Of a DNA stretch of 64,000 nt, positions 1 through 64,000 are shown in pieces. The stretch covers positions 32,001-96,000 of IMG/VR virus record IMGVR_UViG_3300012007_000009. One strand, written 5' to 3'. This stretch comes from a virus. Taxonomy: Duplodnaviria > Caudoviricetes. Position 1 is the stretch's first letter, and each line of letters starts with the position of its first letter. The notes under the pieces were generated by a model, which saw only the letters and a program-made list of their open reading frames with translations, ran no database searches and had not been told where the DNA came from. The position numbers were made by a program, and so were the translations under genes.

Positions 1-816
1 TACGCCATCCCTGGAATACCGTATTTCCCGCGGCAGGTTTTCCGGCACGCACCACATCCTGGTCCTGTCGAACCGGCCGGCTATATAATCAAGATACTGG
101 TCTACCCTGTTGTCCATGATGATGACTTTTCCGGGTATGTCCCGGCTCGTGATATATTTCTTGGCCGTAGCCTGGTCGACCGGAGCAACTGTAACATTGA
201 ACATGTTCGCCAGTGCCATGCAAATCTCGTGGAACGAGTGGTCGGGCCTGTAGTAATACTCGTTGTAGCTCTCGTTGGCCAGTTCGCCTAGAGGGAACTC
301 ATAATCGAAGCCATACATGGTGAGGTGTGACAGCTGTGTCCCGCGCCAGCGCGTAATCTGCATCGCCCGGCAAAATGTCTCGATGAACGCGCTCGGCATT
401 ACGCTTTTCAGCGTAGTAACCAATTTCGACGGCGGGTTTGCCTTGTTGGTAATGACATCCTGTACCTCCGGCTTGGAAAACGCCTCAACGCATTCCTTCC
501 ACTCGGCCTCGTCAACGAACGCCTTTTTTGACAGGGGATACTGAATTACGCCGTTGGTGCTGTTCTTGATGGCTACCTTGTCGTACGGTATGTAGAAGAA
601 CCTCGGGTTGGCAAACTCCCTGTATGTTATGAGTCCGGGCAGCAGTATATCCAGCACATCCTTGTACCTGGACGACACGAGGTCGCCGTAATCGTCAAGG
701 GGTGCGCCGACCGGCGCCGTAGCGAGTAGTTCAACTTCGTTTCCCTGGGATGCCTGGCTGACCGCCTCCATCACCGCATCCATCGTGTACCCAACAATAT
801 ATACCTTGCCGCTCAT
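1..816 (-). CDS. Degenerate UDP-galactopyranose mutase (Glf)-like protein, partial (runs off window start; absent from ORF track)
   Basis: Hand-translated open frame from ATG 816 (MSGKVYIVGYTMDAV...YIPYDKV...TRWRG...YYYRP...KVIIMDNRVDQYLDYIAGRF). Collinear with Glf motifs (IVGAG..., KQWG, YQGIP, VIYTGPIDEYFDY.FG). ATGA overlap with the upstream gene's stop. Confidence 0.65.
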   Translation of the reverse strand, partial: MSGKVYIVGYTMDAVMEAVSQASQGNEVELLATAPVGAPLDDYGDLVSSRYKDVLDILLPGLITYREFANPRFFYIPYDKVAIKNSTNGVIQYPLSKKAFVDEAEWKECVEAFSKPEVQDVITNKANPPSKLVTTLKSVMPSAFIETFCRAMQITRWRGTQLSHLTMYGFDYEFPLGELANESYNEYYYRPDHSFHEICMALANMFNVTVAPVDQATAKKYITSRDIPGKVIIMDNRVDQYLDYIAGRFDRTRMWCVPENLPREIRYSRDGV

Positions 817-1244
817 ATTATAGATGCATCCTTCTGTATAAATGGTAAAATGTACTTTTCTAGCCAGTATTCATCCGGGAACTCAAATATCATGTCGATG
901 ACCTTCCCCTCGCCATCGGTGAATATGTTCACCGGTGCAAAGTCAACATGAATGTCATCAAGTATCGAGCTCGTCGACGCCTCGTCATCCACCACTATGC
1001 GTACTCCCCTCGTGGGGTTTTCGAGAAGACCGTGCTTCCCGAACCAGTTGTACATAGTCTCGATTCCGTGCTTGCATACAGGACATTCGTCCTTGGCGTT
1101 GTAGAAGCTATATACCCACATTATTACCCGTTGGCTGCTGGTAGTGTTCTTGTAGGCATCTAGGCCATATTCCAGCAGCCGGAGGCTCAGCGGTTTATAT
1201 ATTCCGTCTATATCGACCGGTTTTCCACAGCACGGCTTGGGCAT
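813..1244 (-). CDS. Thioredoxin-fold (CxxC) protein
   Basis: FY...ECPVCK motif, later 'APVNIFTDGEGKVI' cis-Pro/beta-hairpin pattern. ATG 1244 preferred over the track's 1271. Confidence 0.6.
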   Translation of the reverse strand: MPKPCCGKPVDIDGIYKPLSLRLLEYGLDAYKNTTSSQRVIMWVYSFYNAKDECPVCKHGIETMYNWFGKHGLLENPTRGVRIVVDDEASTSSILDDIHVDFAPVNIFTDGEGKVIDMIFEFPDEYWLEKYILPFIQKDASII

Positions 1245-1287
1245 GAGTAACTTTCCTGGCTTGTCCTGCAATGTAAACTAGGTCTTT

Positions 1288-1953
1288 TCAGACAGAAACG
1301 GAACCCTTGAACAGGCCGCGCGTGTTTTCCTCGTTGAATATCATCCAGTTTACCGAATGCCGCTTGCACCATGCCTCGGCAGCGGCCCACTTGGCATAGT
1401 TGGTCGCCACATCCAGACTCTTTCTCTGGTAGGTTGCCATTCTGCGCTGGTAGGAGGCTATCTTCTTCTGGTCCTGGCAACCCTGCGGAAGGGGTTTCGG
1501 CGGGACCGGGACAACGGAATATGCTACCGGCTTAATCTCAACAAGCCACTTCTCGACATGGCCGTCATCATACGCTATCTCCAAGTATATATCGGGCTTG
1601 TACAGTGACTGTTTCATATATACCGGGGAACTGTACGGTATGTCGAATGGCTCATATGCCCATTTCAGCACACGCTCGTTCCCGTCGCATAGCACACAAA
1701 ACCGCCGTTCCCAGTCCGACTTGTAATTCACCACTATATCCGGGACTTCCGCTTCCGTGCCATCCGGCATCGTGCGGCGAACCATGGTAACCTTGGTATC
1801 GGGTAGCCGCATGTACTTGTCCGGGTTAATCACGTGGTACGAACCCTTCCGGCAATCGCTGTAGTAACTGTGCTTCCGGCTCCTTATGAGCTTTGGCCGA
1901 GACTCGGTATCCGTCCCGGCCGAACTGACTGACTTCCTGCTCCGCCTACCCAT
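1288..1953 (-). CDS. T4 gp4-like head-completion nuclease (TnsA-like PD-(D/E)xK)
   Basis: NPDKY...YKSDWERRFC..CD....VLKWAYEP..IPY.SP....YKPDIY...LVEIKP...N.AKW.AA..WC. Confidence 0.85.
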   Translation of the reverse strand: MGRRSRKSVSSAGTDTESRPKLIRSRKHSYYSDCRKGSYHVINPDKYMRLPDTKVTMVRRTMPDGTEAEVPDIVVNYKSDWERRFCVLCDGNERVLKWAYEPFDIPYSSPVYMKQSLYKPDIYLEIAYDDGHVEKWLVEIKPVAYSVVPVPPKPLPQGCQDQKKIASYQRRMATYQRKSLDVATNYAKWAAAEAWCKRHSVNWMIFNEENTRGLFKGSVSV

Positions 1954-1956
1954 AAG

Positions 1957-3849
1957 CTATCCCGCGGTTGCGTACATCCTGGAGTAATAGTCAGCCAAGC
2001 TTTCCCCGTTTCTCTGGGATGTCCAGATGATGTTCTGTATGCGCAATACGCGCGCCTTCTCGTAATCCGATTCAACGGAGTAGTTGGCCAGGCGTTCTTC
2101 CTCGTCCATTTTTACCGGGGCCCTCCCGGTAGGCTTCGGGAAATTGGTTTCGAAACCGCCGTTGAAGTTTGCATCCAGCCCACTGGACTTCCCGCGTACA
2201 TCACGCAAAGCCTTGACGGTATTGTTGCTAATCTTAAAGAGTCCGGCAAACCGCAGGAACTGGTACCACTTTTCGGTAAAGTAGGAATCCTCCTCGCACC
2301 CATCCGCTATTGACAACCCGATTGCCCTGAGCGACTCATCCTCCTGTGATGTCAGCGGCTGCTTTCCCACATTTATGTCGTTCTCCCTATCCGGGGAATC
2401 GGTAAACTCGGCAGCATCGCGTACCGGGTCAGTTTCGGTCAGGCTCTTGCCTTCCTGCCCATTACGGAATAGGTCGACATTCCACGCGATACCTCCGGTA
2501 CCGTCAAGGCCGTACGTAACCTTTGCCACGGAGACTTTATTCTTGGCGCGGCTGTTACATGTGCGCAGCCTGTCATACAGGTCATCCCACATGCCCGCCA
2601 GCTCATCGAGAGTATACCCGTCCCCGTTCTCGCTGTATCCCGCATCGTATGCGCTGTCGGCACGCATACAGCACAGATAGATATCGGCCTCGAACGCACG
2701 GTTCCAGAATTCCCCGGTCAGCTGCAGTTCCTCGTTGAATTTCTTTACCTTGTTCTTGATTCGCTCGGACAATGCCGGACACGGATACTCAAGGCAGTTT
2801 ACCCACATTTTCATGCTTTCCATCATGTCCAGTATGCTCATGGTGTATACCGTCTTGCCATCGTCGACTTCCTTTGTATATAAAAGGAGACAGTCGAGAT
2901 GCGACGTCCTTAGCGGGGAAATCAGGAAAGTCACATCCCATTTCTTACGCAAGAACATGGCATACTGCTTGATAAGCCAGCGGAACGGATATATGAACAG
3001 GGTAAACAGGCTATCTATCGCGAGGCTTATTGCGTCAAACATCAGCACCAGGTATTGCTTGATGTAATCATCCATTATGGCACTCAGCCCGGTGGCCAGA
3101 TTCAAACCGTCGATAAACCAGAATTTATCCCGAATGCAGAATATCACCCTATCCGGCTGGTCGGATATGTTATTCCCGTCGGCATCCTCGTCACAACCGG
3201 TTACATATGCGACAAACCGGCATACGCACGGGCACTCCCTCAGGAATCCCTCTAGTGAATCCCAGTCGAAATTAAGAGAAATCTTCAGTGCGTCGGTAAG
3301 GAACTTTTCAATCATGTCATATACATCCAGGATGCACTGCAGTACGGCATCGGTCAGCGCCTTCAGGGCGGATTGCATGCGTTCCCTGGCAGTATCTATC
3401 TTGTCGAATAACGCAAAGGCCGCCTTCGCTATCATTTCCAGCCAGGAATTCACCGTGCCGAATATCGAGGCCACCACGTCGCATATCTTCTTGGTAACAG
3501 AATTGTTCTGTACGAAGTCGCCGATGGCAACCCCGGTGGAAATAGAATTTATCGCGCTTATTACCGAGTCAATTCCTTCACCAACGGTCTTCAGGCCCGG
3601 GCATACCTTATACATCCATTCAAGGAGGTGTTCGGAACAGTCGTATTGGTACAGCGACGTTGCCGCGGCGTCAACCTTTCCCGCCGCACGAATGACAGAG
3701 TCAAGGAAATCACCATCGTCTTCCTCGGTAGTTGCGGTTAGGGAATTTGTCGCGACGTCAGTATCGCGCGTGACCTGCTTTCCGTTACTCCCCTCGCCTC
3801 CGGCATAGTTCGCACCATTTATTACTTCTTCGCAAGTCTTGACAGCCAT
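1957..3849 (-). CDS. Hypothetical Cys-rich helical protein, probably virion/baseplate-associated
   Basis: 630-aa ORF coupled to the gp5-like gene within the baseplate operon; no motif recognised. Confidence 0.5.
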   Translation of the reverse strand: MAVKTCEEVINGANYAGGEGSNGKQVTRDTDVATNSLTATTEEDDGDFLDSVIRAAGKVDAAATSLYQYDCSEHLLEWMYKVCPGLKTVGEGIDSVISAINSISTGVAIGDFVQNNSVTKKICDVVASIFGTVNSWLEMIAKAAFALFDKIDTARERMQSALKALTDAVLQCILDVYDMIEKFLTDALKISLNFDWDSLEGFLRECPCVCRFVAYVTGCDEDADGNNISDQPDRVIFCIRDKFWFIDGLNLATGLSAIMDDYIKQYLVLMFDAISLAIDSLFTLFIYPFRWLIKQYAMFLRKKWDVTFLISPLRTSHLDCLLLYTKEVDDGKTVYTMSILDMMESMKMWVNCLEYPCPALSERIKNKVKKFNEELQLTGEFWNRAFEADIYLCCMRADSAYDAGYSENGDGYTLDELAGMWDDLYDRLRTCNSRAKNKVSVAKVTYGLDGTGGIAWNVDLFRNGQEGKSLTETDPVRDAAEFTDSPDRENDINVGKQPLTSQEDESLRAIGLSIADGCEEDSYFTEKWYQFLRFAGLFKISNNTVKALRDVRGKSSGLDANFNGGFETNFPKPTGRAPVKMDEEERLANYSVESDYEKARVLRIQNIIWTSQRNGESLADYYSRMYATAG

Positions 3850-5096
3850 CAGTAAGTACCCTCCAGTGACTTCAAGTTGGTGTATGCCAGGAACCTGATG
3901 TCGACGGGGTTCGACGGCATGTATGCTATGACTTCAATTTCATCCAGCTTCCCGGCCTGCTTCACGTGGTTGACTACATCGAGGAATTTTTCCATCTGGT
4001 AATCATTTATGTTACCGTCGCCGTAGAATACGATACTTACCGCATCCATGCTTGGCTTGCCACGCATATCGGACCCAAGGGTCGCATCGAACGTGATGTC
4101 GGCGCACTGGACGAAACCTCGGTTGGTTGCCTTGGACTTGTCTTCCAGTGTCGCCAGTACATCGGGGTCGCCATCGGCTACACCGATGAGATAATGTGCG
4201 CAGTTCTTGGCACTGTCATCGGTGTAGTTTGACAATATTTCGGCCAACGGGGTTGTCAACCCGGTCGCCGACAGTATAATGCGCTTGTTTACCTTTGCAC
4301 TGCGCGACTTGGCTGCCGGTGATTCCATGAACGGGATTTCGTAAGTGCTGGACCTACCGACTATCTCCTTACGCTGCTGGCCATCAATTTCGGCATCCTT
4401 GGTTCCTTCTACCGCCGTTCCCGTAGAGCCACCGTTACCGCGCAACGTGTCGATGGTGGACCTGGAAATATGCGGCACCCGGAGATATTCCGAGCCGGAA
4501 CGCAGGGCGTTCTCGGCACTTCCCACCGGCTTGCACGTAAATATGTCTATCGTGGCTTCAGTCAGTACCGACACCGGAGCTATACCGGCCTCGTCGGACG
4601 CATTGGCCGAGTTCAGTACAACTTCCCCGGCGGCATTCCAGGAAATCTCTGAATTGTTGCCGGGGTTCCTGGTAGTCGATATGTGTGAGCGCCGATTGTG
4701 CGTATACAGGTACCCGGTTTCGCCCATGTTAAACACGGCAACATCCGGATATTCCCCGACATATTCTTCGGGCAAAAAGTTCTTGGTTGCCGATAGTCCA
4801 AAATACATACCCTGGTTGATATCGCCATCAATGAACTTGACCAGCAGCCAATGTCCCTTCTGCGGGACCTGCTGCATGCCGGTAGTCAATTCCGGGGCAA
4901 ACCAGGGCTGCATTTTATCCGGCCATTTATCGGTTACTCCACTGACCCGAGCCTGTACATGGCCGGCCCTATTCGGGTCAACCGACGTTCCCACAACTTG
5001 CGCATAGTAGCGGGGGGAAGTCAGCGGCCCCGGCTTCTTGTACACAATAGAATAGGCAGTTTCCCATGGAAACTTGAAATCGGGAGACGATATCAT
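3849..5096 (-). CDS. gp5/VgrG-like baseplate spike (N-terminal OB fold) with a C-terminal Amidase_2/PGRP-like domain
   Basis: YYAQVV...DPNRAGHVQARV.G...PW..P...VPQKGHWLLVKFIDGDINQGMYFG is the gp5 OB-fold signature. C-terminus has RIILSATG...CAHYLIG...VQ...SIVFYG...YQM. Confidence 0.75.
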   Translation of the reverse strand: MISSPDFKFPWETAYSIVYKKPGPLTSPRYYAQVVGTSVDPNRAGHVQARVSGVTDKWPDKMQPWFAPELTTGMQQVPQKGHWLLVKFIDGDINQGMYFGLSATKNFLPEEYVGEYPDVAVFNMGETGYLYTHNRRSHISTTRNPGNNSEISWNAAGEVVLNSANASDEAGIAPVSVLTEATIDIFTCKPVGSAENALRSGSEYLRVPHISRSTIDTLRGNGGSTGTAVEGTKDAEIDGQQRKEIVGRSSTYEIPFMESPAAKSRSAKVNKRIILSATGLTTPLAEILSNYTDDSAKNCAHYLIGVADGDPDVLATLEDKSKATNRGFVQCADITFDATLGSDMRGKPSMDAVSIVFYGDGNINDYQMEKFLDVVNHVKQAGKLDEIEVIAYMPSNPVDIRFLAYTNLKSLEGTY

Positions 5097-6442
5097 TTTT
5101 TCGTCTCCTTGTTCAATGACGCAAATACGGTATTTCCCAAGGCAAGCACGGACTTGTAGTCCGGGCTGAGCATGCCGGCATATCCGTTATTGGTAATCAT
5201 AATGATTTCCGTTAACAAATCGGCAGTATTTTCGGTGCGTTCCTTGCCGAGTATACCAGTAGTTACGGTAGCATCCTTTACGATACGCTTGCCAACTATA
5301 ATATACCTTGCGCTGTAATTTTCATCCGGCAAAATATCGCCAGTTTTCAGCTTGGGCGAGCTCGCGTAAAAATATACACACGAACCAACCGCTGGCCCCG
5401 GATGGTTATACAAGTACACGCGAACCATTTTTGAATATTCCGCGAGCAAGTAATTTCGGATAAACGGGGCTATCGAATATGTCTTGTGGGTATTGGATGG
5501 GAATGGCTTAATTACATACTGCCTTCCATATGCCTTCTTCTCCATGTATTCGGTAGACGCTCCCATCGTGCCAAGTATCGAGCTCCAGCATTCTTCGCTG
5601 CATATGCCGGTATCCTTGCTGCTCCCGGATGCCGTACTGTCTATAATCATGTTAGGCGACCGGGCTTCCCGGGTTGTGCCGGCCATATCGGTTGGCATAT
5701 ATCCCATGTAGTACCAGACTATAGTATCGCTGTCCTTCAGCTTGTGACAGGCTGCAGTAGTCGGCATATTCGAGTCGTTGCTGTACATCATGAAGTTTTT
5801 GGGCTTGGTGCCCTTGGATACGTTAAATGTACCAAGAACGTAAGTTTGGGCCAGTTCATCGTAAGTCCAATACAGTATGTCCCCGGGGATGGATGAATGC
5901 TCGATAACATTATCCATATGTGTACTAATATCGCCATCAACGAACCGCCAGGTCATATTGTCGCTTATGGAGTTTGGCTTTTTGGCTGGCGACACTTTGT
6001 CCAGCAGAGGGATACTCTTCTCGCTGAATAGCTTGTTTGCCGCCTCAACACTCGTGCCATCCATCGCAAATGCTTCCATTACGCTCTGCATTTCCGGAGT
6101 GCCGAATACAAACGAAATGTCAATCGACACCATGTCCTGGGAAACTTGGCTTCTTACGGCCGAATAGATGTATATTGGCAATTCTATGGCGCCGTTATCC
6201 GGTTTCAACCCATATAGCAGCAACCGGCCATAGGTGCCACTTTTGGGGTCACCTGCAGCATCCGGAGTACTAACCAAGTTTGCGGAGCCATACGGGAGAT
6301 GGTTGATGGGCATTTCTAGCTTGAACATATGAATTGCCGCATCGTTAAATACGCCATAATCACGCTTATCCGCGTCGGCACTTGAGCCCTTCTCTATCAT
6401 GATAGCTAGAGAATACCGTTCACCTACTCTAGTATTAGCCAT
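5093..6442 (-). CDS. Baseplate hub protein (gp27/GpD-like), putative
   Basis: Position between gp53-like and gp5-like genes; 449 aa; C-terminal 'P...VGSCV...DENYSARYIIV' resembles the hub 'SG.Y.I' strand. Confidence 0.55.
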   Translation of the reverse strand: MANTRVGERYSLAIMIEKGSSADADKRDYGVFNDAAIHMFKLEMPINHLPYGSANLVSTPDAAGDPKSGTYGRLLLYGLKPDNGAIELPIYIYSAVRSQVSQDMVSIDISFVFGTPEMQSVMEAFAMDGTSVEAANKLFSEKSIPLLDKVSPAKKPNSISDNMTWRFVDGDISTHMDNVIEHSSIPGDILYWTYDELAQTYVLGTFNVSKGTKPKNFMMYSNDSNMPTTAACHKLKDSDTIVWYYMGYMPTDMAGTTREARSPNMIIDSTASGSSKDTGICSEECWSSILGTMGASTEYMEKKAYGRQYVIKPFPSNTHKTYSIAPFIRNYLLAEYSKMVRVYLYNHPGPAVGSCVYFYASSPKLKTGDILPDENYSARYIIVGKRIVKDATVTTGILGKERTENTADLLTEIIMITNNGYAGMLSPDYKSVLALGNTVFASLNKETKK

Positions 6443-6894
6443 TAATCAATATCCTCACTGCCGTCAGCATCAGCCAGCGTGTCGTACCTCTCCAGCCAGG
6501 CAACCGCCGTGTCCGGGCTCGGTACAAACATGATTCTCCCGGAAGTCACATCGGTGATGTTCCCATCATGCATATTTTTGTACGATAGCCAGTCTCGCGA
6601 GCCAAGAACCCTGAGTTCATCGATAGCCTTTGCCTCGTTCTTAGCGTGCGATGGCTTTACCCCCCTTAAAACTACTTCATTTTCAAGTGCTTCGGTTGCT
6701 GGCCTGATACCCGGTCGATTCGTAAATGCATCCACGATGCCATTGGCCATAGCAAACATTTTGTACGATTTTGGACTGGAATACATATCATTGAGTATCA
6801 AATCCAATCGGCCCGTCTGATACGACGGTACATTGAACAGGTCAATGTAGTCAAAATTTCTGCTTCTCATACGTGGAAAATGTTCTTTAGGCAT
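6442..6894 (-). CDS. gp53/LysM-like baseplate wedge protein
   Basis: GRLDLILNDMYSSP..YKMFAMANGIVDAF ... GRIMFVP. Confidence 0.7.
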   Translation of the reverse strand: MPKEHFPRMRSRNFDYIDLFNVPSYQTGRLDLILNDMYSSPKSYKMFAMANGIVDAFTNRPGIRPATEALENEVVLRGVKPSHAKNEAKAIDELRVLGSRDWLSYKNMHDGNITDVTSGRIMFVPSPDTAVAWLERYDTLADADGSEDID

Positions 6895-6906
6895 ATCAAC
6901 CCCGCT

Positions 6907-8163
6907 TTATTTTTTGACACCTGGGTTCGGTTTATTGCTACCTGCCCCGACTGGGGGTGACCCGCTACCGCTAGCAGTGTTTTTTCCTTCGCCACCACTA
7001 TCAGGCGGGGTTACATCTGTCTTTGGAGGGTCCTTTTCGGATTCACCGACAATGTAGCCCAGATTGAATACGTCATCGCCAAGCCACCTAACAAATCCCT
7101 TATTGGGGTCAGGTGTCATCCATGTCTCAAATTGTATATTTGCATTAACGAAGAGTGGAATATTCGAGCCATCCTCGGTCATGAACTGTTCCTTGCTTCC
7201 GGTCAACTGAACATTGGTTATGACAAGCGGCTCGATGTCCAGTATATGCCCCAGAGTCAGCCGAACAGGAAATGGCGCGAACGTGATTGACCCGCCGAAT
7301 GTTTCGTTTGCTTTTAACCCAAATTGTATAACTTGGTTAATTCCAAATCCGGCAGCTTTAGCGAGTGCACCCAATCCACCGCCCATGTAATCGCCCACCG
7401 CTCCGACGGCCGTCCTAGCCGCATTGGCAACGGTACCGCCGCCACCCTCTTGCTCATCCGATTCCAATGGTGCAGTTTCTGCCTGTTGGTTCGACTCTTT
7501 CATTCCCGCTTTAATGTCTTTAGCAACAGTTTTCAGGGCTGTTGCTATTTTCTGTACGTAGTCTCCATTCTTGTTCTGGTCAAAATTCCTAACATATGCA
7601 ATTTTCAATAATCTGGCTATGGATACCCGTGCCTGGGCCTCCATTTCTGGCATATACCAGCTACACCGGACATTTTTATTGAACTGGAAATCGGCCTTGC
7701 TAAAACTTTTTAGCGTACCGGTACCGGTACTCGTATTGTCAATCCCGACACGGGACATTAATTTATTTATCGTCCCGGAAACGTCAGCCGCACGGGTAGC
7801 CAGGAACCCAACACCGGGAAGCTTTTCCAGCGTTTTTGCCAATCCGGCAAACGTAGCATCACCCCGGGGTTCCCAATTTGACCGTAAATCGAATCCAATA
7901 TCGCCCGTTTGCTGTGGGTCGAAAATTGCATAAAATGGGCGGTTGGCATCGTCCGGCATCAGTTGTTCTACCAATGTCGTGCGCAAAAGCTCCATCTTAC
8001 CGAAAAATCCACCAAGGTATCGCTGACGGGCCTTCGGCGACAAAACTTCAATTCTTACCACATTAGGATTGGGCAGATTGAACGAATGGGCATACATGCC
8101 CTTTCCCGGCGTGTCGTGCTCGGGAAATGGTTTGTATCGACTGAGTAATGCCTTGTCCGCCAT
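6907..8163 (-). CDS. Baseplate-tail tube junction protein (gp48/gp54-like), putative
   Basis: 'PFPVRLTLGHILDIEPLVITNVQL...P.FVNANIQFET' tube-fold C-terminus; synteny between tape-measure and gp53-like genes. Confidence 0.55.
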   Translation of the reverse strand: MADKALLSRYKPFPEHDTPGKGMYAHSFNLPNPNVVRIEVLSPKARQRYLGGFFGKMELLRTTLVEQLMPDDANRPFYAIFDPQQTGDIGFDLRSNWEPRGDATFAGLAKTLEKLPGVGFLATRAADVSGTINKLMSRVGIDNTSTGTGTLKSFSKADFQFNKNVRCSWYMPEMEAQARVSIARLLKIAYVRNFDQNKNGDYVQKIATALKTVAKDIKAGMKESNQQAETAPLESDEQEGGGGTVANAARTAVGAVGDYMGGGLGALAKAAGFGINQVIQFGLKANETFGGSITFAPFPVRLTLGHILDIEPLVITNVQLTGSKEQFMTEDGSNIPLFVNANIQFETWMTPDPNKGFVRWLGDDVFNLGYIVGESEKDPPKTDVTPPDSGGEGKNTASGSGSPPVGAGSNKPNPGVKK

Positions 8164-8166
8164 ATA

Positions 8167-10425
8167 CTATTTCCTCCCTACGAGGGATTCATTGATTTGC
8201 TGTCCCTGAAGTTTCGCAGTCTCTTCGGTTTGCTGTTTTACTTCTTCGTCGGTAAGAGCCCGTTTAGTTCCCTTGTAAGTAGCATCCTCCAATCTAGCAG
8301 CCTGCTCCTCGGCTGTCTCCACCTTTTCGGGGGTCGCCTGGACACCGGGCATGACAGCGTTAGGCGCATTGACCTGTGCTAAGCTGCCCGGGGCCATCTT
8401 CTGGTCACCAAATCCCGGCAGCGAATTCATATCAAGTGTCGCCGCTTGTTGAACCTGCTTGTATGCTTGGTTCCGCTGTTCTTCTTGCTCTTTATCCCAT
8501 ACTTTGCGGTACGCATTCAATTTTTCAACGTCGTCACGCCCGATTCCCTGCTTTTCCGCGGCTTTCATAAATTGGGCATTGACTGCCTCCATCTGTTTTT
8601 GTTTCTGCTCCAAGGTTAACAACTGGTCTATCTTCTTCCTGGCATCTTCATTATACAGTAGCGCAACAGCATCATCTCTGTCATCGCTGAAATTATTCGC
8701 GATTTTTTGTAATTCCATTCGGTTAAGGTCACCCAGTTTCTTGTCGCCAAGTAGGTTTTTTATCGCCATCAACTTATCAGTAGAAAAAGAACTGCCCCTC
8801 AAGAAGGTATATTCGCCTTCTTCATGCAGTTCCTTACGTAAGGCTTCCTGCTCAGCTAGATTCTTTTCGATGTCGGCGCGGTATGTATGCGTTTGTGCAC
8901 GCTCTTCTCGTAATTTCTTAGCATTATCATGCATGTCCTTTATATTGTTATTGGCTTCATCCTTTCCCTCGTCCGATGTCAGGTCTAGCAATGCGTCGGC
9001 TGCGGTTATAATATGTCCGAGCGAAGCTAATGCAGCAGTACCAAGGGCTGCATACAGGCCTCCCTTGCCCAGTCCCTTCAGGCCGCCAATCAATGATTTC
9101 TTTAAGCCATCAAACAGAGAACCATCGTTTCCTTTTTTGAAGAATTCGGTACCCATCTTATAAAAATCGGGCCGCATTTGTGTATCTAGCTTTCTCTGTA
9201 TATCGGCGGCTTCCTTCGCCGAACTAGATTTATCCAGTCCACTTTTAGTGTTTTCCCCAATTTCGACCGGTTCGTTGCGGTCCCCGCTCAGCGCTTTAAC
9301 TGTTGCCTGTTCGTCATCGCCACCGACAATTTCAGCATCGATAACCTTGCTTCGGTCAATCTTTGAAACGGATGAATTCAGTGCCTTTCCCAGCACCTCT
9401 CCGGTGAGCGGTGCATCGCCGGCACCGGGTGCTGGCAACGCCAGTAGCCCACTTCCGGTGGTACCGGTATTGGCTGCCGGCGCGTTACCCTTATTGGTAT
9501 CGACGGGTTTATTGTTTTTGAATGTCTCGTTCAACGATGACAGCATATTATGAATGCTATCCATTGCCATTGTTTCCTTGGATGGCATTCCGTCTGGCAT
9601 TTCCGCTAAATCATCGTTCTTCCGTTCCCTAATACGTTGAGCGGCATATACTTTGGCAAGCGCTTTAGCCTGCATGGCATTGCGTATGCTTTCTAGTTCA
9701 TCTTCGCTCGCCCCACCAGCCTTCATCTTACGGTACTGCGCGCTAAGACGCTTCCGTTCCTTTTCCGAACGCTTGATTAGAGCCTCATCCTTTGCAGTTT
9801 CCTTCTCCTCGGCTCGAACATCCCGGTCCTTCCACCAGTTCTTCAGTGTATTTATGCCGCCAAGCCCGAGTGTATCCAGTGCCTTTTCGCTGAAGGTTCT
9901 GTCGTCTGCATTGCCATTCAGCGCCGCCTTTATTATTTGGTTGGTTTCCTTGTTTTCCTGGGTGACGGAATTTTCTAGGCCGAATGACTTCTTCATCGCA
10001 CCAAGGACGTTGGTATCGGAAAATGCCGCTGTCAGGGCAGACTTGTACATGTCGGCCTGTGTGGTAGGCTGTGGCGCGAATGCCATTTCCCAGAACCCGG
10101 CCTGCCCTCGTTCGAGCGGTGCGCTACTCAGTTTCCTGGCTTCTTCGTTTTGTTTCTGCGCTTCATCGTATATGCGACGTTCGTTTTCTATCCCCATCAT
10201 GGATGATGAGAGTACGGAGGCCATCGAGGTAAAATACGGGCTGTCCTGGCGTCCCATAGCGTCGGACAGTTCGTTGACGCGAGTAGTCATTCCGGACAGC
10301 GAGCTGGTAATCGATTCCAGCTTCTGTTCCAGGGACCTTAGTGTGCTAAGAGTGTCTTCCTCAACACGAGACGGTTGATTCTGCGCAGTTGCTGTTGTTG
10401 CTGTTGTCTGTGTTGTTTCGGCCAT
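8167..10425 (-). CDS. Tape-measure/gp29-like helical protein, putative
   Basis: 752-aa Ala/Lys/Glu-rich helical ORF with a Gly/Ala hydrophobic stretch; first gene of the baseplate operon, downstream of an ATAAACT motif. Confidence 0.55.
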   Translation of the reverse strand: MAETTQTTATTATAQNQPSRVEEDTLSTLRSLEQKLESITSSLSGMTTRVNELSDAMGRQDSPYFTSMASVLSSSMMGIENERRIYDEAQKQNEEARKLSSAPLERGQAGFWEMAFAPQPTTQADMYKSALTAAFSDTNVLGAMKKSFGLENSVTQENKETNQIIKAALNGNADDRTFSEKALDTLGLGGINTLKNWWKDRDVRAEEKETAKDEALIKRSEKERKRLSAQYRKMKAGGASEDELESIRNAMQAKALAKVYAAQRIRERKNDDLAEMPDGMPSKETMAMDSIHNMLSSLNETFKNNKPVDTNKGNAPAANTGTTGSGLLALPAPGAGDAPLTGEVLGKALNSSVSKIDRSKVIDAEIVGGDDEQATVKALSGDRNEPVEIGENTKSGLDKSSSAKEAADIQRKLDTQMRPDFYKMGTEFFKKGNDGSLFDGLKKSLIGGLKGLGKGGLYAALGTAALASLGHIITAADALLDLTSDEGKDEANNNIKDMHDNAKKLREERAQTHTYRADIEKNLAEQEALRKELHEEGEYTFLRGSSFSTDKLMAIKNLLGDKKLGDLNRMELQKIANNFSDDRDDAVALLYNEDARKKIDQLLTLEQKQKQMEAVNAQFMKAAEKQGIGRDDVEKLNAYRKVWDKEQEEQRNQAYKQVQQAATLDMNSLPGFGDQKMAPGSLAQVNAPNAVMPGVQATPEKVETAEEQAARLEDATYKGTKRALTDEEVKQQTEETAKLQGQQINESLVGRK

Positions 10426-10445
10426 AGGTTACACTCCAAAACAAC

Positions 10446-10452
10446 AGTTTAT
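10446..10452 (-). promoter_or_regulatory. Putative late promoter (TATATAAACT)
   Basis: ATAAACT recurs just upstream of virion-type genes (see findings). Confidence 0.6.
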
Positions 10453-10489
10453 ATACCGCAAACCGCAAAACCGAGGGGAATTTGATATA

Positions 10490-10978
10490 TCAGAGCAACT
10501 TGAGTATGTCAGATAAGGCCTGTCTAGGGTTATCGTACAGGACCGCATCGCCACCCGCCTTGATGAATTCATCGACGTTCTGCGGGTTGTCGTCTACCAG
10601 CAGTCTACCGGGTGCGGCAAATTTCGCCTTGTCGGTACCCTTGCGCACAATAACCAGGTGCTCGTTGTCCAGGTCGGTATTCCAGTGTACCCAGAGGCAC
10701 TTTCCCTTGACTCCGGCCGGGATTTCGATTGCCGTCAGAATGCCCAGCTCTATCCCCAGGCTGTCGCATACCTCCCGGCATGACAAGTAAAAGGCTTCTC
10801 CCCCCTCCATCCACTTCATGTTGGCCCAGTAGTCAGGCCCGACCGCCTTCGGGATGCTCCAGTCTATCGCGCTCGGGTGCTTGCCGGGTCCCTTTCGGCA
10901 CCCGTATTCGTCGGCCCTGGCGTCGAAGTCCACTAGCACGCCGTCCATGTCCAAATATAACCGGTTGATTCCTGGCAT
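10490..10978 (-). CDS. HAD-family 5'(3')-deoxyribonucleotidase
   Basis: LYLDMDGVLVDF (motif I), ILTA, K..W, LLVDDNPQN (motif IV). Confidence 0.85.
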   Translation of the reverse strand: MPGINRLYLDMDGVLVDFDARADEYGCRKGPGKHPSAIDWSIPKAVGPDYWANMKWMEGGEAFYLSCREVCDSLGIELGILTAIEIPAGVKGKCLWVHWNTDLDNEHLVIVRKGTDKAKFAAPGRLLVDDNPQNVDEFIKAGGDAVLYDNPRQALSDILKLL

Positions 10979-10986
10979 AGTTCACC

Positions 10987-10996
10987 AAATATAGCA
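10987..10996 (-). promoter_or_regulatory. Putative early/middle host-type promoter (TGCTATATTT)
   Basis: Same 10-mer precedes gp47, gp44, polymerase and others. Confidence 0.6.
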
Positions 10997-11005
10997 AACT
11001 CGAGT

Positions 11006-11197
11006 TTATAGCGTTTCGAGTTCGCTTCCGCGGTCGGGTACATAGTGCGTCGCGTTAAATCGCATGCGTGCATACTTGACCAGCTCCAGGAATTCCTGAA
11101 AGAACATCTGGTCGCAGTCATGGAAAGTGTTGCAGGTCATCTCGGATATGATGCACTTGTCCTGTATCATTTCACGCTTGCTATAGCGAGGCCACAT
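11006..11197 (-). CDS. Small baseplate/tail-assembly chaperone C-terminal module, probably a +1 frameshift extension of 11181-13007
   Basis: Overlaps the end of the gp26-like ORF in the +1 frame; 'MFFQEFLELVKY' resembles tail-chaperone 'T' segments. Confidence 0.5.
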   Translation of the reverse strand: MWPRYSKREMIQDKCIISEMTCNTFHDCDQMFFQEFLELVKYARMRFNATHYVPDRGSELETL

Positions 11198-13007
11198 ACG
11201 AGTAGAATCGAAACGGATACGGCTGTATCGCCGTGCCTCCGCATTTCGGACATTTAATCGATACCTTGGTGGTAGATACGACTTGGGCCCCGGTAACCGC
11301 CTTCAGCAAGTCGCCCTTGGCGTTCAACGGATACTCCTCGATGTACTGCACCTTGTCGGTCATGCTATCGCAGTCCTCGATTTCCACAATAGCCGCTATG
11401 CTGAGCGGAAGGTTCTTGTACTTCGGGAACACTTTACCGTTGGCATTCTCCCACCCATCGATGTATTCGTTGATGATGCGGTCGTGCTTCCTCCTGCGGA
11501 GATATATGTCGCATTCCCTGCCGTCATACGTGGTGAACTGCACATACCCGTTCTCCGCATGCATGGCCGCGGTTTCCTCCGGTGGCCGTTCCGTGCTGAA
11601 ACTCAGGTCCATGAAGGTAATGTTTGGCAACGCGGACATGGTATCATACCTGGTGTACTTGCTGTTGCAGTGCTCGCATACGAACGGTACCTTCGGCAGG
11701 CCGGTATCGGTCTCGCTGTAGGAAGACGCCCTGAGCCAATACATAAGGTATTCCTCGTCCGCGGTAAGTATGTCTTCCGGCGATATTCCGCGTATACGCC
11801 TGCCGAGAATCGTGGTCAGTGTCGTGGTGATATCATCGGCGTCGGTATCGCTCAGCATGAACGCGTCGACGGTCTTCAGGGCCTGGCCGTATCCTTTTTC
11901 ACCGTAGAACAGCCCCTTCGACGGCCATCCCGTAATCTCGGTGAAGGCCTCGAAGTCCTTGTCCGGCCTTGCCGGGTCGAACCGGGGAGTTGCCTGCTGG
12001 ATAATCGGCGGTTCCTTGGCCACATACACGGACTCGACGTGCCTGTCCATCCCGGGAATACCGGTATCTACCGACTGTACCGGGGGAACGACCGCCGAGG
12101 CCTCCGTATACGCCGTCCTGGCATCCGGTACGGAAGCCGGTTGCAGCGGAACACTCGGGTTCACCTGCGGAATGGGGAATTGGGGATTCACCTGCGGCAT
12201 GACCGGCTGGGTGAACTGGGGATTTACTTGGCCGTACCCGGGAAATCCCTGGCCGTTGATTGATGCTCTGGCATACATGGCGGAAACCTCGGCATCCTGA
12301 ATATCGGGTGACTGTGGACGGGGAGCTTCATGCTGAGCAGCTGACAACCTGGCGTGCTGTGAGGCCCAGTATCCAGCTTCCGGAGTCTGTACCTGCCCAG
12401 GAAGGGCCTGCGGGGCCATCATGTTCGGGTCATTCATCCGTTCCCTTGCATATTCCGGGGAAGGTTCCGGCCGGGAAGGCATCTGCGGATTGTTTCTCCG
12501 TGCATCGAATGCACCCGGGTGCACTGTCTCGTTCCGCTCCAGGAATCCGTCCCGGGCCTGGGCGCTGCGGGACTTGACCATGTTGATGAGGTCGATGTCG
12601 GCCTGTGTGAGGGCGCCATTGGGCTCGATGACCGGTATCGCCGGCGATGCCTCGATTGGCTTCCTGGGAGCCTCGGTAAATTCGTTTGGTGTCACCCTGG
12701 TGGCTTCCTGCTTCTTCATGCCCTTCTTCCCTCGCTTCTTTACAGCCTTCTGTTCGACCGCTGACGGCTGTTCCTGGAATTCCCCGGGAGCATCTCCCGC
12801 TACGAGAGCAGCCCTCCTGCGCTGGGCAATCTCGTTCTTCCTCTCCATGTCCCTTGCGAGGTCTTCCCGTTCCTGCTTCATGGTATCGGCCAGTTCCTTG
12901 TCCCCCGTGGGTAGTCCCATGGAAGCCTGTGCGGCAGCTGCCGACATTCCCTGCATCAGGATATTGCGTGTTTCTTCGTCGTATTCGACGGATGGATTCT
13001 GGTTCAT
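11181..13007 (-). CDS. gp26-like baseplate hub assembly chaperone with a long Pro/Gln-rich N-terminal extension
   Basis: PSKGLFY...DEEYLMYWLRASSY...FVCEHC...IKCPKCG (two CxxC); N-terminal ~340 aa low complexity with QVNP repeats. Confidence 0.75.
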   Translation of the reverse strand: MNQNPSVEYDEETRNILMQGMSAAAAQASMGLPTGDKELADTMKQEREDLARDMERKNEIAQRRRAALVAGDAPGEFQEQPSAVEQKAVKKRGKKGMKKQEATRVTPNEFTEAPRKPIEASPAIPVIEPNGALTQADIDLINMVKSRSAQARDGFLERNETVHPGAFDARRNNPQMPSRPEPSPEYARERMNDPNMMAPQALPGQVQTPEAGYWASQHARLSAAQHEAPRPQSPDIQDAEVSAMYARASINGQGFPGYGQVNPQFTQPVMPQVNPQFPIPQVNPSVPLQPASVPDARTAYTEASAVVPPVQSVDTGIPGMDRHVESVYVAKEPPIIQQATPRFDPARPDKDFEAFTEITGWPSKGLFYGEKGYGQALKTVDAFMLSDTDADDITTTLTTILGRRIRGISPEDILTADEEYLMYWLRASSYSETDTGLPKVPFVCEHCNSKYTRYDTMSALPNITFMDLSFSTERPPEETAAMHAENGYVQFTTYDGRECDIYLRRRKHDRIINEYIDGWENANGKVFPKYKNLPLSIAAIVEIEDCDSMTDKVQYIEEYPLNAKGDLLKAVTGAQVVSTTKVSIKCPKCGGTAIQPYPFRFYSYVASL

Positions 13008-13282
13008 CGTGTTACCTCTCCAATTACGTATGTGTACCGGGGCCCGGTATACCTGGACCCGTTGGCCAGGGTTATGTCCACCTGTTCCCCCTTGGCGGCG
13101 GACTCGTTGAGCCTAGCCACCTCGACCTTGCATTCCTCGGGGTCGTCGTACTGCTTCTCGAACGCCTGGGGAGCGGCTACATTCCCGTCGCTGTATGAAC
13201 GGGAACGGCCCGGACGTTCCGGGTCGGCCTCGAGACTCAGGTTGTCGTACTTCACTACGCAGTACTTGGTCTTCTGTTCCAT
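13004..13282 (-). CDS. Hypothetical protein
   Basis: 92-aa ORF tightly packed in the operon (ATGA overlap). Confidence 0.55.
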   Translation of the reverse strand: MEQKTKYCVVKYDNLSLEADPERPGRSRSYSDGNVAAPQAFEKQYDDPEECKVEVARLNESAAKGEQVDITLANGSRYTGPRYTYVIGEVTR

Positions 13283-13284
13283 GC

Positions 13285-14640
13285 CTAGTTACCGTCGGCT
13301 GCCTTCTCGGCATCCTTCTTCTTGAGTTTCGCCATGCCCTCGTCGAACCTGGACTTGAGGGCGGTGCTGACCTTGCGGCCCAGCATGGAGTGGAAGTAGC
13401 CGGCCAGAACCTTGGGGTCGGAAACCAGCCGGTGTTCCATCATCGTCCTCTGCTTGGTGTAGGCCTCGTCCCAGTTGGCGACGATTCGCCATTTCTCAAT
13501 CATCGCGGACAGTTCCTTGACGCTAGTGTCCTGGCCGAAAACGAAATCCTTGCCGCATTCGTTGCAGATGTGCACGCCCGGCTCGAAACCCGCCTCGGCA
13601 ATCTGCGCGAACACTACGGAACCCGCTGAAATTGCAAGGATTGCGTCGGTGTCGGCAATGGTGATGTTGTAGATGTCCTCGTCGACGTGCTCGGGCTCGG
13701 TAAGGATTACAAAGTCGAATCCGGCATCGCGTTCCATTGCCATGGTCTCGGCGGCGTTCTTGGCGGTGACATATGGGTTGGCCCAGTGCATCACGTGCCT
13801 TACGAGAGGTCCTTCCTTCTTGCTGCGCGGACGGAGAAGCTCCATGAGGCGCGGGTCGAGGTCGGATACGGTAGAAATGGTGAAGTCGTACTCGTCTGTG
13901 CCGTGGATGATGAAGTTCTGGACGTTCTGGGGAATGTCGGTTCCCTTCACGAGAATCTTCGGCCTGCGGATTGCGGTGAAACCGCCCTTGGACTTCAGGA
14001 ACACCTTGTGAGTCGGGTAGAACTGGCTCGATACGAAGGACGGGATGATGACCACGTCCTTGTCCTCGGACACGAGGCCAAGCTGGACGATTGCAGTACG
14101 CAGCTCGTTGTTAGGGACGACCACGGTATCGGCATAGTCGAGACAGTCGGCCACCATCTTGGCTTCGATGATTGTCTTGTTCCTTGCCGCGGGAGCGTCC
14201 CACACGAACTCGTCGAGAGCGTAGACGACCCGCAGTGTCAACGAACGGAACTCGTTAGCGCTCTGCATGAACTTGTCGTACTCGTCGGCATTGCCCTTGA
14301 GCTTCTCGGCCTCTTCCTTCCAGCCCGGGGCGACCCTGTCGAATGCGGCACGCATGCTGGACATCATCAAGTCGTTGAACTCCCTGTTGATGACGTTGTC
14401 CACCCACACCACGCTGTACCCGGAAAGGTCCGGCTTTGTACGGCAGAACGTCTTGCTGTCCATCGTGGTCATGGTGACCTCGGCGATGGTGCTGTAGAAG
14501 TTCTTGAACTGCTGCATTGCGTTGTAGCCGCGAACGCAGGAGAGACGCGAAGTGTCGTCCGTCACGTAGAGGACGTTGAATTCGCGCTTGGTCTCAAGGA
14601 TTTGGTTAATCCGTTCTTCGATTTTCTTGGTAAAGTCCAT
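13285..14640 (-). CDS. Glycosyltransferase-like (GT-B) protein, divergent
   Basis: VVYALDEFVW...ADTVVVPNNELR...VVIIPSF...RPKILVKG pattern of phage GT-B proteins. Confidence 0.55.
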   Translation of the reverse strand: MDFTKKIEERINQILETKREFNVLYVTDDTSRLSCVRGYNAMQQFKNFYSTIAEVTMTTMDSKTFCRTKPDLSGYSVVWVDNVINREFNDLMMSSMRAAFDRVAPGWKEEAEKLKGNADEYDKFMQSANEFRSLTLRVVYALDEFVWDAPAARNKTIIEAKMVADCLDYADTVVVPNNELRTAIVQLGLVSEDKDVVIIPSFVSSQFYPTHKVFLKSKGGFTAIRRPKILVKGTDIPQNVQNFIIHGTDEYDFTISTVSDLDPRLMELLRPRSKKEGPLVRHVMHWANPYVTAKNAAETMAMERDAGFDFVILTEPEHVDEDIYNITIADTDAILAISAGSVVFAQIAEAGFEPGVHICNECGKDFVFGQDTSVKELSAMIEKWRIVANWDEAYTKQRTMMEHRLVSDPKVLAGYFHSMLGRKVSTALKSRFDEGMAKLKKKDAEKAADGN

Positions 14641-14719
14641 ATGTATAGTTTCCTCGTCTTGCGGCGGAACCCTTTCCCGGGTTGCCGGCCCCCTTTGCGA
14701 AGGAAACTATTACATTTGG

Positions 14720-15835
14720 CTACTGTTTTTGGCCGTAAGTGGACAGAATTCCCAAAATTTTCTGCTTCGGGTCTTCCCCGGACCAGAAAACCGGCAGCTG
14801 CTCGGGGTATTTGTCCATGTACATCTCGGCCATGGTGAGGCTGTCGGCCCCGAGAATCTTCCTGGCCTCCTCGTCGTCGAGCCGCTTGGCCTCCTCCACG
14901 GTACCCACGTCACCACCATAGGGGACGTTCTTCACGTAGAGGGGCTTCGCCTCCATCAGGACCTTCTTTCGGGCGCTCGCGTCGTCATACGGGCGGTCAT
15001 TCTTGTAGTAGTACCGCACGAAGCAGTTGGTCAGGTCCCCCAACCCCTCCAGGTGCTCGTCATCCACGTCGACGAACCGCGGAGACAGCGTATTCTCCAC
15101 GAACTCGAACTTCATGTCCTCGTCAACTATGTAGTATCCGCAGTCGGTACCGACATGGGCGAAGCTCAGGTGGTACGGCGTTCCCAGGTAGAGAATGGAG
15201 GAATCCGGGTCTTTCCCCTTGTTGTACGAGCGGCAATGGTAGTGGCCGCTTATCACGTAGTTCGCCGCCTTGTAGAACTTCTCCGCAGGCAGGCCCACGT
15301 CGGATACCTGTCCGGCCTCCATCAGGCAGCCCATGATGTCGAAATGCCCGAACAGGACAGTCTTCTCCTTGGCGGCCTTCGGCTTCTTGGCCAGCTTCGA
15401 GAGCCAGTCGTTCACGGCCTCCATCTTGTCCGGGAATATCCACGGGACCATGTACCAGGTCCTCCCGAGCAGTTCCAGCTTCTCCACGCCGTTGCGGTAC
15501 ACGTGGACGTTCGGGAGAAGCTCCAGCAGCTGCAGGGAAGTCAGCGAATCCTTGTTCTCGTACAGGTAGTCGTGGTTCCCCGCTATGATGTGGATGTCGA
15601 AGTCGGCCATGTCGTCACGGAACAGCTTGATTGCGTAGGCCATCACCTCGATGGTCATGAACGCGTGTATTGTGAACACGTCCCCGGAGAACAGCACGGT
15701 CTTGATGCCCCGTGCCCTGAAGTCCTCAATCATCTTGCGGTGCAGCGCGGCCTGACCGGCGACCACATGTTCCTTTATCCCGGAACGTTCGCACTTGGGG
15801 CCGAGGTGTATATCGCCGACTATTCCAATCTGCAT
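14720..15835 (-). CDS. gp47/Mre11/SbcD-like recombination nuclease
   Basis: Metallophosphoesterase motifs GDIH, GDVF, GNHD, GHF, SGHYH, YLGTP. Confidence 0.9.
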   Translation of the reverse strand: MQIGIVGDIHLGPKCERSGIKEHVVAGQAALHRKMIEDFRARGIKTVLFSGDVFTIHAFMTIEVMAYAIKLFRDDMADFDIHIIAGNHDYLYENKDSLTSLQLLELLPNVHVYRNGVEKLELLGRTWYMVPWIFPDKMEAVNDWLSKLAKKPKAAKEKTVLFGHFDIMGCLMEAGQVSDVGLPAEKFYKAANYVISGHYHCRSYNKGKDPDSSILYLGTPYHLSFAHVGTDCGYYIVDEDMKFEFVENTLSPRFVDVDDEHLEGLGDLTNCFVRYYYKNDRPYDDASARKKVLMEAKPLYVKNVPYGGDVGTVEEAKRLDDEEARKILGADSLTMAEMYMDKYPEQLPVFWSGEDPKQKILGILSTYGQKQ

Positions 15836-15875
15836 AAAAATTCTCCAAAAAAGTACCGGAATCTCCCGGTACCCC

Positions 15876-15885
15876 AAATATAGCA
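15876..15885 (-). promoter_or_regulatory. Putative early/middle promoter (TGCTATATTTG)
   Basis: Recurrent motif, 40 nt upstream of the gp47-like ATG. Confidence 0.6.
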
Positions 15886-15913
15886 AATTGTTGGCTATAT
15901 CAGCTTCGCTAGG

Positions 15914-16498
15914 CTATTTCTTGGCCCGTTTTCGCTCAAGGCAGGCATAGTAGCAACCCTTGGCAAGACCGTACTCATTATCCCAGGTCATACCCTTGGT
16001 TACTTGGTTCACTCTAGTGGTCATCGAATCGGTAATTCGGTGTACATCACGGGGATTCCCCACGTCAACGATGTACGCCGTTACTGTAGTCGTAGCAACC
16101 GAGTCAACTTCGTCGCTTAGTCCATTCGATAAATAGCGTAAAGAAGAGCGGCAAGGTAGTCCAAGCGTTATCCATAGATTGTATCTGGTTACATCGAGCG
16201 ACTTACCTGTAGCCCGGTCGCACATCTCTATGTCCAGTGTAACATAGCAACCCCTTGCGCCATCAATCTTACCCATTTTGATATGCCTGTAAAAGCAGAA
16301 CTTATCGGTATCAGTGAAAGTTATTTTTAGAGTGTTCCGTTCGCAGAACTCCACTCTATTGACATAAAACGAAAGGTCTCTATTATTCCATACCGAACCA
16401 GGTATCGTAGCATATGCCTTTTTTATCCGGAATCGGGAACGGAACATTGGAACGGCGGACGATACTTCATCGAGTTGTTTACTATTGTGTTTTGTCAT
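15914..16498 (-). CDS. Hypothetical protein, AT-richer than neighbours; possibly a divergent tail-tube-fold paralogue
   Basis: 194-aa ORF with SD (GGAG); P..RSRF...LKITFTD...LDIEM.D...G pattern. Confidence 0.45.
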   Translation of the reverse strand: MTKHNSKQLDEVSSAVPMFRSRFRIKKAYATIPGSVWNNRDLSFYVNRVEFCERNTLKITFTDTDKFCFYRHIKMGKIDGARGCYVTLDIEMCDRATGKSLDVTRYNLWITLGLPCRSSLRYLSNGLSDEVDSVATTTVTAYIVDVGNPRDVHRITDSMTTRVNQVTKGMTWDNEYGLAKGCYYACLERKRAKK

Positions 16499-16521
16499 GC
16501 TGTCTCCTTTATAAAATGAAC

Positions 16522-17295
16522 CTACCCGGATTCCCCGGAGTTGTCCGGGAGCGCCTTGGGGGCGTTCCTCTCGTCATATTCCTTCTGTATGGTATCCGCA
16601 ATCTCCTGGTCCAGTTCCTCGGTCCACTTGGAAATCCAGGCGTTGGTGTCCTGCGGGGTGACCTCCACCGAACCGTCGGACTTGACGACCTCCCCGCCGG
16701 GAACCAGGGTCGCCCCCTCGGGTGCCCGGGAGGCATCCACCTTCTGGTTGTGGATTTCCTCCTCCTTGCGGAGGGTAACCAGGGTATCCCGGATACTGTC
16801 GAGCGTCTTCAGGATGATTGCGTACTGCCTCTGGTAGTTGGCGTAGTCGTCCGGTTCCGGGTTGACCAGGTCCTCCAGGTCGGTCTCTATCCGGTCGAGC
16901 ACCCTCTTGCCGCGGGCGAACAGTTCCATGTAGTGGTCTCGCAGGGCCCTGCGGTCGTTCTCCAGGGACTCCAGGCTGAAACCGGGCACGAGACCGTCGT
17001 CGGACGCGGACATCTTCTCCTTGGTGGCGATAATCTTGGACTGCGTCTTCAGGTTCTTCGCCTCGTCGGTAATCTTCTTGACTTCCTTCTTGGCCGCGGC
17101 CAGTCCTTCCTTGGTGGAACCCCTGGGAAGCCCAAGCGTGTCCTCGACTCCCTCGAACGGGTTGTCCGGGTTCGGTTTCTCCTTGGCAGGCTTTTCCGCG
17201 GATGGCTTCTCCTTGGTGCCCATCGGGTTCGTGGTGAAGTCCACGTCGAACACGGACTCGGCGTCCACGGTGTCGTTGTCGTTTGCTTCGCTCAT
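16522..17295 (-). CDS. Terminase small subunit (gp16-like), putative
   Basis: Two-helix core LENDRRALRDHYMELFARGKRVLD...P..Y...ILKTLDSIRDTLVTLRK resembles T4 gp16. Confidence 0.5.
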   Translation of the reverse strand: MSEANDNDTVDAESVFDVDFTTNPMGTKEKPSAEKPAKEKPNPDNPFEGVEDTLGLPRGSTKEGLAAAKKEVKKITDEAKNLKTQSKIIATKEKMSASDDGLVPGFSLESLENDRRALRDHYMELFARGKRVLDRIETDLEDLVNPEPDDYANYQRQYAIILKTLDSIRDTLVTLRKEEEIHNQKVDASRAPEGATLVPGGEVVKSDGSVEVTPQDTNAWISKWTEELDQEIADTIQKEYDERNAPKALPDNSGESG

Positions 17296-17433
17296 CCAAG
17301 TACCGCCTTGACAGGTTCAGTCGGGTTACCGTCGACTATCGGCTTCTTGGACTGTGCAAGTAGCCTTGTCGTTTCTTCCGGGCGCTCTTCCGGGAGTACC
17401 AAGTTCTCGGTTTCCGTGGAATTGCCAAGTTCT

Positions 17434-17949
17434 TTACTTTCTGATTCCGACAATTATCTGCCCTATTTCCTGCCCGAAGTTGTGGACACGCGTCATCGCG
17501 TCCGCATTCCTCGGATAATAACGTATCTTGTCCTGCATGTCCTCGAGGAACTTGACGAATTCCTCCTGGCAATCGACCCTCTCCTTCATGTCGGCGAGGT
17601 CCGGGTCGCCATCTACCATGATGTTCTCCCCGTTCACCGAAGGCATCCACTTGTGCTTCGTGGTCGCTATCCTGGTATACACCTCGCATCGCTTCTTGGT
17701 GTACTCCTTCTTCAGTGCTATGAGCTTCAGCTTGTTCTTGAAGGCGAGCATTGCCACATGTATAGCATTCTCGCCCATGTTATAGTTCCCCTGTCTGTAA
17801 ACCACGTTGGCGTCGGGCTCGCCCTTGTCATTGGTAGTCCGCAAGGCCTCGGAAAACCATGCACGGAGCCTCTGCATCTGCACGTTAACCGGGGCATTCT
17901 GGTCGCCCACCATCTCGTTAATCGCATCTTCGTCTATATGGAAAGCCAT
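17434..17949 (-). CDS. uvsY: UvsY-like recombination mediator
   Basis: ENIMVDGDPDLADMKERVD...VKFLEDM..KI matches the UvsY C-terminal helix pattern; 171 aa. Confidence 0.65.
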   Translation of the reverse strand: MAFHIDEDAINEMVGDQNAPVNVQMQRLRAWFSEALRTTNDKGEPDANVVYRQGNYNMGENAIHVAMLAFKNKLKLIALKKEYTKKRCEVYTRIATTKHKWMPSVNGENIMVDGDPDLADMKERVDCQEEFVKFLEDMQDKIRYYPRNADAMTRVHNFGQEIGQIIVGIRK

Positions 17950-17998
17950 TTCAACCTCTAGGAGGAAAACTAGAAAATTCTCGGCGGAAATGCAAACC

Positions 17999-18027
17999 AA
18001 AAAGAGGGGGAGTCGTGCTCCCCCTCT
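17999..18027 (-). terminator. Rho-independent terminator after the tail tube gene
   Basis: 10-bp stem AGAGGGGGAG/CTCCCCCTCT followed by a T-run on the minus strand. Confidence 0.8.
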
Positions 18028-18048
18028 ATTTGTAATTATACCATACGG

Positions 18049-18789
18049 TTATTTGCCCTTTGCACCAATCACCTTGTACTCGGGGTTGAACCAGATGTTC
18101 CAACGGTCATATGTGAGTTCGAATGAGAACTTCAGAAGAGATGCGTTGTTATAGTTCAACGTATTACCGACATTGACCTTAGAAGGCCAGGCGTTGATGT
18201 AGCGTATCCCCATGATGACGTTCCCGTACATCCAGTCGTACAGTTCCAGGGTCACGTGGGCGTTACGGAGGAGCACCGCGGTAGCGTTGCCGTAGTTCTC
18301 CTGCTGGCCGAGACCGAGATAGAGCTTGTTCTCGCCCTTCTCGATACGGTTCGTCTCGCTGTTCGTGTCGCCGACACCGGACGTGTTGAGAATACCGCTG
18401 TTGAGGCAGCACTGGTTCCATGCCAGCATCGTCTCGTACGCCCTGCCGTCCTCCAGGAGGAGGGCGTTGAGCGTGGTCGTGCCGGCCAGCTGCTGTTGCT
18501 GCACGGGGTACCTCTTTTCGTATCCCATGTACCAGATGGGTTCAGCCTTGATTGCAGCATCGGGAATCTTGGCGCCGTCGGAAATGTGGAGAGTAAACTC
18601 CTTTGCAGTTTCCGGGTTGGTGCCGAAGTTTTCGCCGCTGCTCGGCTTGATGCCGATTGCCTTGAAGATGCCCTGGTCGACACAGAGGCGCCAGCGGGTG
18701 CTTCGCACCGGGTCCGGCAGCTTGTCTATGTTCGACGCGAAGAATATCTTCTTCTTGTCCGAGAGTTCTACTTCATACGGTTTAGCCAT
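18049..18789 (-). CDS. Tail tube protein (gp19-like)
   Basis: DPVRSTRW...KIPD...Y.G...AW...NAWPSKV...LNY...FSFELTYDRW; immediately downstream of the sheath; SD AGGAGG. Confidence 0.85.
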   Translation of the reverse strand: MAKPYEVELSDKKKIFFASNIDKLPDPVRSTRWRLCVDQGIFKAIGIKPSSGENFGTNPETAKEFTLHISDGAKIPDAAIKAEPIWYMGYEKRYPVQQQQLAGTTTLNALLLEDGRAYETMLAWNQCCLNSGILNTSGVGDTNSETNRIEKGENKLYLGLGQQENYGNATAVLLRNAHVTLELYDWMYGNVIMGIRYINAWPSKVNVGNTLNYNNASLLKFSFELTYDRWNIWFNPEYKVIGAKGK

Positions 18790-18804
18790 GTTGTCCTCCT
18801 TTTA

Positions 18805-21800
18805 TTAGCGGGTGCCCGTAGAGATATCGGTTGAAATCACATTTCCGGTCGACCTGCTGAGAACATTGGTCCTCAAGTAGATGTAGCGGGTGCTCGTTGT
18901 CGGATAGAGCATCAAGTCCACATAGAGCTTATGGGCCTCGACGACTTCCGGCGGGTTGTTGGTATCGTCGCAAATGACTATACTACCCGTGTCAAGCCCG
19001 GCCGGGTTCTCCCCGATAATCTTGTCAAGCTGCAGCTGCAGGTCCGTGGTAATCTGGGCACGGAGTGCGGCCGTGTTGAGCCGGAAGACCCTGGAGTCGA
19101 GGTAGTTGTAGTACATCTTGTGGATACCGGCAACAAGCATCGTGACGTTGATTGCGTTGAACGCAGTGTCTTCCATCTGCATCGTGAAATCGCCGTAGGA
19201 ATAGATGCCCTTCCTGTTGGAGCGGAACGGGTTCACGTGGATGTCGCACAGGCGTGCGATATCCGAATCCGGGTCTTCCGGATAGTTGAACTTGCGTTCG
19301 TACTTCAGCTTGCGGCACCATGCGCCCGGAATCATACCGGTATCCTCACCCGCCGGCACGTGCCAGAAGATGGAACCCTTGCGGTTGGCGGTAATCAGGG
19401 AGGCCATGGCCACGGAAGGAGCGACTTCCACGTTGGACTTGGTAACGATTGAATCGTAGAAGATGGGACGTGCGTCATAGATTGCACCCCAGCGGCCGAG
19501 AGTGGACCCGAACCTGCTTGCGGGAGAGTCCAGCTTGAGGGCCACGTCGATGCGGGAATCGGCGACACCGTCGAACAGTGCGAAGCAGTCCTTGCGGAGT
19601 TCGCAGATGCTGAGCACCGCCTGCATGAGCTGGGTATTCAGCGTTTCGTAGCCCTTTAGCCCGAAGTTGTTGATGCCAAGGCCGGCACCCACGAAGAACG
19701 TGACGTCGGACTTGTCCTTGTCCAAGAACAGGTTGAAGGCATTGGAAATCGTGCTGGTCGACATGTTGTTAGCCGGGTCATATGTCCACACGGCGTTATT
19801 TACGATAGCCGGGTCGTCCGTATTGAACGCGGGGCATAGCGTGGTGCTGGACGGAACGGCCTTGATTGTGCCGTTTGCCTGCATTTCGCCAGCGACCGTG
19901 CTAGAAAGGTCGTAAGAGTTGTCCTCGCGGAACATCTCCATCACACCGCTGTCGTTCAGTACGAACACCACACCGGAACCCTCGAGTTCCGTCTCGGCGC
20001 TGTCGCCGATGAACAGCTGCATGTGGTTGTAGACATACTTTACCACGGTACCGTCGAATTCGTACCTTACACCGTTGTACATGTAGGCGACGGAGAGGTA
20101 GAGCCTTGCGACCGCCTCGCCCTCGTCAGTCAGGTCATACACCTTGATGGTGCTGCCGGTGAAGTTGGCATCGACGTACTTGATGTTGGCCAGACCGAGG
20201 CCCACGAAGGTAGCACCGATGGAGCTATCCGTCAGAACCTTGTCTGAATGGTCAATCACGGAACCTGCGCTGGATACCACGTACTTGAACGGGGCAGTTC
20301 CATCGATATCGGCAGTGACGAACACGTTGTCGACGTCGACCACGGGAGTCTCGTTCTGTACATGTACCGGAACCATCACAGAGTAGTTACCCACAATGTA
20401 GATGTCGGCATACTGGTCGACATGGTCATGCGCCTTAACATGAACTTTAAGGTTACTGATGGTGTAAGTCGGCTCCTTATCAGTATTATTGTCCCTCGAG
20501 CCTTCAATAGTAATTGCAGGGGAGAATATTGCGGTAAAGTTGCATTTTATTTTATCTCCGTCTATAGTATTTACTATTTCTTCTTTGCTTACACTAGTCT
20601 CATATTCTCTGCCATTAAAGGTGAATTTTATTTTATCACCAACGGCAACACTTTTATCATCAGTAATTCCTGTTGCCTCAGTAATTGCCGATACTGAATA
20701 TAACGGGTTAATAGCATCCGTACCAGCCTGAGTAAGTGTAATGCCACTAAACGTAGCATCATACTCATCAATGGAAATCTGGCTACCACCAGTTATCTCA
20801 ACAGTAACATTGCTTATGTTGCACGCCGGCTCACGGTCGCTGCCATTTTCACGGGTTCCTTCAACAACTACGTCTTGAACGTCCACATCAAAAGGAGCAC
20901 GCCCACCGGTAACCTGTCCAAGAGTACCCTGATATGGAGTCTCATTCCAGGTAAAGTTGATTATGTCGCCCGCAGCTGCACCAGTAGTACCAATTTCCAC
21001 ATTACCAGAAATCTTGGATATCGTATATTGTGGGTTGGCAAAGTCGGAACCATCCCTTACCTTTGTGCTTGCGAAGTTAAGGTCTGATTCAGTATCCAGT
21101 GCCATGTCAACATCGTCCATCACGTGATTGTAGCTGTCGACAGCGGCATAAGCCAGCTTGTTGGACTGCGTCAGGTTGAGCAACTGGAACTGCAGGTCGG
21201 TCTTTTCTTCCCTGGACAGCTTGGAGCTGTCAATCGGGTCGAGAAGCTCGATGGTATCAGTAATCGGGTCGGAAGTCTTGACCGTACCGAAGTACAGGAT
21301 ATTCTCCGGGCTGAGGTCCGGTTCAGTATTGCCCGTCAGGTCAAGGTTGACACTTGCACGGGTAATAGCGACCATGTCGCCAGGCACGAACTCGAGGGCA
21401 CCACCAGGAACCATGGTAATGGTCTTGTAGTCCTCGGAAATCTTGAGCTTGCCAGCATTTGCGGAGTCAGTCTCAGGATACTTGGCCAGGTCAGCGGAGA
21501 TTACCGCGTAACCGTAACCGAGTTCCTCGCCGCGCATGACCTTGACCAGGTCATCGGCCACGGACTTCACCGTGGATTCTCCGGTGACGGTAATACCGCG
21601 AGTATTCACGCTGTCCACCCAGCCCTTCTGCTTGCTGTAGGCAGATACACTGGCAGGAACATTGGTGATTGCGGTAGGTTCGGTAGCAGCGAGTGTCACG
21701 TCGAACACCACTCCAGTAGAATCCACGCCAGTCACGACGAATGATGCCGTCTTGGTTTCAATATTGGGTTCGGTACCGATTGTCCAGATGAGGTCGATGA

Positions 21801-22983
21801 CATCACCAACCCAGATGGATGCACCATTGGGAGCGGTGAGCTTGCCCTTCAGGCTGGTCTCATCGACCACCTCGAAGGTACAGCCGCCGAGAGCTGCATC
21901 GGTAGCGACACGGACATACACGTCCATGGAATCCTGGTCATGGAATACCATCGCGGTACCGGAAGGAATAGCCTTCAGTGCTTCAAGACCCTTTCCGTTA
22001 AGGAAGAGAGAGTTGAACGTCTTGGCACCCTGTCCGGCAACAGCGGTCTTGACAGACAGGTAGTCATACCCGTCTGACAGGATATTGTCGCCTTCGGCAT
22101 AAATAAGGATTTCCGGAACATAACCCAGCACGTTAATGTTGTGCAAGGTGATGTCATCCTCGGCCTTCAGAGACACTTCCTTGTCCACGATGTTGGTGAC
22201 GCGGAAAGTACTCAACTCGGTAGTACGGCCGGCCGCGGGAGCATACACGATATCGTCGACGGCGAAGCCGACCCTACCGGTGCAAGTCACGCGCATCTCA
22301 TCGGAACCGCTGTCATGCTTGGTCGCTCCCTTGTCGAGAGCGAACGTGCTGTATGCACGGTTTGCGCTGCTCGGGTCCGCATTCATGAGGGCGAACATGA
22401 CAATGTCGCTGTCGCCACGGGCAGCACCGCCGTTGACGACCCAGTTTTCCTTGGCGTTGTAGTCCTCCGCAGCATCCACGTTGAAGCTGACGTTGCTGTT
22501 GTTGACAATCGTCTCCGCGATGTTGTTAATCTTACGGGTGACGCCGTACTTGGCTGCGCCATCCACCTTGTAGCGGGTGGAGGCGAAGAACTCGGCCTTG
22601 AGGGAAGTCTTGTCGGGGTTGTTCTTGTTGCTTACGGCATTCCTGTCGTAGGCCACAACGAAGGTATCCGTCTTCAAGTCCCGCTTGAAGTCGCTGGTCT
22701 TGTCGATTTCCTCGCCGTACGGACGGACGAACTCGACGTATCCGCCAGCGTTGATTACGGCACGGGCCGCGTACATACCCTGGTTGTACCTGGAGTTGTT
22801 GAAGCCGAGACCGAAGTACAAGTCCTGCTGGGCGGTATTGGTGAGCCGCTGAATCTTGTTCAGCTCGCCCTTCGGCGCAAAGCCTACCACGCCGCCAACT
22901 GCGTTCGGGGTCTCGACCAGGCTATATCCGGAACGGTCGTGGAGTTCTATGCGTACCCCAGGCGCTCCCATCCTTGTTGCCAT
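18805..22983 (-). CDS. Tail sheath protein (gp18-like), 1392 aa with large inserted domains
   Basis: N-terminal APGVRIELHDRS...VVGFAPKG; C-terminal RKDCFA..D, PPS-like APS, W.VPAG...G, VNP, INVTML, ICDDTNNPPEVV, LYVD...P. Confidence 0.92.
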   Translation of the reverse strand: MATRMGAPGVRIELHDRSGYSLVETPNAVGGVVGFAPKGELNKIQRLTNTAQQDLYFGLGFNNSRYNQGMYAARAVINAGGYVEFVRPYGEEIDKTSDFKRDLKTDTFVVAYDRNAVSNKNNPDKTSLKAEFFASTRYKVDGAAKYGVTRKINNIAETIVNNSNVSFNVDAAEDYNAKENWVVNGGAARGDSDIVMFALMNADPSSANRAYSTFALDKGATKHDSGSDEMRVTCTGRVGFAVDDIVYAPAAGRTTELSTFRVTNIVDKEVSLKAEDDITLHNINVLGYVPEILIYAEGDNILSDGYDYLSVKTAVAGQGAKTFNSLFLNGKGLEALKAIPSGTAMVFHDQDSMDVYVRVATDAALGGCTFEVVDETSLKGKLTAPNGASIWVGDVIDLIWTIGTEPNIETKTASFVVTGVDSTGVVFDVTLAATEPTAITNVPASVSAYSKQKGWVDSVNTRGITVTGESTVKSVADDLVKVMRGEELGYGYAVISADLAKYPETDSANAGKLKISEDYKTITMVPGGALEFVPGDMVAITRASVNLDLTGNTEPDLSPENILYFGTVKTSDPITDTIELLDPIDSSKLSREEKTDLQFQLLNLTQSNKLAYAAVDSYNHVMDDVDMALDTESDLNFASTKVRDGSDFANPQYTISKISGNVEIGTTGAAAGDIINFTWNETPYQGTLGQVTGGRAPFDVDVQDVVVEGTRENGSDREPACNISNVTVEITGGSQISIDEYDATFSGITLTQAGTDAINPLYSVSAITEATGITDDKSVAVGDKIKFTFNGREYETSVSKEEIVNTIDGDKIKCNFTAIFSPAITIEGSRDNNTDKEPTYTISNLKVHVKAHDHVDQYADIYIVGNYSVMVPVHVQNETPVVDVDNVFVTADIDGTAPFKYVVSSAGSVIDHSDKVLTDSSIGATFVGLGLANIKYVDANFTGSTIKVYDLTDEGEAVARLYLSVAYMYNGVRYEFDGTVVKYVYNHMQLFIGDSAETELEGSGVVFVLNDSGVMEMFREDNSYDLSSTVAGEMQANGTIKAVPSSTTLCPAFNTDDPAIVNNAVWTYDPANNMSTSTISNAFNLFLDKDKSDVTFFVGAGLGINNFGLKGYETLNTQLMQAVLSICELRKDCFALFDGVADSRIDVALKLDSPASRFGSTLGRWGAIYDARPIFYDSIVTKSNVEVAPSVAMASLITANRKGSIFWHVPAGEDTGMIPGAWCRKLKYERKFNYPEDPDSDIARLCDIHVNPFRSNRKGIYSYGDFTMQMEDTAFNAINVTMLVAGIHKMYYNYLDSRVFRLNTAALRAQITTDLQLQLDKIIGENPAGLDTGSIVICDDTNNPPEVVEAHKLYVDLMLYPTTSTRYIYLRTNVLSRSTGNVISTDISTGTR

Positions 22984-23017
22984 AATCTACCTCTTGGGTT
23001 ATATGTATTCTGGCGGA

Positions 23018-23072
23018 AGTTTATTCAGTGGTCACGTTTTTTTCCGCTTTTTGCGGAGAAACGCAATAAACT
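23018..23072. promoter_or_regulatory. Divergent pair of putative late promoters (ATAAACT at 23018-24 minus, 23066-72 plus)
   Basis: Motif sits upstream of the sheath (minus) and of the 23104 gene (plus). Confidence 0.6.
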
Positions 23073-23103
23073 TGCAGAAAACGGCCCATCACAGGGGTAT
23101 TTT

Positions 23104-23991
23104 ATGGACAAGAGGGAACTTAACCGCCGAATCAACGGCCTGAAGGACGCCTATCCGGACGAACTGGTCCTCATAGAGGGTATCCAGGACCTCATCAACA
23201 AGAAGATAGAGGTCATTTCGGAGAAGAACCGCCACGCGCTAAGGCAGTTCCCGATGCAGTTCACCCGGAGAATCAACCTGGGCAACGGCGAATGGACGAC
23301 CACGCTGCACATGTGGGCCGACAACCTGGTCGACACGCTGTTAGAAATCGACCCGCTGGTACTGACCTGCTCGGACTCATCGGGCGAGACCGTACTTCAC
23401 TCCCTGGTCCTGGCGGCAACCGGCAAGTTCACCCAGAGGGTCGACTACGACTTCATCCAGAAGATGCTGGAGAAGAACATGAGCTTCATCGAGATGGCCA
23501 TACCGAACAACGTGAATTCCAAGGTGGAGGGGAACGCCTGGATGTCCAAGGACGCCCTCCAGAAGACCCCGATGGACTACCTGGTCGAGTTTGCCAACGG
23601 AAACGGGGAAACCCCTCCGGACGAGAGGCTCCAGCAGATGCTCCTCGATTTCGGCAACAGCCCGACGATGGAAGCACCGGTGGACAACACACCGGCGATG
23701 CCGGTTACCGACGAGCAGCTGCAGACGGTAGACCAGGCAAGCGGTGTCACCCCCGGGGGTACCGTGGACCCCAACGCGGTCAACTCGACCGAACCCCCCA
23801 GTTCCCTGCCGGATACCAAGGACCTGTCCACCATGCAGGACAAGCAGGATGCGGAAAATGCCGGGGCGACCACCTCGGAAAAAGAAATAAGCGCGGCCGA
23901 GCCGGTCGCGCATGCAGGTGCCCAGGAGAAGCACAACGAGAAATCCGAGAATCCGATTATGGAGACCCTTCTCGGGATGATTCAGTTATAG
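23104..23991 (+). CDS. Ankyrin-repeat-like protein with acidic low-complexity tail
   Basis: Start MDKREL (the track's 22141 start is sheath antisense). Motifs GEWTTTLHMWA, DSSGETVLHSLV, KDALQKTPMDYL. Confidence 0.55.
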   Translation: MDKRELNRRINGLKDAYPDELVLIEGIQDLINKKIEVISEKNRHALRQFPMQFTRRINLGNGEWTTTLHMWADNLVDTLLEIDPLVLTCSDSSGETVLHSLVLAATGKFTQRVDYDFIQKMLEKNMSFIEMAIPNNVNSKVEGNAWMSKDALQKTPMDYLVEFANGNGETPPDERLQQMLLDFGNSPTMEAPVDNTPAMPVTDEQLQTVDQASGVTPGGTVDPNAVNSTEPPSSLPDTKDLSTMQDKQDAENAGATTSEKEISAAEPVAHAGAQEKHNEKSENPIMETLLGMIQL

Positions 23992-24238
23992 TCCGCACTT
24001 CCCGCTTCATCCGGTCTATCCTCCCGGATATCCCGGAATCCTCCATCAGCTTCCTCTTTGCAGAGCCGTTCAGGAGGGCTTCCACCCGGAAGCCCTTCTC
24101 TATTGCCATGCGGGCCTTCTCCTCGTCCAGCCCGAACTTCTCCATCATGAACCTTACGTTCTCCGGGAGGTCACTTTCCGTTTCCGTTGACTTTTGCCGC
24201 GTGGACTTTCCGGTTGGCCTTTCCTTTCTTCTTGCCAT
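23957..24238 (-). CDS. Small hypothetical protein
   Basis: 93-aa ORF with genome-typical codons, overlapping both neighbours. Confidence 0.4.
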   Translation of the reverse strand: MARRKERPTGKSTRQKSTETESDLPENVRFMMEKFGLDEEKARMAIEKGFRVEALLNGSAKRKLMEDSGISGRIDRMKREVRTITESSREGSP

Positions 24239-24647
24239 ATAGCTCCAGTATTTTCTCGGGTTCGTAAATACGCACATAGCGTTCCTCTATGGCGTCCATG
24301 TCGAGCAGTCCGTACCTCATTGTGTGGACCACGTCGTTGTGGCTCATTCCGGTGACCCGCATCGCGTGCTCGATGCGTTCCTTCTTCTCCTGTATGGCGC
24401 TGGTCTTCGCCCTGGACCACCGGATGTCGACGTTGACCCGGTTGAGGCCCTGTATGGCCATCGCCTGTATGTCCCGCGGAAGGTGGGAGAAGGAAATCTC
24501 GTTCAGTTCATGGGCCACCCTGCGCAGTTTCGGGTCCATGGATATGGCCTGGACGACGTTGTACAGCTGGAACTCGTCCTTGTCGAGCTCCGTCACCGGG
24601 AGCCCCCGCCTGCGCTCATCAAGGAATCTGAACGGGTCAAACGGCAT
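24171..24647 (-). CDS. Clamp loader small subunit (gp62-like)
   Basis: FQLYNVVQAISMD...AHELN...LP..IQ...RWSRAK pattern; directly downstream of gp44. Confidence 0.7.
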   Translation of the reverse strand: MPFDPFRFLDERRRGLPVTELDKDEFQLYNVVQAISMDPKLRRVAHELNEISFSHLPRDIQAMAIQGLNRVNVDIRWSRAKTSAIQEKKERIEHAMRVTGMSHNDVVHTMRYGLLDMDAIEERYVRIYEPEKILELYGKKKGKANRKVHAAKVNGNGK

Positions 24648-25755
24648 TCTGCACCTGCTGTACCGGTTGTTCCACCTGGACCGGCTGCTGCACCGGGTCC
24701 AACGGCATCTTGCCAATCATCTGGCACTGGGCAATCATCATCATGACATCCGAAAGGAATTCCAGGAGCGTCACCTCCTGGTTCACCTGGGACTGCGTGG
24801 CGCGGACGGCCTTGCCGAGCATGGAGGAAAACTGGATGTACATGAAGTCAATCTGCCCGTTCGTCGGAAGCGGGATGCGATTCATGAAGTACAGCCCGAA
24901 CGGGATGTAGACACTGCGGAAATCGTTTACGTTGGACGAGATGAAATACCGGAGCTTCCTCGGGTCCATCATGATAGTCAGCTGGTAAATGTTCTTGATG
25001 GTCTCCTCGCGGATGACGTTCGGGTGCCCGACGATGCTCCCGTTGTTCTCGAGGAACGTAAGGTGCATCGCGTTAATCATCGAACGGATGTCCGGGTAAC
25101 ATGCCTGGATAGTCTCCACCAGGGTATCCTTGGAGACAGTGCCTCCCGTGAACTTGGTCTCCTCAAGCGCGATATGCTTGAGACGCTTGAAGATGCGCTT
25201 CTTGTATTCCGCGTCGTCCCCGGGATGGTCGAACGCTATCGGCGTGCAGCGTGACTTGATGGCGTCAGGTATTCTCCATATCTCGTTGCAGGTGAGAATG
25301 AACCTGAGGTTGGACGAGGTCGCCTCTATGAGGGACTGCAGCTTCCTGTAGAACGAGTCGGGGTTCGACGGGTGGTCCGCCTCGTCGATGACGTAGTACT
25401 TGGGAAGGCCGTTCCCGGAACGGTACATCCCTCCCTCCTCGATGCTATCCAGTATCTCGGAGTCGCGCTGGGCGTACAGCACCTCCCGTTCCGCGCCGAG
25501 CATGAGCGGGAAGGCCTCCGCCAGACTGGTCTTTCCTGTACCGGGTACTCCGGAATGGAATATGTAGTTGTTGTACCCACCAAGACGGAGGGCGTTCCTC
25601 ACGATGGTGTCCAGCTTTTTCGGTAGAATGATTTCGTCGAGGTTCCTTCCCCTGTGCTTCTCCACCCAGGCCAGCGTCCGGTCGCCCGAAACTTCCGTTT
25701 CCGTCTGGGACGCCTGGACCGGCATCCCCGTTATGAGGTCTAGTTCTTCTGCCAT
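24637..25755 (-). CDS. Clamp loader large subunit (gp44/RFC AAA+)
   Basis: WVEKHR, GVPGTGKTS, IDEAD, FILTCN, SRC, YPDIR. Confidence 0.92.
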   Translation of the reverse strand: MAEELDLITGMPVQASQTETEVSGDRTLAWVEKHRGRNLDEIILPKKLDTIVRNALRLGGYNNYIFHSGVPGTGKTSLAEAFPLMLGAEREVLYAQRDSEILDSIEEGGMYRSGNGLPKYYVIDEADHPSNPDSFYRKLQSLIEATSSNLRFILTCNEIWRIPDAIKSRCTPIAFDHPGDDAEYKKRIFKRLKHIALEETKFTGGTVSKDTLVETIQACYPDIRSMINAMHLTFLENNGSIVGHPNVIREETIKNIYQLTIMMDPRKLRYFISSNVNDFRSVYIPFGLYFMNRIPLPTNGQIDFMYIQFSSMLGKAVRATQSQVNQEVTLLEFLSDVMMMIAQCQMIGKMPLDPVQQPVQVEQPVQQVQNAV

Positions 25756-25774
25756 AATCGGTAATCCTTTTCAC

Positions 25775-25790
25775 AAATATAGCATAAACT
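25775..25790. promoter_or_regulatory. Overlapping divergent promoters: TGCTATATTT (minus, gp44) and ATAAACT (plus, 25798 gene)
   Basis: Sequence AAATATAGCATAAACT. Confidence 0.6.
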
Positions 25791-25797
25791 GTCGGAC

Positions 25798-26151
25798 ATG
25801 AAGTTGATGAACGAATTCATAGGGAGCGTAACCGGGGATGACTGGGAGCTTTACGGGAAAGTATCGGAGCTTTACGGGAACCTGTTCGAGAATTCCGCCA
25901 CCGACATCAACAAGAAGCAGATAGCGGCCCAGCCGGGTACATGCACTCAGGGTATAATCCCCAACGGGCAGCTCACCGATGGCGAGCAGATGCCGAACGA
26001 CGAAACCGTGGCCAGGCTGATGAAGGAATCGTACAAGTCCAGGTTCGGCCAGTGGTGCGGGTCGGTGTCTCCCGGGAGGACTTCCCTGGGAATGTGGGGA
26101 GGTACCGGGCCGGAAAATGCCAACGCCGATACTTCTACGGCGCAGGCCTAG
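25798..26151 (+). CDS. Hypothetical protein (candidate head internal protein)
   Basis: 117 aa; ATG 7 nt after ATAAACT; LFE/MKE motifs. Confidence 0.55.
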   Translation: MKLMNEFIGSVTGDDWELYGKVSELYGNLFENSATDINKKQIAAQPGTCTQGIIPNGQLTDGEQMPNDETVARLMKESYKSRFGQWCGSVSPGRTSLGMWGGTGPENANADTSTAQA

Positions 26152-27335
26152 CATCCCCAAGGCAAGCTTTCGAGGAACGTCTTCATCGCCAGCACGCACT
26201 GTTCTGCCGTTATGGGCCTGGCACAAACATCGGGAATTTCCAGGTGCCATGCCCGTCGCCTGTCCGTTTCGGATACTCCCGGGAGGAGCTTGGCTACCAA
26301 TGACCGGCGGGACTTTCCGTTGTGCCGGCACGTCGCGGTGATATATACCTGGTCGCACTGTTCAAGGTCGCGGGCACCCATGAGCTGGAGGTCTTCTGGC
26401 TTGATTTCGATATCCTGGCTATCGGCGAAACAGTTAACGAGTCGAAGGAATATCTGCTGCAGATAGCGACCGCGGCCATCGGAAAATTTCCGCTCGCCAT
26501 CTATAACCATGTTGTCAACGAAGGGCTGTATAGTGGATATGTCGAACGTGTCCAGCATGCCGACACATCTGGACTTGTGCATGTCGGCATCGTGCATGTC
26601 GGCATCGCCGGATTCCGCCGAGCCGTCCGCCGCTATCCGGACGTCCTCTATCGATTTATACCGCCCGCAGCCACGGGTTTCCTGGCAGAAACACAGTGCA
26701 GGATTCCGCCACTTGTATATTTCACACATGGGGACGAACAGTGAATCGGACAGGAATTTCCAGTCGTCGTCAATCGAGGCCAAGGTGTCCCGGAGCAACC
26801 CGGCAAGGTCCCTGATTTCCTTCAGCGCCCTCATGCACAGACGCCTGTTGAAGAAATTCACGAGCGTCCTGAGGTTTACCTTCCATACCATCTTGCTATG
26901 CATGCCGAGAGGGAGGAGGTTTGCCGCATCCTCTTTGGCGATGCCACGCTCCAACAGGGCATTGTACGATTCTTGTATTTGGCTCATGCCTACCATATAT
27001 GGCATTTCCGTTACCTGATGAGCGGCGATTTTTGCCGGCGTGTAATATTCGAATCCGCTTTCGGCGACATACCTGGTAGATTCCTGCAGCCGGGTCGGCG
27101 AACCGCCGATATGCGTATACAGCTCCCTCATTACACGGGCTGAGAATCCCTGTATAAGTACGGTTACCTCCACGAACTCCAGTACCCTCCAGTGGGTAGC
27201 CTTGATACAGTCGATTGCCCGTTTGGCGTTCTTCTCGATATCGTCCACCGGGGCATTCCAGCATATCCCGGCCAGCCGCCCAATCTTCTCCAGCGGATGC
27301 TTGTCGCAGTACAGTACCTCTATCTTGGTTTCCAT
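26148..27335 (-). CDS. thyX: Flavin-dependent thymidylate synthase ThyX with an extra C-terminal domain
   Basis: H.RVLEF, SARVMRELYTH...QESTRY, KEDAANLLPLG, NLRTL..F...RLC.RA..EIR. Confidence 0.85.
   Translation of the reverse strand: METKIEVLYCDKHPLEKIGRLAGICWNAPVDDIEKNAKRAIDCIKATHWRVLEFVEVTVLIQGFSARVMRELYTHIGGSPTRLQESTRYVAESGFEYYTPAKIAAHQVTEMPYMVGMSQIQESYNALLERGIAKEDAANLLPLGMHSKMVWKVNLRTLVNFFNRRLCMRALKEIRDLAGLLRDTLASIDDDWKFLSDSLFVPMCEIYKWRNPALCFCQETRGCGRYKSIEDVRIAADGSAESGDADMHDADMHKSRCVGMLDTFDISTIQPFVDNMVIDGERKFSDGRGRYLQQIFLRLVNCFADSQDIEIKPEDLQLMGARDLEQCDQVYITATCRHNGKSRRSLVAKLLPGVSETDRRRAWHLEIPDVCARPITAEQCVLAMKTFLESLPWGC
26577..26606. repeat. Perfect 15-nt tandem duplication (encodes DADMH x2) at the ThyX domain junction
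   Basis: GTGCATGTCGGCATC x2. Confidence 0.9.
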
Positions 27336-27345
27336 AGAATATCCC

Positions 27346-30336
27346 CTAAATAAGTTCAAGCATAGCGTCGGTCTCGTCGTACTCCAGTTCTTCCGGCCAG
27401 CCAACCGCAGTAAACAGCCTTCCCAGAATCTGGGCAACGGATACCTTCCACTGGTCATCCCAGTTGATGTGGAACATGTCAATCAGTCTCTGCGGGCATT
27501 CGTTCCCGGTATAGCATATGATTGACACGCCGTAGTCCTCGTCCGCCTTCTTGATGAACTTCATCTTCTCGCCTGCGGTAATCGGCTCGTAAGGTTCCTT
27601 GGACAGGACCGGGTCGTTCTCTATCAGGTAGTTCCATACCGACGCGGCCCGGCGACGCCAGTCGAGCTTGGATACTTCTTCCTGCGGCAGGCGGCACTGG
27701 ATAGGATAAGGTATCGGCTCCTCCTTCATACCGGACGGCATGGAGATGTACGAGTACTTCTTGTCCTTGATTGCCTGGTAGAATTCACGCTTGATTTCGA
27801 GAAGCCTTTCGCGCACTACGGCCTTGTCCATGGTCTTCAGCATCAGCTTCACCATGTCCATCATGCGTTCCCTCGAGAACAGCGTAGTGGAGCTCCTCAC
27901 AATCTCGAGCCCGGTGACCGCGAAATCGGGGGTCAGTTCCATCGAGCCTGTCCTGATGATGTTTCCGTCATCGTCCTTCACGGGCTCCTTGTCCATGTAG
28001 ACGATGTCCTCGTTCGACTCCGCCTCGCATATGTACTTCTTTTTCGCGGTGACTATAGCCTTGTATATGCACTTTTCCCGCTTCAGGAACAGTTCATTGG
28101 TGAGGTATCCCCACTTGTTCGCATAGGCGAGCATGAACTCATCGAGTTTTTCCTCCAGTATCACCGCATCCATCATACGACAGAAGTCGGTAAGCCGATA
28201 CCGGTTGTATATGATTCGGTATCCGTCACGGCCCCAGACTATGCCGTCATGGAACATAATCTTCACCTTGGATAGTCCGGTCTTCTTGTCTATCGCGCGG
28301 TTTTCCGGGTCGTGCCAGTTGTCGTGCGCGTACTTGTTGCACATTCGGTTGAAGCACTTCCTTGATTCGAGGTCCTGCTCCTCGGAGTTGCCGAAGGTGA
28401 AACGCTCGGCCTGCTTGTGCCCGCTGTACACGATAACCTCGGTACCGGTCCCCTGCTTCTTCCTGAATTCCTCGAACAGGTCGCCCACCTTGCAGTAGAA
28501 CGAGTCGGTGTCGCCGTGGGACATGCGCTTGTACAGTACCTGGCCTTCCTCGTCCATCGTAGTTCCCAGGAAGTCCTTGTTGATTACGGGAACATAGCCG
28601 AACGCGTCGCTGAATCGGGTATCGTTCACGACTTCCTCGTTGAGGTAGTGCGCCAGCTGCTCGATGGTGAACTTGATGAGGTTCCTGCCGTATGCCGTGA
28701 TTGAGGCCGCGTTGTCCACGTCGTATAACGGGAAGAAATTCGAACCCAGCAGGCCGTACAGCGAGTTGCCAAGCACCTTGTACACCTTCTGCATCATGTC
28801 GTAGATGCCGGTCATCTCGTGGTCGCCCGCCTTCTTGGCCGCCTTCATCTTGTTCTTCAGGCTTGCGCGGCCATCGAACAGGAGACGGGTGACCTTGGGG
28901 ACGATGCCCTCCTTGTCCTTGCGGAAGAATACCCTGTACTGTCCGTTGTGTGTCCACGGGCTTTCTATGAGTGTCGCGCGTTCCTCCTCGGTCATCACGT
29001 AGTCCATCGGCTTGATTACCTTGGTTTCCGGGGAGGTGTTGAATGTCATCATTATGGAAGGATACAGCGACCGGTAGTCATACGATACCAGCCACTCGTA
29101 GAACCCGGGAATGGAATATACGAATGCCCCGGGATATTCTTCCTTCTGCTGCTGGCGGTACGCGGGGAACACCATGCCGTTCTGGTGGAGGTAGTTCATC
29201 ACGAACCCGACCAGCATTTTCTTGGACTCGAACACGAAAGAGAAGGGGACGTGCGCTTCCGCCGCAGCGGTGACGCACAGCTGGAACATTCTTTCCTTGA
29301 GTTCAATCTTCTTCAGCAGGCGGACGTCCTGCCAGTTATAGTATATGAACTGGCTCCAGTAGTTCTTCCACGAGCGGTATCCGTCCGGCAACGGAGCCTT
29401 GTGCTCGCCGGTAACCTTTCCGCCGATGTAGTCGAGCTTGTAGGAGGGTTCTTCGGAGAATGTGTACTTGCGGTAGAGCGCCAGGAAGTCGATGACCTCC
29501 GTCCCGGCAATCTGCAGCTGTCCATCGTGGTCTACCCAGGCCTTCTTGAACTGGGCGGGAAGCCTGGACATCAGCCTCAGTTCCACCCCGAGCTTCTCGG
29601 CCCGGTTAACCATGTACGTGGTATCGTAAGAGAAGTTCCAGCCGGAAAGGATTGCAACCTCGTTGCTTCCTATCTCGGTAAATAGCTTGCGTAAAAGGTC
29701 AGTCTCGGATTCGCACAGGACATACTTCCCATTCTCCTTGGCCATCGCTTCCTTCACCTCGTCGTCGATGTCGCGACCGACACCGTAAGTGAAGTAGTTG
29801 TCCGTAGCGGAAAAGTAGATAGTTACACAGTTGATTGGGTACTCGGCACGGTGGGCCGCCGGGAAGCGGCCTGTAGTCTCCACCTCTATATCGAGGAAGC
29901 ATATGTTGATTTTCTTCATGTCCGGCTTCAGCATGCCGGTATTCGCATAGTGCTTCTGGAGAAATCTTGCCCTGGGGTCGATGTCTATCTCGGCGAGATG
30001 GTTGTGCGGTCCGCGGTACCTGTTGTATATGTCCCGTTCCGCGTTGGTATGGCGCTGTATCGCGTACATCTCGCGGCCGAAGATATCCTTCATACCACAC
30101 GGCATGGCGCCGAACTCACCCCGGTTCGGAGTGTAAAATGTATTAACTATACGCTTCTGCTCGAGCGTACCGTCGTCATACCACAGGAACAGGTTGTCCG
30201 TGTCCCTGTCGTGGTATATGGCCGACCACATACGGTACTGCTTAGGCTCCTCCTTCGCAGTAAGAACCGTTGCCATACCAAGCGAGGCCTGCTCCACCTT
30301 AGGTGCAGGTGGAGCCATTGTCGATACGTTTTCCAT
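27346..30336 (-). CDS. Family B DNA polymerase (gp43-like)
   Basis: Exo DIEVET, GWNFSYD, YKLD, YNWQD; Pol DYRSLYPS, KVLGNSLYG, HGDTDS, KKKY, GLEIVRSS. Confidence 0.95.
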   Translation of the reverse strand: MENVSTMAPPAPKVEQASLGMATVLTAKEEPKQYRMWSAIYHDRDTDNLFLWYDDGTLEQKRIVNTFYTPNRGEFGAMPCGMKDIFGREMYAIQRHTNAERDIYNRYRGPHNHLAEIDIDPRARFLQKHYANTGMLKPDMKKINICFLDIEVETTGRFPAAHRAEYPINCVTIYFSATDNYFTYGVGRDIDDEVKEAMAKENGKYVLCESETDLLRKLFTEIGSNEVAILSGWNFSYDTTYMVNRAEKLGVELRLMSRLPAQFKKAWVDHDGQLQIAGTEVIDFLALYRKYTFSEEPSYKLDYIGGKVTGEHKAPLPDGYRSWKNYWSQFIYYNWQDVRLLKKIELKERMFQLCVTAAAEAHVPFSFVFESKKMLVGFVMNYLHQNGMVFPAYRQQQKEEYPGAFVYSIPGFYEWLVSYDYRSLYPSIMMTFNTSPETKVIKPMDYVMTEEERATLIESPWTHNGQYRVFFRKDKEGIVPKVTRLLFDGRASLKNKMKAAKKAGDHEMTGIYDMMQKVYKVLGNSLYGLLGSNFFPLYDVDNAASITAYGRNLIKFTIEQLAHYLNEEVVNDTRFSDAFGYVPVINKDFLGTTMDEEGQVLYKRMSHGDTDSFYCKVGDLFEEFRKKQGTGTEVIVYSGHKQAERFTFGNSEEQDLESRKCFNRMCNKYAHDNWHDPENRAIDKKTGLSKVKIMFHDGIVWGRDGYRIIYNRYRLTDFCRMMDAVILEEKLDEFMLAYANKWGYLTNELFLKREKCIYKAIVTAKKKYICEAESNEDIVYMDKEPVKDDDGNIIRTGSMELTPDFAVTGLEIVRSSTTLFSRERMMDMVKLMLKTMDKAVVRERLLEIKREFYQAIKDKKYSYISMPSGMKEEPIPYPIQCRLPQEEVSKLDWRRRAASVWNYLIENDPVLSKEPYEPITAGEKMKFIKKADEDYGVSIICYTGNECPQRLIDMFHINWDDQWKVSVAQILGRLFTAVGWPEELEYDETDAMLELI

Positions 30337-30350
30337 AGGTTTCCGTAGGC

Positions 30351-30360
30351 AAATATAGCA
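30351..30360 (-). promoter_or_regulatory. Putative early/middle promoter (TGCTATATTTG)
   Basis: Recurrent motif 14 nt upstream of the polymerase ATG. Confidence 0.65.
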
Positions 30361-30383
30361 AGAATGGGACGCGCATACAACAG

Positions 30384-30407
30384 AAAATCCCGGGATTTCC
30401 CGGGATT
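30384..30407 (-). terminator. Probable terminator
   Basis: AATCCCGGG hairpin followed by TTTT on the minus strand. Confidence 0.55.
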
Positions 30408-30437
30408 GAATTTTCGATACTGTACTCGTATGGTTAG

Positions 30438-31373
30438 CTATTTTGCACTGAATTGCTCCAATGCCCGAGCGATTACTTCCTTACCCGCCGAAACAGCTTC
30501 TGGATGAGACTTGGTAATCGACAAAATATCACCATACATTTCATCAAACGATAGGCCAAGTTCATCGTACTTTTCACCCAATCCGTCGCTCATCCACTTA
30601 GCAAATGACGGACTTCTGGTATCTAGCAAACCAACTGCCGCATATTCAGCATCACTTAATTCATGACCAGAATCAGCTTCATCAATGATACGTTCGATTA
30701 CAGCAGTCAACTTTCCTGAATTATTTGATGCATTGAACATGGACTCCAGCTTGGGCTTCACCTTGCCGTCGCCCGGTTCGCCAATGTGCTTGGAAATCTG
30801 GTCGAACTTCTTGAGAACCTTCTCGGCATCGGCCTTGCTCTTCTCGTCAATCCCGAGGCTCTTCACGAAATCACGGAACATGTCAATCTTGCGCTGACGC
30901 TTGCTTTCCTCGGAAAACTTCTTGTTGGAGTCAGCCTTGGAACGCTGGGCGGAAGCGGTGGACTTGGCCTTGGAGTCGAAGCTCCCGGTCTTGGCCTTGG
31001 GTTCCCCCTTGGCTTCGTGGGTCGTATCCTCGGTAACCAGCTTGGTGACCTTCTTGTCTTCCTTCTTCTCGGTAACCACGTCGTTCTCGGTCACCTGTTC
31101 CTTGGAAGCCTTGGTTTCCACCACGGCGCCCTTGGCGGCCTTGGCGCCCTTGCTCAGGTCCGGGTTGACGGCGGTCTTGGCCTTGCCGACCTTCTTGGAG
31201 TCGGCCGTCCAGGTACTGAGGTCGACCATCTTCCCCTCGAACATTGCGGTAGATTCCACGATGGGCCTGGGGTTACTGGTCTCGTTGTACGGACGCTGCT
31301 GTTCGATGGGCTGGTTGGCTATGCTCTCGAACAGGGAGAGCATCTTATCTTCGTCGTCGAGGGAGTATGCCAT
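30438..31373 (-). CDS. Lys-rich hypothetical protein (candidate head internal protein) with an AT-rich C-terminal module
   Basis: LFES, IVES, MFEG, KLES motifs; codon usage shifts abruptly near 30740; upstream ATAAACT at 31412-18. Confidence 0.6.
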   Translation of the reverse strand: MAYSLDDEDKMLSLFESIANQPIEQQRPYNETSNPRPIVESTAMFEGKMVDLSTWTADSKKVGKAKTAVNPDLSKGAKAAKGAVVETKASKEQVTENDVVTEKKEDKKVTKLVTEDTTHEAKGEPKAKTGSFDSKAKSTASAQRSKADSNKKFSEESKRQRKIDMFRDFVKSLGIDEKSKADAEKVLKKFDQISKHIGEPGDGKVKPKLESMFNASNNSGKLTAVIERIIDEADSGHELSDAEYAAVGLLDTRSPSFAKWMSDGLGEKYDELGLSFDEMYGDILSITKSHPEAVSAGKEVIARALEQFSAK

Positions 31374-32107
31374 GGCAGATACCTTCTTTGTAAAATTGCA
31401 ATTTGTCCGAAAGTTTATATACGTGGCAAAAAAAAAAAATCAAATGCCCGGCATAAACTACAGGGCGAGGAACTAGATTATGGACCTGAATATCCCCAAA
31501 TCATCCACGGTAAGCCACGAGCTACCCATTTTCAACGAACTTAGCCAGGATTCCGGCCTGCCTGTAAGCGAAGTGAAGGCCAGGTTCAGGAACAAGATGC
31601 TCGAATTGCACCAGAAGTCCCTTGATGACCCGTCCAGCCTGCCGCTCGGCACGGATTCCCAGGAAATGGCGCATACCGCGGTCAACGAGCTGCGTACGGA
31701 ACTGGAACACCCCGAGGAAAAGCTGGATGACCAGGATGAATACGACCAGATTATGGGATTCGACCCGACCCAGCCGGCCCCGGGTTCCGATATTTTCGGC
31801 GCCGATGACTTCGGGGGTGGTGATTTCGGGGGTGGCGACAGTTTTGGTGGCGGTGACTTCGGCGGTGGTGGATTCGGTGGAGGCATCGACAACCTCGACA
31901 TGGGATTCTCGGACGAGGGCATGGACGCTGTCAACTCGGTCGCCGACGATGGATTCGACGATTTCGGCTTCGAGGACGATGCAGGGTTGTCAACAGCTAA
32001 CCTAAAATCTACCTAAATTTACTAAGTTTTACCGAAATTTGCAAGTATTTCATTGCATTTTAGGTTGAAGCTCGGTATAAAATTTTGTATATTGTTATAA
32101 ACTTGAT

Positions 32108-32223
32108 GTATAGAGGTTCAGTGAATTAGTGGCTTTCTTCATTGAACGACACTGAGAGACCATTTATGATGGCTCGTTTGATGCTGAAAGCCACAAAAAG
32201 TATCGAACGAGCCATTTCTGTAT
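32108..32223 (+). ncRNA. Predicted structured RNA: three-way junction with a 9-bp kissing-loop pseudoknot, upstream of tnpB
   Basis: Stem 32116-25/32138-47 (10 bp); stem 32169-85/32199-215 (17 bp); loops GTGGCTTTC and GAAAGCCAC are exact complements; all non-WC pairs are G-U on the plus strand. Confidence 0.7.
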
Positions 32224-32225
32224 CT

Positions 32226-33965
32226 ATGAGCAAGCACTGTTGGGCATTGAAGGATAAGTACGAGTCGCAGTTCTCCGCTGCGTTCTATCCTATTCTATTG
32301 TCCGACACCAAGCGAGCTGAAATCATTCATCGAGCAGAGGAAATCCGTTCCGTAAGAAATGACATATCGGAGATATTCTTCTCGGATATGCTCGGCTTTC
32401 AGGACATGACAAAGTTTGAAGCGTTAAACTTCTTCAATCCTACATTCACGACCAGACTGTCCAGTCATTACTTGAAGAAGGCTATAGAGGATGTATGGAG
32501 AGCCTATCAGCTCCGGTTCGATGCTATTCGCAAGAATATTGAGTTCGTCAAGGTTGAAAAACTCGTTCCATTGTTCTACAAGATAAATAGTCACGGACAT
32601 AAGAAAGGTGACTTAAAATCTATAGAGTGCCATACCAAGAAGACTGAACTCACAAAGGTACTGACTTGGCTTGCACGATACGGAAAGGACGAAACTGTCT
32701 ATTGGCTCGAATCCGTGATTCCTACCACACAGGAATCAAAGCAGAAGTTCTACCGCGCCATCTTGGAGAAGATTAGGAAGTTCGGCTTTGAACGCCTCAT
32801 GAGATTGGCTCTATCTAGGAGAATCACTGTATTTGCCGAATACGAGACGCGTGGAAAGATTACATTTGAATCGCTTACCTTCAGTGGCCGTAGCCGTATC
32901 AAGCGTCCTATCGTGGATGCTCGTAGGAACGAGACTGGTAAGTTCGATTACTTCATCGAGATTTCATGGGACTGGTATGACCAAGGTTATCATGGCGACA
33001 GCAAGAACACGCTGTGCATGCCGTTCAAGTATAATAGAAAGTATCACCGTTCTTTGAATAGGTACTGCAACGGAACAGACACTTCCTATACGATAGTAGT
33101 ACGAGGAAAGGACATCCATGTAGTTCTCGCGAGGGACGGTTACCGCTACAAGAATACCGATGAGATAACCGAAGATAATACCGTCGGTATAGATGTTAAT
33201 TCCAAGCACAACATGTTCGCCTTGAGCAGCGGAGAGTTCATACCTAACGACGATGCCTTGATTGCCGACCTAGAAACCGAGCTGCTCAAGATAGACCAGA
33301 AGCAGAAGAACTACAATGCCCGGTTTGCCAAGGACGAGGAACATGATGCATTCAAGATTTCCAAGAAGGACAAGGCTCGCGTCGAAGCGATAACCTTGAA
33401 ATTGAACGAGTCCAACAAAAGAACGATTGTACTGCTCTGCCAAGCCTTTGCTGCCAAGGGAATCAAGCACATCGCAATGGAGAACCTCGACGGTTTCAAA
33501 GGAAGCAAACTTCATTCCGAGGACAGTAAAGGATTTAATCTAGGTAGATTGCATCTGCGGACTGGACTTTCCTCCCTGAAGGATGAGTTCATCCATATTG
33601 CACCCAAGTACGGCTTGCTAGTATCGCTTGTGCAAGCCGAATACACATCGAAGATGTGTGGTCACTGCGGTTGTATTGATGACCGCAATAGGCAAACACA
33701 AGAAGAATTTTGCTGTGTGGAATGCAGTCATTCCGAGAATGCCGATATACACAGCTCGAAGAACATTAAATTTCGCCTTACCTCGACCGTGTTAAGAGAG
33801 AACCTGCTCGTAAGAGCGGGGGATAGCGAATACAGGTACTTCATTCCGAAGGGACTCCTTCCTAGGTGGAAGGTGAAGAAGTTCTTGGAAAAATGTCGTT
33901 GCGATGGCTTGTTCAAGCAAGCTATAGAAAATCAGCAATTATCTACCACTGATAGATTTTGTTAG
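32226..33965 (+). CDS. tnpB: Long TnpB/Cas12f-like RNA-guided RuvC nuclease (~579 aa)
   Basis: VGIDVN (RuvC-I), IAMENL (RuvC-II), YTSKMCGHCG...CVEC zinc ribbon, NADIHSSKNI (RuvC-III). Start placed after the RNA structure; the frame is open from 32142. Confidence 0.88.
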   Translation: MSKHCWALKDKYESQFSAAFYPILLSDTKRAEIIHRAEEIRSVRNDISEIFFSDMLGFQDMTKFEALNFFNPTFTTRLSSHYLKKAIEDVWRAYQLRFDAIRKNIEFVKVEKLVPLFYKINSHGHKKGDLKSIECHTKKTELTKVLTWLARYGKDETVYWLESVIPTTQESKQKFYRAILEKIRKFGFERLMRLALSRRITVFAEYETRGKITFESLTFSGRSRIKRPIVDARRNETGKFDYFIEISWDWYDQGYHGDSKNTLCMPFKYNRKYHRSLNRYCNGTDTSYTIVVRGKDIHVVLARDGYRYKNTDEITEDNTVGIDVNSKHNMFALSSGEFIPNDDALIADLETELLKIDQKQKNYNARFAKDEEHDAFKISKKDKARVEAITLKLNESNKRTIVLLCQAFAAKGIKHIAMENLDGFKGSKLHSEDSKGFNLGRLHLRTGLSSLKDEFIHIAPKYGLLVSLVQAEYTSKMCGHCGCIDDRNRQTQEEFCCVECSHSENADIHSSKNIKFRLTSTVLRENLLVRAGDSEYRYFIPKGLLPRWKVKKFLEKCRCDGLFKQAIENQQLSTTDRFC

Positions 33966-34080
33966 ATTTTTGCCAACGGTCAGTTAACGCGATGTCCGAC
34001 ATCGAACCTTCCGGGGATTCCGGGGAAACAGAAGAGCCCTCCTCGGATGAGGGCGGCTCGGACGACCTGAACCTCAATAT

Positions 34081-35214
34081 CTAGGCCTTCTCGCCGAAAT
34101 ACATGCACTTCCGGGCGAACTTCTTGTCCTGGAATGTAAGGAAAAGGCGGCCGTCGTCGGAATGCAGCATCTCAAGCACGGCGGAACCGGCATTCCTCAC
34201 CATCATGGTACTGACGTCCATCGGCAAGTCGATGGACTTTTTCGTATCCATCATCCTGACACCGGTCATGGTAATTGTTCCTGAATACCTGTCCTCGAAG
34301 CCGTACTTCATCTCGACGGTCTTCTCGTCCAGGGGAACCAGTTTCACCGGGGCAATCGGGTCCTTGTAGTTGAGGCCATACACCATGTCGATTGTCGCCA
34401 TCATGCCGATGGTGTCGAACTTCATGTACGGGGACATGCCTTCGCTGCTGCCTGTACGGAGCTTGCCTTCACCATAGGCGTAGTTGATTCCGTAAAGTTT
34501 CCCTTGTGTACGAATGCGCTTCCTCGACCAGTCGAGGTCGAACGAGCACAGGGGGTCCGTGCTGACTGTAGGCATAATCTTGAACACGTTCACCGGGACG
34601 GATATCGCGAAGTCCGGTACGTCCTTCATCGATTCCACACCTAATACCTTGATAGTAAACGGGAGGGTCGCGATGCTGACCCGGTCGTTCCCGGTCCTGA
34701 ACGACAGAGTCCCCTCGTTGCACGCAAACTCGACTGTATCGAACTCGTAGCAAGTGTCGATGATTGAAGCCATCACCATTTGTTCGACCTGAATGGTGAG
34801 GTCAGGGGAAAATCCCTCATCCATTTCGAACGGTTCCAACAAAGGAAGGCTGGCTTCGGATTCAAAGCATTCCAGGCCCTCGTTGTAGGAGGAACCGATG
34901 TACAGCCTGCCGTCAGCAACCCACAGGGCAACCAGGCCGTCCTTCACTCCCTTGTCGCAGGTGACGAAGAAGTCACTCAGTCTCACATACGCATCGCTGT
35001 CCAGGCATTCCGATTTCAGTGTAGTGTCGACCAGTGCAGTAACTCCCTTGTCGGTAGTGAGCTTCATGTAAACAAGGTCGTCCTCGTCGTGATTGACAAA
35101 CGTCTCGATGTGAACCTTGCTCTCGTCGGACTCACACGAGAATCCGATAAATGAAATTGCTTCACGGAAACCAGTCACCGTGTTGAACATAGTAAGCTTT
35201 GGCGTATTTGGCAT
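34081..35214 (-). CDS. Hypothetical protein, possibly a divergent beta-clamp (DnaN)-fold protein
   Basis: 377 aa with a three-fold repeating alpha/beta pattern, e.g. 'TLSFRTGNDRVSI...FAISVPVNVF'. Confidence 0.4.
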   Translation of the reverse strand: MPNTPKLTMFNTVTGFREAISFIGFSCESDESKVHIETFVNHDEDDLVYMKLTTDKGVTALVDTTLKSECLDSDAYVRLSDFFVTCDKGVKDGLVALWVADGRLYIGSSYNEGLECFESEASLPLLEPFEMDEGFSPDLTIQVEQMVMASIIDTCYEFDTVEFACNEGTLSFRTGNDRVSIATLPFTIKVLGVESMKDVPDFAISVPVNVFKIMPTVSTDPLCSFDLDWSRKRIRTQGKLYGINYAYGEGKLRTGSSEGMSPYMKFDTIGMMATIDMVYGLNYKDPIAPVKLVPLDEKTVEMKYGFEDRYSGTITMTGVRMMDTKKSIDLPMDVSTMMVRNAGSAVLEMLHSDDGRLFLTFQDKKFARKCMYFGEKA

Positions 35215-35245
35215 AGATACCTCTTTTCATGACGAAAACTACATC

Positions 35246-35274
35246 AAAAAGGGGCGCCCGTTGCCGGACGCCCC
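35246..35274 (-). terminator. Rho-independent terminator
   Basis: GGGGCGTCCG-GCAA-CGGGCGCCCC-TTTTT on the minus strand. Confidence 0.8.
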
Positions 35275-35294
35275 CAATGGCATGCAGGAATTCG

Positions 35295-36815
35295 TTAGAA
35301 GATGTTGTCGAGCGAAGCCACCGCCAGGTCCGTCTTGTCCTGTCCGGACTCTTCCGAGTTGCTCCCGTCCTCCGACATGTCGATTCCGGCATCGGTATTC
35401 CCGTTGCCGAACATGTCGTTCGCTGTATCCATCATGTCGCCCATTTCGCCACCGTTGCCGAAACTGTTCAGGTCGACGGTAGAATCGGGGGACATGCCGC
35501 CACCCATTCCGAAGTCGTCCTGCGGGAACGTCATCGCGGCGGTTTCCTTGGCCACGTCGTGCATGGCAGTACCGTCAGTGTTGTAGACTTCCGGGAACCA
35601 CTTGCCGAGGTCGGTCTTGAACTTGGTTACATCCACCTTTCCACCCTCGAGAGCCTTGGCGAACTGCTTCAGTCCTTCCTTAGGGAGGGCAGTATCCAGG
35701 GCCTTGTAGTCATCGAATGAAAGGAATTGTTCCAGAATCTCGTCGGCAGTCATGTTCTTGACTCCCGGGAAGCCCTCGTACCACTCGCTGGCTGAAGGCT
35801 TGACACCGCCGGACTGCTTGTCGCTCACATAATTGACTGCATCAGCCACTATTTGCGCCATGTTGTCCCAGGCTGCCTGGGAAAGGCCGGAACCAATTTC
35901 AGGGTCCCCGTTGAGCACGAACTCCCTGAATTCAATCTTGTCTGCACCGTCTCCATTGCCGTCGGTCACACCATTGACTTCACCGGCTGACTGGGGAGCT
36001 TCGGTACCGTCGCCGAATCCGCCACCCATGTCGCCACCGGCATCACCGCCTGCAGGGGCGGCAAAGTCATCGGCGCCGAAATCGCCACCGGCATCACCGC
36101 CTGCAGCATCCATGTCCTCATCTGCTTCGAACATGGCCACCGTGTCGTTACATACGTCGAGGAGCTTCTGCAGCTTCCAGTCGACAGACTCGTATGCAGT
36201 GATGTTGTTGGTGTCGGAATTCGCGAGCGCGAGGGAATCGTTGAAGTTGTCCTGCGGGGTATTGACCGCGCCTACGCCGTAGAGCATGTCGTCCAGCGGG
36301 GGCTGCGTTTCCTGGAGAATGAGGTTCCTGGCGCTCTCGCGGATTGACTGGGCGAAGTTACCCTTGAACTGGTCGGAATCGAGCGGGACCTCGTACAGCA
36401 TGGACCTGCCGGTGTCGAGGGAAAGCTCTACGCTAATCTTGCCATGGGTGTTCGGGAACTTCAAGTTGAGGGTGACCGGGGTGCCGTCGCACCTGAACGA
36501 GCCGTTCATGGAAGTCTGGTCCATGTCCATCCCGGAAAGATTCAGCCTCATGGGGGAATAGGACGTGGTGGATGTGGCCTCGGTCATCAGCTTTACGCCG
36601 ATATCCTTCAGGGACAGGTAGTTCTTGTCCATCAGGAGGCTGCCGTTCTCGTAAGTGCGATGGTCGAACTTCTCCTTGGTCTGGTCGCCGACCGGGCCGA
36701 GGGTACCCTTCATCATCTTGACGGTTGTCGTGCGGGCCGGCACGACCGGGCCGCTCTGGGTCTTCGTATATTCGAAGGCCTTGCTAAAATCTTTCAAAGA
36801 AACGCCTTTGCTCAC
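35295..36815 (-). CDS. Acidic low-complexity protein (candidate head internal protein)
   Basis: GTG start after ATAAACT (36848-54); AGGDAGGD duplicated; LMTEA/AYES/MFEA motifs. Confidence 0.6.
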   Translation of the reverse strand: MSKGVSLKDFSKAFEYTKTQSGPVVPARTTTVKMMKGTLGPVGDQTKEKFDHRTYENGSLLMDKNYLSLKDIGVKLMTEATSTTSYSPMRLNLSGMDMDQTSMNGSFRCDGTPVTLNLKFPNTHGKISVELSLDTGRSMLYEVPLDSDQFKGNFAQSIRESARNLILQETQPPLDDMLYGVGAVNTPQDNFNDSLALANSDTNNITAYESVDWKLQKLLDVCNDTVAMFEADEDMDAAGGDAGGDFGADDFAAPAGGDAGGDMGGGFGDGTEAPQSAGEVNGVTDGNGDGADKIEFREFVLNGDPEIGSGLSQAAWDNMAQIVADAVNYVSDKQSGGVKPSASEWYEGFPGVKNMTADEILEQFLSFDDYKALDTALPKEGLKQFAKALEGGKVDVTKFKTDLGKWFPEVYNTDGTAMHDVAKETAAMTFPQDDFGMGGGMSPDSTVDLNSFGNGGEMGDMMDTANDMFGNGNTDAGIDMSEDGSNSEESGQDKTDLAVASLDNIF

Positions 36816-36869
36816 GGGAACCTCGCAGTTTTCGCGAATTTCCCGTAAGTTTATATAATGGCGACTACT

Positions 36870-37757
36870 CTATTCGACCAAGCTTTCGTGGTTAATCTCG
36901 CCACCGTCGCTTTCCATGCCGGCGACATACAGATTAATCGGGTCGTTCGGGTCAGCCCCGGGAATGGCGGAAAACGCCTTCAGGGTTATCTTGTCCCTCT
37001 TCTCTGACTTGAAATGGCGGACCTCGACCTCGTAGTCGGTATCGATTCCCTTCAGGATATTGAAATACAGTGCAGGAATCTTGCGGAACTTGTCGTGGGA
37101 ACTGGCATATGCCGCGTCAATCTGCGCTGCGGCCCCCATGCGGGTGCAGTTCCTGGGAATGACGTTGGTAATCTGCTGCCCGGTACGGCCCTTCATGTAG
37201 ATGCTCACCTTGCTATGGGTAAGGACCACGGAAACGAACTGGCAACCGGGAACCATCTTGAGCTCGTCGCACATCGTCTTCAGCTCGGCCTTGTCCAGCA
37301 CTATAGTGGACAGGCAGTTCATCGGGTCCTTGTCCCTCTCGCACGGGACGTGCCTGGATTTCTGGTCGAACCGGGTGGGGTCGGCGCATATGGCACGACC
37401 TACCTTGGTCGCAGTATCGGGAGTTCCGTTCATGAACCTGACCATAGGGTATACGTGTCCGTTCGTCAGGGTCTCGTCGAGGACGCTCACGTTGGACGCC
37501 GGATTCCCGGGAAACCCGACCAGCTCGCAGAACCGGATGAACTCCATCAGCGAGGCGACGCATACCTCGTTCCCCTCGAAGTTGAGGTCGTGCGGCCCGG
37601 CCGATATATGGAGGAATGTCGCCGTGGTAGGTACCGTAATCCTGCACCTCCCGTTACCCTTGAACATCACCGTAGCCTTCGACTTGCTCACCATCGTGAG
37701 CTTCTTCAGCAACACGAAGAACTGCGGACTCATTGTAATCACTTGCGGATTTTCCAT
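36870..37757 (-). CDS. Sliding clamp (gp45-like)
   Basis: N-terminus ITMSPQFFVLLKKL..VS...VMFKG...VCVASLMEFIRF parallels gp45 (MKLS..TL.ILKNF..IN...IYDL..FL). Confidence 0.65.
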   Translation of the reverse strand: MENPQVITMSPQFFVLLKKLTMVSKSKATVMFKGNGRCRITVPTTATFLHISAGPHDLNFEGNEVCVASLMEFIRFCELVGFPGNPASNVSVLDETLTNGHVYPMVRFMNGTPDTATKVGRAICADPTRFDQKSRHVPCERDKDPMNCLSTIVLDKAELKTMCDELKMVPGCQFVSVVLTHSKVSIYMKGRTGQQITNVIPRNCTRMGAAAQIDAAYASSHDKFRKIPALYFNILKGIDTDYEVEVRHFKSEKRDKITLKAFSAIPGADPNDPINLYVAGMESDGGEINHESLVE

Positions 37758-37760
37758 ACT

Positions 37761-39791
37761 CTAGCCTTGCCTGATTTTATCCAGGCTCCTCTCCATAAAT
37801 GTAGCAATTCTGTCAATGCCCAGGTTCATCTCGGGTGTCTTGGGACGCACCATGTACTCCATTGCTCCCCAGCATTCCACGGGAATCTGCATCATCGGTA
37901 TGGCGAACTTCCTGCATATCGCCGACATTACCGGCCCAAGAAGCCCCCTCTGGTCGCCGAGCTGCTGGAAGAAGTCGATGTACTCCAGCTCGTTCAGGTA
38001 GATTCCCCGTATTGCGACGAATGGACCGTCCATCACTTCGACCGGGTGGAACCCGGTTGACGCGGTAATCCCGGTAACGCGGAGCTGCTGCTCCCGGGAA
38101 ACCCCGCCGTACCACCCGTATGCCCCGTAGGATACCGGACACTTGTCCCATGAGCCGTCCGGGAGTATATGCCCGTACCCGAACGGGGCGACGGCGCCCA
38201 CGTTGAACGGCACCGAACCCAGGGTATTGTGGAACATGGGGTCGGTAATCATGGTGGTGGCCGGGGCGATGACTATCCAGGAAGGCTTTGTCCGTACGTC
38301 CGCCGTCCGCAGCATGCCCAGGGCGTTCTTTATGGCGCGGGCGAATGAAGGCGGTATCACCCTGCGTCCGAGCTTCTTCCCGCATGACACGCGGAACAGG
38401 CACTCGTCCTTGGCGTTGGGGTACGACTCGTATATGCCGGGAGTTCCCCGGGACGAGTGAATCACGAAAGTCACAATCTGGGGTTCCTCGGAGAACCTGA
38501 GTATGTCGTTCCGGTTCGGCCTGGTCTTCCGTACGGGAGACCCTGTCGTGAGTATATTGCGTATCGCGTCCAGCCTGGCCGACTCCTCCATGCGCTTGCG
38601 CATAATCTCCAGGTGCTTCTGCTTGCGCTCTTCCTTGCCCTGCTGGAAAGACGCGGCGATTGCGGCCTCCATCTGCTCGACCGGGTTCGCGAACTGCACC
38701 GGGGACATGGCCAGCTGGTATGTGCTGTTTGCCTTGCGCTTCCTCCTGGCCATGGACTGTTTCTTGCGGACCCTCACCTCGACTCCGGACGCGACCACCT
38801 TCTCGACATCCTCCTTGAGCCAGCCCCTGGGGGCATTCTTCGTATATCCTTTCGCGGGCACGACCACGTCGCCATGCAGCACCCTGCGGCATCTCCCGAC
38901 TATGAACTCGTCAATCCACCGTTCACTCTTCAGGAACTTGTACCGTATCGCGCGCCGGTTGTAGTACGGGAGTCCCTCGCAGTAGTATTTCCGTAGCTCC
39001 CGGAACTCAATCAGCTTTTCCAGGTCCTCCCTCCGGTAGCACCACTTGGATGCCCCGGTACCTACCGGGTTTTCCGCGTATTTCAGCATGCCCATCTGCT
39101 TCAGGTTGTCGAAGCATGCGTCGGTGACACCCATGTATACCCTTGCCAGTTTCGGGGGAAGGAAGTCCGGGAGCGGCGTTTTCCTGAACCTGTGGGATTC
39201 CCCCCTCTCGTGCAGGTACCTGAGAATCTCCGCCTTGCTGTACTTGAACGGGCATCTGGGCTTGTGCGGTTCTATCCGTATCTTCTCTTTCCTCGTCAGC
39301 CTCTTCAGCGTGATTACCTTGATGCCGATTAGCATCGCTGCGAAAGAACGCTTCAGCGGATTCACTATGAACGAACACAGGTATTCCGGGTCATACTCCC
39401 GCCTGAACCGTTCCAGGTCCTTCCTGTACAGGACGCGGTAGCCTGTGCGCGACGACACGCTCAGCCTTATGTATCCGAGCTTTACGTATTTCTGCCATGT
39501 CTTGGGCGTCATCCCGAGTTCTAGCATGGCCTCCGCCTGGGAAAACTCGTGCAACGGGTGCAGGTCGTCCGGGGGATATACCCGGTACTTGGATATCGCG
39601 TCCATCACCTCGGCATGCCGGTACTCCTTGGTGTTTCCCGGCGTGTACCTGTACGGAATCTCATCCAGGATTCCGGTGTGCTTCAGCCTCTCGACCGGCA
39701 TGTTGAGGTACTTGGCTACCCATGAGGCGGTAACGAACTCCGGCGGACCGTTCTTCCTGTTCCTGTATGCGACCCTCAGTATATTCGGCAT
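37761..39791 (-). CDS. Five tandem MerR/Xis-type winged-HTH repeats fused to a degenerate GT-A-like domain
   Basis: Repeats such as FSQAEAMLELGMTPKTW...G.I...YRKDLERF; C-terminal SFARAIKNAL...VGAVAPFG...VEVMDGPFVAIRG. Confidence 0.6.
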   Translation of the reverse strand: MPNILRVAYRNRKNGPPEFVTASWVAKYLNMPVERLKHTGILDEIPYRYTPGNTKEYRHAEVMDAISKYRVYPPDDLHPLHEFSQAEAMLELGMTPKTWQKYVKLGYIRLSVSSRTGYRVLYRKDLERFRREYDPEYLCSFIVNPLKRSFAAMLIGIKVITLKRLTRKEKIRIEPHKPRCPFKYSKAEILRYLHERGESHRFRKTPLPDFLPPKLARVYMGVTDACFDNLKQMGMLKYAENPVGTGASKWCYRREDLEKLIEFRELRKYYCEGLPYYNRRAIRYKFLKSERWIDEFIVGRCRRVLHGDVVVPAKGYTKNAPRGWLKEDVEKVVASGVEVRVRKKQSMARRKRKANSTYQLAMSPVQFANPVEQMEAAIAASFQQGKEERKQKHLEIMRKRMEESARLDAIRNILTTGSPVRKTRPNRNDILRFSEEPQIVTFVIHSSRGTPGIYESYPNAKDECLFRVSCGKKLGRRVIPPSFARAIKNALGMLRTADVRTKPSWIVIAPATTMITDPMFHNTLGSVPFNVGAVAPFGYGHILPDGSWDKCPVSYGAYGWYGGVSREQQLRVTGITASTGFHPVEVMDGPFVAIRGIYLNELEYIDFFQQLGDQRGLLGPVMSAICRKFAIPMMQIPVECWGAMEYMVRPKTPEMNLGIDRIATFMERSLDKIRQG

Positions 39792-40954
39792 CAGAAGAAG
39801 ACCTCCGCCTTGTGGAAGGACTGCTTCTTCTCCTTGTACGCCCTGATTCCCTCGAACCGCTTACGGGCGGCTTCCTTCTTCATGTTCCCGTACTTCAGCG
39901 CGAACAGTATGCCGGCCGCCTCCGGGTTGCGGACCCTGGCCTCTATTGCGTCACGACGGGCAAACCCCTCCTCGTCGACGGGAAGCTCCCCGGTCATTAC
40001 GGCACCGTTGATGTCCTTGCTCTTCAGGCCCTCCCAGGTAAACCACTTGAAACCGAGTTCGCATGTCCTGGCCCTCGCCTCCTGGCCCTTCTCGTCGTTG
40101 TCCCATATCACGACGACCTTGTCCTTGTTCTCCTTCAGCCGTGGATTGTCATTGAACACCGAATCAAAGTGCGGAATTCCGCCTATGGCAATGGCATTGT
40201 GGATAAATGTTGAATCTATCGTACCTTCCAGGATGTATATGGGCTCGTCGTAGTTGATGAAGTCTATGTTGTACGCGCCGCGCTTCACGCCTGCAAAGTT
40301 CAGGTAGCGGAGCGGGTTGCCCTGGTCTATCGCCCTCGCGTCGAACTGTCCCCACTTGCCACCGAAATGGTAGAACGGTATTATAATCCTGTTCTTGTAA
40401 CGGTTTCCGAGAGGCCTCCCGTGCTCGTCCAGCATGACGTTCCCGTTGGCGTCCCGGTCGAGGAACTGGTCACCCTCCTGGCACACGAACCACTCGGAGT
40501 AGACCTCCTCCCGTATCCTCCGGGAACGGCACAGGTTCAGCCCCGCGATTGCAAGCGGATGACCGGACATTATCGGGACGAGTTCGCCTTCCTTGAACGG
40601 GAGGGCCGATTCGAGGGGCCGCTGCTCGGCCTGCAGGGTAGTCTCCTTGTCCCTGCGGCCGCGCTGCGCCCCGAAAGCGCTGAACAGCAATCTCTGGTAG
40701 GCGTTCTCGTCGTGTGTGCGGAGCCACTTGGCGTATGGCATCATGGGGGTGCACTTGTAGCAGACGTACTGCCATGTATCGGTATAGATGTACGCCTTCT
40801 TCTTGTTCGGGCGGTTTATGTCGCCGCATTCCGGGTTCGGACAGACGAAGTTGTAGTACCCGGCATGCGAGTCATCCAGGGCAAACCCGGAGAACTGCTC
40901 GTGTATCGAGTCGTCGTAGACTGCGGCCGGTATGTCGTCGTATGATATTGCCAT
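39791..40954 (-). CDS. DNA primase (gp61-like)
   Basis: Zn finger CPNPECGD...CYKC; RIIIPF; TOPRIM ILEGTIDS and WDND. Confidence 0.92.
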   Translation of the reverse strand: MAISYDDIPAAVYDDSIHEQFSGFALDDSHAGYYNFVCPNPECGDINRPNKKKAYIYTDTWQYVCYKCTPMMPYAKWLRTHDENAYQRLLFSAFGAQRGRRDKETTLQAEQRPLESALPFKEGELVPIMSGHPLAIAGLNLCRSRRIREEVYSEWFVCQEGDQFLDRDANGNVMLDEHGRPLGNRYKNRIIIPFYHFGGKWGQFDARAIDQGNPLRYLNFAGVKRGAYNIDFINYDEPIYILEGTIDSTFIHNAIAIGGIPHFDSVFNDNPRLKENKDKVVVIWDNDEKGQEARARTCELGFKWFTWEGLKSKDINGAVMTGELPVDEEGFARRDAIEARVRNPEAAGILFALKYGNMKKEAARKRFEGIRAYKEKKQSFHKAEVFF

Positions 40955-40963
40955 TCTGATAAG

Positions 40964-41011
40964 AAATATAGTAAAAAAGAAAAGGACTGGATAGCATCTC
41001 CAGTCCTTTTT
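40964..41011 (-). terminator. Terminator after the SSB gene, fused to the next promoter motif (TACTATATTT, 40964-73)
   Basis: AAAAGGACTGGA/TCCAGTCCTTTT 12-bp stem; its T-run leads into ACTATATTT. Confidence 0.75.
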
Positions 41012-41041
41012 GCTACTGATTTGCTAAAAAGTTAGCCTAGG

Positions 41042-42520
41042 CTAAAATGGCAAATCGTCATCGCTGTCCGTCTCGACAATCGGGGCAGGGCCAGCCTGCG
41101 GAGGCATCATCTGAGCCGGCTGTGCCAGGGGAGGCGCAGCGGGCGGAACATATGCCTGCTGTTGCGGTGCTACCGGGGCAGCGGGGGCTGCAGGAGCGGG
41201 CGCTACCGGGGCTGCCTGGGGCATTCCGAACTGAGGAGCGGGGGCTGCCTGGGGGAATGCGGGGGCTGCGGGAGCGGGGGCTGCGGGAGCAGGAGCGAAT
41301 GCCGGGTTAGGGGCAAACGCTGGCGTCACGGGAGCTGCGGCTGCAGGGATAGGAGCCGGCATCTGCACGTTAGGTACAGCCGGAGCCATCTGCTGTTGCT
41401 GGCCCATGAACGCTGCAGGGTTGGTGTTGCTGGTAATCTTGGCGTTGGCAGGCACCTGCGGGATGCTGTTCTGAGTACCGGGCTGCATGCCCATGGGCAT
41501 CTGTGCACCGGTCTGGAACGGCTGCGCGGCATATGCCGGGGCAACGGCGGCCGGAGCCACGCCCATCTGCTGGGCACCAGCACCATATCCGGTCTGGTAG
41601 CCGGAAGCGGCCTTCTGGCGGGACAGGGCGTTGGCCTCATCCCAGAACTTCTGCAGCATGGCGATAGCTTCCTGCGGTGTCGGAATGTCCTGCATCACGA
41701 AACTGAGGTCATGACACTGGTCAAGAATCGCATAGATGGATTCGGTATCGATGACCGAAGTGGCCACGTTTGTAGCGGGGTCGACTACGGTCTTGGTGAA
41801 CAGAGGGCTCGGGTTCTTGGCGAAGGCGCTTCCCTTGTAGGTAGGAGCACCCTTCCTGCCGGTACCGAACGACTTCTCTGCATCCCACACGCCGTTGAGC
41901 ACGTAGTCATATCCGTTGGTCGGGTCATAGGGCACGAATGCGTCACCTGTATCAACGTTGACATCGTCAGTAATGCCTTGTGCAGCCTTGGTAAGCTTCT
42001 CGTTGTACTTGTCCACGGGTTCCTGGAAGGCAGCGTGCTGGTACTTGGAGTGGGGCCACACCTTGACCTGGTTGTTATACTCTGGGTGGTTTGTATCCTG
42101 ACGGATGAGGAAGTTACCGTACCATTCTTCCTCGGGAAGCTGCTGGAGGTATCTCTTCAAGCTATCCTTGGTTGCGCCCGGCTGCTCCTTGGCTGCGCGG
42201 TAGCGTGCCCACACGTCCTCGCAGAACGGGCAGTTGCGTTCGCCCGGAATGTTCTTGCAGCACTTGACCGTCAGGGTCTTGCCGCTGTTCACGTCGCGCA
42301 AGCGGTGAATCATCACGCTCACGTAGGGATAGGCATTGAGGTTCCTCCCGTTGGGGAGGGCACGTACGACCGCCTTGTAGGTGGTGTTGTTCTTCGTCAC
42401 CTTCGGACGCCAGATTCGCGGGTCCGTATTCACCCCGCCCTGTGCAGTGGCCTGCGGGGCAGGAGCCGGCGCGGACACCATGAGCATACCACCATTGGGT
42501 ACTTGTTGCATGTTTTCCAT
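41042..42520 (-). CDS. ssDNA-binding protein (gp32-like) with a long Pro/Ala/Gln linker and DDDLPF tail
   Basis: DPRIWRP, AVVRALP, CPFCE, N.LI..D...PE.N..VKVW, PYDP..G.D, PTY..S.F. Confidence 0.88.
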   Translation of the reverse strand: MENMQQVPNGGMLMVSAPAPAPQATAQGGVNTDPRIWRPKVTKNNTTYKAVVRALPNGRNLNAYPYVSVMIHRLRDVNSGKTLTVKCCKNIPGERNCPFCEDVWARYRAAKEQPGATKDSLKRYLQQLPEEEWYGNFLIRQDTNHPEYNNQVKVWPHSKYQHAAFQEPVDKYNEKLTKAAQGITDDVNVDTGDAFVPYDPTNGYDYVLNGVWDAEKSFGTGRKGAPTYKGSAFAKNPSPLFTKTVVDPATNVATSVIDTESIYAILDQCHDLSFVMQDIPTPQEAIAMLQKFWDEANALSRQKAASGYQTGYGAGAQQMGVAPAAVAPAYAAQPFQTGAQMPMGMQPGTQNSIPQVPANAKITSNTNPAAFMGQQQQMAPAVPNVQMPAPIPAAAAPVTPAFAPNPAFAPAPAAPAPAAPAFPQAAPAPQFGMPQAAPVAPAPAAPAAPVAPQQQAYVPPAAPPLAQPAQMMPPQAGPAPIVETDSDDDLPF

Positions 42521-42629
42521 AGGATTTATCCTTCTGAAAGTTGTTTAACTATAGTTCATGGACCGCACCCTAAAGCATGCCGGGTGCTGGTCCACACTTA
42601 AATATAGTAAAATCGGCTGTCAGAAGATG

Positions 42630-43313
42630 TCATTCTGAAGATTTTTCTTCGTTTTTGGTCGATTTCAGGTGAGGGATTGCCATTTTCGGGCCGTTTTCGT
42701 GCCCGATAAGCTGGAGTTTCTCCGCCTTTTCCAGGGAAGCCTCGACAAGCTGGTCGAAATCGTCGGGTATGGAGTAGTCCTCCTCGGTGGCGAACTCCTT
42801 CTCCAGCTCGGCCGCACACTCGGACAGTATGTCCTCGAAGTTCCACCCGATGCACTTCTGCGTCGTGTTGTCGATGATGCACGCCTCGACGAACCGCCTG
42901 GACACCTCGTCGTGCGACAGGGCCTCCTCGGTGACGTTCGGGTTGTACTCGTCGTCCACGTGCATGACACCCTCGTGCTGCTCGTCCTTGACCGTAAGAA
43001 TCTTTGCGGCTTCCTTGTCGTCCATATACGTAGATTCCGAAACTTCCTCGGACTCACGCTCGAACTCGGGAGCCCTCATCATGTAGTCCTTGCCCAGCAG
43101 CGGATTGTTCCTGCTCTCGCGAAGGTTTGTAATCCACTTGTTGTACGCCTCGGTCTTGACCAGCTGGCTATGAGCCGACTTGTCGAAGTCCGCGTTCACT
43201 ATGAGGGCGGACGTGGTCTCAATCTCCTTCTCCCTGCCGGCGAACTTCTTCTCGTACTCGTCGTTCTCGGCCTTCAGGGTATTGCCGTATTCCGGAAACT
43301 TGAACCTAGCCAT
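42630..43313 (-). CDS. Hypothetical acidic protein
   Basis: 227-aa ORF with genome-typical codons, coupled to the upstream gene. Confidence 0.55.
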   Translation of the reverse strand: MARFKFPEYGNTLKAENDEYEKKFAGREKEIETTSALIVNADFDKSAHSQLVKTEAYNKWITNLRESRNNPLLGKDYMMRAPEFERESEEVSESTYMDDKEAAKILTVKDEQHEGVMHVDDEYNPNVTEEALSHDEVSRRFVEACIIDNTTQKCIGWNFEDILSECAAELEKEFATEEDYSIPDDFDQLVEASLEKAEKLQLIGHENGPKMAIPHLKSTKNEEKSSE

Positions 43314-44001
43314 TGTTCATGTCCCTCATGATTGCGTCAATCTCGTCCATATTGATGTCCATCTCGTCGAAGTCTGGCTTCACGCTGTCGACTTCCTCGA
43401 CGACCTTCCTCACCTTGCCCTCGCCAAGGCACAGCGGGCATTCCTCCCCGTCTATCTCGCCCTCACCGTGGCATTCCGGGCAGGTAACCACGTCGTCGTG
43501 ACGGTCATCCCGGAGCTTCACCGGGTGCTTGGCAACATATTCCAGCTCCGCGTCGGAAATCCGGATGCCCTTCTCCTCGGCGACCTTCTGCTTGATGTCG
43601 TTCTCCAGGATTAGGCTGAACTTGATGGGGTCCACTGACGGCGCCAGGGTCATCAGTATGTCGAACATGCCGAATCCCGGGACCTCGTACTCCCTCCCGC
43701 TGCGGTCCACTCGCTTCACCGTACGCGCATACTTCTTGTAGGCGTTCCACAGGGCCAGATTGACCTTGTCCTTCGCCTTCTTGAGGTAGGTGTCGGGCAT
43801 CGTGAGGGTAATGCAGATGTCGCCCGGGAACCGCTGGGTCATCAGGAACTTGTTGATTTCCGCCGCTATGTCGTCGTTTCCGAGCTTTCCCTGCGCATCG
43901 GAGCCGGACGGCCCCATCTCGTCCCCGCGGTTGACGCCATCGGTTTCCTGGGGGTCGCCGGGAGACTGCTCGATATCGTCTTCTTCCATGCCGTAGTTCA
44001 T
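43306..44001 (-). CDS. Hypothetical protein with a DnaJ-type zinc-finger half (CxxCxGxG x2)
   Basis: CPECHGEG...CPLCLGEG. Confidence 0.6.
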   Translation of the reverse strand: MNYGMEEDDIEQSPGDPQETDGVNRGDEMGPSGSDAQGKLGNDDIAAEINKFLMTQRFPGDICITLTMPDTYLKKAKDKVNLALWNAYKKYARTVKRVDRSGREYEVPGFGMFDILMTLAPSVDPIKFSLILENDIKQKVAEEKGIRISDAELEYVAKHPVKLRDDRHDDVVTCPECHGEGEIDGEECPLCLGEGKVRKVVEEVDSVKPDFDEMDINMDEIDAIMRDMNNG

Positions 44002-44036
44002 AAAATCCTGCCGAATGCTTGTATCCGGTAGGAAAA

Positions 44037-44801
44037 CTATGCTTTTTTGGTGGATTTTCGACGGGTGGGTTTCTTTCTCTGGGCCAAGGCTTCAAGGTCG
44101 ACCGGCCAGTCGTCCATCCTGACCATGGAATAGTCGACAAGGGCCCTGGTATCGTACAGCTTCCTGGTGGTATGGTAAGTCAGCAGGGCCAGTATGTCCG
44201 GGGGAAGGCTGTCGGGACCCAGAATGTCGTACTTTATGTGGTTCCTGAGTATCTCGCACATCCAGAATGCGTCACATAGGTCGGAATGCGGGCTCTCGTA
44301 CTGCCTCGGGAACTGCTCGAACTCCGGATAGTAGAACTGGGGGTACACAGCCTTCATCGCCTCGCACATGGCAATCTTGCCGGCATCGCCGTTACCTGTC
44401 GCGAAATGCTTAATCTGGCCTATCCCGTAGGTTATTATACCCTTGCCCTGCAGGTAGAAGTGCCTGCGGTACACCCCGCAGAACTCACCAATCTGGAAAA
44501 TGGAGTTGCTGTTGCCCTCGTTGGCCTTCTCGTACGCGTAATCCTCGAAGGATACGTACTTGACGTCCTCCATGTCGCGCTCGAGTATCCTGACCGCGCG
44601 TTCCTGCCTCACCAGCATGGGTACCTTGTCGTAGTCGGTCCCGCTGCACATGATATGGACGTGTTCGGTCTCCAGGACGGCATTCAGTTTTGGCTGGTAT
44701 CCGTAGAACTGGATATCCTTGATGTCAAAGTTTTCGTCGTCGAGGTCCATTATGACCTTTCCCGACGAGTTCATCGATGGGTCTATCCCGGCAATCTTCA
44801 T
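44037..44801 (-). CDS. RuvC-like Holliday junction resolvase
   Basis: IAGIDPS, VSFEDY, IKHFATGNG.A.K, DLCDAF. Confidence 0.85.
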   Translation of the reverse strand: MKIAGIDPSMNSSGKVIMDLDDENFDIKDIQFYGYQPKLNAVLETEHVHIMCSGTDYDKVPMLVRQERAVRILERDMEDVKYVSFEDYAYEKANEGNSNSIFQIGEFCGVYRRHFYLQGKGIITYGIGQIKHFATGNGDAGKIAMCEAMKAVYPQFYYPEFEQFPRQYESPHSDLCDAFWMCEILRNHIKYDILGPDSLPPDILALLTYHTTRKLYDTRALVDYSMVRMDDWPVDLEALAQRKKPTRRKSTKKA

Positions 44802-44810
44802 GGTATCCGC

Positions 44811-46493
44811 CTATACGTAGTCGCCCACCGTCTCCAGCTCCACATTCACGTCTTCCTTGGGAAGTTCCGGATTCGTACCGGGAACCGCCTGTGCTTCCTG
44901 GGGCTTACCTATTGCCCTCTTGGGTCCGCCATCCTTCTTGCCGCCACGCGGGGCGTTTATCTGCGGTTCCGCCTCCGCCATCGCCATGTTGTAGGCGTTG
45001 ACTTCGTCCTTGGTCGGACTGAACCATCTCATCTGCTTGAAGTCGCACCTGGTAAGGAACATGACAAGAGCAGGACCGAGACGAGATTTCAGAATGTAGT
45101 GGCTGAACATTCCCATCGAGCGCAGCACGTCGTTGGCCGTCAGCGAAATCATCAAGTCGGCAGTCTCGGCGTAACCGGAAGAACCTTCCACGGATTCAAT
45201 ACCAGCTTCGACATTGTGGTAGCCGCTCCTGTTGAACTGCACTGCGGATACGCAAGCGAAGTTCCTCTCTATGGCGATGTCGCGGAGCTGTTCGGCCTTC
45301 ATTACGCCGTCGTTGTACATGGAGCTCTCGCTGACCCTTCCCCTCGTGGCCGGCTTCATGATGCCGATATAGTCGACCACCAGAAGGTCCAGCTTGCCGT
45401 GCGCAATCTCGAAGGAATCGATGACCGCCTCAATCTCGACGGGAGTGGTGGTCGTCTTCATGTACCTCACCTGTAGCTGTCCGGGGCGCGCGCCGGTCTG
45501 CCGGCATGCCTCGACTTCCGCGTCAATCTTCTGGCGAACCATGTCTCCGGTAAGCTGCAGGACATCGTAGAAATCGGTGGAACAGATGTTCGATGCCAGC
45601 CTCTGCCAGACATAATCCTCTGCAAGTTCCAGGGTAATATACAGTACATTGAAGCCGTTCTTGTAGGCGAATGCGGCCTCGCTACAAAGAGTCAGCGACT
45701 TACCGATATTGGGCTGACCCACGAATAGTGTCAGCGTCTTGCGGTAGTATCCGCCGCCGGCCATGATACCGTTGACGTCGGGCCGCCCGGTGTAGTACCT
45801 AATCTCGTTGATTCCGGACGGTATGCACTGCTTCTGCTCACGCAACTTCGCCAGTGCCAAATCGGCATCGGTATACATGTTGATGCCGAGGTCGGTATGC
45901 AGGCTGTAATTGACTGCCGCCTGCAGCTTAGGAATCAGGTCGCGTATGCCGTCTACTCGCTTGTCATGAATCGATTCCGCCGCACTGACCAGGATTTCCT
46001 CCGACAGCCGTTCCTTGAAGAAGGATTCAATCATCAGGACAACGTAGTCCTGGTGCATCGCCTGAATCGGGGTATTGTAGATGAACATCAGCTTGTCGCG
46101 GGCCTGTATGGCGTAGTCGTTCGCCCCCATTCCCGTGATGAGTTCCTGCGCGGTAGGCATCCTGCCGTGCTTGTGCTCGAACTTCCTGATTATGTCGACA
46201 ATGTTCCGGTTGTTCTCATCCTGGAACAGCTCGGGACGCAGGGTTTCCCGCATCTTAGGGCCCACCGAGGAGTCCTGGAAAAATACTCTGATTACTAAGT
46301 CTTCCCGGGTAAGCGCAATGACCTGCTGCTGCGGCACGAGGTAAGCCGGCTGTGTTGCCGGTTGGACGGCATACTGCTGCGGCATCACCTGCTGCTGCAT
46401 CATCGGCGGGAACCCAGCCTGTGCTGTCGGCTGTTCCATTTGTCCTGCCACCGCTGGCTGTTGCGGATACGTCGGGGTTTGAAAGGTTTCCAT
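44811..46493 (-). CDS. Replicative helicase (gp41/DnaB-like)
   Basis: GQPNIGKS, YITLELAE, VVDYIGIM, AVQFNRSG, LKSR. Confidence 0.92.
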   Translation of the reverse strand: METFQTPTYPQQPAVAGQMEQPTAQAGFPPMMQQQVMPQQYAVQPATQPAYLVPQQQVIALTREDLVIRVFFQDSSVGPKMRETLRPELFQDENNRNIVDIIRKFEHKHGRMPTAQELITGMGANDYAIQARDKLMFIYNTPIQAMHQDYVVLMIESFFKERLSEEILVSAAESIHDKRVDGIRDLIPKLQAAVNYSLHTDLGINMYTDADLALAKLREQKQCIPSGINEIRYYTGRPDVNGIMAGGGYYRKTLTLFVGQPNIGKSLTLCSEAAFAYKNGFNVLYITLELAEDYVWQRLASNICSTDFYDVLQLTGDMVRQKIDAEVEACRQTGARPGQLQVRYMKTTTTPVEIEAVIDSFEIAHGKLDLLVVDYIGIMKPATRGRVSESSMYNDGVMKAEQLRDIAIERNFACVSAVQFNRSGYHNVEAGIESVEGSSGYAETADLMISLTANDVLRSMGMFSHYILKSRLGPALVMFLTRCDFKQMRWFSPTKDEVNAYNMAMAEAEPQINAPRGGKKDGGPKRAIGKPQEAQAVPGTNPELPKEDVNVELETVGDYV

Positions 46494-46522
46494 AGGTCCA
46501 AATCCGTCGTTATCTCGAAAAG

Positions 46523-46557
46523 AAATATAGTAAAAAATGCCCGGTCAACCCGGGCAA
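46523..46557 (-). terminator. Terminator after uvsX, fused to the helicase promoter motif (TACTATATTT, 46523-32)
   Basis: TGCCCGG/CCGGGCA stem, then TTTTTT, then ACTATATTT. Confidence 0.7.
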
Positions 46558-46578
46558 TTTCATGATTCCAGGAAGGTC

Positions 46579-47916
46579 CTACTCGGAATCCATTTCTGAC
46601 TCGGCCTGCAGCCCGAGGGCCTCGGCTTGCTGCGCGGCCTTCTTGATGAGCTTGCTGTTGATTTCGGCATCCGCCGTATCGAGCAATGACTCGTCGAGAC
46701 CGGACAGTTCCTCCTCCGTGGCGTTCTCCGCGTTGTCGTCGCCGAACACGCCGAGCTTCTGGTTCTTGTACTTGGCCTTCACGTAATCGTTGATTGGGTC
46801 GAGAATGGTGCCGATGTACTTGGCCGAATGCAGCTTCGGCTCCGGGGCGACAATCCATTCCGTCCTGGGCTTGCGCGGGTCGCAGATGACCCATTTCTTT
46901 CCCATAAAGGTCTTGCCCGACTCATCCTTGGGGAGCTCCAACCCCGGCCAGTCGGCCTGTTTCGTGTATGGTACAATAAGTCCGGCTTCCTCTGCCCAAA
47001 CGTGAAGCCCGTAATAACGGCTGAGGCCGTTCTTGTAGCTGAGGTAAAGACGGGTACCGAACCCCTCGTGCACCATCCTGTTCTTGATATTGCCAACCTG
47101 GATGAATATGCCCTGCACTTCCTTTGCCTTCTTCCCATCCCTCTGGATGTCGACTCGCTCGAGAAGCTTGTACACAGACAATATGACCGAAGCGGAATAC
47201 TTGGCACCTTCACCGCCGGCGACCTTCTTCGTCTCGGTATGGGTCACCGCCGCGTTGGGGTCGATATACATGTGGTTGGTCACGTACATGGGGGCACCGA
47301 GTTCACCGAGGCGGAAAGTGATATCCCTGTACATGGCGGACAGCTTCTTGGCCTTTGTGAGGTCCGTCTTGTCCTCGTTGGCAAGGACGTCGTTGATGTT
47401 CTTGTTGGTGGAGAGCATACCCTGGGAATCGAGCACGAACGCAACCTTGTTCGGGTTGATTAGGGTCTTGTTCTTCTCCATGTAATCCTCGAGCTGCTTG
47501 AGGATTGTGGATATACCGTGATGACAGTCCTCCACCGTGTGGAAGTGAAGCACCTTGAACTGTCTTGCCGGGAAGGAAGCGTAGTTGCTCAGGTCCTCCC
47601 TGGTCGTCTCGTTCTCCGTATCGATATAGTAGATGAAGTAGTTGTCGGCGAACAGCGGGGGACAGAAGTTGTACTTGCCGAGCAGGGACTTGCCTGAGCC
47701 CTGGAGACCGGCGGCCTGAACCACCTTGTTCTTTGGGAAACCACCGTAACAGTCGCCGCACAGGACTGCGTTCAATGCATAGCTTCCGCTGTCGGCAAAT
47801 CCGTATGTCGGGCGGTCGACCCCCGCATCGACGAACTTGTCCGTTGTGACCACCGTGTCGAAGAACGCCCACGGGTTCTCCGCAAGGGCGTCCGCACCTT
47901 TCTTCTTGCTAGCCAT
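46579..47916 (-). CDS. uvsX: RecA-like recombinase UvsX
   Basis: DSGSYALNA, GLQGSGKS, YIDTE, VLDSQG, VTNH, GG.G..YSAS, KNR. Confidence 0.92.
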   Translation of the reverse strand: MASKKKGADALAENPWAFFDTVVTTDKFVDAGVDRPTYGFADSGSYALNAVLCGDCYGGFPKNKVVQAAGLQGSGKSLLGKYNFCPPLFADNYFIYYIDTENETTREDLSNYASFPARQFKVLHFHTVEDCHHGISTILKQLEDYMEKNKTLINPNKVAFVLDSQGMLSTNKNINDVLANEDKTDLTKAKKLSAMYRDITFRLGELGAPMYVTNHMYIDPNAAVTHTETKKVAGGEGAKYSASVILSVYKLLERVDIQRDGKKAKEVQGIFIQVGNIKNRMVHEGFGTRLYLSYKNGLSRYYGLHVWAEEAGLIVPYTKQADWPGLELPKDESGKTFMGKKWVICDPRKPRTEWIVAPEPKLHSAKYIGTILDPINDYVKAKYKNQKLGVFGDDNAENATEEELSGLDESLLDTADAEINSKLIKKAAQQAEALGLQAESEMDSE

Positions 47917-47939
47917 ATAGCTACCTCTTCAATAAAAAA

Positions 47940-48251
47940 TTAACCGGCCGCATTTCCCGCGGTCAGTACGCTGTAAAAGTGTGACTTCTTGTAGGTGCTA
48001 TGGTTGAAGACGCGCCCGGCCTTCTTCAGCTCCATGTACAGGCGGTACGCCGGGTTGTCGTGCAGCAGCCTGTCGGTTGGCACGCCATAAGGCGCCGGCT
48101 GCACCGGGATGTCGAAATCCCACGTGCTGACGAAACCGAATTCTATGTCGTATCCGACATATACGCCAGCTTCGTGCAGCTCCCTTGAGCTCAAACCGGT
48201 TATACGCGATATACCGGGAGCATCTCTGTATAATAAGATTGCTTCTTCCAT
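47940..48251 (-). CDS. Hypothetical protein
   Basis: 103-aa ORF with an upstream GTTATATTG promoter-like motif. Confidence 0.45.
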   Translation of the reverse strand: MEEAILLYRDAPGISRITGLSSRELHEAGVYVGYDIEFGFVSTWDFDIPVQPAPYGVPTDRLLHDNPAYRLYMELKKAGRVFNHSTYKKSHFYSVLTAGNAAG

Positions 48252-48387
48252 AGGTCCATAAAGCAATATAACTTTTGGAAAAATAAAATGCAAGTGCCTT
48301 ATGCAAATTTTTTAAATGGCTATGTCCACCCAAAGTGTTGCTAGTTTGAAAAATCGTTGAAATTAGTCCAATTTCGCCATTTTCCAC

Positions 48388-48457
48388 CCCTATGTAAACC
48401 AAACTTTACATAGGGTTTGCTATTGACATAATATGACACTCCTGTTTTGCTATATTT
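48388..48457 (+). promoter_or_regulatory. Transposase promoter region: 11-bp inverted repeat plus TGCTATATTT
   Basis: CCCTATGTAAA-n6-TTTACATAGGG (48388-48415); motif at 48448-57. Confidence 0.55.
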
Positions 48458-48477
48458 CCATTATAGAAGGAGGTCTT

Positions 48478-49533
48478 ATGTCCGAAGTAAATCTTGTTTA
48501 CCAGATGTACAACACCTTGTCCAAATCGGACAAGATGCGCTTCATGCAGATGCTCGGCATGCCTCCGCAGATGACCGAAATCATCGACTCATCCACGATG
48601 GAAGAGTTCCTTGACAAGTACCGCTTCCACAATGGCGTGTGCTGCCCGCATTGTGGTCTAGTGGATGTCAAGAAGAACGGCAAGACAAAGACAGGACACC
48701 AGCGGTTTCAATGCAAGGGTTGCGGTAAGTCATTCACCTATGCGACCCGCACCATCTTCCATGGAGCCAAGCTGCCGCTTGACACCTATCTCCGCTATGT
48801 GCATTGCATGATGCACGGTATGACGGTCAGGGCAACGGCTTATGAATGCCATATTTCCAAGAATGCATCCTTCTTCCTCCGTCACAAGATTCTGGATGCT
48901 CTGCAAGAAATGCAGTCCAAGGTGAAACTGGACGGCATCGTGGAAGCGGACGAGACCTTCTTCCGTATTTCATTCAAGGGCAACCATAGTCGGAGCCAGT
49001 TCTTCAGTATGCCCCGTGAGCCTCACATGAGAGGCGAACGCTCCAAAAAGCGTGGTATTTCATTGGAAAAGGTATGTGTGCCGTGTGCGGTCAACCGTGA
49101 CGGCAAGTCCATTGCACAGATTGCGAACTTGGGTCGTGCATCGGTGCGGAGCATTTCCAGCGTGTTCGGTGGTCGTATCTCACCGGATGCGGTTCTCTGC
49201 ACCGACAAGCACAATGCGTATGTAGGGTTTGCAGAGCGGGAAGGCATCAACCTATTGCAGTTAAAATCTACCCAGCGTGTCAGTGGCACGCTGGGTATCC
49301 AGCACATCAACGGCTATCATAGTCAGCTAAAGACATTCATGGAACGCTTCCACGGAGTTGCTACCAAGTATCTCAACAACTACTTGGTATGGCACAATCT
49401 TCGCAACTACGCCGAAGGTGATTTCAACTTCAAGGAATCCGTATGGGAACGCCATAATGCTGAAGCCATCTACGATGACTCAAAGTGGACTTATATGTTC
49501 CGTCCGCCTATTCCTTTGCCGTTGGCGGCATAA
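48478..49533 (+). CDS. IS1595-family (ISXO2-like) DDE transposase
   Basis: Zn ribbon CPHCG...CKGC, HTH, VEADETFF, LCTDK..AY, HINGYHSQLK, YLNNYL.W; SD AGGAGG. Confidence 0.92.
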   Translation: MSEVNLVYQMYNTLSKSDKMRFMQMLGMPPQMTEIIDSSTMEEFLDKYRFHNGVCCPHCGLVDVKKNGKTKTGHQRFQCKGCGKSFTYATRTIFHGAKLPLDTYLRYVHCMMHGMTVRATAYECHISKNASFFLRHKILDALQEMQSKVKLDGIVEADETFFRISFKGNHSRSQFFSMPREPHMRGERSKKRGISLEKVCVPCAVNRDGKSIAQIANLGRASVRSISSVFGGRISPDAVLCTDKHNAYVGFAEREGINLLQLKSTQRVSGTLGIQHINGYHSQLKTFMERFHGVATKYLNNYLVWHNLRNYAEGDFNFKESVWERHNAEAIYDDSKWTYMFRPPIPLPLAA

Positions 49534-49575
49534 TTCTGCCGCACTGCTATTTCATCGTCTAGTCCTTATACTAAA

Positions 49576-49893
49576 TCACCATACTGATTCGCAGTAATAT
49601 GTGAATGGATTAAGACTGATTTCTCCACGTGTGTCTTTAATTACCGTGGTATCAGACTTAATTACCTTGGTACCAGACTTATGTACCATTGCCATTTTCT
49701 GGCAATGCCATTCCACCCTATGACCTATCATGTGGTAATCGTACCAACAATCACCAACCTGTCCCTTTCCACGAAAGAAATGGTATAATGTGTCATTGGT
49801 ATTCGGATTCCAAATAGTAAACTTTTTGCAAGTTCCGTCGCCAGCGAGTGAGACTGCTACTCCGATTAGGATAGTCAACAAGACAGCTTTCAT
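49576..49893 (-). CDS. Transposon passenger: small secreted protein
   Basis: N-terminal signal peptide MKAVLLTILIGVAVSLA; four Cys. Confidence 0.55.
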   Translation of the reverse strand: MKAVLLTILIGVAVSLAGDGTCKKFTIWNPNTNDTLYHFFRGKGQVGDCWYDYHMIGHRVEWHCQKMAMVHKSGTKVIKSDTTVIKDTRGEISLNPFTYYCESVW

Positions 49894-50145
49894 TTAGTGT
49901 TCTTCTTTCACTATTCCTTCTTGATGGCGGCCCGTCGTGCTGGCCCGTCGGGCTCCCTCTTCGTCACCATACACTTCGGCCAGCTTCGCCCTGGCATTAA
50001 GGTAAGCCAGGTTGCCCATTTTCTCCATCTTCTCACCTTCCAGAGACGTACTGGTCCAATCGGTTACCGTGCATTCGTTCAGGTCCTTGTCGCCGATGTG
50101 TTCCTTTAACTTAGTGAGCTCGTCAATTATCTTGCTGAGTTTCAT
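49894..50145 (-). CDS. Transposon passenger: hypothetical protein
   Basis: SD AAGGAG; 'MKLSKIIDELTKLKEHIGD' is a common small phage-protein opening. Confidence 0.55.
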   Translation of the reverse strand: MKLSKIIDELTKLKEHIGDKDLNECTVTDWTSTSLEGEKMEKMGNLAYLNARAKLAEVYGDEEGARRASTTGRHQEGIVKEEH

Positions 50146-50205
50146 TAGGTTTCTCCTTTGTTATGGTATACGGTTTCTTATATTGCGTACATAATCTTGC
50201 ACATG

Positions 50206-50634
50206 TTATCCTATAATTTCAGTCCACGCAATAACCTTGTTGTAACAATCACCCTCTTTTGGACGGTAGCCGTAAAAAATGCCGTTATCACCACACAAAA
50301 GCACATTATAGACAGGTGTACCAACTGGTTCGTTATTATCGCTATGGTACATTTGTACTTTACAGAGGAAAACATCCTTTTGATATTCGGCAACCTTGGG
50401 AGCATCTCCACAATCCTTGTATGGATGCCAAATCATCTTGTTGGAGTTATCTTCAAGCATACCTAAATGCTCTCTATACATCTGAAGCTGACAGAGTTTT
50501 AGGTTTCGGTTAATGCAGTCATCGGACAACACATATTCCAAATCCTTGATTTCGTTTTTAAGCCACTCAATCTTTCGCTCGGTGGTTTTTAGTCTGTTAG
50601 CATTCATATCTAGTTGATTGGTTTCCGTAGTCAT
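50206..50634 (-). CDS. Transposon passenger: hypothetical protein (DUF551-like C-terminus)
   Basis: WHP.....P...VIAW ending; SD GAGG. Confidence 0.55.
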   Translation of the reverse strand: MTTETNQLDMNANRLKTTERKIEWLKNEIKDLEYVLSDDCINRNLKLCQLQMYREHLGMLEDNSNKMIWHPYKDCGDAPKVAEYQKDVFLCKVQMYHSDNNEPVGTPVYNVLLCGDNGIFYGYRPKEGDCYNKVIAWTEIIG

Positions 50635-50674
50635 AGCTTTACCTCACTTGTTAAACTACCTGTTAAATTATATT

Positions 50675-51034
50675 TTATACCTTGCTTGCGGCAATATCGC
50701 CAGCAAATTCTGTAGGGAATAGTCGATACATAATGTATTCCTTCAGCACTGGTTGATTGTCAATTAGCTCATATACCGAATTGATATGATGCAGTGCATC
50801 AGTTACATTCTTGGCTATGCCGTCCAGATGGTTTGCGCCCAACCGCTTAGGCAGAATACCGTACACATTGATATAAAGGTCACCGCCATCTTTCACCGTT
50901 ATCAAGTGTTCCTGACCGGAATATGTAATCCGCACCTCCTTTGAGTCTGGTGCAACGGAAATGCATTCGGCCTTGCCAAGGTCAAAAGATTCACGCTTGA
51001 TTCCATATACCCTCACGAGCTTTGCAGTAATCAT
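50675..51034 (-). CDS. Transposon passenger: hypothetical protein
   Basis: SD GGAGG; operon packing. Confidence 0.55.
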   Translation of the reverse strand: MITAKLVRVYGIKRESFDLGKAECISVAPDSKEVRITYSGQEHLITVKDGGDLYINVYGILPKRLGANHLDGIAKNVTDALHHINSVYELIDNQPVLKEYIMYRLFPTEFAGDIAASKV

Positions 51035-51036
51035 TG

Positions 51037-51729
51037 TTACCTCCATAACGCTTCAATCCGTTCCTTTACATCCGTCCACTTATCAGATATAGCAAGATAG
51101 TCCTTATTTTTCTCCGTAGCCAAATCATTATGATGCTGCAATCTTGCCATAGCACCATAGTAATTTTCAGCATACGTGGCTATTTGACGGGTTTTCCGCA
51201 GGCTATCTTGTTTCATATTCCGTAATTGTTCATCTTGACACCTTATTACTTGCTTGTATGCCTCGGTATCGTGAAAAAGGGAGTCACGTTCCGAAATGAG
51301 CCGGGCATTTTCTTCCTTCAATGCGGTAATTTCGGTATCTTTATTTGTCTTCAGTATATCCATAGCCACCAACTCGCCCTGCTTCTCTGTCAACGATGCT
51401 TCGAGTTGTTCAACTTTGTGTTCCAGATAGGCTATATACTTCTCTTGCGGTACTGGATGCTCCGTATCATACAGGTCAACAAATTGGTTGGCACCAAGCC
51501 ACGGGCTCTCGCTCGTTCCATCCAGTACGATTGCATCTACGGTCTCTTCGTGAGGATGCAGAATATATCCTTCACCATAGGGCTCAATCGTACACACGTT
51601 TACCCCAAGATGTAGGTCGTCAACGGACAACTTGTTATCCGTCAATGTGAAGGTGTACCTATCGTTATACCCTTCTTCGAACGCTAGCCGTAAGCTAGAT
51701 TCAATAGCGTCTAATGACCATTCCATCAC
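51037..51729 (-). CDS. Transposon passenger: coiled-coil protein
   Basis: Heptad-rich C-terminal half; coupled to the upstream ORF. Confidence 0.6.
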   Translation of the reverse strand: MMEWSLDAIESSLRLAFEEGYNDRYTFTLTDNKLSVDDLHLGVNVCTIEPYGEGYILHPHEETVDAIVLDGTSESPWLGANQFVDLYDTEHPVPQEKYIAYLEHKVEQLEASLTEKQGELVAMDILKTNKDTEITALKEENARLISERDSLFHDTEAYKQVIRCQDEQLRNMKQDSLRKTRQIATYAENYYGAMARLQHHNDLATEKNKDYLAISDKWTDVKERIEALWR

Positions 51730-51935
51730 GTTGACTCCACTTTTATCGTTCCGTTGAACCCCATCTCACGGATGTCTTTTTCAAGTTGATTTGCAGACAT
51801 CCAGAAGTTTCTTGTATAGCCACGACCGAGGACATAGGCGTAGAAACGGTCACAGTCTTTTGCAATATGAATTTCGTCATCATACTTTTGTGCGTTTTCA
51901 ATCACTTCAATCAGTAGAATCGGTTGCGTCATCAT
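51726..51935 (-). CDS. Transposon passenger: small hypothetical protein
   Basis: SD GAGG; overlaps the next start. Confidence 0.5.
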   Translation of the reverse strand: MMTQPILLIEVIENAQKYDDEIHIAKDCDRFYAYVLGRGYTRNFWMSANQLEKDIREMGFNGTIKVEST

Positions 51936-51988
51936 CTTTTAATCCTCTTTTATATCCGTTCGTTTATCCTCAAACTCGGTCCCGGTTC

Positions 51989-52594
51989 CTACGCAATGTT
52001 TACTGTGAGCGATGCCATAGTCTCATTAGAACGAGGGTCAACATAGGCAACAACTGCCGTCTTCGTTCCGTTGAGGTTAGCATCACGCACAACCTTGATG
52101 ACTCCGTTTATAATACCGCACCTATCCTCCGCATCGCTCGATGCGAACCAGTCCTGACAAGGAAGCGTCTTCAACTCTTCCTCGGTGTCTGTACCGATGT
52201 AGACAACGTTGCCACAATACTTACACTGCTTTTGAAGCTCGGAGGAAGCGTAGCCCAACTTATACACCACATACAAGGGATGGTTCTCCTTACACACGCA
52301 AGGCACAATTTTGTCAAACTTCGCATCAAAATTATCGTCGGTAGGGTTAGCTGTCGTTTTCGGTGAATATCCCCACATTCCGTTCTCTTCGCACTCTTCG
52401 TATCCCAACTTCTTCAGGATATACTCGCAACCGGCGGTGAACACATCGGGTACTTCTACCGCCAGATGCTCCATTCCGTCACTGCCTTCCACCAGACACT
52501 CTTCCTCACGGAGAATACGCTGGATTTCCTGGCGGCTCGGAATGAAATTGTCATCAAGTTCAGTTGGAAATTGCGGATTGAATGAGTCACTCAT
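51989..52594 (-). CDS. Transposon passenger: hypothetical acidic Cys-containing protein
   Basis: SD AAGGAG before ATG 52594; downstream of the TGCTATATTTG promoter at 52647-56. Confidence 0.6.
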   Translation of the reverse strand: MSDSFNPQFPTELDDNFIPSRQEIQRILREEECLVEGSDGMEHLAVEVPDVFTAGCEYILKKLGYEECEENGMWGYSPKTTANPTDDNFDAKFDKIVPCVCKENHPLYVVYKLGYASSELQKQCKYCGNVVYIGTDTEEELKTLPCQDWFASSDAEDRCGIINGVIKVVRDANLNGTKTAVVAYVDPRSNETMASLTVNIA

Positions 52595-52743
52595 AGTTAT
52601 CTCCTTATCTAATTTACTCACCCAATAAACTACATTTTTTCAATACAAATATAGCAATTTATGGGGTCTGTGGGTTAAATGCTGTTTTTAGCCAATTTTG
52701 ACCATTTTTATCGGCCAGCAACACTTTGGGTGGACATAGCCTT

Positions 52744-53658
52744 TTAAATCTGCTTGCTCGAAAGCAGGTCAACCATGTTCAGCATGCTCGACCAGGTTCC
52801 ACCGACACTCATAACAGGGATTAGGAACACGTGATGTCCCTGGAACTCCACCTTGGTCCACCTGAACTTCAGGTTGTTCGGAAGTTCAAACGGGCGGTTG
52901 GCTATCAGGACGAAGGGCCTGAATGTCCTGTCCTTCTCGCGGTCTATCACGACAGCGTCATCGAACTCAACAATCGCCTGGTTTGTCTTCGGGTCGACGG
53001 ACTTCACGACGACGGACGGCCTCTTCCCGAGCTCTATGTTGACCAGGGCCGCCCCGTTCAGCCGGCTGAACATGTTCCTCCGGTCATCCCGCATGACCTG
53101 GAGGTACTCGTGCAGGTCGAGGTACCCGACCATCTGGTGCTTCACCGGACGGTTCGCCTGGTGCCATATCCCCCACATATACCTGGCGATGACGGGTTGG
53201 AACAATGCACCCTTGTCTGCGCCGAGGTTCGCCATCAAATTGTATATCCCAGGAATATCCTTCATCAGCTCTGTACATGTGGTCAACTTTCTGTCGGCCT
53301 TGTCGGAGAAAGTGTTCCTCCCGGGAATTCCCTTGAACTTCCCGGTGAATACGTACCTATCGAAATCGAACCTGGGGGAATTGAACGAGTTGAGCGCGTT
53401 GCACACGTCGGTGCCTTCCCTGCTCTTGATGGGAACCCGGTCGGGAAGCGCGTACACCTCCACGGTCTCCCCCACCATCTTCCACGCATCCAGGGTAACG
53501 CCGCAGTCGGTAGTGTACTTCGCCTTGCTTATGGTGGCGTGCGGCTCGGGTTTCCCGTGAATGTCGCACAGGCCCATGGACTCGCCGAGCACTATGTGGC
53601 CGGCGTCGATGTCCGGCATGTACACCACCTGGGTCTTCCCCATGTGCTGGAGTATCAT
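52744..53658 (-). CDS. Hypothetical protein
   Basis: 304 aa from MILQH; ATGA overlap with the gp25-like gene; its stop codon lies inside the transposon TSD. Confidence 0.6.
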   Translation of the reverse strand: MILQHMGKTQVVYMPDIDAGHIVLGESMGLCDIHGKPEPHATISKAKYTTDCGVTLDAWKMVGETVEVYALPDRVPIKSREGTDVCNALNSFNSPRFDFDRYVFTGKFKGIPGRNTFSDKADRKLTTCTELMKDIPGIYNLMANLGADKGALFQPVIARYMWGIWHQANRPVKHQMVGYLDLHEYLQVMRDDRRNMFSRLNGAALVNIELGKRPSVVVKSVDPKTNQAIVEFDDAVVIDREKDRTFRPFVLIANRPFELPNNLKFRWTKVEFQGHHVFLIPVMSVGGTWSSMLNMVDLLSSKQI

Positions 53659-56060
53659 ACTACGCGGCCCCTGTTCTTGAAAGGAATAGTTATCGTCTGC
53701 ACTTCGCCCGCGGGCACTATGACGCCGAGTATAAGGTAGATGCCGTTGGGACCGACATCCTCCACGCTGCACTGCTCGTACACCAGCCTAATCCTGGGCT
53801 CGTATTCCTGAATGGCGGCGAAGCACTCCTGCAGTATGTCGTTCTGGTACCCGCCGGTGCGTAGACTGAATATGCGCTCCTCGATGTTGGTACCGAATTC
53901 GGGGTTGAACAGCCGTTCGCCCTTCCGGGTGAGAAGGCAGCTGTACAGGTTCTGTATCATGCTGTTCTCGTCGGTAATCTCGGTGAATCCCTTGTAGCCG
54001 AAATCTCTGTTGTACGAGGCGCTTCGGCTTACATTGGCATCTATTACGCCGGGTTTCATCCGGTCGTTGAGCTTGACCACCCTGGGGACCACCACCAGGG
54101 CGTTGACGGTCGCGGTTTCGCTGCACGGTTCGGCAACCCCGGGAACCCAGTCGGAATTAGTGGGCTTCTTCATCACGGTCAGGCTTATGTTGCCGCCATA
54201 TCCCCGGGGCATCTCGAAAGTGAGCGTGGACCCGTCGTTCGTCCTGACCGGCACCCACTTTGCGGGGTCATCCTCGTTGCCGAGGCGCACCCGCATGTTA
54301 CCGGCAAGGAAATCGAACGAGGCGCTGTTCATCGACATCACGGAAACTACGTCGCCCGGGCTTATGACATCGGGCATGACCTTGACAGGGATGGGCACGA
54401 ACTCGCCGGAGTCCTCGCCGGCGGCGTACGTTATCCTGAAGCATGGCGTGCCCGGCCCTTCGGCCCCGAGCAGGACCTCGGCCCCGGTACGTCCATACAG
54501 GGTGAAGGCGAGCGACACCGGCCTACCGGTTGCGCACCACTTCTCGCTGGTGGACGAGGGTACCTCGAAGGTAAACACCCGGGCCTGGCTCTCGTAATCG
54601 CAGGTCTGCTCGTCCCCCTCGTCTGACTGTATGGGCATGCGGGCCAACGGGATGGCCGAAATCTTCTTGCTGACCGCAGTTGCGTTGTCGCCGGTATCCC
54701 AGAAACTGTCGGCAAGGGGAGACATGCATATGTCAGTGAGCACCTCGGTGCTGGCCTTGACCAGAACCTCCACCAGGAACTTCCTTCCCGTTCCCCCCTC
54801 GGCGGCTACCGGCGGGTTGAACTTTATGACGGCGAATTTCCCGTCGCAAACCGCAATCGTGCTACCGTCGACCCCGCCCCCCTTGTCCGGGTTGGCCAAG
54901 TCGAACGCCCCGTACAGTGACGGGTAGAGTATGACGGCTTCGTTCTCGATGGTGGAACCGTTGTTCACGCTCGGCTCGGTCGTGGCGTTCCTGGCGGGAG
55001 CCTTGAGAGTTCTACGGAGAAGCTTCTTGGTGGATACGGGAGGTTCCCGTTCCGGGTAAGGGCCGTAATTCGCCGGGACATCCTTGGCCGGCGTCCTGGG
55101 CGCGTAGGCGATTGAATCTATATCCAGCCCAAGGGCTATGTTCCTGCTGCGGCACACGAACGCATTGGCCGCGCCGCCATTCGCCGGCCTGATGTCGATT
55201 ACCGCGTTGGCTACTACGGTGGAGCCTCCCCTGCAGAGGGTAATCCTGTCCCCGTTCTTGAACGTATGTGCCGGCCATATGACGACCGCTTCGGACATTC
55301 CCGCGATGGCAGTTTTATCAACAAGATATTCACAAGTTATCCACTTTGTAGCAACAGCTAATTCACAATTCTCGTATTTAGTCGTCTGACAGCCGAACCC
55401 CGTGAAGAACCTGGTCCTGTAGGTGAACGAATTGTCCGCGGTCACCGAAACTCGGTAGGTCCCGTTGAACCTCTCCCCGGCAACGCCGCATGAATGGTCG
55501 GTCCTGGGAAACCCGCTCATGGTGACGGCATCGCCGTCGGCAAACCCGTGGTTTCCGCGGGTGACTACCGTCACCGTACCGGTAACCGGGTCGTATTCGG
55601 CGGACTCAATCGATACCGGCGGCAGCCTGCGTTCGATAAGCACGTTGACCGGTATGTTTCCCGAGGAATAAGTCCCGTTCAGCTTCGATTCACCGGAGAG
55701 CCTTACCGTTCTTCCCGAGGAATCCATGAACTCCAGCGAATGCTCGTACGTGTCCCCCGAGAACTCGCACACCACCTCCAGGTTGAAGGAGGAGTCGTGG
55801 GTCGAACCGGTAGTGTCGTTGTATGGGCGGCGGAACACCCCGTTCCAGTCATCGTAGGTCACCGTATCGCACGGGTTGGACGGTACCGCGTACACCCCGG
55901 TACCCGTGGCCGATGTGAGGTCGTTCATGCCGTCATACCTGAAGAATAGCCTGGCCCTGTACTCGCCCGGGTCTGGAACGTTGCCGGACATGCGCAGAGC
56001 GAAGACGTAATTCCCGGTATCCCCGGTATAGCCTGACATTTCCTCGATAACATTCAGCAT
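53655..56060 (-). CDS. Oversized gp25-like baseplate wedge protein with N-terminal beta-rich domains
   Basis: C-terminal SMIQNL...LLTRKGERLFNPEFG......F...I.EYEPRI; N-terminal HGFADGD.V...FNGTY.V repeats and an IPT/TIG-like segment. Confidence 0.8.
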   Translation of the reverse strand: MLNVIEEMSGYTGDTGNYVFALRMSGNVPDPGEYRARLFFRYDGMNDLTSATGTGVYAVPSNPCDTVTYDDWNGVFRRPYNDTTGSTHDSSFNLEVVCEFSGDTYEHSLEFMDSSGRTVRLSGESKLNGTYSSGNIPVNVLIERRLPPVSIESAEYDPVTGTVTVVTRGNHGFADGDAVTMSGFPRTDHSCGVAGERFNGTYRVSVTADNSFTYRTRFFTGFGCQTTKYENCELAVATKWITCEYLVDKTAIAGMSEAVVIWPAHTFKNGDRITLCRGGSTVVANAVIDIRPANGGAANAFVCRSRNIALGLDIDSIAYAPRTPAKDVPANYGPYPEREPPVSTKKLLRRTLKAPARNATTEPSVNNGSTIENEAVILYPSLYGAFDLANPDKGGGVDGSTIAVCDGKFAVIKFNPPVAAEGGTGRKFLVEVLVKASTEVLTDICMSPLADSFWDTGDNATAVSKKISAIPLARMPIQSDEGDEQTCDYESQARVFTFEVPSSTSEKWCATGRPVSLAFTLYGRTGAEVLLGAEGPGTPCFRITYAAGEDSGEFVPIPVKVMPDVISPGDVVSVMSMNSASFDFLAGNMRVRLGNEDDPAKWVPVRTNDGSTLTFEMPRGYGGNISLTVMKKPTNSDWVPGVAEPCSETATVNALVVVPRVVKLNDRMKPGVIDANVSRSASYNRDFGYKGFTEITDENSMIQNLYSCLLTRKGERLFNPEFGTNIEERIFSLRTGGYQNDILQECFAAIQEYEPRIRLVYEQCSVEDVGPNGIYLILGVIVPAGEVQTITIPFKNRGRVV
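55315..55367 (+). repeat. Five DnaA-box-like 9-mers at exact 11-bp period inside the gp25-like CDS
   Basis: TTATCAACA, ATATTCACA, TTATCCACT, GTAGCAACA, TAATTCACA starting at 55315, 55326, 55337, 55348, 55359. Confidence 0.6.
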
Positions 56061-56072
56061 ATCAATCTAATC

Positions 56073-59000
56073 CTACGCAATTTCGTTGAACCGGAGGAAA
56101 CTCGTGCCCCTCAGTGTATCATATATGCTGTCCAGCCTGTCTATGATACCCGGGTCATCCGATAAGCCGACTCCGGCTGCGCCGTAGAAGCCCAACCTAG
56201 AATCGTAGTCCCTGTCGACCGAGTCCATGTTCTTGGGTACTCCCCCTAGCAGGCACATCAGTTCGTCCAGGGCAACCCCGCCATCGCCGACGTCGTAGCC
56301 CACGATGGCGTTCACCACGTCCTGCCCGTACTCGGACCACAACTCGTCAAGCGGTTGCCACTTCCCGAATATGTCGGGAATCCCGGACATCATGTCGTCC
56401 CCGTTGCCGAGAGCCGAGTAATTCGCCTCCCTGAGGGCGATGCAGATGTACAGGAGTGACAGAAGGAGGAGAAGGGCCTCGCTGCGGTCGCCATACTTGA
56501 TATACTCATCCCGAATCCAGACACTCACATCGGCAGGCGACTCGTCCATTACACGGAAATCTGCACTACGCAGCGCATCGTACTCTTCCGGGGAAAGCGT
56601 ATCGTCGCCACACTTCCTTATCCATGCATGGGCATTGAGATAGGCGGGCTTTGAAGCAAGGCACTCCTCGTATTTACGCAGCCGTTTACGCAACACCGAC
56701 GCCGGGACGTCCATATCGGCACTGCCGGCCTTTCCCACTTCTTCCGGAGGAACCAGCCTGCCTTTCCCGGCACCATTGGCATCGAATATGGACGAAGCCA
56801 TGAATCGGAGGACACACCACTCGTAGAACTCTGGCTCGTTGGACCTGTCGGGCGGTTCATCGGAACCTGCCTCTATAATGGCCTCACGGGAGCCATACTT
56901 TTCCTTGATGTACCTGAATACTTGGTTGATTACGGGCGCAGTGGTGACATCCGCGTTGTGCTTCTTGGCCATGCTGGCCAGGAACTTCTTCACGAAGGCG
57001 AACACCTCGGCAGGGCTGCACTTGCCAGCCTCCGACGAAATGCCTTCGGTCACCGCCCCGTTTGCGATGGTTTCCTTCACCAGGGTTGCCAGGTTCACGC
57101 TGGGCATCAGCTTCATCAGGTCGCCGTTGTCGTAGTCGCCGCTTTTCAGCTTCCGCTTTATCGCGTCCACGCTGTCGATTCCGGTCTCGAATGTATCGAA
57201 CCATTTCAGCATGGCATCGAGCATCTTCCACAGGAACTGCCTCCTGATGCCGTACTTTATCGGACTCTCGCTGGCATCGATTTCCTCGGCTTTCTGTTTC
57301 GCGTAATATTTCCATACGGCCAGGATGCTGTCGCCCACCAGGTCCCTGTCCTCCGGCGTGATATCTATGCTGATGTTGAGCCCTTCCGCCGTCAGTCCCG
57401 ACTCCACACCGAATTCATGGAAGCAATCCGACACTTTCTCGAGGACCGAGGAGAAGAACTTTGCCTTTTCCGCATGGTCCGCATCCTCGGAAGGTATGTC
57501 TTCCTTGCTGAAACCGAGTCTCCCGTAGAACGGCGTAATGTCGTCGTTCACCCTGAGGTAAGTATCGACATATGCCGCGACCGCGTCGAACTGGACATTA
57601 CCGGAATCGGCATCCGCATTTATCGCGCCGTGCCCGGATGAAATTTTTGCCATGGCGCTGTTCGACATATCGTCATCCGACTCGTAATCCGTGTGCTGCA
57701 GCTCGTCGCCGCGGACGGTCGGGCCGGTTTCCGACTGTATGAACCCGAAGAGCGGCTCGGGTGGCGGGGTGACGACTTTCAACTGACCGTCGACAAAGCT
57801 GTTCTTCTTGCCTTGCTGGGCAGTGTAATCACCGTGCAGCAGTTCCGCTATGCTGGGGGAATCGAACGTGTACATCGTGCTCTTCGTATCCGAAAGCATG
57901 CGGTCCAAGTCGGAGCACGCGTCGTCGAGCACACCCTTCTCCGCCACGGTCCCGTTCTTGAGCAACTTGATGTTCCTGCCGTCTCGGATACGACCCAGCT
58001 CCTTCCGGAGCAGCTCCGCGCAATTCCTGGACATCGTGACCCCGGTCTCGATATCCTTCGGGACGGTGATGAAGCAGGAATGCGCGATATACTTGTCTCC
58101 GACTTTCGTCAGCGTGGGGGATACGTGGTATTTCTTCTTGAAATTACTGTTGCCCATGAATATCAGTTCGGCAGCCAGCTTGTCCGCGGTAAGCCCGTGG
58201 GCCTTCAGCCTGGCGATTGCCGCGGAATTCCTGCTATCCATGCTGTCGTCGCTCATGACGGAAAGTACGCCCTTCACCAGGTCATACGGCGCCGCGTATA
58301 CCGAGCCCGTCTTGGTACTGGGATATGTATACCCGGCCAGCTTCATTTCCGCACGGTCAATGCTTTCGTCGGAAGCCATTGCCTTGGACCTGGAAGCGGT
58401 CGCGCGCACCTGGTTCGACTTGGCCTTCATGTCGGGAGCATCCAGGGTATATCCCCTGTACAGGTCGCCGGCCAGCCTAGGCTTTCCCCCGGTCGTGCCC
58501 ATGATGTGGGAATTCACTTCCCTGGCGACCTTGGCCATCGTATCCCGTTCGAACAGGTTCACTAGCTTGTCTGGGTTCTGCAGTATGTACATGTAGGCAT
58601 TCTTGCCCATGCTCAGGTAGGCGAGGGACGCCAGCGTCTCTATGGTCAGGGGGTTCTCGGGCAACCCGGGAGGCACGCAGTCGGCATCGTGGGCCGCTAT
58701 GCCGAGCCGCTCCATGTTTTCCCAGTCAATCTGCGATGGCGCCTTCGCATATTCATCGCATTCGAACCCGGATTTAAGTTCTTCCAGCCGCTGCCTAACG
58801 TCGGCATTTTCCATGGCTTCCGGGAACGCCTCGTATGCGGCGACAACGGATTCCTTAATCCGGCTTGCCTCGTTCACCCTGACATTCCATTCATTGTCGA
58901 ACTGTTCCCTGGCAATCTTCTTGGCCCTGGCCTCGGGCGAGGCCCCATATTCCCGCCTGTCCTTCGTCGTACCGCCATTGGGGCGTTTCTTGGGAGGCTC

Positions 59001-59291
59001 CTCGGCGGCCCCGGCATCCTCGATATGCATATCCGGGCGGGACATTATGGAGTCGAAACTGTCATCCACACCGGCTTCCGAGTAACCGATGGTGTTCTCG
59101 TCGCTGTAGTCGACCATCTGGCCGTATCTTCCCATCGAATCCATGACATCGGCATTTCCAGAATCGCCAGTAGCCGAATAGTCATCGCCGGACATGTCAT
59201 CAAACTCGCCCCTGGCTTCCAGCCTGGCGGGCATCTTGTTCAGTTTGAACCATGATTCCAGTAGTGCTCGAGGGTATATAAAACCGGCCAT
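56073..59291 (-). CDS. Large hypothetical protein (candidate virion internal protein)
   Basis: 1072 aa; ATAAACT at 59321-27; N-terminal LLES/RLEA then an acidic stretch. Confidence 0.65.
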   Translation of the reverse strand: MAGFIYPRALLESWFKLNKMPARLEARGEFDDMSGDDYSATGDSGNADVMDSMGRYGQMVDYSDENTIGYSEAGVDDSFDSIMSRPDMHIEDAGAAEEPPKKRPNGGTTKDRREYGASPEARAKKIAREQFDNEWNVRVNEASRIKESVVAAYEAFPEAMENADVRQRLEELKSGFECDEYAKAPSQIDWENMERLGIAAHDADCVPPGLPENPLTIETLASLAYLSMGKNAYMYILQNPDKLVNLFERDTMAKVAREVNSHIMGTTGGKPRLAGDLYRGYTLDAPDMKAKSNQVRATASRSKAMASDESIDRAEMKLAGYTYPSTKTGSVYAAPYDLVKGVLSVMSDDSMDSRNSAAIARLKAHGLTADKLAAELIFMGNSNFKKKYHVSPTLTKVGDKYIAHSCFITVPKDIETGVTMSRNCAELLRKELGRIRDGRNIKLLKNGTVAEKGVLDDACSDLDRMLSDTKSTMYTFDSPSIAELLHGDYTAQQGKKNSFVDGQLKVVTPPPEPLFGFIQSETGPTVRGDELQHTDYESDDDMSNSAMAKISSGHGAINADADSGNVQFDAVAAYVDTYLRVNDDITPFYGRLGFSKEDIPSEDADHAEKAKFFSSVLEKVSDCFHEFGVESGLTAEGLNISIDITPEDRDLVGDSILAVWKYYAKQKAEEIDASESPIKYGIRRQFLWKMLDAMLKWFDTFETGIDSVDAIKRKLKSGDYDNGDLMKLMPSVNLATLVKETIANGAVTEGISSEAGKCSPAEVFAFVKKFLASMAKKHNADVTTAPVINQVFRYIKEKYGSREAIIEAGSDEPPDRSNEPEFYEWCVLRFMASSIFDANGAGKGRLVPPEEVGKAGSADMDVPASVLRKRLRKYEECLASKPAYLNAHAWIRKCGDDTLSPEEYDALRSADFRVMDESPADVSVWIRDEYIKYGDRSEALLLLLSLLYICIALREANYSALGNGDDMMSGIPDIFGKWQPLDELWSEYGQDVVNAIVGYDVGDGGVALDELMCLLGGVPKNMDSVDRDYDSRLGFYGAAGVGLSDDPGIIDRLDSIYDTLRGTSFLRFNEIA

Positions 59292-59323
59292 ATGCTAGAT
59301 GACTCCCGTAAAACATTCGTAGT

Positions 59324-60298
59324 TTATACGGTGTCGGGGGTTTCCCTGGCCTGCTCCTCGTCGGAATAGTATTCCTCGTAGTCAAAGTCCGGCACGTCGG
59401 ACTCCTCGTCGGTGTCGACCCCGTCAGCTTCCATCTCGTCGCTGCGGAGCTTGTCGAAGTACATCGCGTAGGCCTGCGCCAGCTCGTCCTCGTCGACGTA
59501 CAGTACGTCGTGCGGTATGTCGTCCTGCTCGAGCATCCTGGTGCCGCAGTCAACGTAACCCCGCTCGTTGGGTACCCACACGCTGAAAACCCACCCGTCG
59601 GAACTGCACACCGAGCCGATGCACACTATGTCCGGGTTGCCGCCGCACAGCAGCACCTCGGTCCTCCCGGCAACCCCGTCGACATCGTTCTCGACGTCCG
59701 GTTCGCCTCCCATGAAGTCCTTGTCCGGCCTGAACATCGCCGACTCCGTCGCCGATATGGCGTACACGTCGAACCGGGTGCCTCCCGGGTTCTGTATCGT
59801 CCCGACGTGTTCCATCGAGTCCGGGTTGGCCGCTATGTGGGTATTCACCAGGTCGGCATCTATGCCGGTATCCTTCGACGGGACGTTCCTCCTGGTAAAA
59901 TCCACCGCGTAACGGTAGGCGTCGCACGGGTCGTCGACGTACCCGATGCTGTAGACGTGCATGTTGTCGTTCATGTACATCCCGGTGATGAACCTGCCGG
60001 CCCGGTTCACCATGGCGGCATCGTCGGTGCCGCTCCCCTCGACAACGATACCGGGGTCGAGTATGAGCGGCACTCCCCCCAGCATGTACAGGTAGATGAG
60101 CTCGACACGTATGGAGCCTATCGCCCCGCCTATCGAATATACGGGAACGGGACGGCCCTGGCATTCCGGGTCGTCAGACATCCTGTCGAGTTCGTCCTTC
60201 AGCTCGTCGACGACGTCGCTGCCGTCGTAATCCGACTGGATGACGGCGTACGGCGTCCTCACGGACGAGAGTCCGCACATGTAGCTGACCGAAGGCAT
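59324..60298 (-). CDS. Hypothetical acidic protein
   Basis: 324-aa ORF in operon with dnaJ. Confidence 0.55.
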   Translation of the reverse strand: MPSVSYMCGLSSVRTPYAVIQSDYDGSDVVDELKDELDRMSDDPECQGRPVPVYSIGGAIGSIRVELIYLYMLGGVPLILDPGIVVEGSGTDDAAMVNRAGRFITGMYMNDNMHVYSIGYVDDPCDAYRYAVDFTRRNVPSKDTGIDADLVNTHIAANPDSMEHVGTIQNPGGTRFDVYAISATESAMFRPDKDFMGGEPDVENDVDGVAGRTEVLLCGGNPDIVCIGSVCSSDGWVFSVWVPNERGYVDCGTRMLEQDDIPHDVLYVDEDELAQAYAMYFDKLRSDEMEADGVDTDEESDVPDFDYEEYYSDEEQARETPDTV

Positions 60299-60301
60299 CC
60301 G

Positions 60302-60754
60302 CTATCTCTTGACCAGCCTGAGGTTCGGCTTGCCTTCCGCCTTCTTGCCGTCGGTAGGCTCGGTCTCGGCGAGTTCCTCGGCGGTGAGCAGCTTGGACAG
60401 GTTCTCCACGATGGCGGTGAACAGCGGGGAGTCCTTGTAGGAGTCGTTGCCCTTGTTGGCTTCCCTCAGCTTCTTCATCTCCGCCTTGTAATCGGACACG
60501 CGCATCTTGATTGCCGCCCTGATTCCTGCGGGAATCTTGTCGATGTCCACGTCGAACAGCCTGTCGGGGCAGTTGCACTTGATTTCGCCGTCAACGAGCT
60601 CGATTCCGTACTCCTTCTCCTCCTCGTCGGTGAACTTCAGCAGGTCCAGGAACTCGTCGAAGTAGAAGTATGTCTGCATCGTGCTGGGCAGGTTGTGCGC
60701 GTACTTGATGATGTTGTGCCTGTCCTTGACGGTAAGCTTAACGATATTTGCCAT
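60302..60754 (-). CDS. Hypothetical protein
   Basis: 150 aa; SD-like AGAGGGG; strongly biased codons. Confidence 0.6.
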   Translation of the reverse strand: MANIVKLTVKDRHNIIKYAHNLPSTMQTYFYFDEFLDLLKFTDEEEKEYGIELVDGEIKCNCPDRLFDVDIDKIPAGIRAAIKMRVSDYKAEMKKLREANKGNDSYKDSPLFTAIVENLSKLLTAEELAETEPTDGKKAEGKPNLRLVKR

Positions 60755-60796
60755 GGGTGTCCCCTCTTGATATTTTTTCGCTTTACATGCATTAAA

Positions 60797-61789
60797 TTAT
60801 GTCTTTTCGGCCTTCCTGGCCTCCCTGAGGGCCGAATATGCCGATTTTACGGCCTCCCCGCCTTCTTCCGGGGCGAGCTCCACGTTCACCATGGCCTTCA
60901 GCCCGGTTCCGAACAGGTTCTCCACGGGATAGTCGTAGGCGAAGTCGGAAGTGCCTGGAGGCACGTCCACCGCCAGGAGCCTCCCGTATACGTCTATGTC
61001 GACGGCCGTCCCGAGGACGAAGTCCTCCGGGTGCACTCGGCGCGTTATCCTGATGAAAGGGAAGCCGTCGGGGGACATGAACGCCTCGATACCCCTCTCC
61101 TCGTCGGGCAGCGGGTTTATCTCGACCACCAGGTCGCCGTTAGGGCCCCCCTTCATGCCGTCGTTCCCCTTGCCGGTGGCCATTACCCTGGCCGTTCCCG
61201 GCGAAAGGTCGAACCCGTACTCGCATTCCCGCTCGGTCCTCCCCGTACCGTGGCACACCTGGCACTCCCCGGTGACCACGGTGCCCCTCCCGGAGCACCC
61301 CGGGCAGGTCTTCTCCTTCTTCCTGAACACAATCTTGCCGGTCGCCCCGCACCGGGGACAGTTCACCTGCTTCTCGCCGCCGATGCCGGAGCACATCAGG
61401 CACTCGCTTGACTTCGCGTACCTCACCGAAAGCCCGTACTTCCCGAATATGAAGGCTTCCATGGGCACGTTCTCCGTGACCTCTATGTCGGAACCGCGCT
61501 CGCCGCACCGGTCGTCCTCCGGCGGCTTGCCGAAGTTGCTGGCGACGTCGGATTTTCCGAACACCTGCTCCATCCAGGCGAACTTGACGGCGAACTCGTT
61601 GCCGTTCACGTACTTGCGCCGAAGCTCCGGTGTCTTTATTAGTGCGTACGCCTCGTTCAGCGCCGCCATGTCGTCCGGGTTTCCGCCGTGGTCCGGGTGG
61701 TACTTCCGGGAAAGCTCCTTGTATGCCCTGTGTATCTCGTCGTCGGTCGCGGTTGGCGGCACGCCCAGTATTCCGTATGCGTCTATCAT
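60797..61789 (-). CDS. dnaJ: DnaJ-like co-chaperone
   Basis: J-domain with HPD, four CxxCxGxG repeats, G.G..G..GGPNGDL C-terminal domain. Confidence 0.88.
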   Translation of the reverse strand: MIDAYGILGVPPTATDDEIHRAYKELSRKYHPDHGGNPDDMAALNEAYALIKTPELRRKYVNGNEFAVKFAWMEQVFGKSDVASNFGKPPEDDRCGERGSDIEVTENVPMEAFIFGKYGLSVRYAKSSECLMCSGIGGEKQVNCPRCGATGKIVFRKKEKTCPGCSGRGTVVTGECQVCHGTGRTERECEYGFDLSPGTARVMATGKGNDGMKGGPNGDLVVEINPLPDEERGIEAFMSPDGFPFIRITRRVHPEDFVLGTAVDIDVYGRLLAVDVPPGTSDFAYDYPVENLFGTGLKAMVNVELAPEEGGEAVKSAYSALREARKAEKT

Positions 61790-61844
61790 GGTGTCCTCCC
61801 TGTATAAACTACGATAAACCGGTTTGAAATCGCGAGGACATAAG

Positions 61845-62459
61845 ATGTCGGAACAGGAATTTGTAGACCTATACTACCAGGAACCACCCGAGAAGCCCAA
61901 GGACGAGAAGATTCCGACCGGACTGAACGAGGCCAAGGTCGATACAACAAACGACGCCAAGGTCGGAAAGGTCAAGGTGACCCACCCGGTAGACGGTGGC
62001 AAGAAGCATCCGAAAATCGGCTGTGCCTGGGATGCCATGGGTCCGTTGGCGGGTTCCGGGGAAAGCGGACCGTTCGACGGCCTTGCCGACGGCGAGGGCG
62101 CGCAGATTGGGGAAGGCGCGGGCGCACCGGCTCCCGCCGGGGATGTCGGTGGAGCTGCCGGTGGTGGAATGGGGGAATCCCTGAGTCCGAAGGGCCTGAA
62201 CGCGGTACTTGAGGCAATCGGGGAAAAATACCCGGATTCCGCGGCCGTCCCGCAGATTAGGCAGATGTTCAACAGCCTGCAGGACGGTGGCACCGGGAAG
62301 TTCTACTGCGGTGCCGACGGGTGCGAATCCGTGGACGACCCCATGATGAGCGATGCCGACGAGGCGGTAAGCGCCGCGGCAGCCGCGGTCGAGGCATCCC
62401 TCATGGCCTACCGGAAAATTTCCGGACGGGAATATCCGGGGTTTACCGGGGTGAACTAG
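61845..62459 (+). CDS. Hypothetical protein (candidate head internal protein)
   Basis: TATAAACT at 61803-10; LNEA/MGES/VLEA motifs; Gly/Ala linker. Confidence 0.55.
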   Translation: MSEQEFVDLYYQEPPEKPKDEKIPTGLNEAKVDTTNDAKVGKVKVTHPVDGGKKHPKIGCAWDAMGPLAGSGESGPFDGLADGEGAQIGEGAGAPAPAGDVGGAAGGGMGESLSPKGLNAVLEAIGEKYPDSAAVPQIRQMFNSLQDGGTGKFYCGADGCESVDDPMMSDADEAVSAAAAAVEASLMAYRKISGREYPGFTGVN

Positions 62460-62513
62460 AGAATAACTCCATGCAATACAAGGAAGGGGCGGCCATCGAC
62501 CGCCCCTATTCAG

Positions 62514-64000
62514 TTATTCGTCCGACTCGAGGTCATTTTCCTCTTCCTCGCCGCTATTTGGCTGCACCGGCGGTTCCGGGGATTCCTGGGGTTCCCGGGA
62601 AGAGTCGTTGGATAACCCGTCCCTTCCCGGCATACGTTCAGGCAACGATATTTCGTCCTCGTCGGTAGACCAGTCTGCCGTAGCCCTGTCCCGGAAAGCG
62701 GTACTGATATCATACGTACCGTCGACGCCGCGTGTCGTGGATATGTGAACGCCATCGTCGGTAGTCACCGTTTGTCCGCGTCTTACGGTATTTTCCTCTT
62801 CCGACGTCAAGTGCTTGACCTTATCCGTCACGAAGTTAGTCAGGGTAACCGACACCACGTTATAGAACAGTTCATACAGCTTGTTCCTGAGTTTCGGATT
62901 CCGTACAGTCGAGTTCTGCACATAGTTACCGCGATTGGTATACTTCTCCATCTCGATGGCGAATTCATTCCATTCATTGGCACTTTCGCTGAAATCCATT
63001 CCGCTCATTCTACGGTTGACCATGTCCCTGATTATCGAGACCGGAATGTCAAAGGTGTACCATGAGTTGTAGCCATCTTGCCTAATACGATGCTTGAAGC
63101 GGACACAGCCCTTGTACTTACTGAGGGAAATCGTCTTCCTATCCCGCATTGATTTCAACAGGATGGTAGCGATACCGTTCGTATCTATCAAGGAATCCCG
63201 CTTCATGGAAGAGCACATCCTGATGCAGTTGAAGAAGTCCTCGTTCATCATATCGTCGATAAACTGAACTGCCTGGGGCCCGGCGACGGAAGTATACTTG
63301 TTGACCGCATCGCTGAGTATGGCAAGGCAGTCACCTTCGTCCCTGGGCTTTCCGTTCACTACATAGTCGTATCCTTCCGGGTACATATCATCGTCGATTT
63401 TCTTTATGGGTGAACCCTTGGCCCTTACAAGTCTGTTCAGCACTGCTTTCAGGTACGAAGTTGGCTTTTCGCCCATCGTCGTAATGCCGCGGCCCGAAGA
63501 AGCTGCAGCTGCGACCTTTACCGCATCCGAGTTGTATAGATTCCTCGTATGTGCGAATGCCTTGGCCATAGCCTGACGTATCCAGATGAAGTGACGGGCA
63601 ATATCCTCGTTGCGGGAATTGCTGTCATGCTCGGCGGCCTGCAGTTCCTCAGGACTCATGTAGGATGACCACATGCAATGTTTCGTGGCAAATTCCTCAA
63701 TTGCCGCGAGTATCGCATTGTACCCATCACTGTTTTTATTCAATACCTTCTGTATGGTTGCACATTCCGCCTCCAAAGCATCAAGAGCAGCCATACGAGT
63801 AGGACCTGCGCCTTCCTTGGAAAGTACTCCTTTCGCTGAACACTTGTTGGCAGCTTGCTTTGCCGGCTTGTTGTCCAGCGCACCCTTTACACCGGCGTGC
63901 GTGCTGCGCGTCAGCGTAATCAAGGCGGCCTTAATTGCATCGTAGTATTGATTGAACCAGTCCAGTGCAACCTCGCCGCTCTGCTGGTTGATGTGGAATT
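62514..64000 (-). CDS. Large hypothetical protein, partial (frame open to the window end)
   Basis: No stop between 63923 and 63998 in this frame; acidic C-terminus. Confidence 0.6.
   Translation of the reverse strand, partial: FHINQQSGEVALDWFNQYYDAIKAALITLTRSTHAGVKGALDNKPAKQAANKCSAKGVLSKEGAGPTRMAALDALEAECATIQKVLNKNSDGYNAILAAIEEFATKHCMWSSYMSPEELQAAEHDSNSRNEDIARHFIWIRQAMAKAFAHTRNLYNSDAVKVAAAASSGRGITTMGEKPTSYLKAVLNRLVRAKGSPIKKIDDDMYPEGYDYVVNGKPRDEGDCLAILSDAVNKYTSVAGPQAVQFIDDMMNEDFFNCIRMCSSMKRDSLIDTNGIATILLKSMRDRKTISLSKYKGCVRFKHRIRQDGYNSWYTFDIPVSIIRDMVNRRMSGMDFSESANEWNEFAIEMEKYTNRGNYVQNSTVRNPKLRNKLYELFYNVVSVTLTNFVTDKVKHLTSEEENTVRRGQTVTTDDGVHISTTRGVDGTYDISTAFRDRATADWSTDEDEISLPERMPGRDGLSNDSSREPQESPEPPVQPNSGEEEENDLESDE

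Follow-up and report, generated by a model that had tools for sequence, protein, structure and literature searches.

The tnpB gene of a rumen phage in the window (the whole stretch of 64,000 nucleotides analysed here, positions 32,001 to 96,000 of the Caudoviricetes virus record IMGVR_UViG_3300012007_000009) is preceded by a leader that comparative sequence data confirm as a selected, folded RNA of the plus strand, with two hairpins joined by a helix between their loops. It is best read as a member of a phage leader RNA family that had not been described before. We consider it slightly more likely than not (roughly 55%) that this promoter-proximal, terminator-like leader, locked by its loop-loop helix, limits or gates the expression of tnpB. 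The features are collected in Table 1.

Table 1. Positions of the leader, of its parts and of the surrounding element within the window.
Feature	Position	Strand	Description
tnpA-less IS607-type element	31987-33979	+	carries leader, tnpB and 3′ guide-RNA scaffold
Extended −10-like promoter box TGnTATAAA	32093-32101	+	predicted start near 32106-32110; consensus match only
Proposed closing stem	32108-32115 (5′ strand), 32216-32223 (3′ strand)	+	8 bp, 3 G-U in the window; unproven
Hairpin A	32116-32147	+	10-bp stem 32116-25/32138-47, 12-nt loop; based on covariation
Loop A pairing segment	32129-32137	+	partner 32186-32194; variable 4-nt core 32131-32134
Single-stranded linker	32148-32168	+	5′ half variable; 3′ half conserved, purine-rich then U-rich (alignments, parsimony counts)
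Hairpin B	32169-32215	+	17-bp stem 32169-85/32199-215, 13-nt loop; terminator-like
Loop B	32186-32194 (pairing segment)	+	pairing segment followed by A-rich 3′ tail
U-rich tract	32214-32225	+	between hairpin B and start codon; no Shine-Dalgarno sequence
tnpB	32226-33965	+	579 aa; RuvC motifs and zinc finger
Guide-RNA (omegaRNA-type) scaffold	about 33772-33980	+	overlaps 3′ end of the ORF, stops at right end of the element

Hairpins A and B and their complementary loops are present where the initial annotation had placed them. A 9-nt inverted repeat alone would be unremarkable, because the window holds 25 such repeats with a spacing of 30–80 nt (about 12 in shuffled sequences); the comparative data are decisive. 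In 35 distinct homologous leaders the 9-nt loop-loop helix is formed by Watson-Crick pairs in 314 of 315 cells (99.7%), G-U pairs do not occur in it, and 5 of the 9 pairs are changed on both sides. The covariation of the loops in homologues, which had been proposed as a check, is thus present, and it was matched by none of 500 shuffles and by no slid register. Compensatory changes were also seen for 7 of the 10 pairs of hairpin A (98.3% paired) and for 4 of the 17 pairs of hairpin B (96.5% paired). All these counts refer to the 35 leaders of the clade with the 579-aa TnpB; MAFFT misaligns the unrelated stems of different contexts. Within this clade the loop core occurs in 7 different 4-nt types, and 2 more are found in other clades, giving a total of 9. 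The loop of hairpin A opens with an invariant UUAG (YUNR-type) turn. An alternative 24-nt helix between the 3′ arm of hairpin A and the 5′ arm of hairpin B was rejected, as outside the loop-loop part it shows no compensatory change and many unpaired cells. By mutual information no third pairing partner of the loop cores was detected anywhere in the 2-kb element.

Folding of the plus strand yielded an energy of −44.8 kcal/mol (z = −4.0), while z was only −1.8 for the minus strand. In the stems of both hairpins 197 G-U pairs stand against 14 A-C pairs, and the fold is therefore that of a plus-strand RNA. It had been pointed out earlier that every non-Watson-Crick pair in the two hairpins is a G-U pair on the plus strand, and that this argues for selection at the RNA level; the observation is correct, and the G-U excess together with the covariation backs its interpretation. 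Comparison with Rfam gave no match at E ≤ 10 over positions 31500-34600 and nothing relevant at E ≤ 1 in three other members of the motif, and a search of the literature on TnpB with kissing loops or 5′ leaders revealed no description. The lack of an Rfam match supports the earlier impression that the leader RNA belongs to no described family and is, judging from such comparisons, uncatalogued.

Two other structural proposals of the initial annotation were not supported. The stem suggested to close both hairpins into a three-way junction has its 8 bp in the sequence of the window, but no compensatory change was found for it in the 35 leaders and only 88.8% of its cells are paired. It cannot form at all in family members whose RNA begins at hairpin A, and is not a family-wide feature. 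A three-way junction like that of purine riboswitches was also rejected: the closing stem (P1) shows no compensatory change and is absent in other members, the junctions comprise 0, 21 and 0 nt, the linker varies, and there is no Rfam match. The 9/10 match of the linker to positions 33947-56 near the right end of the element is due to chance, both regions varying freely in homologues without any co-variation.

The start codon of tnpB at 32226 and the long TnpB-like ORF were verified, and a conserved promoter-like box was found just upstream of the leader. This extended −10-like box is nearly invariant in the 35 leaders and also precedes the leaders of the two other TnpB clades; further upstream the sequence diverges. 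In every family member a U-rich tract lies behind hairpin B; in the window this tract extends to 1 nt before the ATG, and in the 579-aa clade it is interrupted, with 5 U in 8 positions. Set against an intrinsic terminator (GC-rich hairpin with a short loop and a run of U), hairpin B is GC-rich at its base and U-rich behind it in all members, but its loop measures 13 nt and a consensus terminator scan leaves it uncalled. No ribosome-binding sequence is present ahead of tnpB, while other genes of the same phage carry sites of the AAGAGG/GGAGG type. The distance from hairpin B to the ATG is constant at 10–12 nt across all three TnpB clades. A split ribosome-binding site that makes use of AGAGG ahead of hairpin A was dismissed, this sequence being lost in the other TnpB clades.

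The leader is part of a mobile element. Homology to more than 60 loci begins and ends at 31987-33979 while the flanks differ, GG is found at both junctions (31985-86 and 33978-79) as is characteristic of IS607, a family that makes no target duplication and excises without a scar, and in-silico removal of the element restores an ORF of 203 aa. The copy in the window has no transposase gene. Relatives with 85–90% TnpB identity have an upstream ORF of 212–236 aa with Resolvase and MerR-HTH domains, as in the serine-recombinase TnpA of autonomous IS607 copies; in these relatives tnpB follows tnpA in an operon and the leader is entirely absent. TnpB itself was recognised by the profiles PF07282 (3.8e-11) and NF040570 (1.9e-21, with 76.8 bits under the cut-off of 100), 1207 relatives were found at E ≤ 0.001, and the N-terminal part of about 200 aa lies outside the coverage of the TnpB profile. 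At the right end the element has its own guide-RNA scaffold. Its consensus fold, based on 20 homologues, has 60 pairs, of which 18 show compensatory changes, and the 3′ strand of its long-range helix is formed by the last 7 nt of the element, beyond which the flanks diverge immediately. Structured RNAs known inside TnpB elements are the guide RNAs of IS607/IS605 TnpB (omegaRNA, reRNA/RAGATH-18) and the group I introns of IStrons (PMC11061315, 10.1101/2023.11.20.567912). The right-end scaffold of the window element is of the usual omegaRNA kind, unlike the leader, which lies 5′ and is not specific to TnpB. An IStron was rejected, since no group I match was obtained and the 5′ non-coding part of the element, with 239 nt, is too small compared to the approximately 580 nt that such introns fill at the left end.

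The same two-hairpin motif was found ahead of TnpBs of 378 aa and 438 aa, of an HNH/NUMOD4 endonuclease, of KilA-N/ANT and Rha genes and of ORFs without assigned function. In every context a promoter box comes first, hairpin A and the linker follow, and next are a long hairpin B and U-rich sequence; an ORF on the same strand starts 10–70 nt further on. The promoter box is of the extended −10 type for the tnpB-linked copies and of the TAnnTTTG type in others. Hairpin A is retained across contexts despite unrelated stem sequences, hairpin B is elsewhere a long GC-based hairpin with a subsequent run of U, and conservation extends to the linker and to the A-rich 3′ tail that ends loop B. The loop core is invariant (GGUA type) in at least 8 TnpB and non-TnpB contexts whose stems share no sequence. 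In a complete temperate phage of 55 kb the motif is located in the early operon, where an integrase and a repressor of the CI type are its neighbours and Rha follows immediately. Among sequencing runs the stretch was recovered in DNA contigs from bovine and other gut metagenomes, and no RNA run was listed for it. One bacterial MAG carries the motif, which was not found in 151 genomes of the order and in 401 genomes of the phylum of this MAG; blastn did not find it in GenBank phages. A first, loose pattern scan resulted in chance matches only, and two later scans gave 6 and 42 further matches, none with complementary loops, which serve as negative controls.

Because the same leader precedes unrelated phage genes, it is most likely a gate for expression and not a second guide RNA. 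This reading is based on the order of promoter, hairpins, U-rich tract and ORF in every context, on the lack of a ribosome-binding sequence and the fixed spacing to the ATG of tnpB, and on the tnpA-bearing relatives without leader together with the position of the guide scaffold at the 3′ end. The data show the fold and its strand, the pairing of the loops, the occurrence before unrelated genes and a separate guide scaffold at the 3′ end; we infer where transcription starts, that it terminates at hairpin B and in which direction expression is affected. The promoter of the element would initiate a plus-strand RNA of about 110–120 nt, which folds into the short hairpin A and the long hairpin B, and whose 12-nt and 13-nt loops join in the 9-bp helix. 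This helix may pre-organise or stabilise hairpin B with its large loop. The folded leader would then act as a terminator or occluder, at which most transcripts from the element promoter stop or remain untranslated, and read-through from the interrupted phage gene would be halted or left untranslated in the same way. TnpB and the 3′ guide RNA would consequently be produced only at a low or conditional level. A translational switch, as considered in the initial annotation, is possible as part of this gating role. The interrupted U tract, the atypical 13-nt loop and the failure of the consensus scan to call hairpin B speak against an intrinsic terminator. A purely cis-acting fold also leaves unexplained why the GGUA-type core is fixed across contexts and why the core changes fast in the 579-aa clade.

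Among the closest known systems are the CI RNA of satellite phage P4 and the c4 RNAs of P1/P7 (Rfam C4), which are immunity RNAs derived from leaders, and by analogy the leader may best be read as working like these RNAs, yet outside their family. In both cases a short segment of a promoter-proximal leader uses exposed loops to pair with a complementary stretch of its own transcript, shortly before regulatory genes, antirepressors among them; the native setting of the motif is likewise an early operon, ahead of Rha/KilA-N/ANT genes. Pairing leads to premature termination in P4, and P1 and P7 carry different complementary letters, by which their heteroimmunity is determined. The leader likewise has its complementary site in the same transcript, with co-varying letters (9 bp, 9 core types). 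It differs in that it matches the C4 model neither in sequence nor in structure (no Rfam match at E ≤ 10), and in that pairing is directed at the apical loop of hairpin B, which is terminator-like, instead of at a ribosome-binding site or separate seqA/seqC sites. In the lambda PR′-6S RNA-tR′ unit and at the regulatory hairpins of the T-even homing-endonuclease genes I-TevI and segB, a stable hairpin follows the promoter within about 100 nt and directly precedes a selfish or late gene, which is expressed only through read-through or from a later start. Neither a loop-loop helix nor a co-varying address is known from these elements, and no antiterminator partner was found for the leader in the window. 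Transposon RNA structure or antisense pairing restrains the element's own protein also for the 5′ UTR of IS200 tnpA and for RNA-IN/RNA-OUT of IS10, and in IS10 pairing initiated at loops leads to multicopy inhibition. In contrast to these, the window leader has no antisense promoter, both partners lie on one strand in one leader, and the gene encodes a nuclease, not a transposase. The pRNA of phi29 has two loops whose complementary letters co-vary between relatives; these loops pair from one molecule to the next, so that in small podoviruses a ring is built on the packaging motor, while the leader motif precedes assorted accessory genes, rides on transposons and has no Rfam match.

The behaviour of the loop core would be accounted for by antisense control in trans, which we regard as rather unlikely. 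Here the terminated leader would be a small RNA, the hairpin A loop of which kisses loop B of nascent leaders with the same core, resulting in copy-number sensing (multicopy inhibition) or element-specific immunity as for P4 CI, P1/P7 c4 and plasmid copy-control RNAs. A YUNR turn is a hallmark of fast-pairing antisense loops, and the invariant UUAG lies just ahead of the loop A pairing segment; the strictly Watson-Crick pairing without G-U fits as well, and with c4 and CI there is precedent for action of a leader RNA on its own transcript. Hypervariability of the core is confined to the multi-copy TnpB clade, and in phage contexts with a single copy the core is fixed. Parsimony assigned 8–16 changes on the tree to the core of the 579-aa clade, with a median of 7 for third codon positions, although recombination between leader and coding sequence possibly inflates the former counts. 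Two element copies on one 407-kb contig have different cores, but on another contig two copies share an identical core, and as the partners are only 57 nt apart within one RNA, cis pairing should win kinetically. A tentative extension, itself rather doubtful, is that the 4-nt core is an address: terminated leaders would act in trans on nascent leaders that bear the same one, and co-resident TnpB elements would thereby gauge their own copy number or keep out relatives by an incompatibility code made of RNA alone. If true, this code diversified in the mobile TnpB lineage while remaining fixed in single-copy phage genes.

The anatomy on which the gate reading is based would also fit a stabilising or enhancing role, in which the 5′ fold shields tnpB mRNA from 5′-end-dependent decay or aids the start of ribosomes without a Shine-Dalgarno sequence. 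We consider this unlikely. The fold does lie at the predicted 5′ end of the mRNA, at a constant spacing to an ATG without ribosome-binding sequence, and both the tnpB-linked copies and the member L277 have an SD-like purine run plus ATG/GTG at the foot of hairpin B. Such SD-like sequences are missing, however, from members with the TAnnTTTG-type box, and the reading frame opened by the upstream ATG varies (15 in frame, 18 at +1, 2 at +2); an N-terminal extension or upstream ORF from this codon was rejected on the same ground. Where a strong terminator-like hairpin with a long U run stands right before the gene, the arrangement resembles a stop and not an enhancer.

Loops that are identical letter for letter in at least 8 contexts with unrelated stems suggest recognition beyond complementarity. 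The leader might be a sensor, either in the manner of a riboswitch or as the site at which a phage antiterminator or RNA-binding protein acts; its kissing complex would be the part that is recognised, and the leader would open transcription at a set stage of infection. The conserved linker and A-rich tail of loop B and the layout of promoter, leader, terminator and gene, which is that of an attenuator, would agree with this. We nevertheless judge it quite improbable, since no junction or pocket is conserved outside the loops, no gene linked to the motif is a candidate partner, and free change of the core in the 579-aa clade would be intolerable for a sequence-specific binder.

That the enlarged TnpB binds the leader as a second scaffold RNA (tracr-like, split guide), as the initial annotation had envisaged, is very improbable: the leader does adjoin tnpB in three TnpB clades and the 579-aa protein has its additional N-terminal part, but a complete covarying scaffold exists at the right end, the leader covaries with no other part of the element, it is missing in tnpA-bearing relatives of the same TnpB, and the motif also precedes TnpBs of ordinary size as well as HNH, KilA-N, ANT and Rha genes. 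The leader as the guide RNA of TnpB was rejected for its position 5′ of the ORF (32108-32225), without a guide-adjacent end, and for its lack of TnpB specificity.

The leader is an uncatalogued structured RNA with unusually clean loop-loop covariation, and it corrects a misreading: a 5′ RNA beside an enlarged TnpB is not necessarily a guide component. For RNA engineering, the natural orthogonal 9-bp kissing pairs represent a ready address library. The leader RNA is common to phages whose promoter styles differ (extended −10 or TAnnTTTG-type), and it was acquired as a portable promoter-plus-leader cassette by no fewer than three lineages of TnpB. In phage-borne elements without transposase, expression of the nuclease appears to be under a dedicated RNA gate, which bears on the tolerance of selfish nucleases inside phage genes.

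Two hairpins with complementary loops directly upstream of tnpB are present as proposed in the initial annotation. The plus strand folded with z = −4.0 relative to shuffled sequences (minus strand, −1.8). On its own, a 9-nt inverted repeat would be unremarkable here (25 in the window versus about 12 in shuffles), and therefore homologues were collected. In 35 distinct leaders (alignment A3), to which all covariation counts refer, the loop-loop helix was Watson-Crick paired in 314 of 315 cells over nine pairs, with both-sided changes in five of the nine, up to four pair types at the central pairs, zero G-U, and seven different 4-nt loop cores. Compensatory changes were found in 7 of 10 pairs of hairpin A and 4 of 17 pairs of hairpin B. 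None of 500 shuffles reached the observed values, and sliding the registers by 1–3 columns reduced pairing to 34–44%. The excess of G-U over A-C in the stems (197 versus 14) fixes the strand, points to RNA and not to duplex DNA, and bears out the selection at the RNA level suggested earlier from plus-strand G-U pairs. The suggested three-way junction is unproven, since its 8-bp closing stem was 88.8% paired and showed no compensatory change, and a longer alternative helix had no support beyond the loop-loop part. Both sides of the 9/10 match between the linker and positions 33947–33956 fall in variable sequence (one half of the linker and the loop of the final 3′ hairpin, respectively) and do not co-vary. 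No Rfam family and, by blastn, no GenBank phage matched the leader, and no account of a kissing-loop leader 5′ of tnpB was found in the literature, in agreement with the earlier view that it is not a recognised family. The leader structure is real and undescribed.

The motif was also sought elsewhere, with a leader covariance model and by scanning viral contigs for the pattern and keeping only matches whose loops were complementary. The virus record itself contains a second, divergent copy (L082), located outside the window and followed by a different, ordinary-looking TnpB cut by the contig end. Its loops are perfectly complementary and have the core GGUA, versus GGCU in the window, so the co-resident copies differ. 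The filtered scans also placed the motif before a 378-aa IS605-type TnpB, a 438-aa TnpB, an HNH/NUMOD4 endonuclease, a Rha gene, three KilA-N or KilA-N/ANT genes and three ORFs without Pfam matches. Stems are unrelated in sequence between contexts, and each copy still folds as two hairpins with 12-nt and 13-nt loops. Invariant throughout the family are UUAGU opening loop A, ACAA and an A-rich tail in loop B, a linker that is purine-rich and then U-rich, and a U-rich tract 3′ of hairpin B. Every copy has a promoter-like box 5′ of hairpin A (extended −10 when tnpB-linked, TAnnTTTG-type in the others) and is followed after 10–70 nt by a same-strand ORF. Five phage records, three of them 97–100% complete, carry one copy each; in a complete 55-kb temperate phage it lies in the early operon directly before Rha, with an integrase and a CI-type repressor alongside. 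Complementary loops occurred in 0 of 48 pattern matches outside the family, and no leader was found in the examined flanks of tnpA-bearing relatives of the 579-aa TnpB. The leader RNA is not TnpB-specific.

The TnpB relative at locus L078 (36% identity) has a different 5′ region: in place of the leader there is a 9-bp long-range stem (GGTGGCACG and its complement). At loci L285 and L287 an 8–10-nt word with the hairpin A 5′ arm (TAACCGCC) repeats just past the U tract, and may offer the hairpin A 3′ arm another partner or be an insertion trace.

The virus record (160.8 kb, of which the window covers bases 32001–96000) is 44% complete as estimated by CheckV, and the DNA runs containing the stretch are from bovine and other gut metagenomes. 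GC content around the leader is about 41–47%, versus about 55% in the surroundings. More than 60 loci on viral and metagenomic contigs share homology up to the same boundaries, with unrelated flanks on both sides; GG is present at both junctions, and deletion of 31987–33979 in silico restored a 203-aa acidic ORF. Judged from sequence, this low-GC island is a mobile element. The phage gene that it splits has the same orientation; the restored protein is very acidic with Gly/Phe/Asp repeats, and the junctions show no target duplication. The TnpB matched PF07282 (3.8e-11) and the NCBIfam guided_TnpB subfamily (1.9e-21, under that model's cut-off). Some 80–90%-identical relatives have a MerR-HTH and resolvase TnpA directly upstream; we therefore assign the family to IS607 and class the window's element, by this homology, as a transposase-less derivative. 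In these relatives a 112–121-aa ORF often directly precedes tnpB; in autonomous ones it lies between tnpA and tnpB and has no Pfam match. Inside both ends there are AT-rich, roughly 10-nt repeats (AAATCTAC type), inverted relative to each other (18-nt arms, 83% match) and probably recombinase binding sites of IS607-type ends. One contig, L013, carries two right-end scaffolds of the family about 485 nt apart, pointing to a full copy with either a truncated copy or a solo right end beside it. The only bacterial-genome match for the 579-aa TnpB (71% identity), and the sole match among 151 genomes of its order, is L080, a Clostridia MAG contig from water buffalo cecum; it keeps the leader, with stem changes compensated.

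Coordinates of the leader, its carrier element and compared loci
Feature	Position	Remark
Hairpin A	32116–32147	
Loop A pairing segment	32129–32137	9 nt
Hairpin B	32169–32215	
Loop B pairing segment	32186–32194	9 nt
Element (extent of homology)	near 31987 to 33979/80	
tnpB	32226–33965	579-aa TnpB-like protein; sole gene of element
Split phage gene	31480–31986 + 33980–34084	
AT-rich end repeats	31995–32045, 33950–33975	
SD-like run/ATG site	32150–32171	
Second leader copy	L082 1501–1622	G000:C1:160362–160483
ORF between tnpA and tnpB	L004 2480–2845	
ORF between tnpA and tnpB	L070 1151–1501	
ORF between tnpA and tnpB	L059 1163–1501	
Right-end scaffolds	L013, about 185–539 and 670–1024	
Stem in place of leader	L078 1340–1500	

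The leader probably functions in expression gating. It is promoter-proximal, with a terminator-like hairpin abutting the start codon. No Shine-Dalgarno sequence precedes tnpB, although this phage's genes do use one, and the hairpin-to-ATG spacing is constant (10–12 nt) in the three TnpB clades. These features led us to read it as a gate that would keep tnpB expression weak or conditional. Its targets would be RNA initiated at the element's own promoter as well as read-through out of the split phage gene; the loop-loop helix would serve to lock hairpin B, with its large loop, or to nucleate it. Two features fit a terminator less well: the U tract is interrupted in the window, and the 13-nt loop is of atypical size. 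In its working, the leader would most resemble leader-derived phage immunity RNAs and promoter-proximal terminated leaders; it does not qualify as a member of the C4 family of Rfam.

In the tnpB-linked copies and in L277, a purine-rich, Shine-Dalgarno-like run is located 6–9 nt before an ATG or GTG at the foot of hairpin B, at the same place in the window, L225, L258, L082 and L277. In two TnpB clades the reading frame from this start is a mini-ORF of 3 codons; in the 579-aa clade the start is in frame with tnpB in 15 cases, at +1 in 18 and at +2 in 2.

A rather unlikely alternative is address-specific action of terminated leaders in trans. The loops of copies not belonging to the 579-aa clade are conserved in every letter (GGUA-type core) even though their stems are unrelated. 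Within the clade the core takes seven forms, and its two central positions underwent 15–16 changes on the coding-sequence tree, compared to a median of 7 for third codon positions (95th percentile 14), although recombination may have inflated these counts. Neither the fixed nor the diversified core would be expected from a lock that works only within one molecule; this, taken together with the UUAG turn at loop A and the strictly Watson-Crick pairing, keeps the trans model alive. P4 CI, the P1/P7 c4 RNAs and plasmid copy-control RNAs are precedents for such a model.

The tracr-like or split-guide role initially proposed is not supported: the leader motif also precedes non-TnpB genes, and the covarying scaffold sits at the right end, the usual position of TnpB guide RNAs according to the literature. 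There, the last ~210 nt of the element form a multi-stem fold with 18 compensatory pairs, including a long-range helix in which the element's final 7 nt form the 3′ strand; all loci diverge immediately beyond. Over all columns of the 2-kb element, none besides the partner loop shared mutual information with the loop cores. The leader was rejected as a guide RNA, and likewise as an IStron intron.

Expression gating is the reading we prefer; address-specific control in trans would be the more interesting possibility.

What the first reader, a model, noticed from the sequence alone, without database searches (positions are those of the whole stretch)
31981..34084. tnpA-less IS607-like element splits a phage gene at GG; predicted TAM and guide imply homing
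Seen: deleting 31987-33979 restores ...GAT GCA GGG TCA GTT AAC GCG... and a 203-aa acidic protein ending LNLNI*. GG occurs at both junctions with no TSD, ~10-bp repeats lie at both ends, and there is no room for a recombinase gene. The nuclease (~579 aa, versus roughly 400 for typical TnpB) keeps all three RuvC acidic residues. Known: IS607 serine recombinases cross over at GG, and TnpB uses right-flank sequence as guide next to a left-flank TAM. Inference: TAM about (C)AGGG and guide TCAGTTAACGCGATGTCC, which would cut the empty allele in co-infecting relatives. TnpA would have to act in trans.
Basis: partly seen in the sequence, partly recalled or inferred. Interest (0 to 1): 0.75.

Follow-up and report, generated by a model that had tools for sequence, protein, structure and literature searches.

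The report
Transposase-less IS607 TnpB element in phage
A 2-kb selfish DNA element that has lost its transposase but keeps an intact RNA-guided nuclease (TnpB) and its guide RNA sits inside a gene of a large ruminant-gut phage, and related phages in nature carry exactly the uninterrupted site that its guide would cut.

Summary
Window 31987-33979 (1993 bp; the boundary can slide within a shared GGT) is a low-GC insertion. It splits a 203-aa acidic phage gene, leaves no target duplication, and has GG at both junctions.

Contigs from a metagenome collection and from three bovine and goat gut runs carry the flanks joined exactly as predicted, GCAGGG|TCAGTTAACGCGATGTCCGA.

The element encodes only a 579-aa TnpB (start 32226) with an intact RuvC D-E-D triad and Zn finger. 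Its last ~210 nt form an 11-helix RNA structure with strong covariation that ends at the right end; this is the candidate omegaRNA.

Two relatives with 86-87% identical TnpB carry a MerR-HTH + resolvase TnpA between the same kind of ends. The IS607 assignment and the "tnpA-less derivative" reading therefore hold.

Ten unique left flanks from loci, plus one contig loose end, all end in GGG. Every right end but one has C at -3, the self/non-self arrangement shown experimentally for the C. botulinum IS607 TnpB.

No group I intron was detected, and one copy breaks a tRNA gene in antisense. Cleavage, homing and trans-mobilisation remain inferred.

The scan noted this family before on another phage genome (e1-5709406, e1-5709408). 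I rate it a new variant of a known kind, of moderate interest.

The parts
31480..31986 (+). 5' part (169 codons) of the interrupted acidic, Gly/Asp/Phe-rich phage gene. As it stands it runs into the element and stops after 9 foreign codons at 32016.
   Evidence: Relatives L002-L006 and L022 have the gene uninterrupted. No Pfam or PHROG family matched.
31984..31986 (+). GGG at the left junction: the candidate TAM (NGGG), which contains the GG crossover core.
   Evidence: GGG ends all 10 unique left flanks from loci, plus one more seen as a contig loose end. This parallels the 5'-TGGG TAM and target of CboIStron TnpB/TnpA.
31987..32066 (+). Left end: terminal TTGTCAAC plus phased ~10-bp AAAWYTAC-like repeats. 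These are candidate binding sites for the serine transposase.
   Evidence: The autonomous relative L009 has a similar left end. In the C. botulinum element 40 bp of left end suffices for excision.
32096..32103 (+). TATAAACT motif, a candidate phage-type promoter for tnpB.
   Evidence: The window has 7 copies against 0.75 expected, including sites about 35-40 nt upstream of the phage genes starting at 31373(-) and 36815(-). The motif is invariant in 8 aligned elements. Function is inferred.
32116..32215 (+). Structured 5' leader: two hairpins whose loops pair with each other over 9 bp (kissing loops), ending 10 nt before the tnpB start.
   Evidence: Of 280 cells, 96.4% are paired. Ten of 35 pairs show compensatory changes, 0 of 500 shuffles match, and slid controls give 31-43%. 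The leader is present only in the tnpA-less form.
32226..33965 (+). tnpB, 579 aa: an RNA-guided RuvC nuclease with an enlarged REC lobe.
   Evidence: Pfam PF07282 4e-11; NCBIfam guided_TnpB 2e-21. Catalytic D323/E419/D507 and the CxxC...CxxC motif are invariant. The AF2 model has pLDDT 89. Fold matches are Cas-lambda, Cas12f and TnpB at Z 15-21.
33772..33979 (+). Candidate omegaRNA scaffold. It overlaps the last ~64 codons of tnpB and the right end. The terminal GCCAACGG pairs with CCGTTGC about 75 nt upstream.
   Evidence: 60 pairs in 11 helices, 98.3% paired, 16 pairs with compensatory changes, 0 of 500 shuffles, slid controls 35-46%. Expression was not testable.
33950..33979 (+). Right end: two TAGATTTT repeats (inverted relative to the left end), terminal CAAC, then GG. 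The C at -3 (ACGG) differs from the GGG of the target.
   Evidence: Fourteen of the 15 distinct right ends read ACGG or CCGG; L013 reads ACGA.
33980..33999 (+). Predicted guide, which is also the target in the empty allele (TCAGTTAACGCGATGTCCGA).
   Evidence: These 20 nt lie directly after GCAGGG in the empty allele L022. The length and use as a guide are inferred from TnpB systems.
33980..34084 (+). 3' part (34 codons plus stop) of the interrupted phage gene.

Best explanation
This is a non-autonomous IS607-family insertion sequence of a lineage that appears to live mainly in large (about 200-450 kb) ruminant-gut phages.

Shown:
- A 1993-bp element is inserted at a GGG|T site without duplication.
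- It carries an intact 579-aa TnpB and a conserved, covarying RNA structure that ends exactly at the right end.
- Close relatives carry a MerR-HTH/serine-recombinase TnpA between similar ends.
- The same element family sits at many different GGG|T sites.
- Natural relatives of this phage carry the exact uninterrupted site.

Inferred:
- tnpB is transcribed from a phage-type promoter through a kissing-loop leader.
- The 3' ~210 nt of the transcript plus about 20 nt of right flank become the omegaRNA.
- TnpB-omegaRNA cuts DNA that has NGGG followed by TCAGTTAACGCGATGTCC..., which is the empty allele. That allele arises after excision or is brought in by a co-infecting relative.
- Recombinational repair from an occupied genome copies the element back in (homing).
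- The occupied allele is spared because the right end reads ACGG, not GGG.
- Moves to new sites need a serine TnpA supplied in trans by an autonomous relative in the same or a co-infecting phage, or in the host.
For: - Insertion and frame restoration. GC drop.
- Empty allele: L022 is collinear at 92% (left) and 95% (right) with the junction GCAGGG|TCAGTTAACGCGATGTCCGA. Contigs of three runs from two studies skip exactly 1993 bp with a 3-nt ambiguity.
- More distant relatives L002-L006 have an uninterrupted gene that reads ..DDGG|SVNAMS...
- TnpB: family hits, invariant D-E-D and Zn cysteines, fold. More than 400 intact homologues, mostly 578-579 aa.
- omegaRNA covariation.
- IS607 assignment: L009 and L010 have tnpA (Resolvase 1e-22, MerR 2e-13) upstream of an 86-87% identical tnpB. 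L009 junctions are GGATGGG|TTATCAAC... and ...CAGTACGG|T.
- Target motif: 10 unique loci plus 1 contig loose end all have GGG at the left, and right ends have C at -3. This matches the published CboIStron logic of TGGG TAM, scaffold ending UCGG and G(-3) discrimination.
- Mobility: similar elements sit at different sites. One run's 28.9-kb contig has the empty site and also a copy about 0.6 kb away in the other orientation.
- TnpA sources: IS607-type TnpAs occur elsewhere in phage genomes that carry tnpA-less copies, for example G008.
Against: - No RNA data exist, so transcription, omegaRNA ends and processing are unproven.
- No TnpA is in the 160-kb record, which is only 44% complete.
- One fully complete phage with a tnpA-less copy (G005) has no TnpA at all, so trans-mobilisation may be rare.
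- This particular insertion was seen only in the window's own lineage. All other relatives found are empty, so there is no population evidence that it has homed.
- The TnpB scores far below the NCBIfam IS607_TnpB cut-off (16 vs 350 bits), and no RAGATH-18 guide RNA was found. It is therefore not a typical IS607 TnpB.
Confidence: 0.8

Rival explanations
1. IStron-like element: the RNA splices itself out of the host-gene transcript (group I intron fused to an IS607), so the phage gene stays functional.
For: IS607-family IStrons with the same GG/TGGG logic exist. Here the element lies in the sense orientation inside a gene, and several other copies may too. The leader is highly structured.
Against: Rfam finds no group I intron or any other family at E <= 10 in 31800-34200. 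The left non-coding part is only 239 nt and is taken up by end repeats, a promoter-like motif and two hairpins. In L014 the element interrupts a tRNA-Gly gene in antisense, and in L019 it sits in what looks like a terminator-type hairpin followed by a T run. Splicing is therefore not a general requirement.
Confidence: 0.05
2. Inert relic: a dead, immobile insertion whose TnpB no longer acts and is simply inherited vertically.
For: There is no TnpA in cis or in the held record. This insertion is private to one lineage. Some copies look degenerate: L008 lacks the left end and L013 has a right end reading CAACGA.
Against: The ORF is intact here and in hundreds of homologues at 70-93% identity. 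Catalytic and Zn residues are invariant. Compensatory changes keep the omegaRNA and leader helices intact. The family sits at many different sites and is polymorphic between near-identical phages.
Confidence: 0.08
3. A weapon rather than a homing device: the main benefit is to the phage. The guide directs cleavage of co-infecting competitor phages that carry the empty allele, causing interference competition without efficient copying of the element.
For: The empty allele with a perfect 20-nt match exists in related phages 92-98% identical in the flanks. The element carries a motif shared with the phage's own genes. Homing endonucleases are reported to act this way in jumbo phages (review PMC13565253).
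Against: Any one guide only hits relatives that lack that one insertion. Flank identity of 92-98% is ample for recombinational repair, so copying should accompany cutting. Nothing in the data separates this from homing.
Confidence: 0.07

Closest known systems
IS607-family element of Clostridium botulinum (CboIStron) with TnpA(S), TnpB and omegaRNA (Zedaveinyte et al., bioRxiv 10.1101/2023.11.20.567912)
   Same: GG core at both junctions, scarless empty site, and a target/TAM ending in GGG. The scaffold ends in CGG, so C at -3 protects the occupied allele. The guide is read from the right flank, and the serine TnpA has a MerR-like HTH in autonomous relatives.
   Different: No group I intron was detected and this copy has no tnpA. 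TnpB is 579 aa. The 5' leader is a kissing-loop RNA, there is a phage-type promoter motif, and the lineage is carried by phages rather than a bacterial chromosome. Position -4 of the flank is not conserved (N rather than T).
IS607 TnpB with RAGATH-18-derived reRNA (ISFba1 TnpB, PDB 8iaz; Cell Res 2024, PMC11061315)
   Same: An IS607-associated RuvC/Zn-finger RNA-guided nuclease with a G-rich TAM next to the left end. The fold match is Z 15.2 over 356 residues.
   Different: Those proteins are 330-433 aa and their guide RNA lies wholly downstream of the ORF. Here the protein is 579 aa, the scaffold overlaps the last ~64 codons, Rfam finds no RAGATH-18, and the NCBIfam IS607_TnpB score is 16 against a cut-off of 350.
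Cas-lambda (Cas12l) of huge phages (PDB 8dc2, 9izr)
   Same: It is the best structural match of the whole model: Z 20.8 with 465-483 aligned residues, against Z 16 and about 375 residues for Cas12f and Z 15 for TnpB. Both are phage-borne.
   Different: There is no CRISPR array. The guide comes from a transposon end, and the protein is about 170 aa shorter. Sequence profiles place it nearer Cas12f/TnpB (3e-27) than Cas-lambda (2e-9, RuvC part only). Kinship was not tested by phylogeny.
TnpB-only (tnpA-less) derivatives of IS200/IS605 and IS607 elements, and free-standing homing endonucleases of T4-like phages
   Same: A non-autonomous nuclease-only element that can persist by cutting the empty allele and being copied by recombination (concept in PMC13565253).
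   Different: Target recognition is RNA-guided and is reset by each transposition. The ends keep recombinase sites, so transposition in trans remains possible.

Membership tests
IS607 family insertion sequence | Encodes a serine-recombinase TnpA with an N-terminal MerR-like HTH | tested here: not met
   This copy has no room for one (239-nt leader plus 1740-nt ORF), and there is no Resolvase hit in the 160-kb record. The feature is met in close relatives L009 and L010: MerR 2e-13 and Resolvase 1e-22, directly upstream of an 86-87% identical tnpB. This copy is therefore filed as a non-autonomous derivative.
IS607 family insertion sequence | GG core dinucleotide at both junctions, no target-site duplication, scarless empty site | tested here: met
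   GG(T) is shared by both junctions here and in every related copy with recognisable ends except L013, whose right end reads CAACGA. The empty alleles retain a single GG.
IS607 family insertion sequence | Sub-terminal repeated motifs at both ends that could bind multiple TnpA dimers | tested here: met
   There are phased ~10-bp repeats in the left end and inverted copies in the right end, conserved across copies. Binding itself is not testable here.
IS607 TnpB (NCBIfam NF038280) / RAGATH-18 reRNA type | Scores above the curated IS607_TnpB cut-off and is followed by a RAGATH-18 RNA | tested here: not met
   16.2 bits against a cut-off of 350. No Rfam match at E <= 10. This is a different TnpB clade riding on an IS607-type transposon.
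TnpB / OMEGA RNA-guided nuclease | RuvC D-E-D triad and CxxC...CxxC zinc ribbon in a WED-REC-RuvC-TNB fold | tested here: met
   D323, E419, D507 and C478/481/497/500 are invariant in 50 relatives. PF07282 scores above its cut-off. The fold matches TnpB at Z 15 and Cas12f at Z 16.
TnpB / OMEGA RNA-guided nuclease | Structured guide-RNA scaffold at the 3' end that abuts the transposon right end | tested here: met
   11 helices, 98.3% paired, 16 compensatory pairs, 0 of 500 shuffles. Whether the RNA is made could not be tested, because no RNA runs were available.
TnpB / OMEGA RNA-guided nuclease | TAM-dependent, guide-dependent DNA cleavage | not testable with these tools
   Only indirect evidence: GGG is conserved in 11 left flanks and there is C at -3 in the right ends.
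IStron (IS element fused to a group I intron) | Group I intron ribozyme core in the left end; splicing restores the host transcript | tested here: inconclusive
   No Rfam hit. The left end is short. There is an antisense insertion in a tRNA gene. No RNA data were available to test splicing directly.
Cas-lambda / Cas12l (type V CRISPR effector) | Effector gene adjacent to a CRISPR array that supplies the guides | tested here: not met
   The 1993-bp element and its flanks hold no repeat array. Only the fold resemblance holds (Z 20.8).

The most novel reading that the evidence does not exclude
In these jumbo phages the lineage has shifted from a transposon to an RNA-guided homing-endonuclease lifestyle. 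It has lost TnpA and gained a phage promoter and a kissing-loop leader that gates TnpB. It now spreads mainly between co-infecting phages by cutting empty alleles, the way T4 homing endonucleases do but with a guide that resets at each new site. The same phage-restricted, large-REC TnpB clade may also be the stock from which phage Cas-lambda arose.
Probability: 0.3. Interest if true: 0.75.

Novelty: new variant of a known kind. Interest (0 to 1): 0.52.

Why it matters
It gives a natural pair for testing TnpB homing: an occupied allele and an exact empty allele in closely related wild phages. Co-infection and recombination are routine in phages, so the predicted homing of TnpB elements could be tested there without any transposase.

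It also defines a large TnpB clade whose nearest protein-atlas clusters are mostly viral. The clade has about 550-600 aa, an intact nuclease, a mapped guide scaffold and a simple NGGG flank motif. Its fold is closest to phage Cas-lambda, which is of interest for the origin of phage type V effectors and as a compact editor candidate.

Tried and rejected
- An exact search for the 32-nt joined site in IMG/VR contigs found nothing. The 24-nt search of metagenome contigs found L022.
- No RNA holder was listed among public runs, so expression, omegaRNA ends and splicing could not be examined.
- All laid runs were contigs. X1, probably the source sample, gave no contig that bridges the right junction and none with the empty form.
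- Rfam with permissive thresholds gave no match on 31800-34200.
- No Y1 transposase is in the record. An IS200/IS605-type mechanism was considered because the junctions could also be read as target GGGT / end CGGT. It was rejected because the autonomous relatives encode a serine recombinase.
- The search for related loci with alignment A1 on genome contigs failed because no stretch was conserved enough. The distribution in bacterial genomes is therefore untested.
- Folding the N-terminal 310 residues alone from a shallow alignment gave pLDDT 57. It was not used for a domain-level comparison with Cas-lambda.
- The sigma-70 and terminator scan was near chance level.
- The orientation of copies relative to host ORFs was inspected, but the sample was too small and the ORF calls too uncertain to claim a bias.
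- PHROGs and Pfam gave no function for the interrupted gene or its neighbours.
Full report
**Setting**

The window is bases 32001-96000 of a 160,790-bp IMG/VR virus record that CheckV rates 44% complete, so the phage is probably a jumbo phage. The public runs that hold the stretch are bovine, goat and other animal gut metagenomes. The finding lies beside a 996-aa family-B DNA polymerase gene, among genes with no known family.

- The + strand ORF 31480-32016 reads a Gly/Asp/Phe-rich acidic protein for 169 codons. After GGG (31984-31986) it runs into foreign, AT-richer sequence and stops nine codons later.
- Removing 31987-33979 (1993 bp) joins it in frame to 33980-34084. The result is 203 aa ending LNLNI*.
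- GC is 0.37-0.47 inside and 0.53-0.59 outside.
- The two junctions share GGT and nothing is duplicated.

**The empty site exists in nature**

- Five IMG/VR relatives of the gene (65-75% identity) are uninterrupted. They read ..EDDGG|SVNAMSDIEP.. across the point where the window reads ..EDDAG|SVNAMSDIEP...
- A 24-nt search for the reconstructed junction found metagenome contig L022. It is collinear with window 31212-31987 (92%) and 33978-41284 (95%). It carries GCAGGG followed by 20 nt identical to the window's right flank.
- Independently, contigs of two bovine-gut runs (one study) and one goat-gut run (another study) join 31984 to 33978, skipping exactly 1993 bp with a 3-nt ambiguity.

**What the element encodes**

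- The only gene is a TnpB-type nuclease. Homologues (more than 400 at E <= 1e-3 among the 8000 candidates scored, most of them 578-579 aa) and more distant representatives all begin at the Met encoded at 32226.
- Pfam finds the Cas12f1-like TNB zinc ribbon. NCBIfam finds guided_TnpB at 2e-21, below its cut-off.
- In an alignment of 50 relatives at 24-58% identity, D323, E419, D507 and four cysteines are invariant.
- The AlphaFold model is confident (pLDDT 89). It matches Cas12/TnpB structures along its whole length.
- The extra ~170 residues over a 400-aa TnpB lie mainly in two helical REC segments (about residues 27-105 and 141-209) and a C-terminal helical tail.

**The guide RNA**

- The last 280 nt of 15 elements align with an unusually invariant block inside the coding region. 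They fold into 11 helices, from about 33772 to the last base of the element.
- Of the cells, 98.3% pair and 16 of 60 pairs show compensatory changes. No shuffle out of 500 reaches this, and sliding the partners drops pairing to 35-46%.
- The terminal GCCAACGG pairs with CCGTTGC about 75 nt upstream, and the most divergent copy (L017) changes both sides together.
- This is the position and form expected of an omegaRNA scaffold, with the guide read from the right flank. Expression could not be checked because no RNA runs were available.

**Why IS607**

- Fifteen related elements were recovered from other phage contigs.
- Thirteen of the 15 loci show only tnpB; two of them (L016, L021) are cut at the contig edge, so their upstream region was not seen.
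- L009 and L010 carry a 213-aa protein with a MerR HTH and a resolvase catalytic domain in front of an 86-87% identical tnpB. That is the IS607 TnpA architecture.
- The L009 element is bounded by GGATGGG|TTATCAAC... and ...CAGTACGG|T.
- The tnpA-less form keeps the ends. The left end has terminal TTRYCAAC plus four to five phased ~10-bp repeats. The right end has two inverted copies plus CAAC-GG.
- No resolvase or Y1 transposase is in the held record.
- Other phage genomes that hold tnpA-less copies do hold IS607-type TnpAs elsewhere, for example G008, which is 99% complete. One complete genome (G005) holds none.

**Target and TAM**

- Ten distinct left flanks in loci, plus one more seen as a contig loose end, all end in GGG, with no preference at -4. 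All distinct right flanks start with T.
- Fourteen of 15 right ends read (A/C)CGG; L013 reads ACGA.
- This mirrors the experimentally defined C. botulinum IS607 system. There, TnpA integrates at TGGG with a strict GG, TnpB needs a TGGG TAM with G(-3) most discriminated, and the scaffold ends UCGG so the occupied allele is not cut.
Its guide start is consistent with the data.

**Not an intron, as far as can be told**

- Rfam finds nothing at E <= 10.
- The 239-nt left non-coding part is filled by end repeats, a promoter-like motif and two hairpins.
- In L014 the element splits a tRNA-Gly(TCC) gene in antisense. Aragorn finds the tRNA only in the joined flanks.
- In L019 the element sits in what looks like a terminator-type hairpin followed by a T run.

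**Mobility**

- Near-identical left ends sit in different flanks, as in L007 and L019.
- One 28.9-kb bovine contig carries the empty site together with a copy about 0.6 kb to the left in the other orientation.
- The family has therefore transposed within this phage lineage. The insertion studied here was seen only in the window's own lineage.

**Comparison with known systems**

- It works like the IS607 TnpA(S)/TnpB/omegaRNA systems described in 2023-2024.
- It differs in several ways. It has lost tnpA. Its TnpB is about 50% larger and fails the IS607_TnpB model. Its scaffold overlaps the ORF. It has no RAGATH-18 motif. It has a covarying kissing-loop leader and a motif shared with phage genes. 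Its nearest protein-atlas clusters are mostly viral.
- That phages often carry TnpB is already reported (PMC12607003). Homing of tnpA-less elements has been proposed in principle (PMC13565253).
- The scan had already noted this family on another phage genome (e1-5709406, e1-5709408).

**Verdict**

I class it as a new variant of a known kind. Interest is moderate, because the mechanism is the expected one. It is raised somewhat by the natural occupied/empty allele pair, the well-defined RNA parts and the Cas-lambda-like fold.

Noticed in passing
window 32116-32215: The 5' leader of tnpB forms two hairpins whose 9-nt loops are complementary. The loop-loop helix is 100% paired in 8 elements, with 4 of its 9 pairs changed on both sides. 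The leader is present only in the tnpA-less form and ends 10 nt before the start codon. It may be a translational gate or a processing signal.
   Followed up: partly
window 10446, 11003, 31412, 32096, 36848, 59321, 61803: TATAAACT occurs 7 times against 0.75 expected. Two copies lie about 35-40 nt upstream of the phage genes starting at 31373(-) and 36815(-), and one lies inside the element 123 nt before tnpB. The autonomous relative L009 also has TTATAAACTT before its first ORF. The element seems to use a phage-type promoter.
   Followed up: partly
model of window 32226-33962: The best structural match is phage Cas-lambda/Cas12l (8dc2, 9izr; Z 20.8 with 465-483 residues aligned). This is about 4.5 Z units above Cas12f and TnpB, although sequence profiles are closer to Cas12f. 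It may be an evolutionary link between phage TnpB and Cas-lambda.
   Followed up: partly
L014:2763-4751: A copy of the element interrupts a phage tRNA-Gly(TCC) gene in its T arm, antisense to the tRNA. Aragorn finds the tRNA only after the element is removed.
   Followed up: yes
L019:2832-4823: A copy lies at the 3' edge of what looks like a terminator-type hairpin (GCCCGCC-ATTC-GGCGGG followed by a T run).
   Followed up: no
run X2, contig record 9 (28.9 kb), laid on window 31300-34600: A close relative of this phage has the acidic gene uninterrupted. It carries a copy of the element about 0.6 kb left of window 31300 in the opposite orientation, which would place it in or near the homologue of the 311-aa gene 30438-31373(-).
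   Followed up: no
right flank position +1 in all loci (window 33980): The first base after the right end is T in every distinct insertion, as is the first base of the left end. The shared junction sequence is therefore GGT, not only GG. This could be a TnpA half-site preference or a constraint on the first guide base.
   Followed up: no
L036 (G010:30546-34151) and L034 (G008:147294-150929): The same phage genomes hold other IS607-type TnpAs, 61% identical to that of L009. One is followed by a 450-aa ORF whose N-terminus looks TnpB-like and the other by an ORF of about 495 aa with no family checked. These are possible trans sources of transposase.
   Followed up: partly
L008:2256-3015 and L013:2700-2860, 4725-4754: These look like degenerate copies. 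L008 lacks the left-end repeats. L013 has a 21-bp duplication at its left end, and its right end reads CAACGA instead of CAACGG.
   Followed up: no
L015 and L016 (IMGVR_UViG_2061766007_004163): Two copies of the element lie about 3.6 kb apart in the same orientation on one 55-kb contig, which IMG/VR classes as a provirus.
   Followed up: no

Follow-up and report, generated by a model that had tools for sequence, protein, structure and literature searches.

How did an intact transposase and seven small ORFs come to lie as a low-GC block within the genome of a large T4-like rumen phage, and can such a block carry genes from one phage to another? Insertion sequences (IS) are rare in phage genomes, and a 2012 survey reported 92% of phages to be IS-free and no transposon to be known in an active phage (PMC3429520). 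The window analyzed here, a 64-kb stretch of a 160.8-kb viral record, holds the only copy of the element in that record. Based on its ends, target site and contents, the element is very probably a transporter IS of the IS1595 family, with passengers within its terminal inverted repeats (TIRs) and inserted as one 4424-bp unit.

Boundaries and target site of the element

The element is bounded by a 25-bp TIR, GGCTATGTCCACCCAAAGTGTTGCT, of which exactly two copies exist in the window, one at each end and in opposite orientations, with zero chance matches expected from 100 shuffles of the window. An 8-bp direct repeat, TTTTAAAT, adjoins both ends as a target site duplication (TSD). The features outside the cargo are as follows.

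47940..48251, minus strand: intact small flanking phage gene (MEEAILLYRD...), followed by UvsX-like recombinase and DnaB-like helicase genes
48310..48317, no strand: left TSD copy, 8 bp, TTTTAAAT, identical to 52742-52749
48318..48342, plus strand: transposase-proximal TIR, 25 bp, 0 mismatches; the same 25-mer bounds Fibrobacter, Hallerella and phage-contig elements
48343..48477, plus strand: transposase-side subterminal region with hairpin, promoter-like motif and SD
48478..49533, plus strand: IS1595-family DDE transposase, 351 aa, intact, N-terminal zinc ribbon, matching PF12762, PF12760 and NF033547
52595..52716, minus strand: cargo-side expression module with SD AAGGAGAT (52599-52606), promoter-like TGCTATATTTG (52646-52656) and subterminal sequence
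52717..52741, minus strand: cargo-side TIR, 25 bp, 0 mismatches
52742..52749, no strand: right TSD copy, TTTTAAAT, including the TAA stop of the 303-aa phage gene
52744..53655, minus strand: intact flanking 303-aa phage gene, with a gp25-type baseplate wedge gene upstream (53655-56060)

Inverted similarity of the element ends extends to ~72 nt (72% identity), and GC content breaks at both ends, with ~44% inside the element versus ~56% outside (profile 0.38–0.52 inside versus 0.54–0.60 in the flanks). As the TAA stop of the 303-aa gene (52744-52746, minus strand) is retained within the right TSD copy, no ORF was broken by the insertion. An earlier note on this DNA had described perfect TIRs, an intact TSD that contains the stop codon of an unbroken neighbor, and a clean, recent insertion, all of which were borne out.

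In the related phages L022 and L023 the insertion locus consists of a 77-nt spacer alone, within the order gp25 baseplate wedge gene, 303-aa gene, spacer, 92-aa gene, UvsX-like and DnaB-like genes, and after in-silico excision of the element the window is colinear with both. The earlier note had named cargo at this locus without TIRs in relatives as an outcome that would tell against a transposon; the locus there is empty. This closest empty site belongs to a relative with 69% identity in the flanking 303-aa protein (77% in the UvsX-like protein), not to a near-identical genome, and a search for a closer site in the other TIR-bearing phages returned no relatives of the window phage. A short resemblance between the flanks of the window (GCAGATTTAAAA) and those of the phage contig L030 (GCAGATTATAGAA) was rejected as a shared locus due to differing reading frames, oppositely oriented downstream genes and the lack of a 303-aa protein homolog in the record of that phage.

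Transposase and element family

The transposase matches the family model NF033547 over model positions 3–212 of 215 (180.8 bits; cutoff 75), as well as PF12762 (41.6 bits; cutoff 27), and its N-terminus matches the PF12760 zinc ribbon (28.4 bits; cutoff 25.4) and the IS1/IS1595-type zinc ribbon of NF050000 (48.4 bits; cutoff 28). Together with TIRs identical at 25/25 bp and the 8-bp TSD, these catalytic-domain and zinc ribbon matches confirm the IS1595 assignment made in the earlier note. The ORF is full length, begins at ATG 48478 (MSEVN..., 351 aa) as in all relatives, and contains candidate catalytic residues in EADET, CTDKHN and HINGYHSQLK. Ahead of it are a hairpin with an 11-bp stem (48388-48415), a promoter-like TTTTGCTATATTTCC (48445-48459) and an SD, GAAGGAGG (48466-48473), and the motif TTTTGCTATATTT occurs ~130 nt from the transposase-side end in L015, L016 and L021 and, slightly diverged, in L013. 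A 14-bp palindrome within the transposase gene was considered as a conserved feature and rejected, as it is specific to the copy in the window.

Elements of 0.14–6 kb bounded by the same repeats occur both in Fibrobacteraceae genomes and in several large, unrelated phages of the rumen, with the exact TIR present at 10 viral loci and at 7 loci from Fibrobacter or Hallerella MAGs. Eight further units (0.46–6 kb; L008, L011, L013, L014, L016, L018, L019 and L021) possess both repeats and their own AT-rich 8-bp TSD, with differing ORFs and sizes of 456 (L008 and L014, which are the same element), 807, 2458, 3503, 3750, 3919 and 6010 bp. Matching flanks of L017 and L020, located on one contig, suggest another 8-bp TSD, and L015 has none. 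Members of the family occur as transposase-bearing elements with passengers (transporter IS), transposase-less cassettes (mobile insertion cassettes, MIC) and miniature forms (MITE). The transposase is 85–86% identical to Fibrobacteraceae copies (82–84% by a longer-ORF query). By sequence, the IS lineage is native to the Fibrobacteraceae, and because both the transposase lineage and the exact ends are found there, the same family is the predicted host of the phage.

Cargo genes and their expression module

Seven minus-strand ORFs, abutting or overlapping, fill positions 49576-52594.

49576..49893, minus strand: c105, 105 aa, signal-peptide-like N-terminus and a 7-aa internal duplication
49894..50145, minus strand: c83, 83 aa, N- and C-terminal modules that recur fused to other domains in relatives
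50206..50634, minus strand: c142, 142 aa, helical-hairpin N-domain and small beta C-domain, with a weak hint of a DUF551-like fold
50675..51046, minus strand: c123, likely start at ATG 51034, giving 119 aa as in relatives
51037..51726, minus strand: c230, 229 aa, widespread ~148-aa N-domain and a coiled-coil tail
51726..51935, minus strand: c69, 69 aa, 97–99% identical in L024 and L030
51989..52594, minus strand: c210, the lead gene of the cargo, 201 aa, modular, with a Cys-containing conserved C-terminal domain (~residues 80–201)

The start of c230 overlaps the stop of c69, and the duplication in c105, an ORF with no relative in viral contigs and no family match, derives from a 21-nt tandem repeat (49637-49678). 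The start of c210 was corrected from an upstream GTG to ATG 52594 (MSDSF..., 201 aa), behind AAGGAGAT. The cargo array in the window is co-oriented with the surrounding phage genes.

At the transposase-distal end, a conserved ~135-nt module (the repeat, the promoter-like TGCTATATTTG, AAGGAGAT and an ATG) precedes whatever passenger follows. Module and TIR are 89–93% identical in L011 and L015; in L030 and L031 the module forms part of a longer aligned stretch, at ~93% identity. It is also present in L005, and precedes a 120-aa passenger in a 1752-bp copy from an F. succinogenes MAG. The motif that the earlier note had placed at 52647-56 is present (plus-strand 52646-52656) and is a putative promoter. 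Facing inward, the module may act as an expression slot from which the following gene would be transcribed convergently with the transposase, and such a portable promoter-RBS module could serve expression in Fibrobacter.

Selection on the cargo and alternative explanations

The dN/dS ratios of c142 (0.32, versus L034), c123 (0.25), c230 (0.14–0.23) and c210 (0.12–0.22) indicate that the cargo genes are real genes under purifying selection. Selection sustained across copies in different genomes is difficult to reconcile with the cargo being neutral or selfish hitch-hikers (morons) that benefit neither phage nor transposon and are kept because the element is young. The cluster of the lead gene c210, with 130 member sequences at ≥90% identity and one member on 60 contigs, likewise argues against this explanation, as does the conserved expression module, which implies selection for expression. 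With the cargo lacking functional annotation, the insertion recent (perfect TIRs and TSD) and extra DNA tolerated by large phages, the explanation retains some appeal and is considered unlikely.

A lower probability is given to a two-step mosaic, in which an IS with nothing but its transposase and an independent element, either a cargo cassette or a solo end, inserted next to each other or recombined, and the 4.4 kb never moved whole. MITEs, cassettes, nested insertions and end deletions are all common in the family, and in L034 an element end sits between cargo-type genes, observations that would fit such a history. It is made improbable by the one identical 8-bp duplication around the whole 4424 bp, by a GC content that is foreign over the whole interval and not over part alone, and by the bare 77-nt spacer at the locus in relatives. 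The earlier note had also pointed to an internal right TIR directly after the transposase as evidence that would count against a single unit; none was found there or elsewhere within the element at ≤6/25 mismatches.

It is more doubtful again that the cargo serves the transposon, as regulators, in target immunity or as a partner protein, and not the phage. Passengers are completely different between copies with transposases that are 70–86% identical, and relatives of the cargo occur in TIR-free phage arrays. A search of 151 Fibrobacteraceae genomes, of which about one in eight (10 of the 81 sampled) carry the transposase, did not detect the cargo, including c210. Some IS families do carry accessory regulatory ORFs, and the cargo shares the promoter motif of the element. 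Finally, an assembly chimera, with unrelated low-GC metagenomic DNA joined into a phage contig, might be suspected from the abrupt GC change in a metagenome-derived record and is scarcely credible, given that the contig resumes the same phage locus in perfect synteny, that its junctions coincide exactly with TIR ends and carry a duplicated 8-mer, a pattern no assembler would produce, and that 100%-identical cargo proteins are recorded from several sources (c142 on three contigs).

A transporter IS thus remains the preferred explanation, with seven ORFs and a transposase within one TIR pair, the passenger-carrying architecture that the earlier note had proposed. The 4424-bp unit would have transposed into an AT-rich intergenic spacer of a large T4-like rumen phage, duplicating 8 bp.

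Movement of cargo between phages

A comparison of TIR-bounded copies, as the earlier note had advised, returned the same TIRs with differing contents. Domain relatives of c230, c142 and c83 are located in arrays without TIRs in phages that have a GC content of 35% and lengths reaching 411 kb, and the clusters nearest to the cargo in the ESM Atlas are all viral, though none offers a usable annotation. Sequence comparison shows the cargo to be of phage origin, drawn from a pool of small phage genes that is mosaic in make-up, consistent with the phage-like character first ascribed to it. In phage-borne copies, small accessory genes of phages occupy the slot as a mosaic array. The array may have originated through recombination at the slot and the loss or replacement of ends beside native phage genes. 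L033 and L034 lack the cargo-side TIR and have a c142 homolog just beyond the transposase-side TIR, so elements do not enclose the array in every case, and the direction in which genes were captured is one that we infer.

The block c210-c69-c230 is 93–95% identical in L030 and L024, behind the same TIR and module, in a phage with no detectable homologs of the 303-aa or UvsX-like proteins of the window, and also occurs on a third contig, L031, next to different flanking sequence. As both TIRs of the L030/L024 cassette are degenerate (4 mismatches each) and it is not flanked by a TSD, its mobility is historical at best. A three-gene block in at least three genomic contexts is concrete evidence of accessory genes being transferable from phage to phage by DDE transposition, and the suggestion that the element acts as a shuttle for modules gains direct support. 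An intact cargo-bearing transposon and a swarm of cassettes and miniature forms are spread over several unrelated large rumen phages. A broader proposal, that the IS lineage is a dedicated phage gene shuttle with a promoter/RBS slot, which captures, expresses and moves accessory genes (for counter-defense, host takeover or exclusion) among unrelated large Fibrobacter phages, the cargo paying for the insertion, is considered less likely than not; if true, transposition would be a real route of phage mosaicism beside recombination.

Potential functions of the cargo

The profile searches and structure predictions that had been recommended for the cargo led to no functional call. There was nothing usable in Pfam (E ≤ 10), PHROGs or NCBIfam, nor in PDB profile searches, and PADLOC anti-phage defense models gave 0 matches at E ≤ 1. 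A phmmer search of c210 against 1.84 billion representatives returned 14 matches, none annotated, and its AlphaFold2 model (pLDDT 40) was unusable. Three points in the earlier note were not supported as stated. One is the suggested anti-defense or exclusion role, to which the PADLOC result lends no support. The 142-aa protein, termed DUF551-like, had no match to the DUF551 model (PF04448) at E ≤ 10, with DUF551 phage proteins in weak excess among sub-threshold Foldseek matches to viral models (E 0.01–0.3, TM ~0.3) of a low-confidence AlphaFold2 structure (pLDDT 61). The third point joins secretion of the 105-aa ORF, which derives from a reading of its N-terminus, and the coiled-coil label of the 230-aa ORF, for which there are also weak coiled-coil family matches. 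For c230, a UvrC_RNaseH match below cutoff (E = 0.002) lies in the coiled-coil region and was dismissed.

The seven proteins may be accessory factors of infection, expressed from a host-type promoter, and host takeover, counter-defense or superinfection exclusion is tentatively the likeliest class of function. These widespread rumen-phage orphan genes under selection are worth testing.

Comparison with known systems

A composite transposon similarly holds cargo between IS ends, flanked by two IS copies; the window element has a single transposase and no internal ends, and this assignment was rejected. ISEcp1- and ISCR-type one-ended transposition also allows one transposase to mobilize variable lengths of neighboring DNA, but the window has the same perfect 25-bp TIR at both ends, no surrogate end and an 8-bp duplication, and such capture is therefore not needed.

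Mobile insertion cassettes, such as IS231-MIC231 of Bacillus cereus (De Palmenaer et al. 2004, as cited in PMC3129680), are resembled by L030/L024 and by L011, a cassette of 807 bp that has window-type ends on both sides, contains a c83 fragment and has its own TSD; all are TIR-bounded, transposase-less and ORF-carrying. The contigs of L031 and L035 break off after the cargo-side TIR and cargo, and L006, L008 and L010 are miniature, MITE-like forms. The TSDs of L011 and L008 imply mobilization in trans, by which transposase-less derivatives would have moved. Unlike MICs and MITEs, the window element is autonomous, and the cassettes of this family lie in phage genomes; in a further difference from MITEs, a small ORF of 62 or 115 aa is present in several miniature forms, in two of them right behind an end-proximal SD.

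Subgroups of passenger-carrying IS1595 elements include ISPna2+ and ISNwi1+. The transporter IS (tIS), the passenger-carrying 'plus' subgroups of IS1595 (Siguier, Gagnevin and Chandler 2009, as cited in PMC3129680), share with the window element an IS1595-type DDE transposase bearing a zinc ribbon at its N-terminus, short TIRs that begin with GG, a duplication of 8 bp, and a size within the 1.5–8 kb range. In both, passengers unrelated to transposition lie inside the TIRs, here seven ORFs of which none matched a transposition-related family, with a single TSD around the whole element. The window element differs in its location, a virulent-type large phage and not a chromosome or plasmid, in its passengers, seven small phage ORFs in a mosaic array, and perhaps also in the conserved far-end promoter-SD-ATG module, which copies with differing cargo share.

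Boundaries and insertion site of the element

The 25-mer GGCTATGTCCACCCAAAGTGTTGCT is present in exactly two copies in the window, on opposite strands (copies expected by chance in shuffled sequence, 0), and TTTTAAAT lies directly outside both copies. These terminal inverted repeats (TIRs) and the 8-bp target-site duplication (TSD) delimit the following features:

48318-52741, both strands, IS1595-family element (4424 bp)
48318-48342, plus strand, transposase-side TIR
48478-49533, plus strand, transposase gene (351 aa)
52594, minus strand, start codon of the lead cargo gene, c210 (201 aa)
52717-52741, minus strand, cargo-side TIR

Beyond the 25-bp TIRs, weaker inverted similarity extends to ~72 nt, and the GC content is 0.38-0.52 in the interior of the element and 0.54-0.60 in the flanks. 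The interval contains a single ORF on the plus strand and seven on the minus strand (c105, c83, c142, c123, c230, c69, and c210), the latter abutting or overlapping in an operon-like arrangement. The 303-aa flanking gene retains its TAA stop, which falls within the right-hand TTTTAAAT, so that no gene is disrupted. The perfect TIRs, the 8-bp TSD, the undisrupted flanking gene, and the ORF layout are as described in the earlier note, except for two start codons, corrected here to ATG 48478 for the transposase and ATG 52594, downstream of AAGGAGAT, for c210.

The window spans bases 32001-96000 of an IMG/VR record of 160.8 kb (completeness rating, 44%), in which the neighbours of the element are genes for a gp25-type baseplate wedge, a UvsX-like recombinase, and a DnaB-like helicase. 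The order of baseplate gene, 303-aa gene (69% identical), 92-aa gene, UvsX-like gene (77%), and helicase is maintained in two related phage contigs (L022 and L023), with a spacer of only 77 nt between the 303-aa and 92-aa genes, and in-silico removal of 48318-52749 leaves the window colinear with this spacer. In these relatives, the empty site sought by the earlier note is represented by a bare spacer at the corresponding locus. Cargo genes at the same locus without TIRs, an arrangement that would speak against a single mobile unit, were looked for in these two relatives and not found, and neither was an internal right TIR following the transposase (no TIR-like sequence within the element at ≤6/25 mismatches). 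No second copy of the element was found in the 160.8-kb record.

Two potential secondary structures are present on the transposase side. A hairpin with an 11-bp stem (48388-48415), between the TIR and the promoter-like motif of the transposase, could keep read-through transcription from reaching the transposase gene; its 5' edge coincides with the deletion junction of a short cassette on another phage contig (L011). A palindrome with 14-bp arms inside the transposase ORF (49269-49297), followed by a T-rich run on the minus strand, is terminator-like for transcripts coming from the cargo or phage side. Five further copies of this transposase gene lack the palindrome, which is therefore specific to the phage-borne copy in the window.

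Transposase and family of related elements

The plus-strand protein matches PF12762 (ISXO2-like DDE domain), PF12760 (IS1595 zinc ribbon), and, over almost the full model, NCBIfam NF033547 ‘IS1595 family transposase’ (180.8 bits; cutoff, 75). Judged from sequence, the defining features of IS1595 elements (transposase-model matches, TIRs, an 8-bp duplication, and a single transposase ORF) are present, and the original family assignment stands. The closest transposase amongst GenBank phages is only 47.6% identical and occurs, annotated as IS1595-type, in rumen Streptococcus gallolyticus phages (MN270259.1 and MN270258.1); IS1595 elements may be commoner in rumen phages than thought.

A search for the first 20 nt of the TIR, without mismatches, identified 10 loci on viral contigs and seven in GTDB genomes, all seven from MAGs of Fibrobacter, Hallerella, or unclassified Fibrobacteraceae. 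Two-ended units measured 456, 807, 1752, 2458, 3503, 3750, 3919, and 6010 bp, each with its own AT-rich 8-bp duplication except the 1752-bp copy, and there were also shorter pairs (142 and 285 bp), the ends of which contain a few mismatches. In most copies the transposase gene adjoins one end (70-86% identical to that of the window), and the remaining contents vary per copy, including secreted-looking proteins, a methyltransferase, an 817-aa ORF, and small ORFs. The comparison of copies proposed earlier recovers the same ends elsewhere with different passengers. Amongst sampled Fibrobacteraceae, the transposase is patchy (10 of 81 genomes, with one or two copies apiece).

On phage contigs, the transposase-less derivatives consist of miniature forms (MITEs; 142-456 bp, one nested in another) and cassettes. 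The 807-bp cassette L011, on a 222-kb phage contig, has window-type sequence at both ends, retains part of c83, and carries its own duplication, which makes it a deletion derivative moved in trans. The nested MITEs (L008:3210-3797 and L014:2272-2859) have an inner unit of 456 bp with a 115-aa ORF, and as the inner TSD, ATTGCTAT, is part of the promoter-like motif AAATTGCTATATTTG of the outer element, the family may target its own ends. The 285-bp MITEs (L010:3392-3676 and L024:5803-6088) encode a conserved 62-aa helical ORF (MTKEKIKE...) whose start lies ~74 nt from the end and is preceded by GAGGAG.

A conserved module at the cargo-side end

The ~135 nt at the end distal to the transposase comprise the TIR, a subterminal sequence, TGCTATATTTG, AAGGAGAT, and an ATG. 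Together with the TIR, this module is 89% identical to the window in L011, 93% in L015 (the 1752-bp F. succinogenes copy, where it precedes a 120-aa ORF), and ~93% inside longer alignments in the loci L030 and L031, and it is also found in L005. In L018 and L019 the subterminal sequence differs and the same motif is at an equal distance from the end. In most copies examined, an almost identical motif, TTTTGCTATATTT, lies upstream of the transposase gene. The TGCTATATTTG motif is a putative promoter; on our reading, TATATTTG matches the -7 element (TAnnTTTG) of promoters of the Bacteroidota type, and TGCTATATT an extended -10. The genes downstream of the module differ between copies, and the codons immediately after the ATG (MSD, MSE) are common to otherwise different lead genes, which suggests cargo exchange by recombination at the module.

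Origin and possible function of the cargo

Close metagenomic relatives of the cargo comprise 15 cluster representatives for c210, 76 for c230, and 84 for c142, with several on contigs of 200-470 kb; the c210 cluster at ≥90% identity counts 130 members. Alignments indicate domain shuffling: the c230 N-domain also stands alone as proteins of ~149 aa, and the c83 N-module is found joined to sequence of the c142 type. In phage contigs of 35% GC (up to 411 kb), small-gene arrays with no TIR within 7 kb contain relatives of c230, c142, and c83; the nearest Atlas clusters of c230 are all viral, and c210 had no match in 151 Fibrobacteraceae genomes. As such, the cargo is DNA of the phage pool attached to a host-type IS, and the phage-like character first ascribed to it is upheld. 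Values of dN/dS between cargo copies (0.12-0.32) show these to be real genes under selection.

An NCBI MAG labelled Fibrobacter sp. also encodes homologues of c142 and c210 (MBR2305685.1 and MBR2305687.1), two genes apart on the same contig (up to 466 kb); as c210 was not found in the 151 genomes, the contig possibly belongs to a jumbo phage that was binned together with its host. Within c105, a 21-nt tandem duplication (49637-49678; 90% identical) repeats a 7-aa unit (TKVIKSD/TTVIKDT).

The libraries and searches used returned no functional assignment for any cargo protein. The predicted structure of c210 is unusable (pLDDT 40), and that of c142 (pLDDT 61) is a helical hairpin with a small beta domain. 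The description of c142 as DUF551-like is not supported as stated: there was no match to the Pfam DUF551 model, Foldseek against viral models gave zero matches at E ≤ 0.001, and DUF551 phage proteins, 9 of the best 33 matches (E, 0.01-0.3), provide only a hint of such a fold. Judged by sequence, the N-terminus of c105 resembles a signal peptide and the tail of c230 is a coiled coil. The cargo probably encodes accessory infection proteins expressed from a host-type putative promoter; host takeover, counter-defence, or exclusion is the likeliest specific class, although less likely than not.

Evidence for movement between phages

A locus in another phage, represented by a 52-kb contig (L030) and a 178-kb viral contig (L024), possesses the cargo-side TIR, the same module, c210, c69, and c230 in order (93-95% DNA identity), followed by different genes and a short transposase-side end. 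This unit, a cassette lacking a transposase, has degenerate TIRs without a duplication. No homologues of the window's 303-aa and UvsX-like proteins were found in the record of this phage, and the shared block lends support to the proposal that the element shuttles modules between phages. In L030, a TnpB-type (OrfB_IS605/Cas12f-like) gene is located 1.5 kb from the cassette (L030:1340-2629). Additionally, L031 combines a perfect TIR with the same lead genes, which adjoin a DHH-family gene; in L035 the TIR is also perfect and the module shortened.

At L033 and L034, an array without a cargo-side TIR adjoins RtcB, a C5 methylase, and an HNH endonuclease and ends in a 41-nt transposase remnant and a perfect TIR, directly outside of which is a c142 homologue. 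As this TIR lies between array-type genes, ends of the element occur within native-looking arrays. Genes could enter the element by this route if, after the loss of one end, the next end downstream were used. The neighbourhood at L033:121-5340, from another rumen phage, with its RtcB tRNA ligase, C5 cytosine methylase, and HNH homing endonuclease beside a cargo-type array, is typical for counter-defence genes.

Comparison with known transporter IS

It was on the IS1595 family itself that passenger-carrying IS (‘transporter IS’, tIS) were defined, and transposase-less cassettes (MIC) and MITEs are standard IS derivatives (PMC3129680, citing Siguier et al. 2009 for tIS and De Palmenaer et al. 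2004 for MIC). Phage genomes seldom contain IS, and the authors of a 2012 review (PMC3429520) were not aware of a transposon in any active phage. The feature in the window is real, was read correctly in the earlier note, and is a clean example of a tIS, and a tIS with its swarm of MIC and MITEs operates in large rumen phages. The element is of moderate interest as a route for gene exchange between phages. It shares with tIS all of the defining features that could be tested; less ordinary in comparison are its phage replicon, its cargo, and its conserved expression module.

Follow-up and report, generated by a model that had tools for sequence, protein, structure and literature searches.

A phased array of DnaA-box-like sites conserved within the codons of a baseplate gene of large T4-like phages

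We describe an array of five DnaA-box-like 9-mers that is embedded in the codons of a baseplate gene in a family of large, T4-like phages from the ruminant gut. The array is kept in 12 lineages with a protein identity of 43-60%, and strong purifying selection acts on its synonymous and even on its non-synonymous sites. The letters of the array were preserved while the rest of the gene diverged, which points to a second, non-protein signal in the DNA; judged by this comparison of sequences, the array is a DNA-level signal that has been selected within codons. With a probability of about one half, we regard it as an oligomerisation array for the host DnaA protein, which is not the main replication origin and which probably serves as a DnaA sink or a regulatory site.

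Position of the array and its conservation among lineages

The window is the 64,000-nucleotide stretch of viral DNA that was analyzed. The array occupies positions 55315-55367 on the plus strand and consists of same-oriented 9-mers with 2-bp spacers and an exact 11-bp period. It lies in a gene of the minus strand (P0001, 53655-56060) that encodes a gp25-like baseplate protein of 801 aa with a C-terminal gp25/GPW baseplate-wedge domain (GPW_gp25, PF04965 at 1.5e-07 and phrog_43 at 5e-12). The protein has 22 homologues with 42-98% identity, and a search of public phage records with the DNA of the baseplate gene gave no match. The neighbours of the gene are annotated as baseplate, unknown, UvsX-like and DnaB-like; the UvsX-like recombinase and the DnaB-type helicase are encoded just downstream of it.

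All five boxes are given on the plus strand, together with the corresponding units of the gene strand. Box 5 (TTATCAACA, 55315-55323; unit u5, TGTTGATAA) falls in the codons xxT GTT GAT AAA (x-V-D-K). Box 4 (ATATTCACA, 55326-55334; unit u4, TGTGAATAT) is read as TGT GAA TAT (C-E-Y), and box 3 (TTATCCACT, 55337-55345; unit u3, AGTGGATAA) as AAG TGG ATA A.. (K-W-I). These are followed by the weak box 2 (GTAGCAACA, 55348-55356; unit u2, TGTTGCTAC) and by box 1 (TAATTCACA, 55359-55367; unit u1, TGTGAATTA), whose codons are TGT GAA TTA (C-E-L). A 33-bp repeat (11 residues, CE..V) ties box 1 to box 4 and box 2 to box 5.

The five-box array with its 11-bp period had been reported by an initial annotation of this DNA, within an AT3-rich patch flagged without a strand at 55311-55385, and it is indeed present; the selected core spans 55315-55369. 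GC content is 0.32 in the array against 0.54-0.64 in its flanks and about 0.6 in the gene, and the array is the lowest-GC 57-bp stretch within the baseplate gene. In the 12 lineages, third codon positions have an AT content of 0.78-0.89 within the patch, compared with 0.16-0.43 for the gene.

We compared codons among nine lineages with proteins at most 61% identical. Codons for the same amino acid are identical in 357 of 384 pairs (93%) in the patch versus 6353 of 13064 pairs (49%) elsewhere; single pairwise comparisons against the window gave P from 1e-4 to 3e-2. Among the retained codons, TGT, GAA, TAT, GTT and GAT belong to the minority codons (usage 16-35%). AAG, although common, is likewise retained where the motif requires G, therefore codon rarity is not the rule. 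In two codons the third-position T is invariant despite a varying amino acid. Within each unit, positions 1-8 are conserved and positions 9-11 are variable, so that constraint dips every 11 bp at the spacers.

The pattern can be followed box by box. Positions 2-9 of box 5 are invariant in 12 of 13 lineages, and its codons GTT (13/13) and GAT (12/12) are kept although the preferred ones are GTG and GAC. Box 4 varies among 13 lineages at position 5 only, where the DnaA-box consensus has its N. In box 3, GTGGATA is kept in 12 of 13 lineages, and G is the last base of the K/R codon in every one of the 13. TGTT of box 2 is conserved, its leading T being an invariant third base in a codon whose amino acid varies (A/V/I/L). 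TGT of box 1 is conserved in 12 of 13 lineages, and this unit is degraded in the L018/L019 lineage. Synonymous-site constraint, proposed in the initial annotation as a check, is thus seen in 12 divergent lineages. The opposite pattern, a peptide kept by homologues without the DNA motif, was not found: lineages that lack the motif keep only W and Y.

In the gene tree, array-less lineages are nested among array-bearing ones; thus the array is ancestral and was lost twice. The three-box score is 27-36 bits in every array-bearing lineage and at most 4 at array-less loci, and no relocated array was found in the 5-12 kb of sequence around these loci. Identity of the patch peptide is 34% where the array was lost versus 65% among array-bearing lineages. 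The array therefore appears to constrain the protein, as the peptide relaxes in both motif-less lineages.

Similarity to DnaA boxes

We scored phased arrays against TTATNCACA. The array scores 33 of 40, and the runner-up site in the 160-kb record (G000) scores 28; in 30 simulated genomes the best phased arrays reach at most 22-25. Synonymous resampling of the same peptide with the codon usage of the gene gave scores of 21-30, and none of 5000 resamples reached 33, so equal-scoring arrays are not common in codon-shuffled controls. The earlier statement that a protein repeat cannot explain the array needs a correction, because the 33-bp repeat links the boxes and the peptide by itself already yields about 25 of 40; what stands is that the resamples never reach the observed score.

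The array is present in one copy in G000 and in one copy in a second record of 260 kb (G001, 91% complete), where it is the top-scoring phased array. DnaA-like boxes are not enriched genome-wide (75 sites with at least 7 of 8 matches versus about 93 expected). TGTGAAT occurs three times in 160 kb, twice within the array, and further copies of TGTTGATA are dispersed within genes. An apparent four-box cluster at 257.7 kb of G001 was discarded, as it consists of a palindrome counted twice and dispersed sites.

The description of the 9-mers as DnaA-box-like holds with respect to a matrix but not with respect to the exact consensus. Relative to the relaxed consensus TTWTNCACA, there is one mismatch in four of the boxes and there are three in the remaining box, so none is an exact match. 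The matrix was derived experimentally and comprises 150 boxes bound by Bacillus subtilis DnaA (PMC4447404, tables S2/S3). Four of the five boxes fit it: box 5 scores 13.6 bits, box 4 11.8, box 3 10.8 and box 1 10.9, while box 2 scores 3.9. The score of box 5 corresponds to the 88th percentile of true boxes, and boxes 5, 4 and 3 (three of five) are identical to boxes bound in vitro by B. subtilis DnaA. A matrix of 65 phage boxes correlates with the B. subtilis matrix at r = 0.95, compared with at most 0.39 in ten shifted registers. This match covers the C/T split at position 5, the C/A split at position 6 and the A/G split at position 3; box position 1 is nearly uniform in phage boxes versus T in 67% of B. 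subtilis boxes.

With a 27-nt pattern derived from boxes 3-5, matches were obtained in eight bacterial genomes, where chance would give about 0.3. Every one of these matches is situated in a non-coding DnaA-box cluster, and four are beside dnaA/dnaN, so the three-box geometry of the array recurs in dnaA-dnaN origin regions. The array shows several features expected of a DnaA-box cluster: matrix fit, close helically phased spacing and a single orientation. In boxes 2 and 5, GTT is found in every lineage, and the preferred valine codon GTG would give a perfect core. The persistence of GTT thus indicates selection more specific than that for maximal DnaA affinity.

No phage-encoded DnaA gene was found in the 160-kb record (44% complete). 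The host sample comprised 201 genomes from the family of one oriC match, and only 11 of them have a match with at most 2 mismatches, therefore this sample does not identify the host. A look-up of an IS1595 transposase (Atlas) gave a weak lead to Bacillota.

We infer from these similarities that DnaA is the binder, that it binds cooperatively and that the binding has a downstream role. Host DnaA, probably as DnaA-ATP, would occupy the boxes with a good fit, three or four in number, and extend cooperatively over one face of the helix, as on the low-affinity arrays of Escherichia coli oriC, reportedly described by Rozgaja et al. in 2011. Rather than the main origin, the array is more likely a site that recruits DnaA, of the kind represented by datA or by the DnaA-box clusters of B. 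subtilis. It could titrate or sense the DnaA of the host as the number of phage copies grows. Alternatively, bound DnaA may act as a roadblock or a regulator within the late baseplate gene. A sink or a regulatory site is probably the role, chosen by elimination of others. Two lineages manage without the array, which is a point against this role.

Alternative explanations

Another sequence-specific protein may bind the array, either a phage factor of the iteron, centromere or packaging type or a host winged-helix regulator of the PhoB/PhoP type, which recognizes direct repeats of 11 bp; we regard this as unlikely. An arrangement as five direct repeats with an 11-bp period is known from Pho boxes and from some plasmid centromeres, and the strict A at box position 6 (units 2 and 5) together with the free position 1 differs from a simple optimisation for DnaA. 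The replisome operon encodes, 16 kb from the array, a five-HTH protein (37761-39791 of the window), which had been suggested as a candidate binder. However, its identity is 53-55% both in the array-bearing records G001 and G003 and in the two array-less ones, G002 and G004; this equal conservation does not support the suggestion. A nearby cognate binder co-inherited with the repeats, as an iteron origin would have, was thus not found. The TTAT half of the 9-mers is constrained, including the synonymous sites of ATA, TAT and GAT, which argues against a hexamer-plus-spacer site, since such a site would not need this constraint. Besides, the variant spectrum follows the DnaA matrix at the correlation given above, and the 160-kb and 260-kb records show no other use of the word.

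An intragenic replication origin was among the proposals of the initial annotation, and the data do not bear it out. In G000 the cumulative GC skew reaches its minimum at 118 kb, whereas the array is found at 87.3 kb; in G001 the respective positions are about 90 kb and 58.3 kb. The distance is thus 31-32 kb, and neither record shows a skew inflection at the array. The coding flanks (GC 0.54-0.64) contain no AT-rich unwinding element, DnaA-trios or nAn triplet repeats. No IHF site (WATCAANNNNTTR) was found within 250 bp on either strand, with the caveat that this consensus is that of E. coli and may not be that of the host. Both signs of a bacterial-type origin, an unwinding element or DnaA-trios and a skew switch, are therefore absent here, as is the IHF site that a datA-type element has inside its cluster. 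The array is probably not the main origin, since it has no unwinding element and is far from the skew minimum.

The same observations weigh against an auxiliary DnaA-dependent origin or a helicase-loading site, which we consider quite unlikely. Such a role would agree with the oriC-like geometry of the DnaA-box array, with the patch being the least stable DNA in the gene, and with the UvsX-like and DnaB-type genes just downstream; the loss in two lineages is compatible with a redundant origin. Phage T4 provides intragenic origins for comparison, oriF in uvsY beside gene 25 and ori34 in gene 34. The array resembles them as a putative cis-acting replication-related element inside a coding region, near gene 25 and recombination genes. 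In contrast, T4 origins consist of a middle promoter and an unwinding element that form an R-loop and have no DnaA boxes, and neither a promoter nor an unwinding element was found at the phage array.

A signal acting on mRNA or translation, such as a rare-codon pause cluster, an RNA structure or a site for an RNA-binding protein, is very improbable. In its favour, rare codons are concentrated in the patch, which in most homologues ranks first or nearly first among the windows of the gene in this respect. However, it is the identity of codons that is kept and not just their rarity: valine is always GTT, whereas GTA, a codon of the same rarity, is never used; AAG and ATA, which are common, persist too; and the free spacers take C/G-ending codons. 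The invariant third-position T at varying amino acids does not fit this explanation either, and an 11-nt period of constraint is meaningless for single-stranded RNA or codons. Folding of the patch revealed neither a stable nor a conserved RNA structure, with z = -0.17 for the single sequence and -0.9 kcal/mol with one compensatory pair for the consensus of 13 sequences, and an Rfam search of the patch gave no match.

An intragenic promoter of the sigma-70/sigmaA type, read from the gene strand as TTGCTA, 17 bp, TGnGAATAT and perhaps accompanied by regulator sites, is highly improbable as well, even though its register agrees with a conserved consensus promoter at 24.8 kb of G000. Of the five units, the -35-like one shows the lowest conservation, and the critical A at -11 is the only variable position of unit 4 (G in L038, T in L036); the best conserved parts are the would-be spacer (unit 3) and the downstream region (unit 5). 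Hence the conserved -35 and -10 hexamers with A at -11 and T at -7, which characterize such promoters, are not seen, and a scan for consensus promoters and terminators gave no matches at the array. The late-promoter word ATAAACT is not conserved among lineages in the patch. The promoter at 24.8 kb of G000 is itself overlapped by DnaA-like boxes.

Finally, a by-product of a conserved peptide, of chance, of an antisense ORF or of a recent recombination patch was rejected after its predictions were tested and is almost certainly wrong: despite the share of the score owed to the peptide and an 83-aa antisense ORF (55138-55389, plus strand) that overlaps the patch, no synonymous resample attains the observed score, the peptide is reduced to W and Y where the motif is absent, constraint extends over about 57 nt with an 11-nt period rather than over the 250 nt of the ORF, and amino-acid differences in the patch track the gene tree.

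Relation to known DnaA-box clusters and biological meaning

The low-affinity DnaA-ATP arrays of E. coli oriC (R5M-tau2-I1-I2 and C3-C2-I3-C1) have sites 2 bp apart (PMC6727663). Like them, the phage array comprises four to five imperfect 9-mers in one orientation with 2-bp gaps, a layout that supports cooperative DnaA spreading. The oriC arrays are non-coding, are anchored by perfect R boxes and adjoin an unwinding element; the phage array, in contrast, sits in the codons of a structural gene without such an element.

E. coli datA and the six DnaA-box clusters (DBCs) of B. subtilis lie outside origins, where they titrate or inactivate DnaA or control local transcription (PMC3245932, PMC4447404). 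Like them, the phage array groups DnaA boxes tightly at a distance from any origin, and its box spectrum is identical to that of the sites bound in B. subtilis. On the other hand, datA requires an IHF site, which was not found at the phage array. The bacterial clusters are chromosomal and mostly intergenic, whereas the phage cluster is carried by the genome of a lytic phage and is multiplied with it in the cell.

Sets of DnaA boxes have also been described in the injection-stop region of T5-like phages (Davison 2020, bioRxiv 10.1101/866236). In both cases DnaA boxes and their variants are conserved in a lytic phage at a non-origin place with an unproven function, and TTATCAACA is the commonest variant box in T5-like phages also. 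The T5 boxes differ in being pairs 3 bp apart in inverted repeats of a non-coding terminal repeat, while the phage array is an intragenic direct array of five.

As an instance of overlapping codes the array is unusually clean, because codon preference is overridden and selection on the motif can be measured directly. For DnaA-box arrays in the non-coding DNA of phages, comparative evidence of function cannot reach this strength.

We put forward, as a tentative and rather doubtful proposal, that a family of T4-like jumbo phages wrote a functional DnaA-oligomerisation array into a structural gene and thereby reads or drains the host initiator. Host initiation might in this way be switched off while phage copies accumulate, or a DnaA-dependent auxiliary origin beside the recombination and helicase genes might be fired. 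If this is true, recognition of DNA by a host protein would have shaped the sequence of a phage protein over a very long time, and the use of DnaA by large lytic phages would be of a kind previously undescribed. If DnaA does bind the array, large lytic phages would still interact with the initiator of their host despite a replisome of their own. This would bear on the means by which phages sense the replication of the host or bring it to a halt, and on the reasons why DnaA boxes recur in unrelated lytic phages, e.g., the T5-like ones.

An array of DnaA-box-like 9-mers in a baseplate gene

The window belongs to a T4-like jumbo phage from ruminant-gut metagenomes (record length 160,790 bp, estimated completeness 44%). 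An ORF on the minus strand (53655-56060) encodes a protein of 801 residues, P0001, whose C-terminus matches the gp25/GPW baseplate-wedge family. Within this ORF we confirmed the array described in the initial annotation: five 9-mers in a single orientation, separated by 2-bp gaps, at 55315-55367 of the plus strand. The GC content of the array is 32% versus 54-64% in the flanks, the lowest in the gene. Read on the gene strand, units 1 to 5 are TGTGAATTA (encoding C-E-L), TGTTGCTAC ((A)-V-A-T), AGTGGATAA (K-W-I), TGTGAATAT (C-E-Y) and TGTTGATAA ((L)-V-D-K). The motif thus occupies all three codon phases.

The array scores 33 out of 40 against TTATNCACA; the maximum array score in simulated 160-kb genomes is 22-25. 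The array lies in an AT3-rich patch (55311-55385), and its peptide is kept in 22 homologues. In the codon-shuffled control this peptide alone gave scores of 21-30, and none of the 5000 synonymous resamples reached 33. The earlier argument that a protein repeat cannot explain the array is only partly valid, since a 33-bp repeat (11 residues, CE..V) accounts for part, though only part, of the similarity between units 1 and 4 and between units 2 and 5.

Selection on synonymous sites

A codon alignment was built from the host gene of 18 distinct lineages. The array is kept in twelve lineages, each with only 43-60% protein identity to the window. When nine mutually divergent lineages are compared pairwise, a shared amino acid is encoded by the same codon in 93% of pairs in the patch versus 49% elsewhere in the gene, and every comparison of a single lineage with the window is significant; the proposed constraint on synonymous sites is thus borne out across homologues. 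The kept codons are minority codons (usage: TGT 25%, GAA 35%, TAT 35%, GTT 16%, GAT 34%). AT3 is 0.78-0.89 in the patch versus 0.16-0.43 across the gene, and in most homologues the patch ranks first or near first among rare-codon windows.

Codon rarity is not the rule governing the patch. A common codon, AAG (or CGG), is fixed where the motif requires G, and valine is always encoded by GTT and never by the equally rare GTA. Two codons with a variable amino acid (A/V/I/L and L/S/I/Y) end in T in every lineage, and this T is the first base of the following unit. Conservation follows an 11-bp period, with unit positions 1-8 near-invariant and positions 9-11 free. The comparative data show, at the level of sequence, a selected, helically phased array of DnaA-type sites overlaid on codons.

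A second peak of codon identity is found at P0001 residues 693-707 (window 53940-53985), in the gp25 core. The codons fixed there are preferred C/G-ending ones, i.e., ordinary bias in a highly conserved segment, and we rejected this peak as a second DNA element.

In the gene tree the two array-less lineages (L001/L016 and L017) branch from within the array-bearing ones, which indicates that the array is ancestral and was lost twice. At equal whole-protein identity, patch peptide identity is 34% in array-less lineages versus 65% among array-bearing ones. The peptide is relaxed in both array-less lineages, and thus the DNA signal appears to constrain the protein sequence.

Match to bacterial DnaA boxes

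The reference matrix was derived from 150 boxes bound in vitro by B. subtilis DnaA (PMC4447404, tables S2 and S3). Four boxes of the array score 10.8-13.6 bits (between the 57th and 88th percentiles of true boxes), a level reached by fewer than 1 in 10,000 genome 9-mers; the remaining box reaches 3.9 bits. Three of the five have exactly the sequence of boxes bound in vitro by B. subtilis DnaA. Between the B. subtilis matrix and a phage matrix from 65 boxes (13 lineages by five units) the correlation is r = 0.95 in the correct register and no more than 0.39 in ten shifted registers. The phage matrix repeats the B. subtilis splits (C/T at position 5, C/A at position 6, A/G at position 3, A/T at position 9), and only its position 1 is freer. 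High box scores are retained in all array-bearing lineages. In the best-kept boxes, units 3-5, lineages vary at box positions 1, 3, 5 and 9, and the strictest positions 2, 4, 7 and 8 never vary. In E. coli oriC, too, the sites of the low-affinity arrays are 2 bp apart (PMC6727663).

A 27-nt pattern from units 3-5 matched eight bacterial genomes, where chance predicts about 0.3. All eight matches are inside non-coding DnaA-box clusters, four of them between dnaA and dnaN or next to these genes. The pattern also matched two unrelated viral contigs, whose clusters (L054 1350-1450 and L055 3560-3680), again non-coding, contain perfect and variant DnaA boxes in the same three-box 11-bp geometry. 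Runs of four to five DnaA boxes, spaced 11-12 bp apart, are present in the dnaA-dnaN spacer of three Trueperaceae genomes (L059, L061, L063) and upstream of dnaA in a Lachnospiraceae MAG (L060). These four origin regions include the TGTTGATAA variant adjoining TGTGGATAT, and the Lachnospiraceae run agrees with phage units 3-5 at most positions, one spacer included.

Units 2 and 5 strictly retain GTT at a site where GTG, the preferred codon, would complete a perfect core; this argues against simple affinity maximisation. Among the variant boxes of T5-like phages TTATCAACA is the most frequent (bioRxiv 10.1101/866236), and it is also present in the oriC matches, so this variant may have a property of its own.

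Binding protein, genome context and possible role

Host DnaA probably binds the array cooperatively. Binding by a different protein is unlikely. The 44% complete record yielded no DnaA gene. The five-HTH protein P0025 (window 37761-39791), a candidate since the initial annotation, is kept at 53-55% identity whether or not a record carries the array, and there is thus nothing to link it to the array.

An auxiliary origin is somewhat less likely still. One array is present in the window's record and one in G001, a relative of 260 kb (91% complete), where it is the best phased array. In both, the V-shaped cumulative GC-skew minimum is 31-32 kb from the array (in G001, L083-L095, the minimum is near 90 kb and the distance about 32 kb versus about 31 kb in the window's record). 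The array flanks contain neither an unwinding element, nor DnaA-trios, nor an IHF consensus. The skew and the flanks speak against the intragenic origin first proposed. Downstream on the same strand, relatives encode proteins of 304 and 103 residues, a UvsX-like recombinase and a DnaB-type helicase; in the window's record this region carries an inserted IS1595 element.

Other readings were rejected: no RNA structure was found for the patch and no Rfam family matched; a promoter scan gave no sigma-70 promoter within the array, the sole variable base of unit 4 being both the critical -11 A of a would-be promoter and the N of the DnaA consensus; and neither an antisense ORF nor a recombination patch predicts an 11-nt period confined to about 57 nt.

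A consensus sigma-70/sigmaA-type promoter (TTGACA, 17 bp, TATATT) lies on the minus strand at 24,813-24,853 of the window's record (L081 2813-2853), in a divergent intergenic region that lies about 7.2 kb to the left of where the window begins. It is overlapped by a pair of DnaA-matrix boxes (13.6 and 11.9 bits) with a 2-bp gap between them. G002 (L082 2344-2371), a lineage without the intragenic array, conserves both the promoter and the boxes. The promoter appears to be a DnaA-regulated early one and suggests a host using TTGACA/TATAAT promoters. In the Atlas, the clusters nearest to the IS1595 transposase (window 48433-49533) are mostly from Bacillota, a weak lead to the host phylum.

We give a probability of about 0.5 to cooperative host-DnaA binding combined with a non-origin recruitment role. 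Host DnaA would bind cooperatively along the array, which may serve as a sink or sensor, like datA or the DnaA-box clusters of B. subtilis, or as a roadblock in the late gene.
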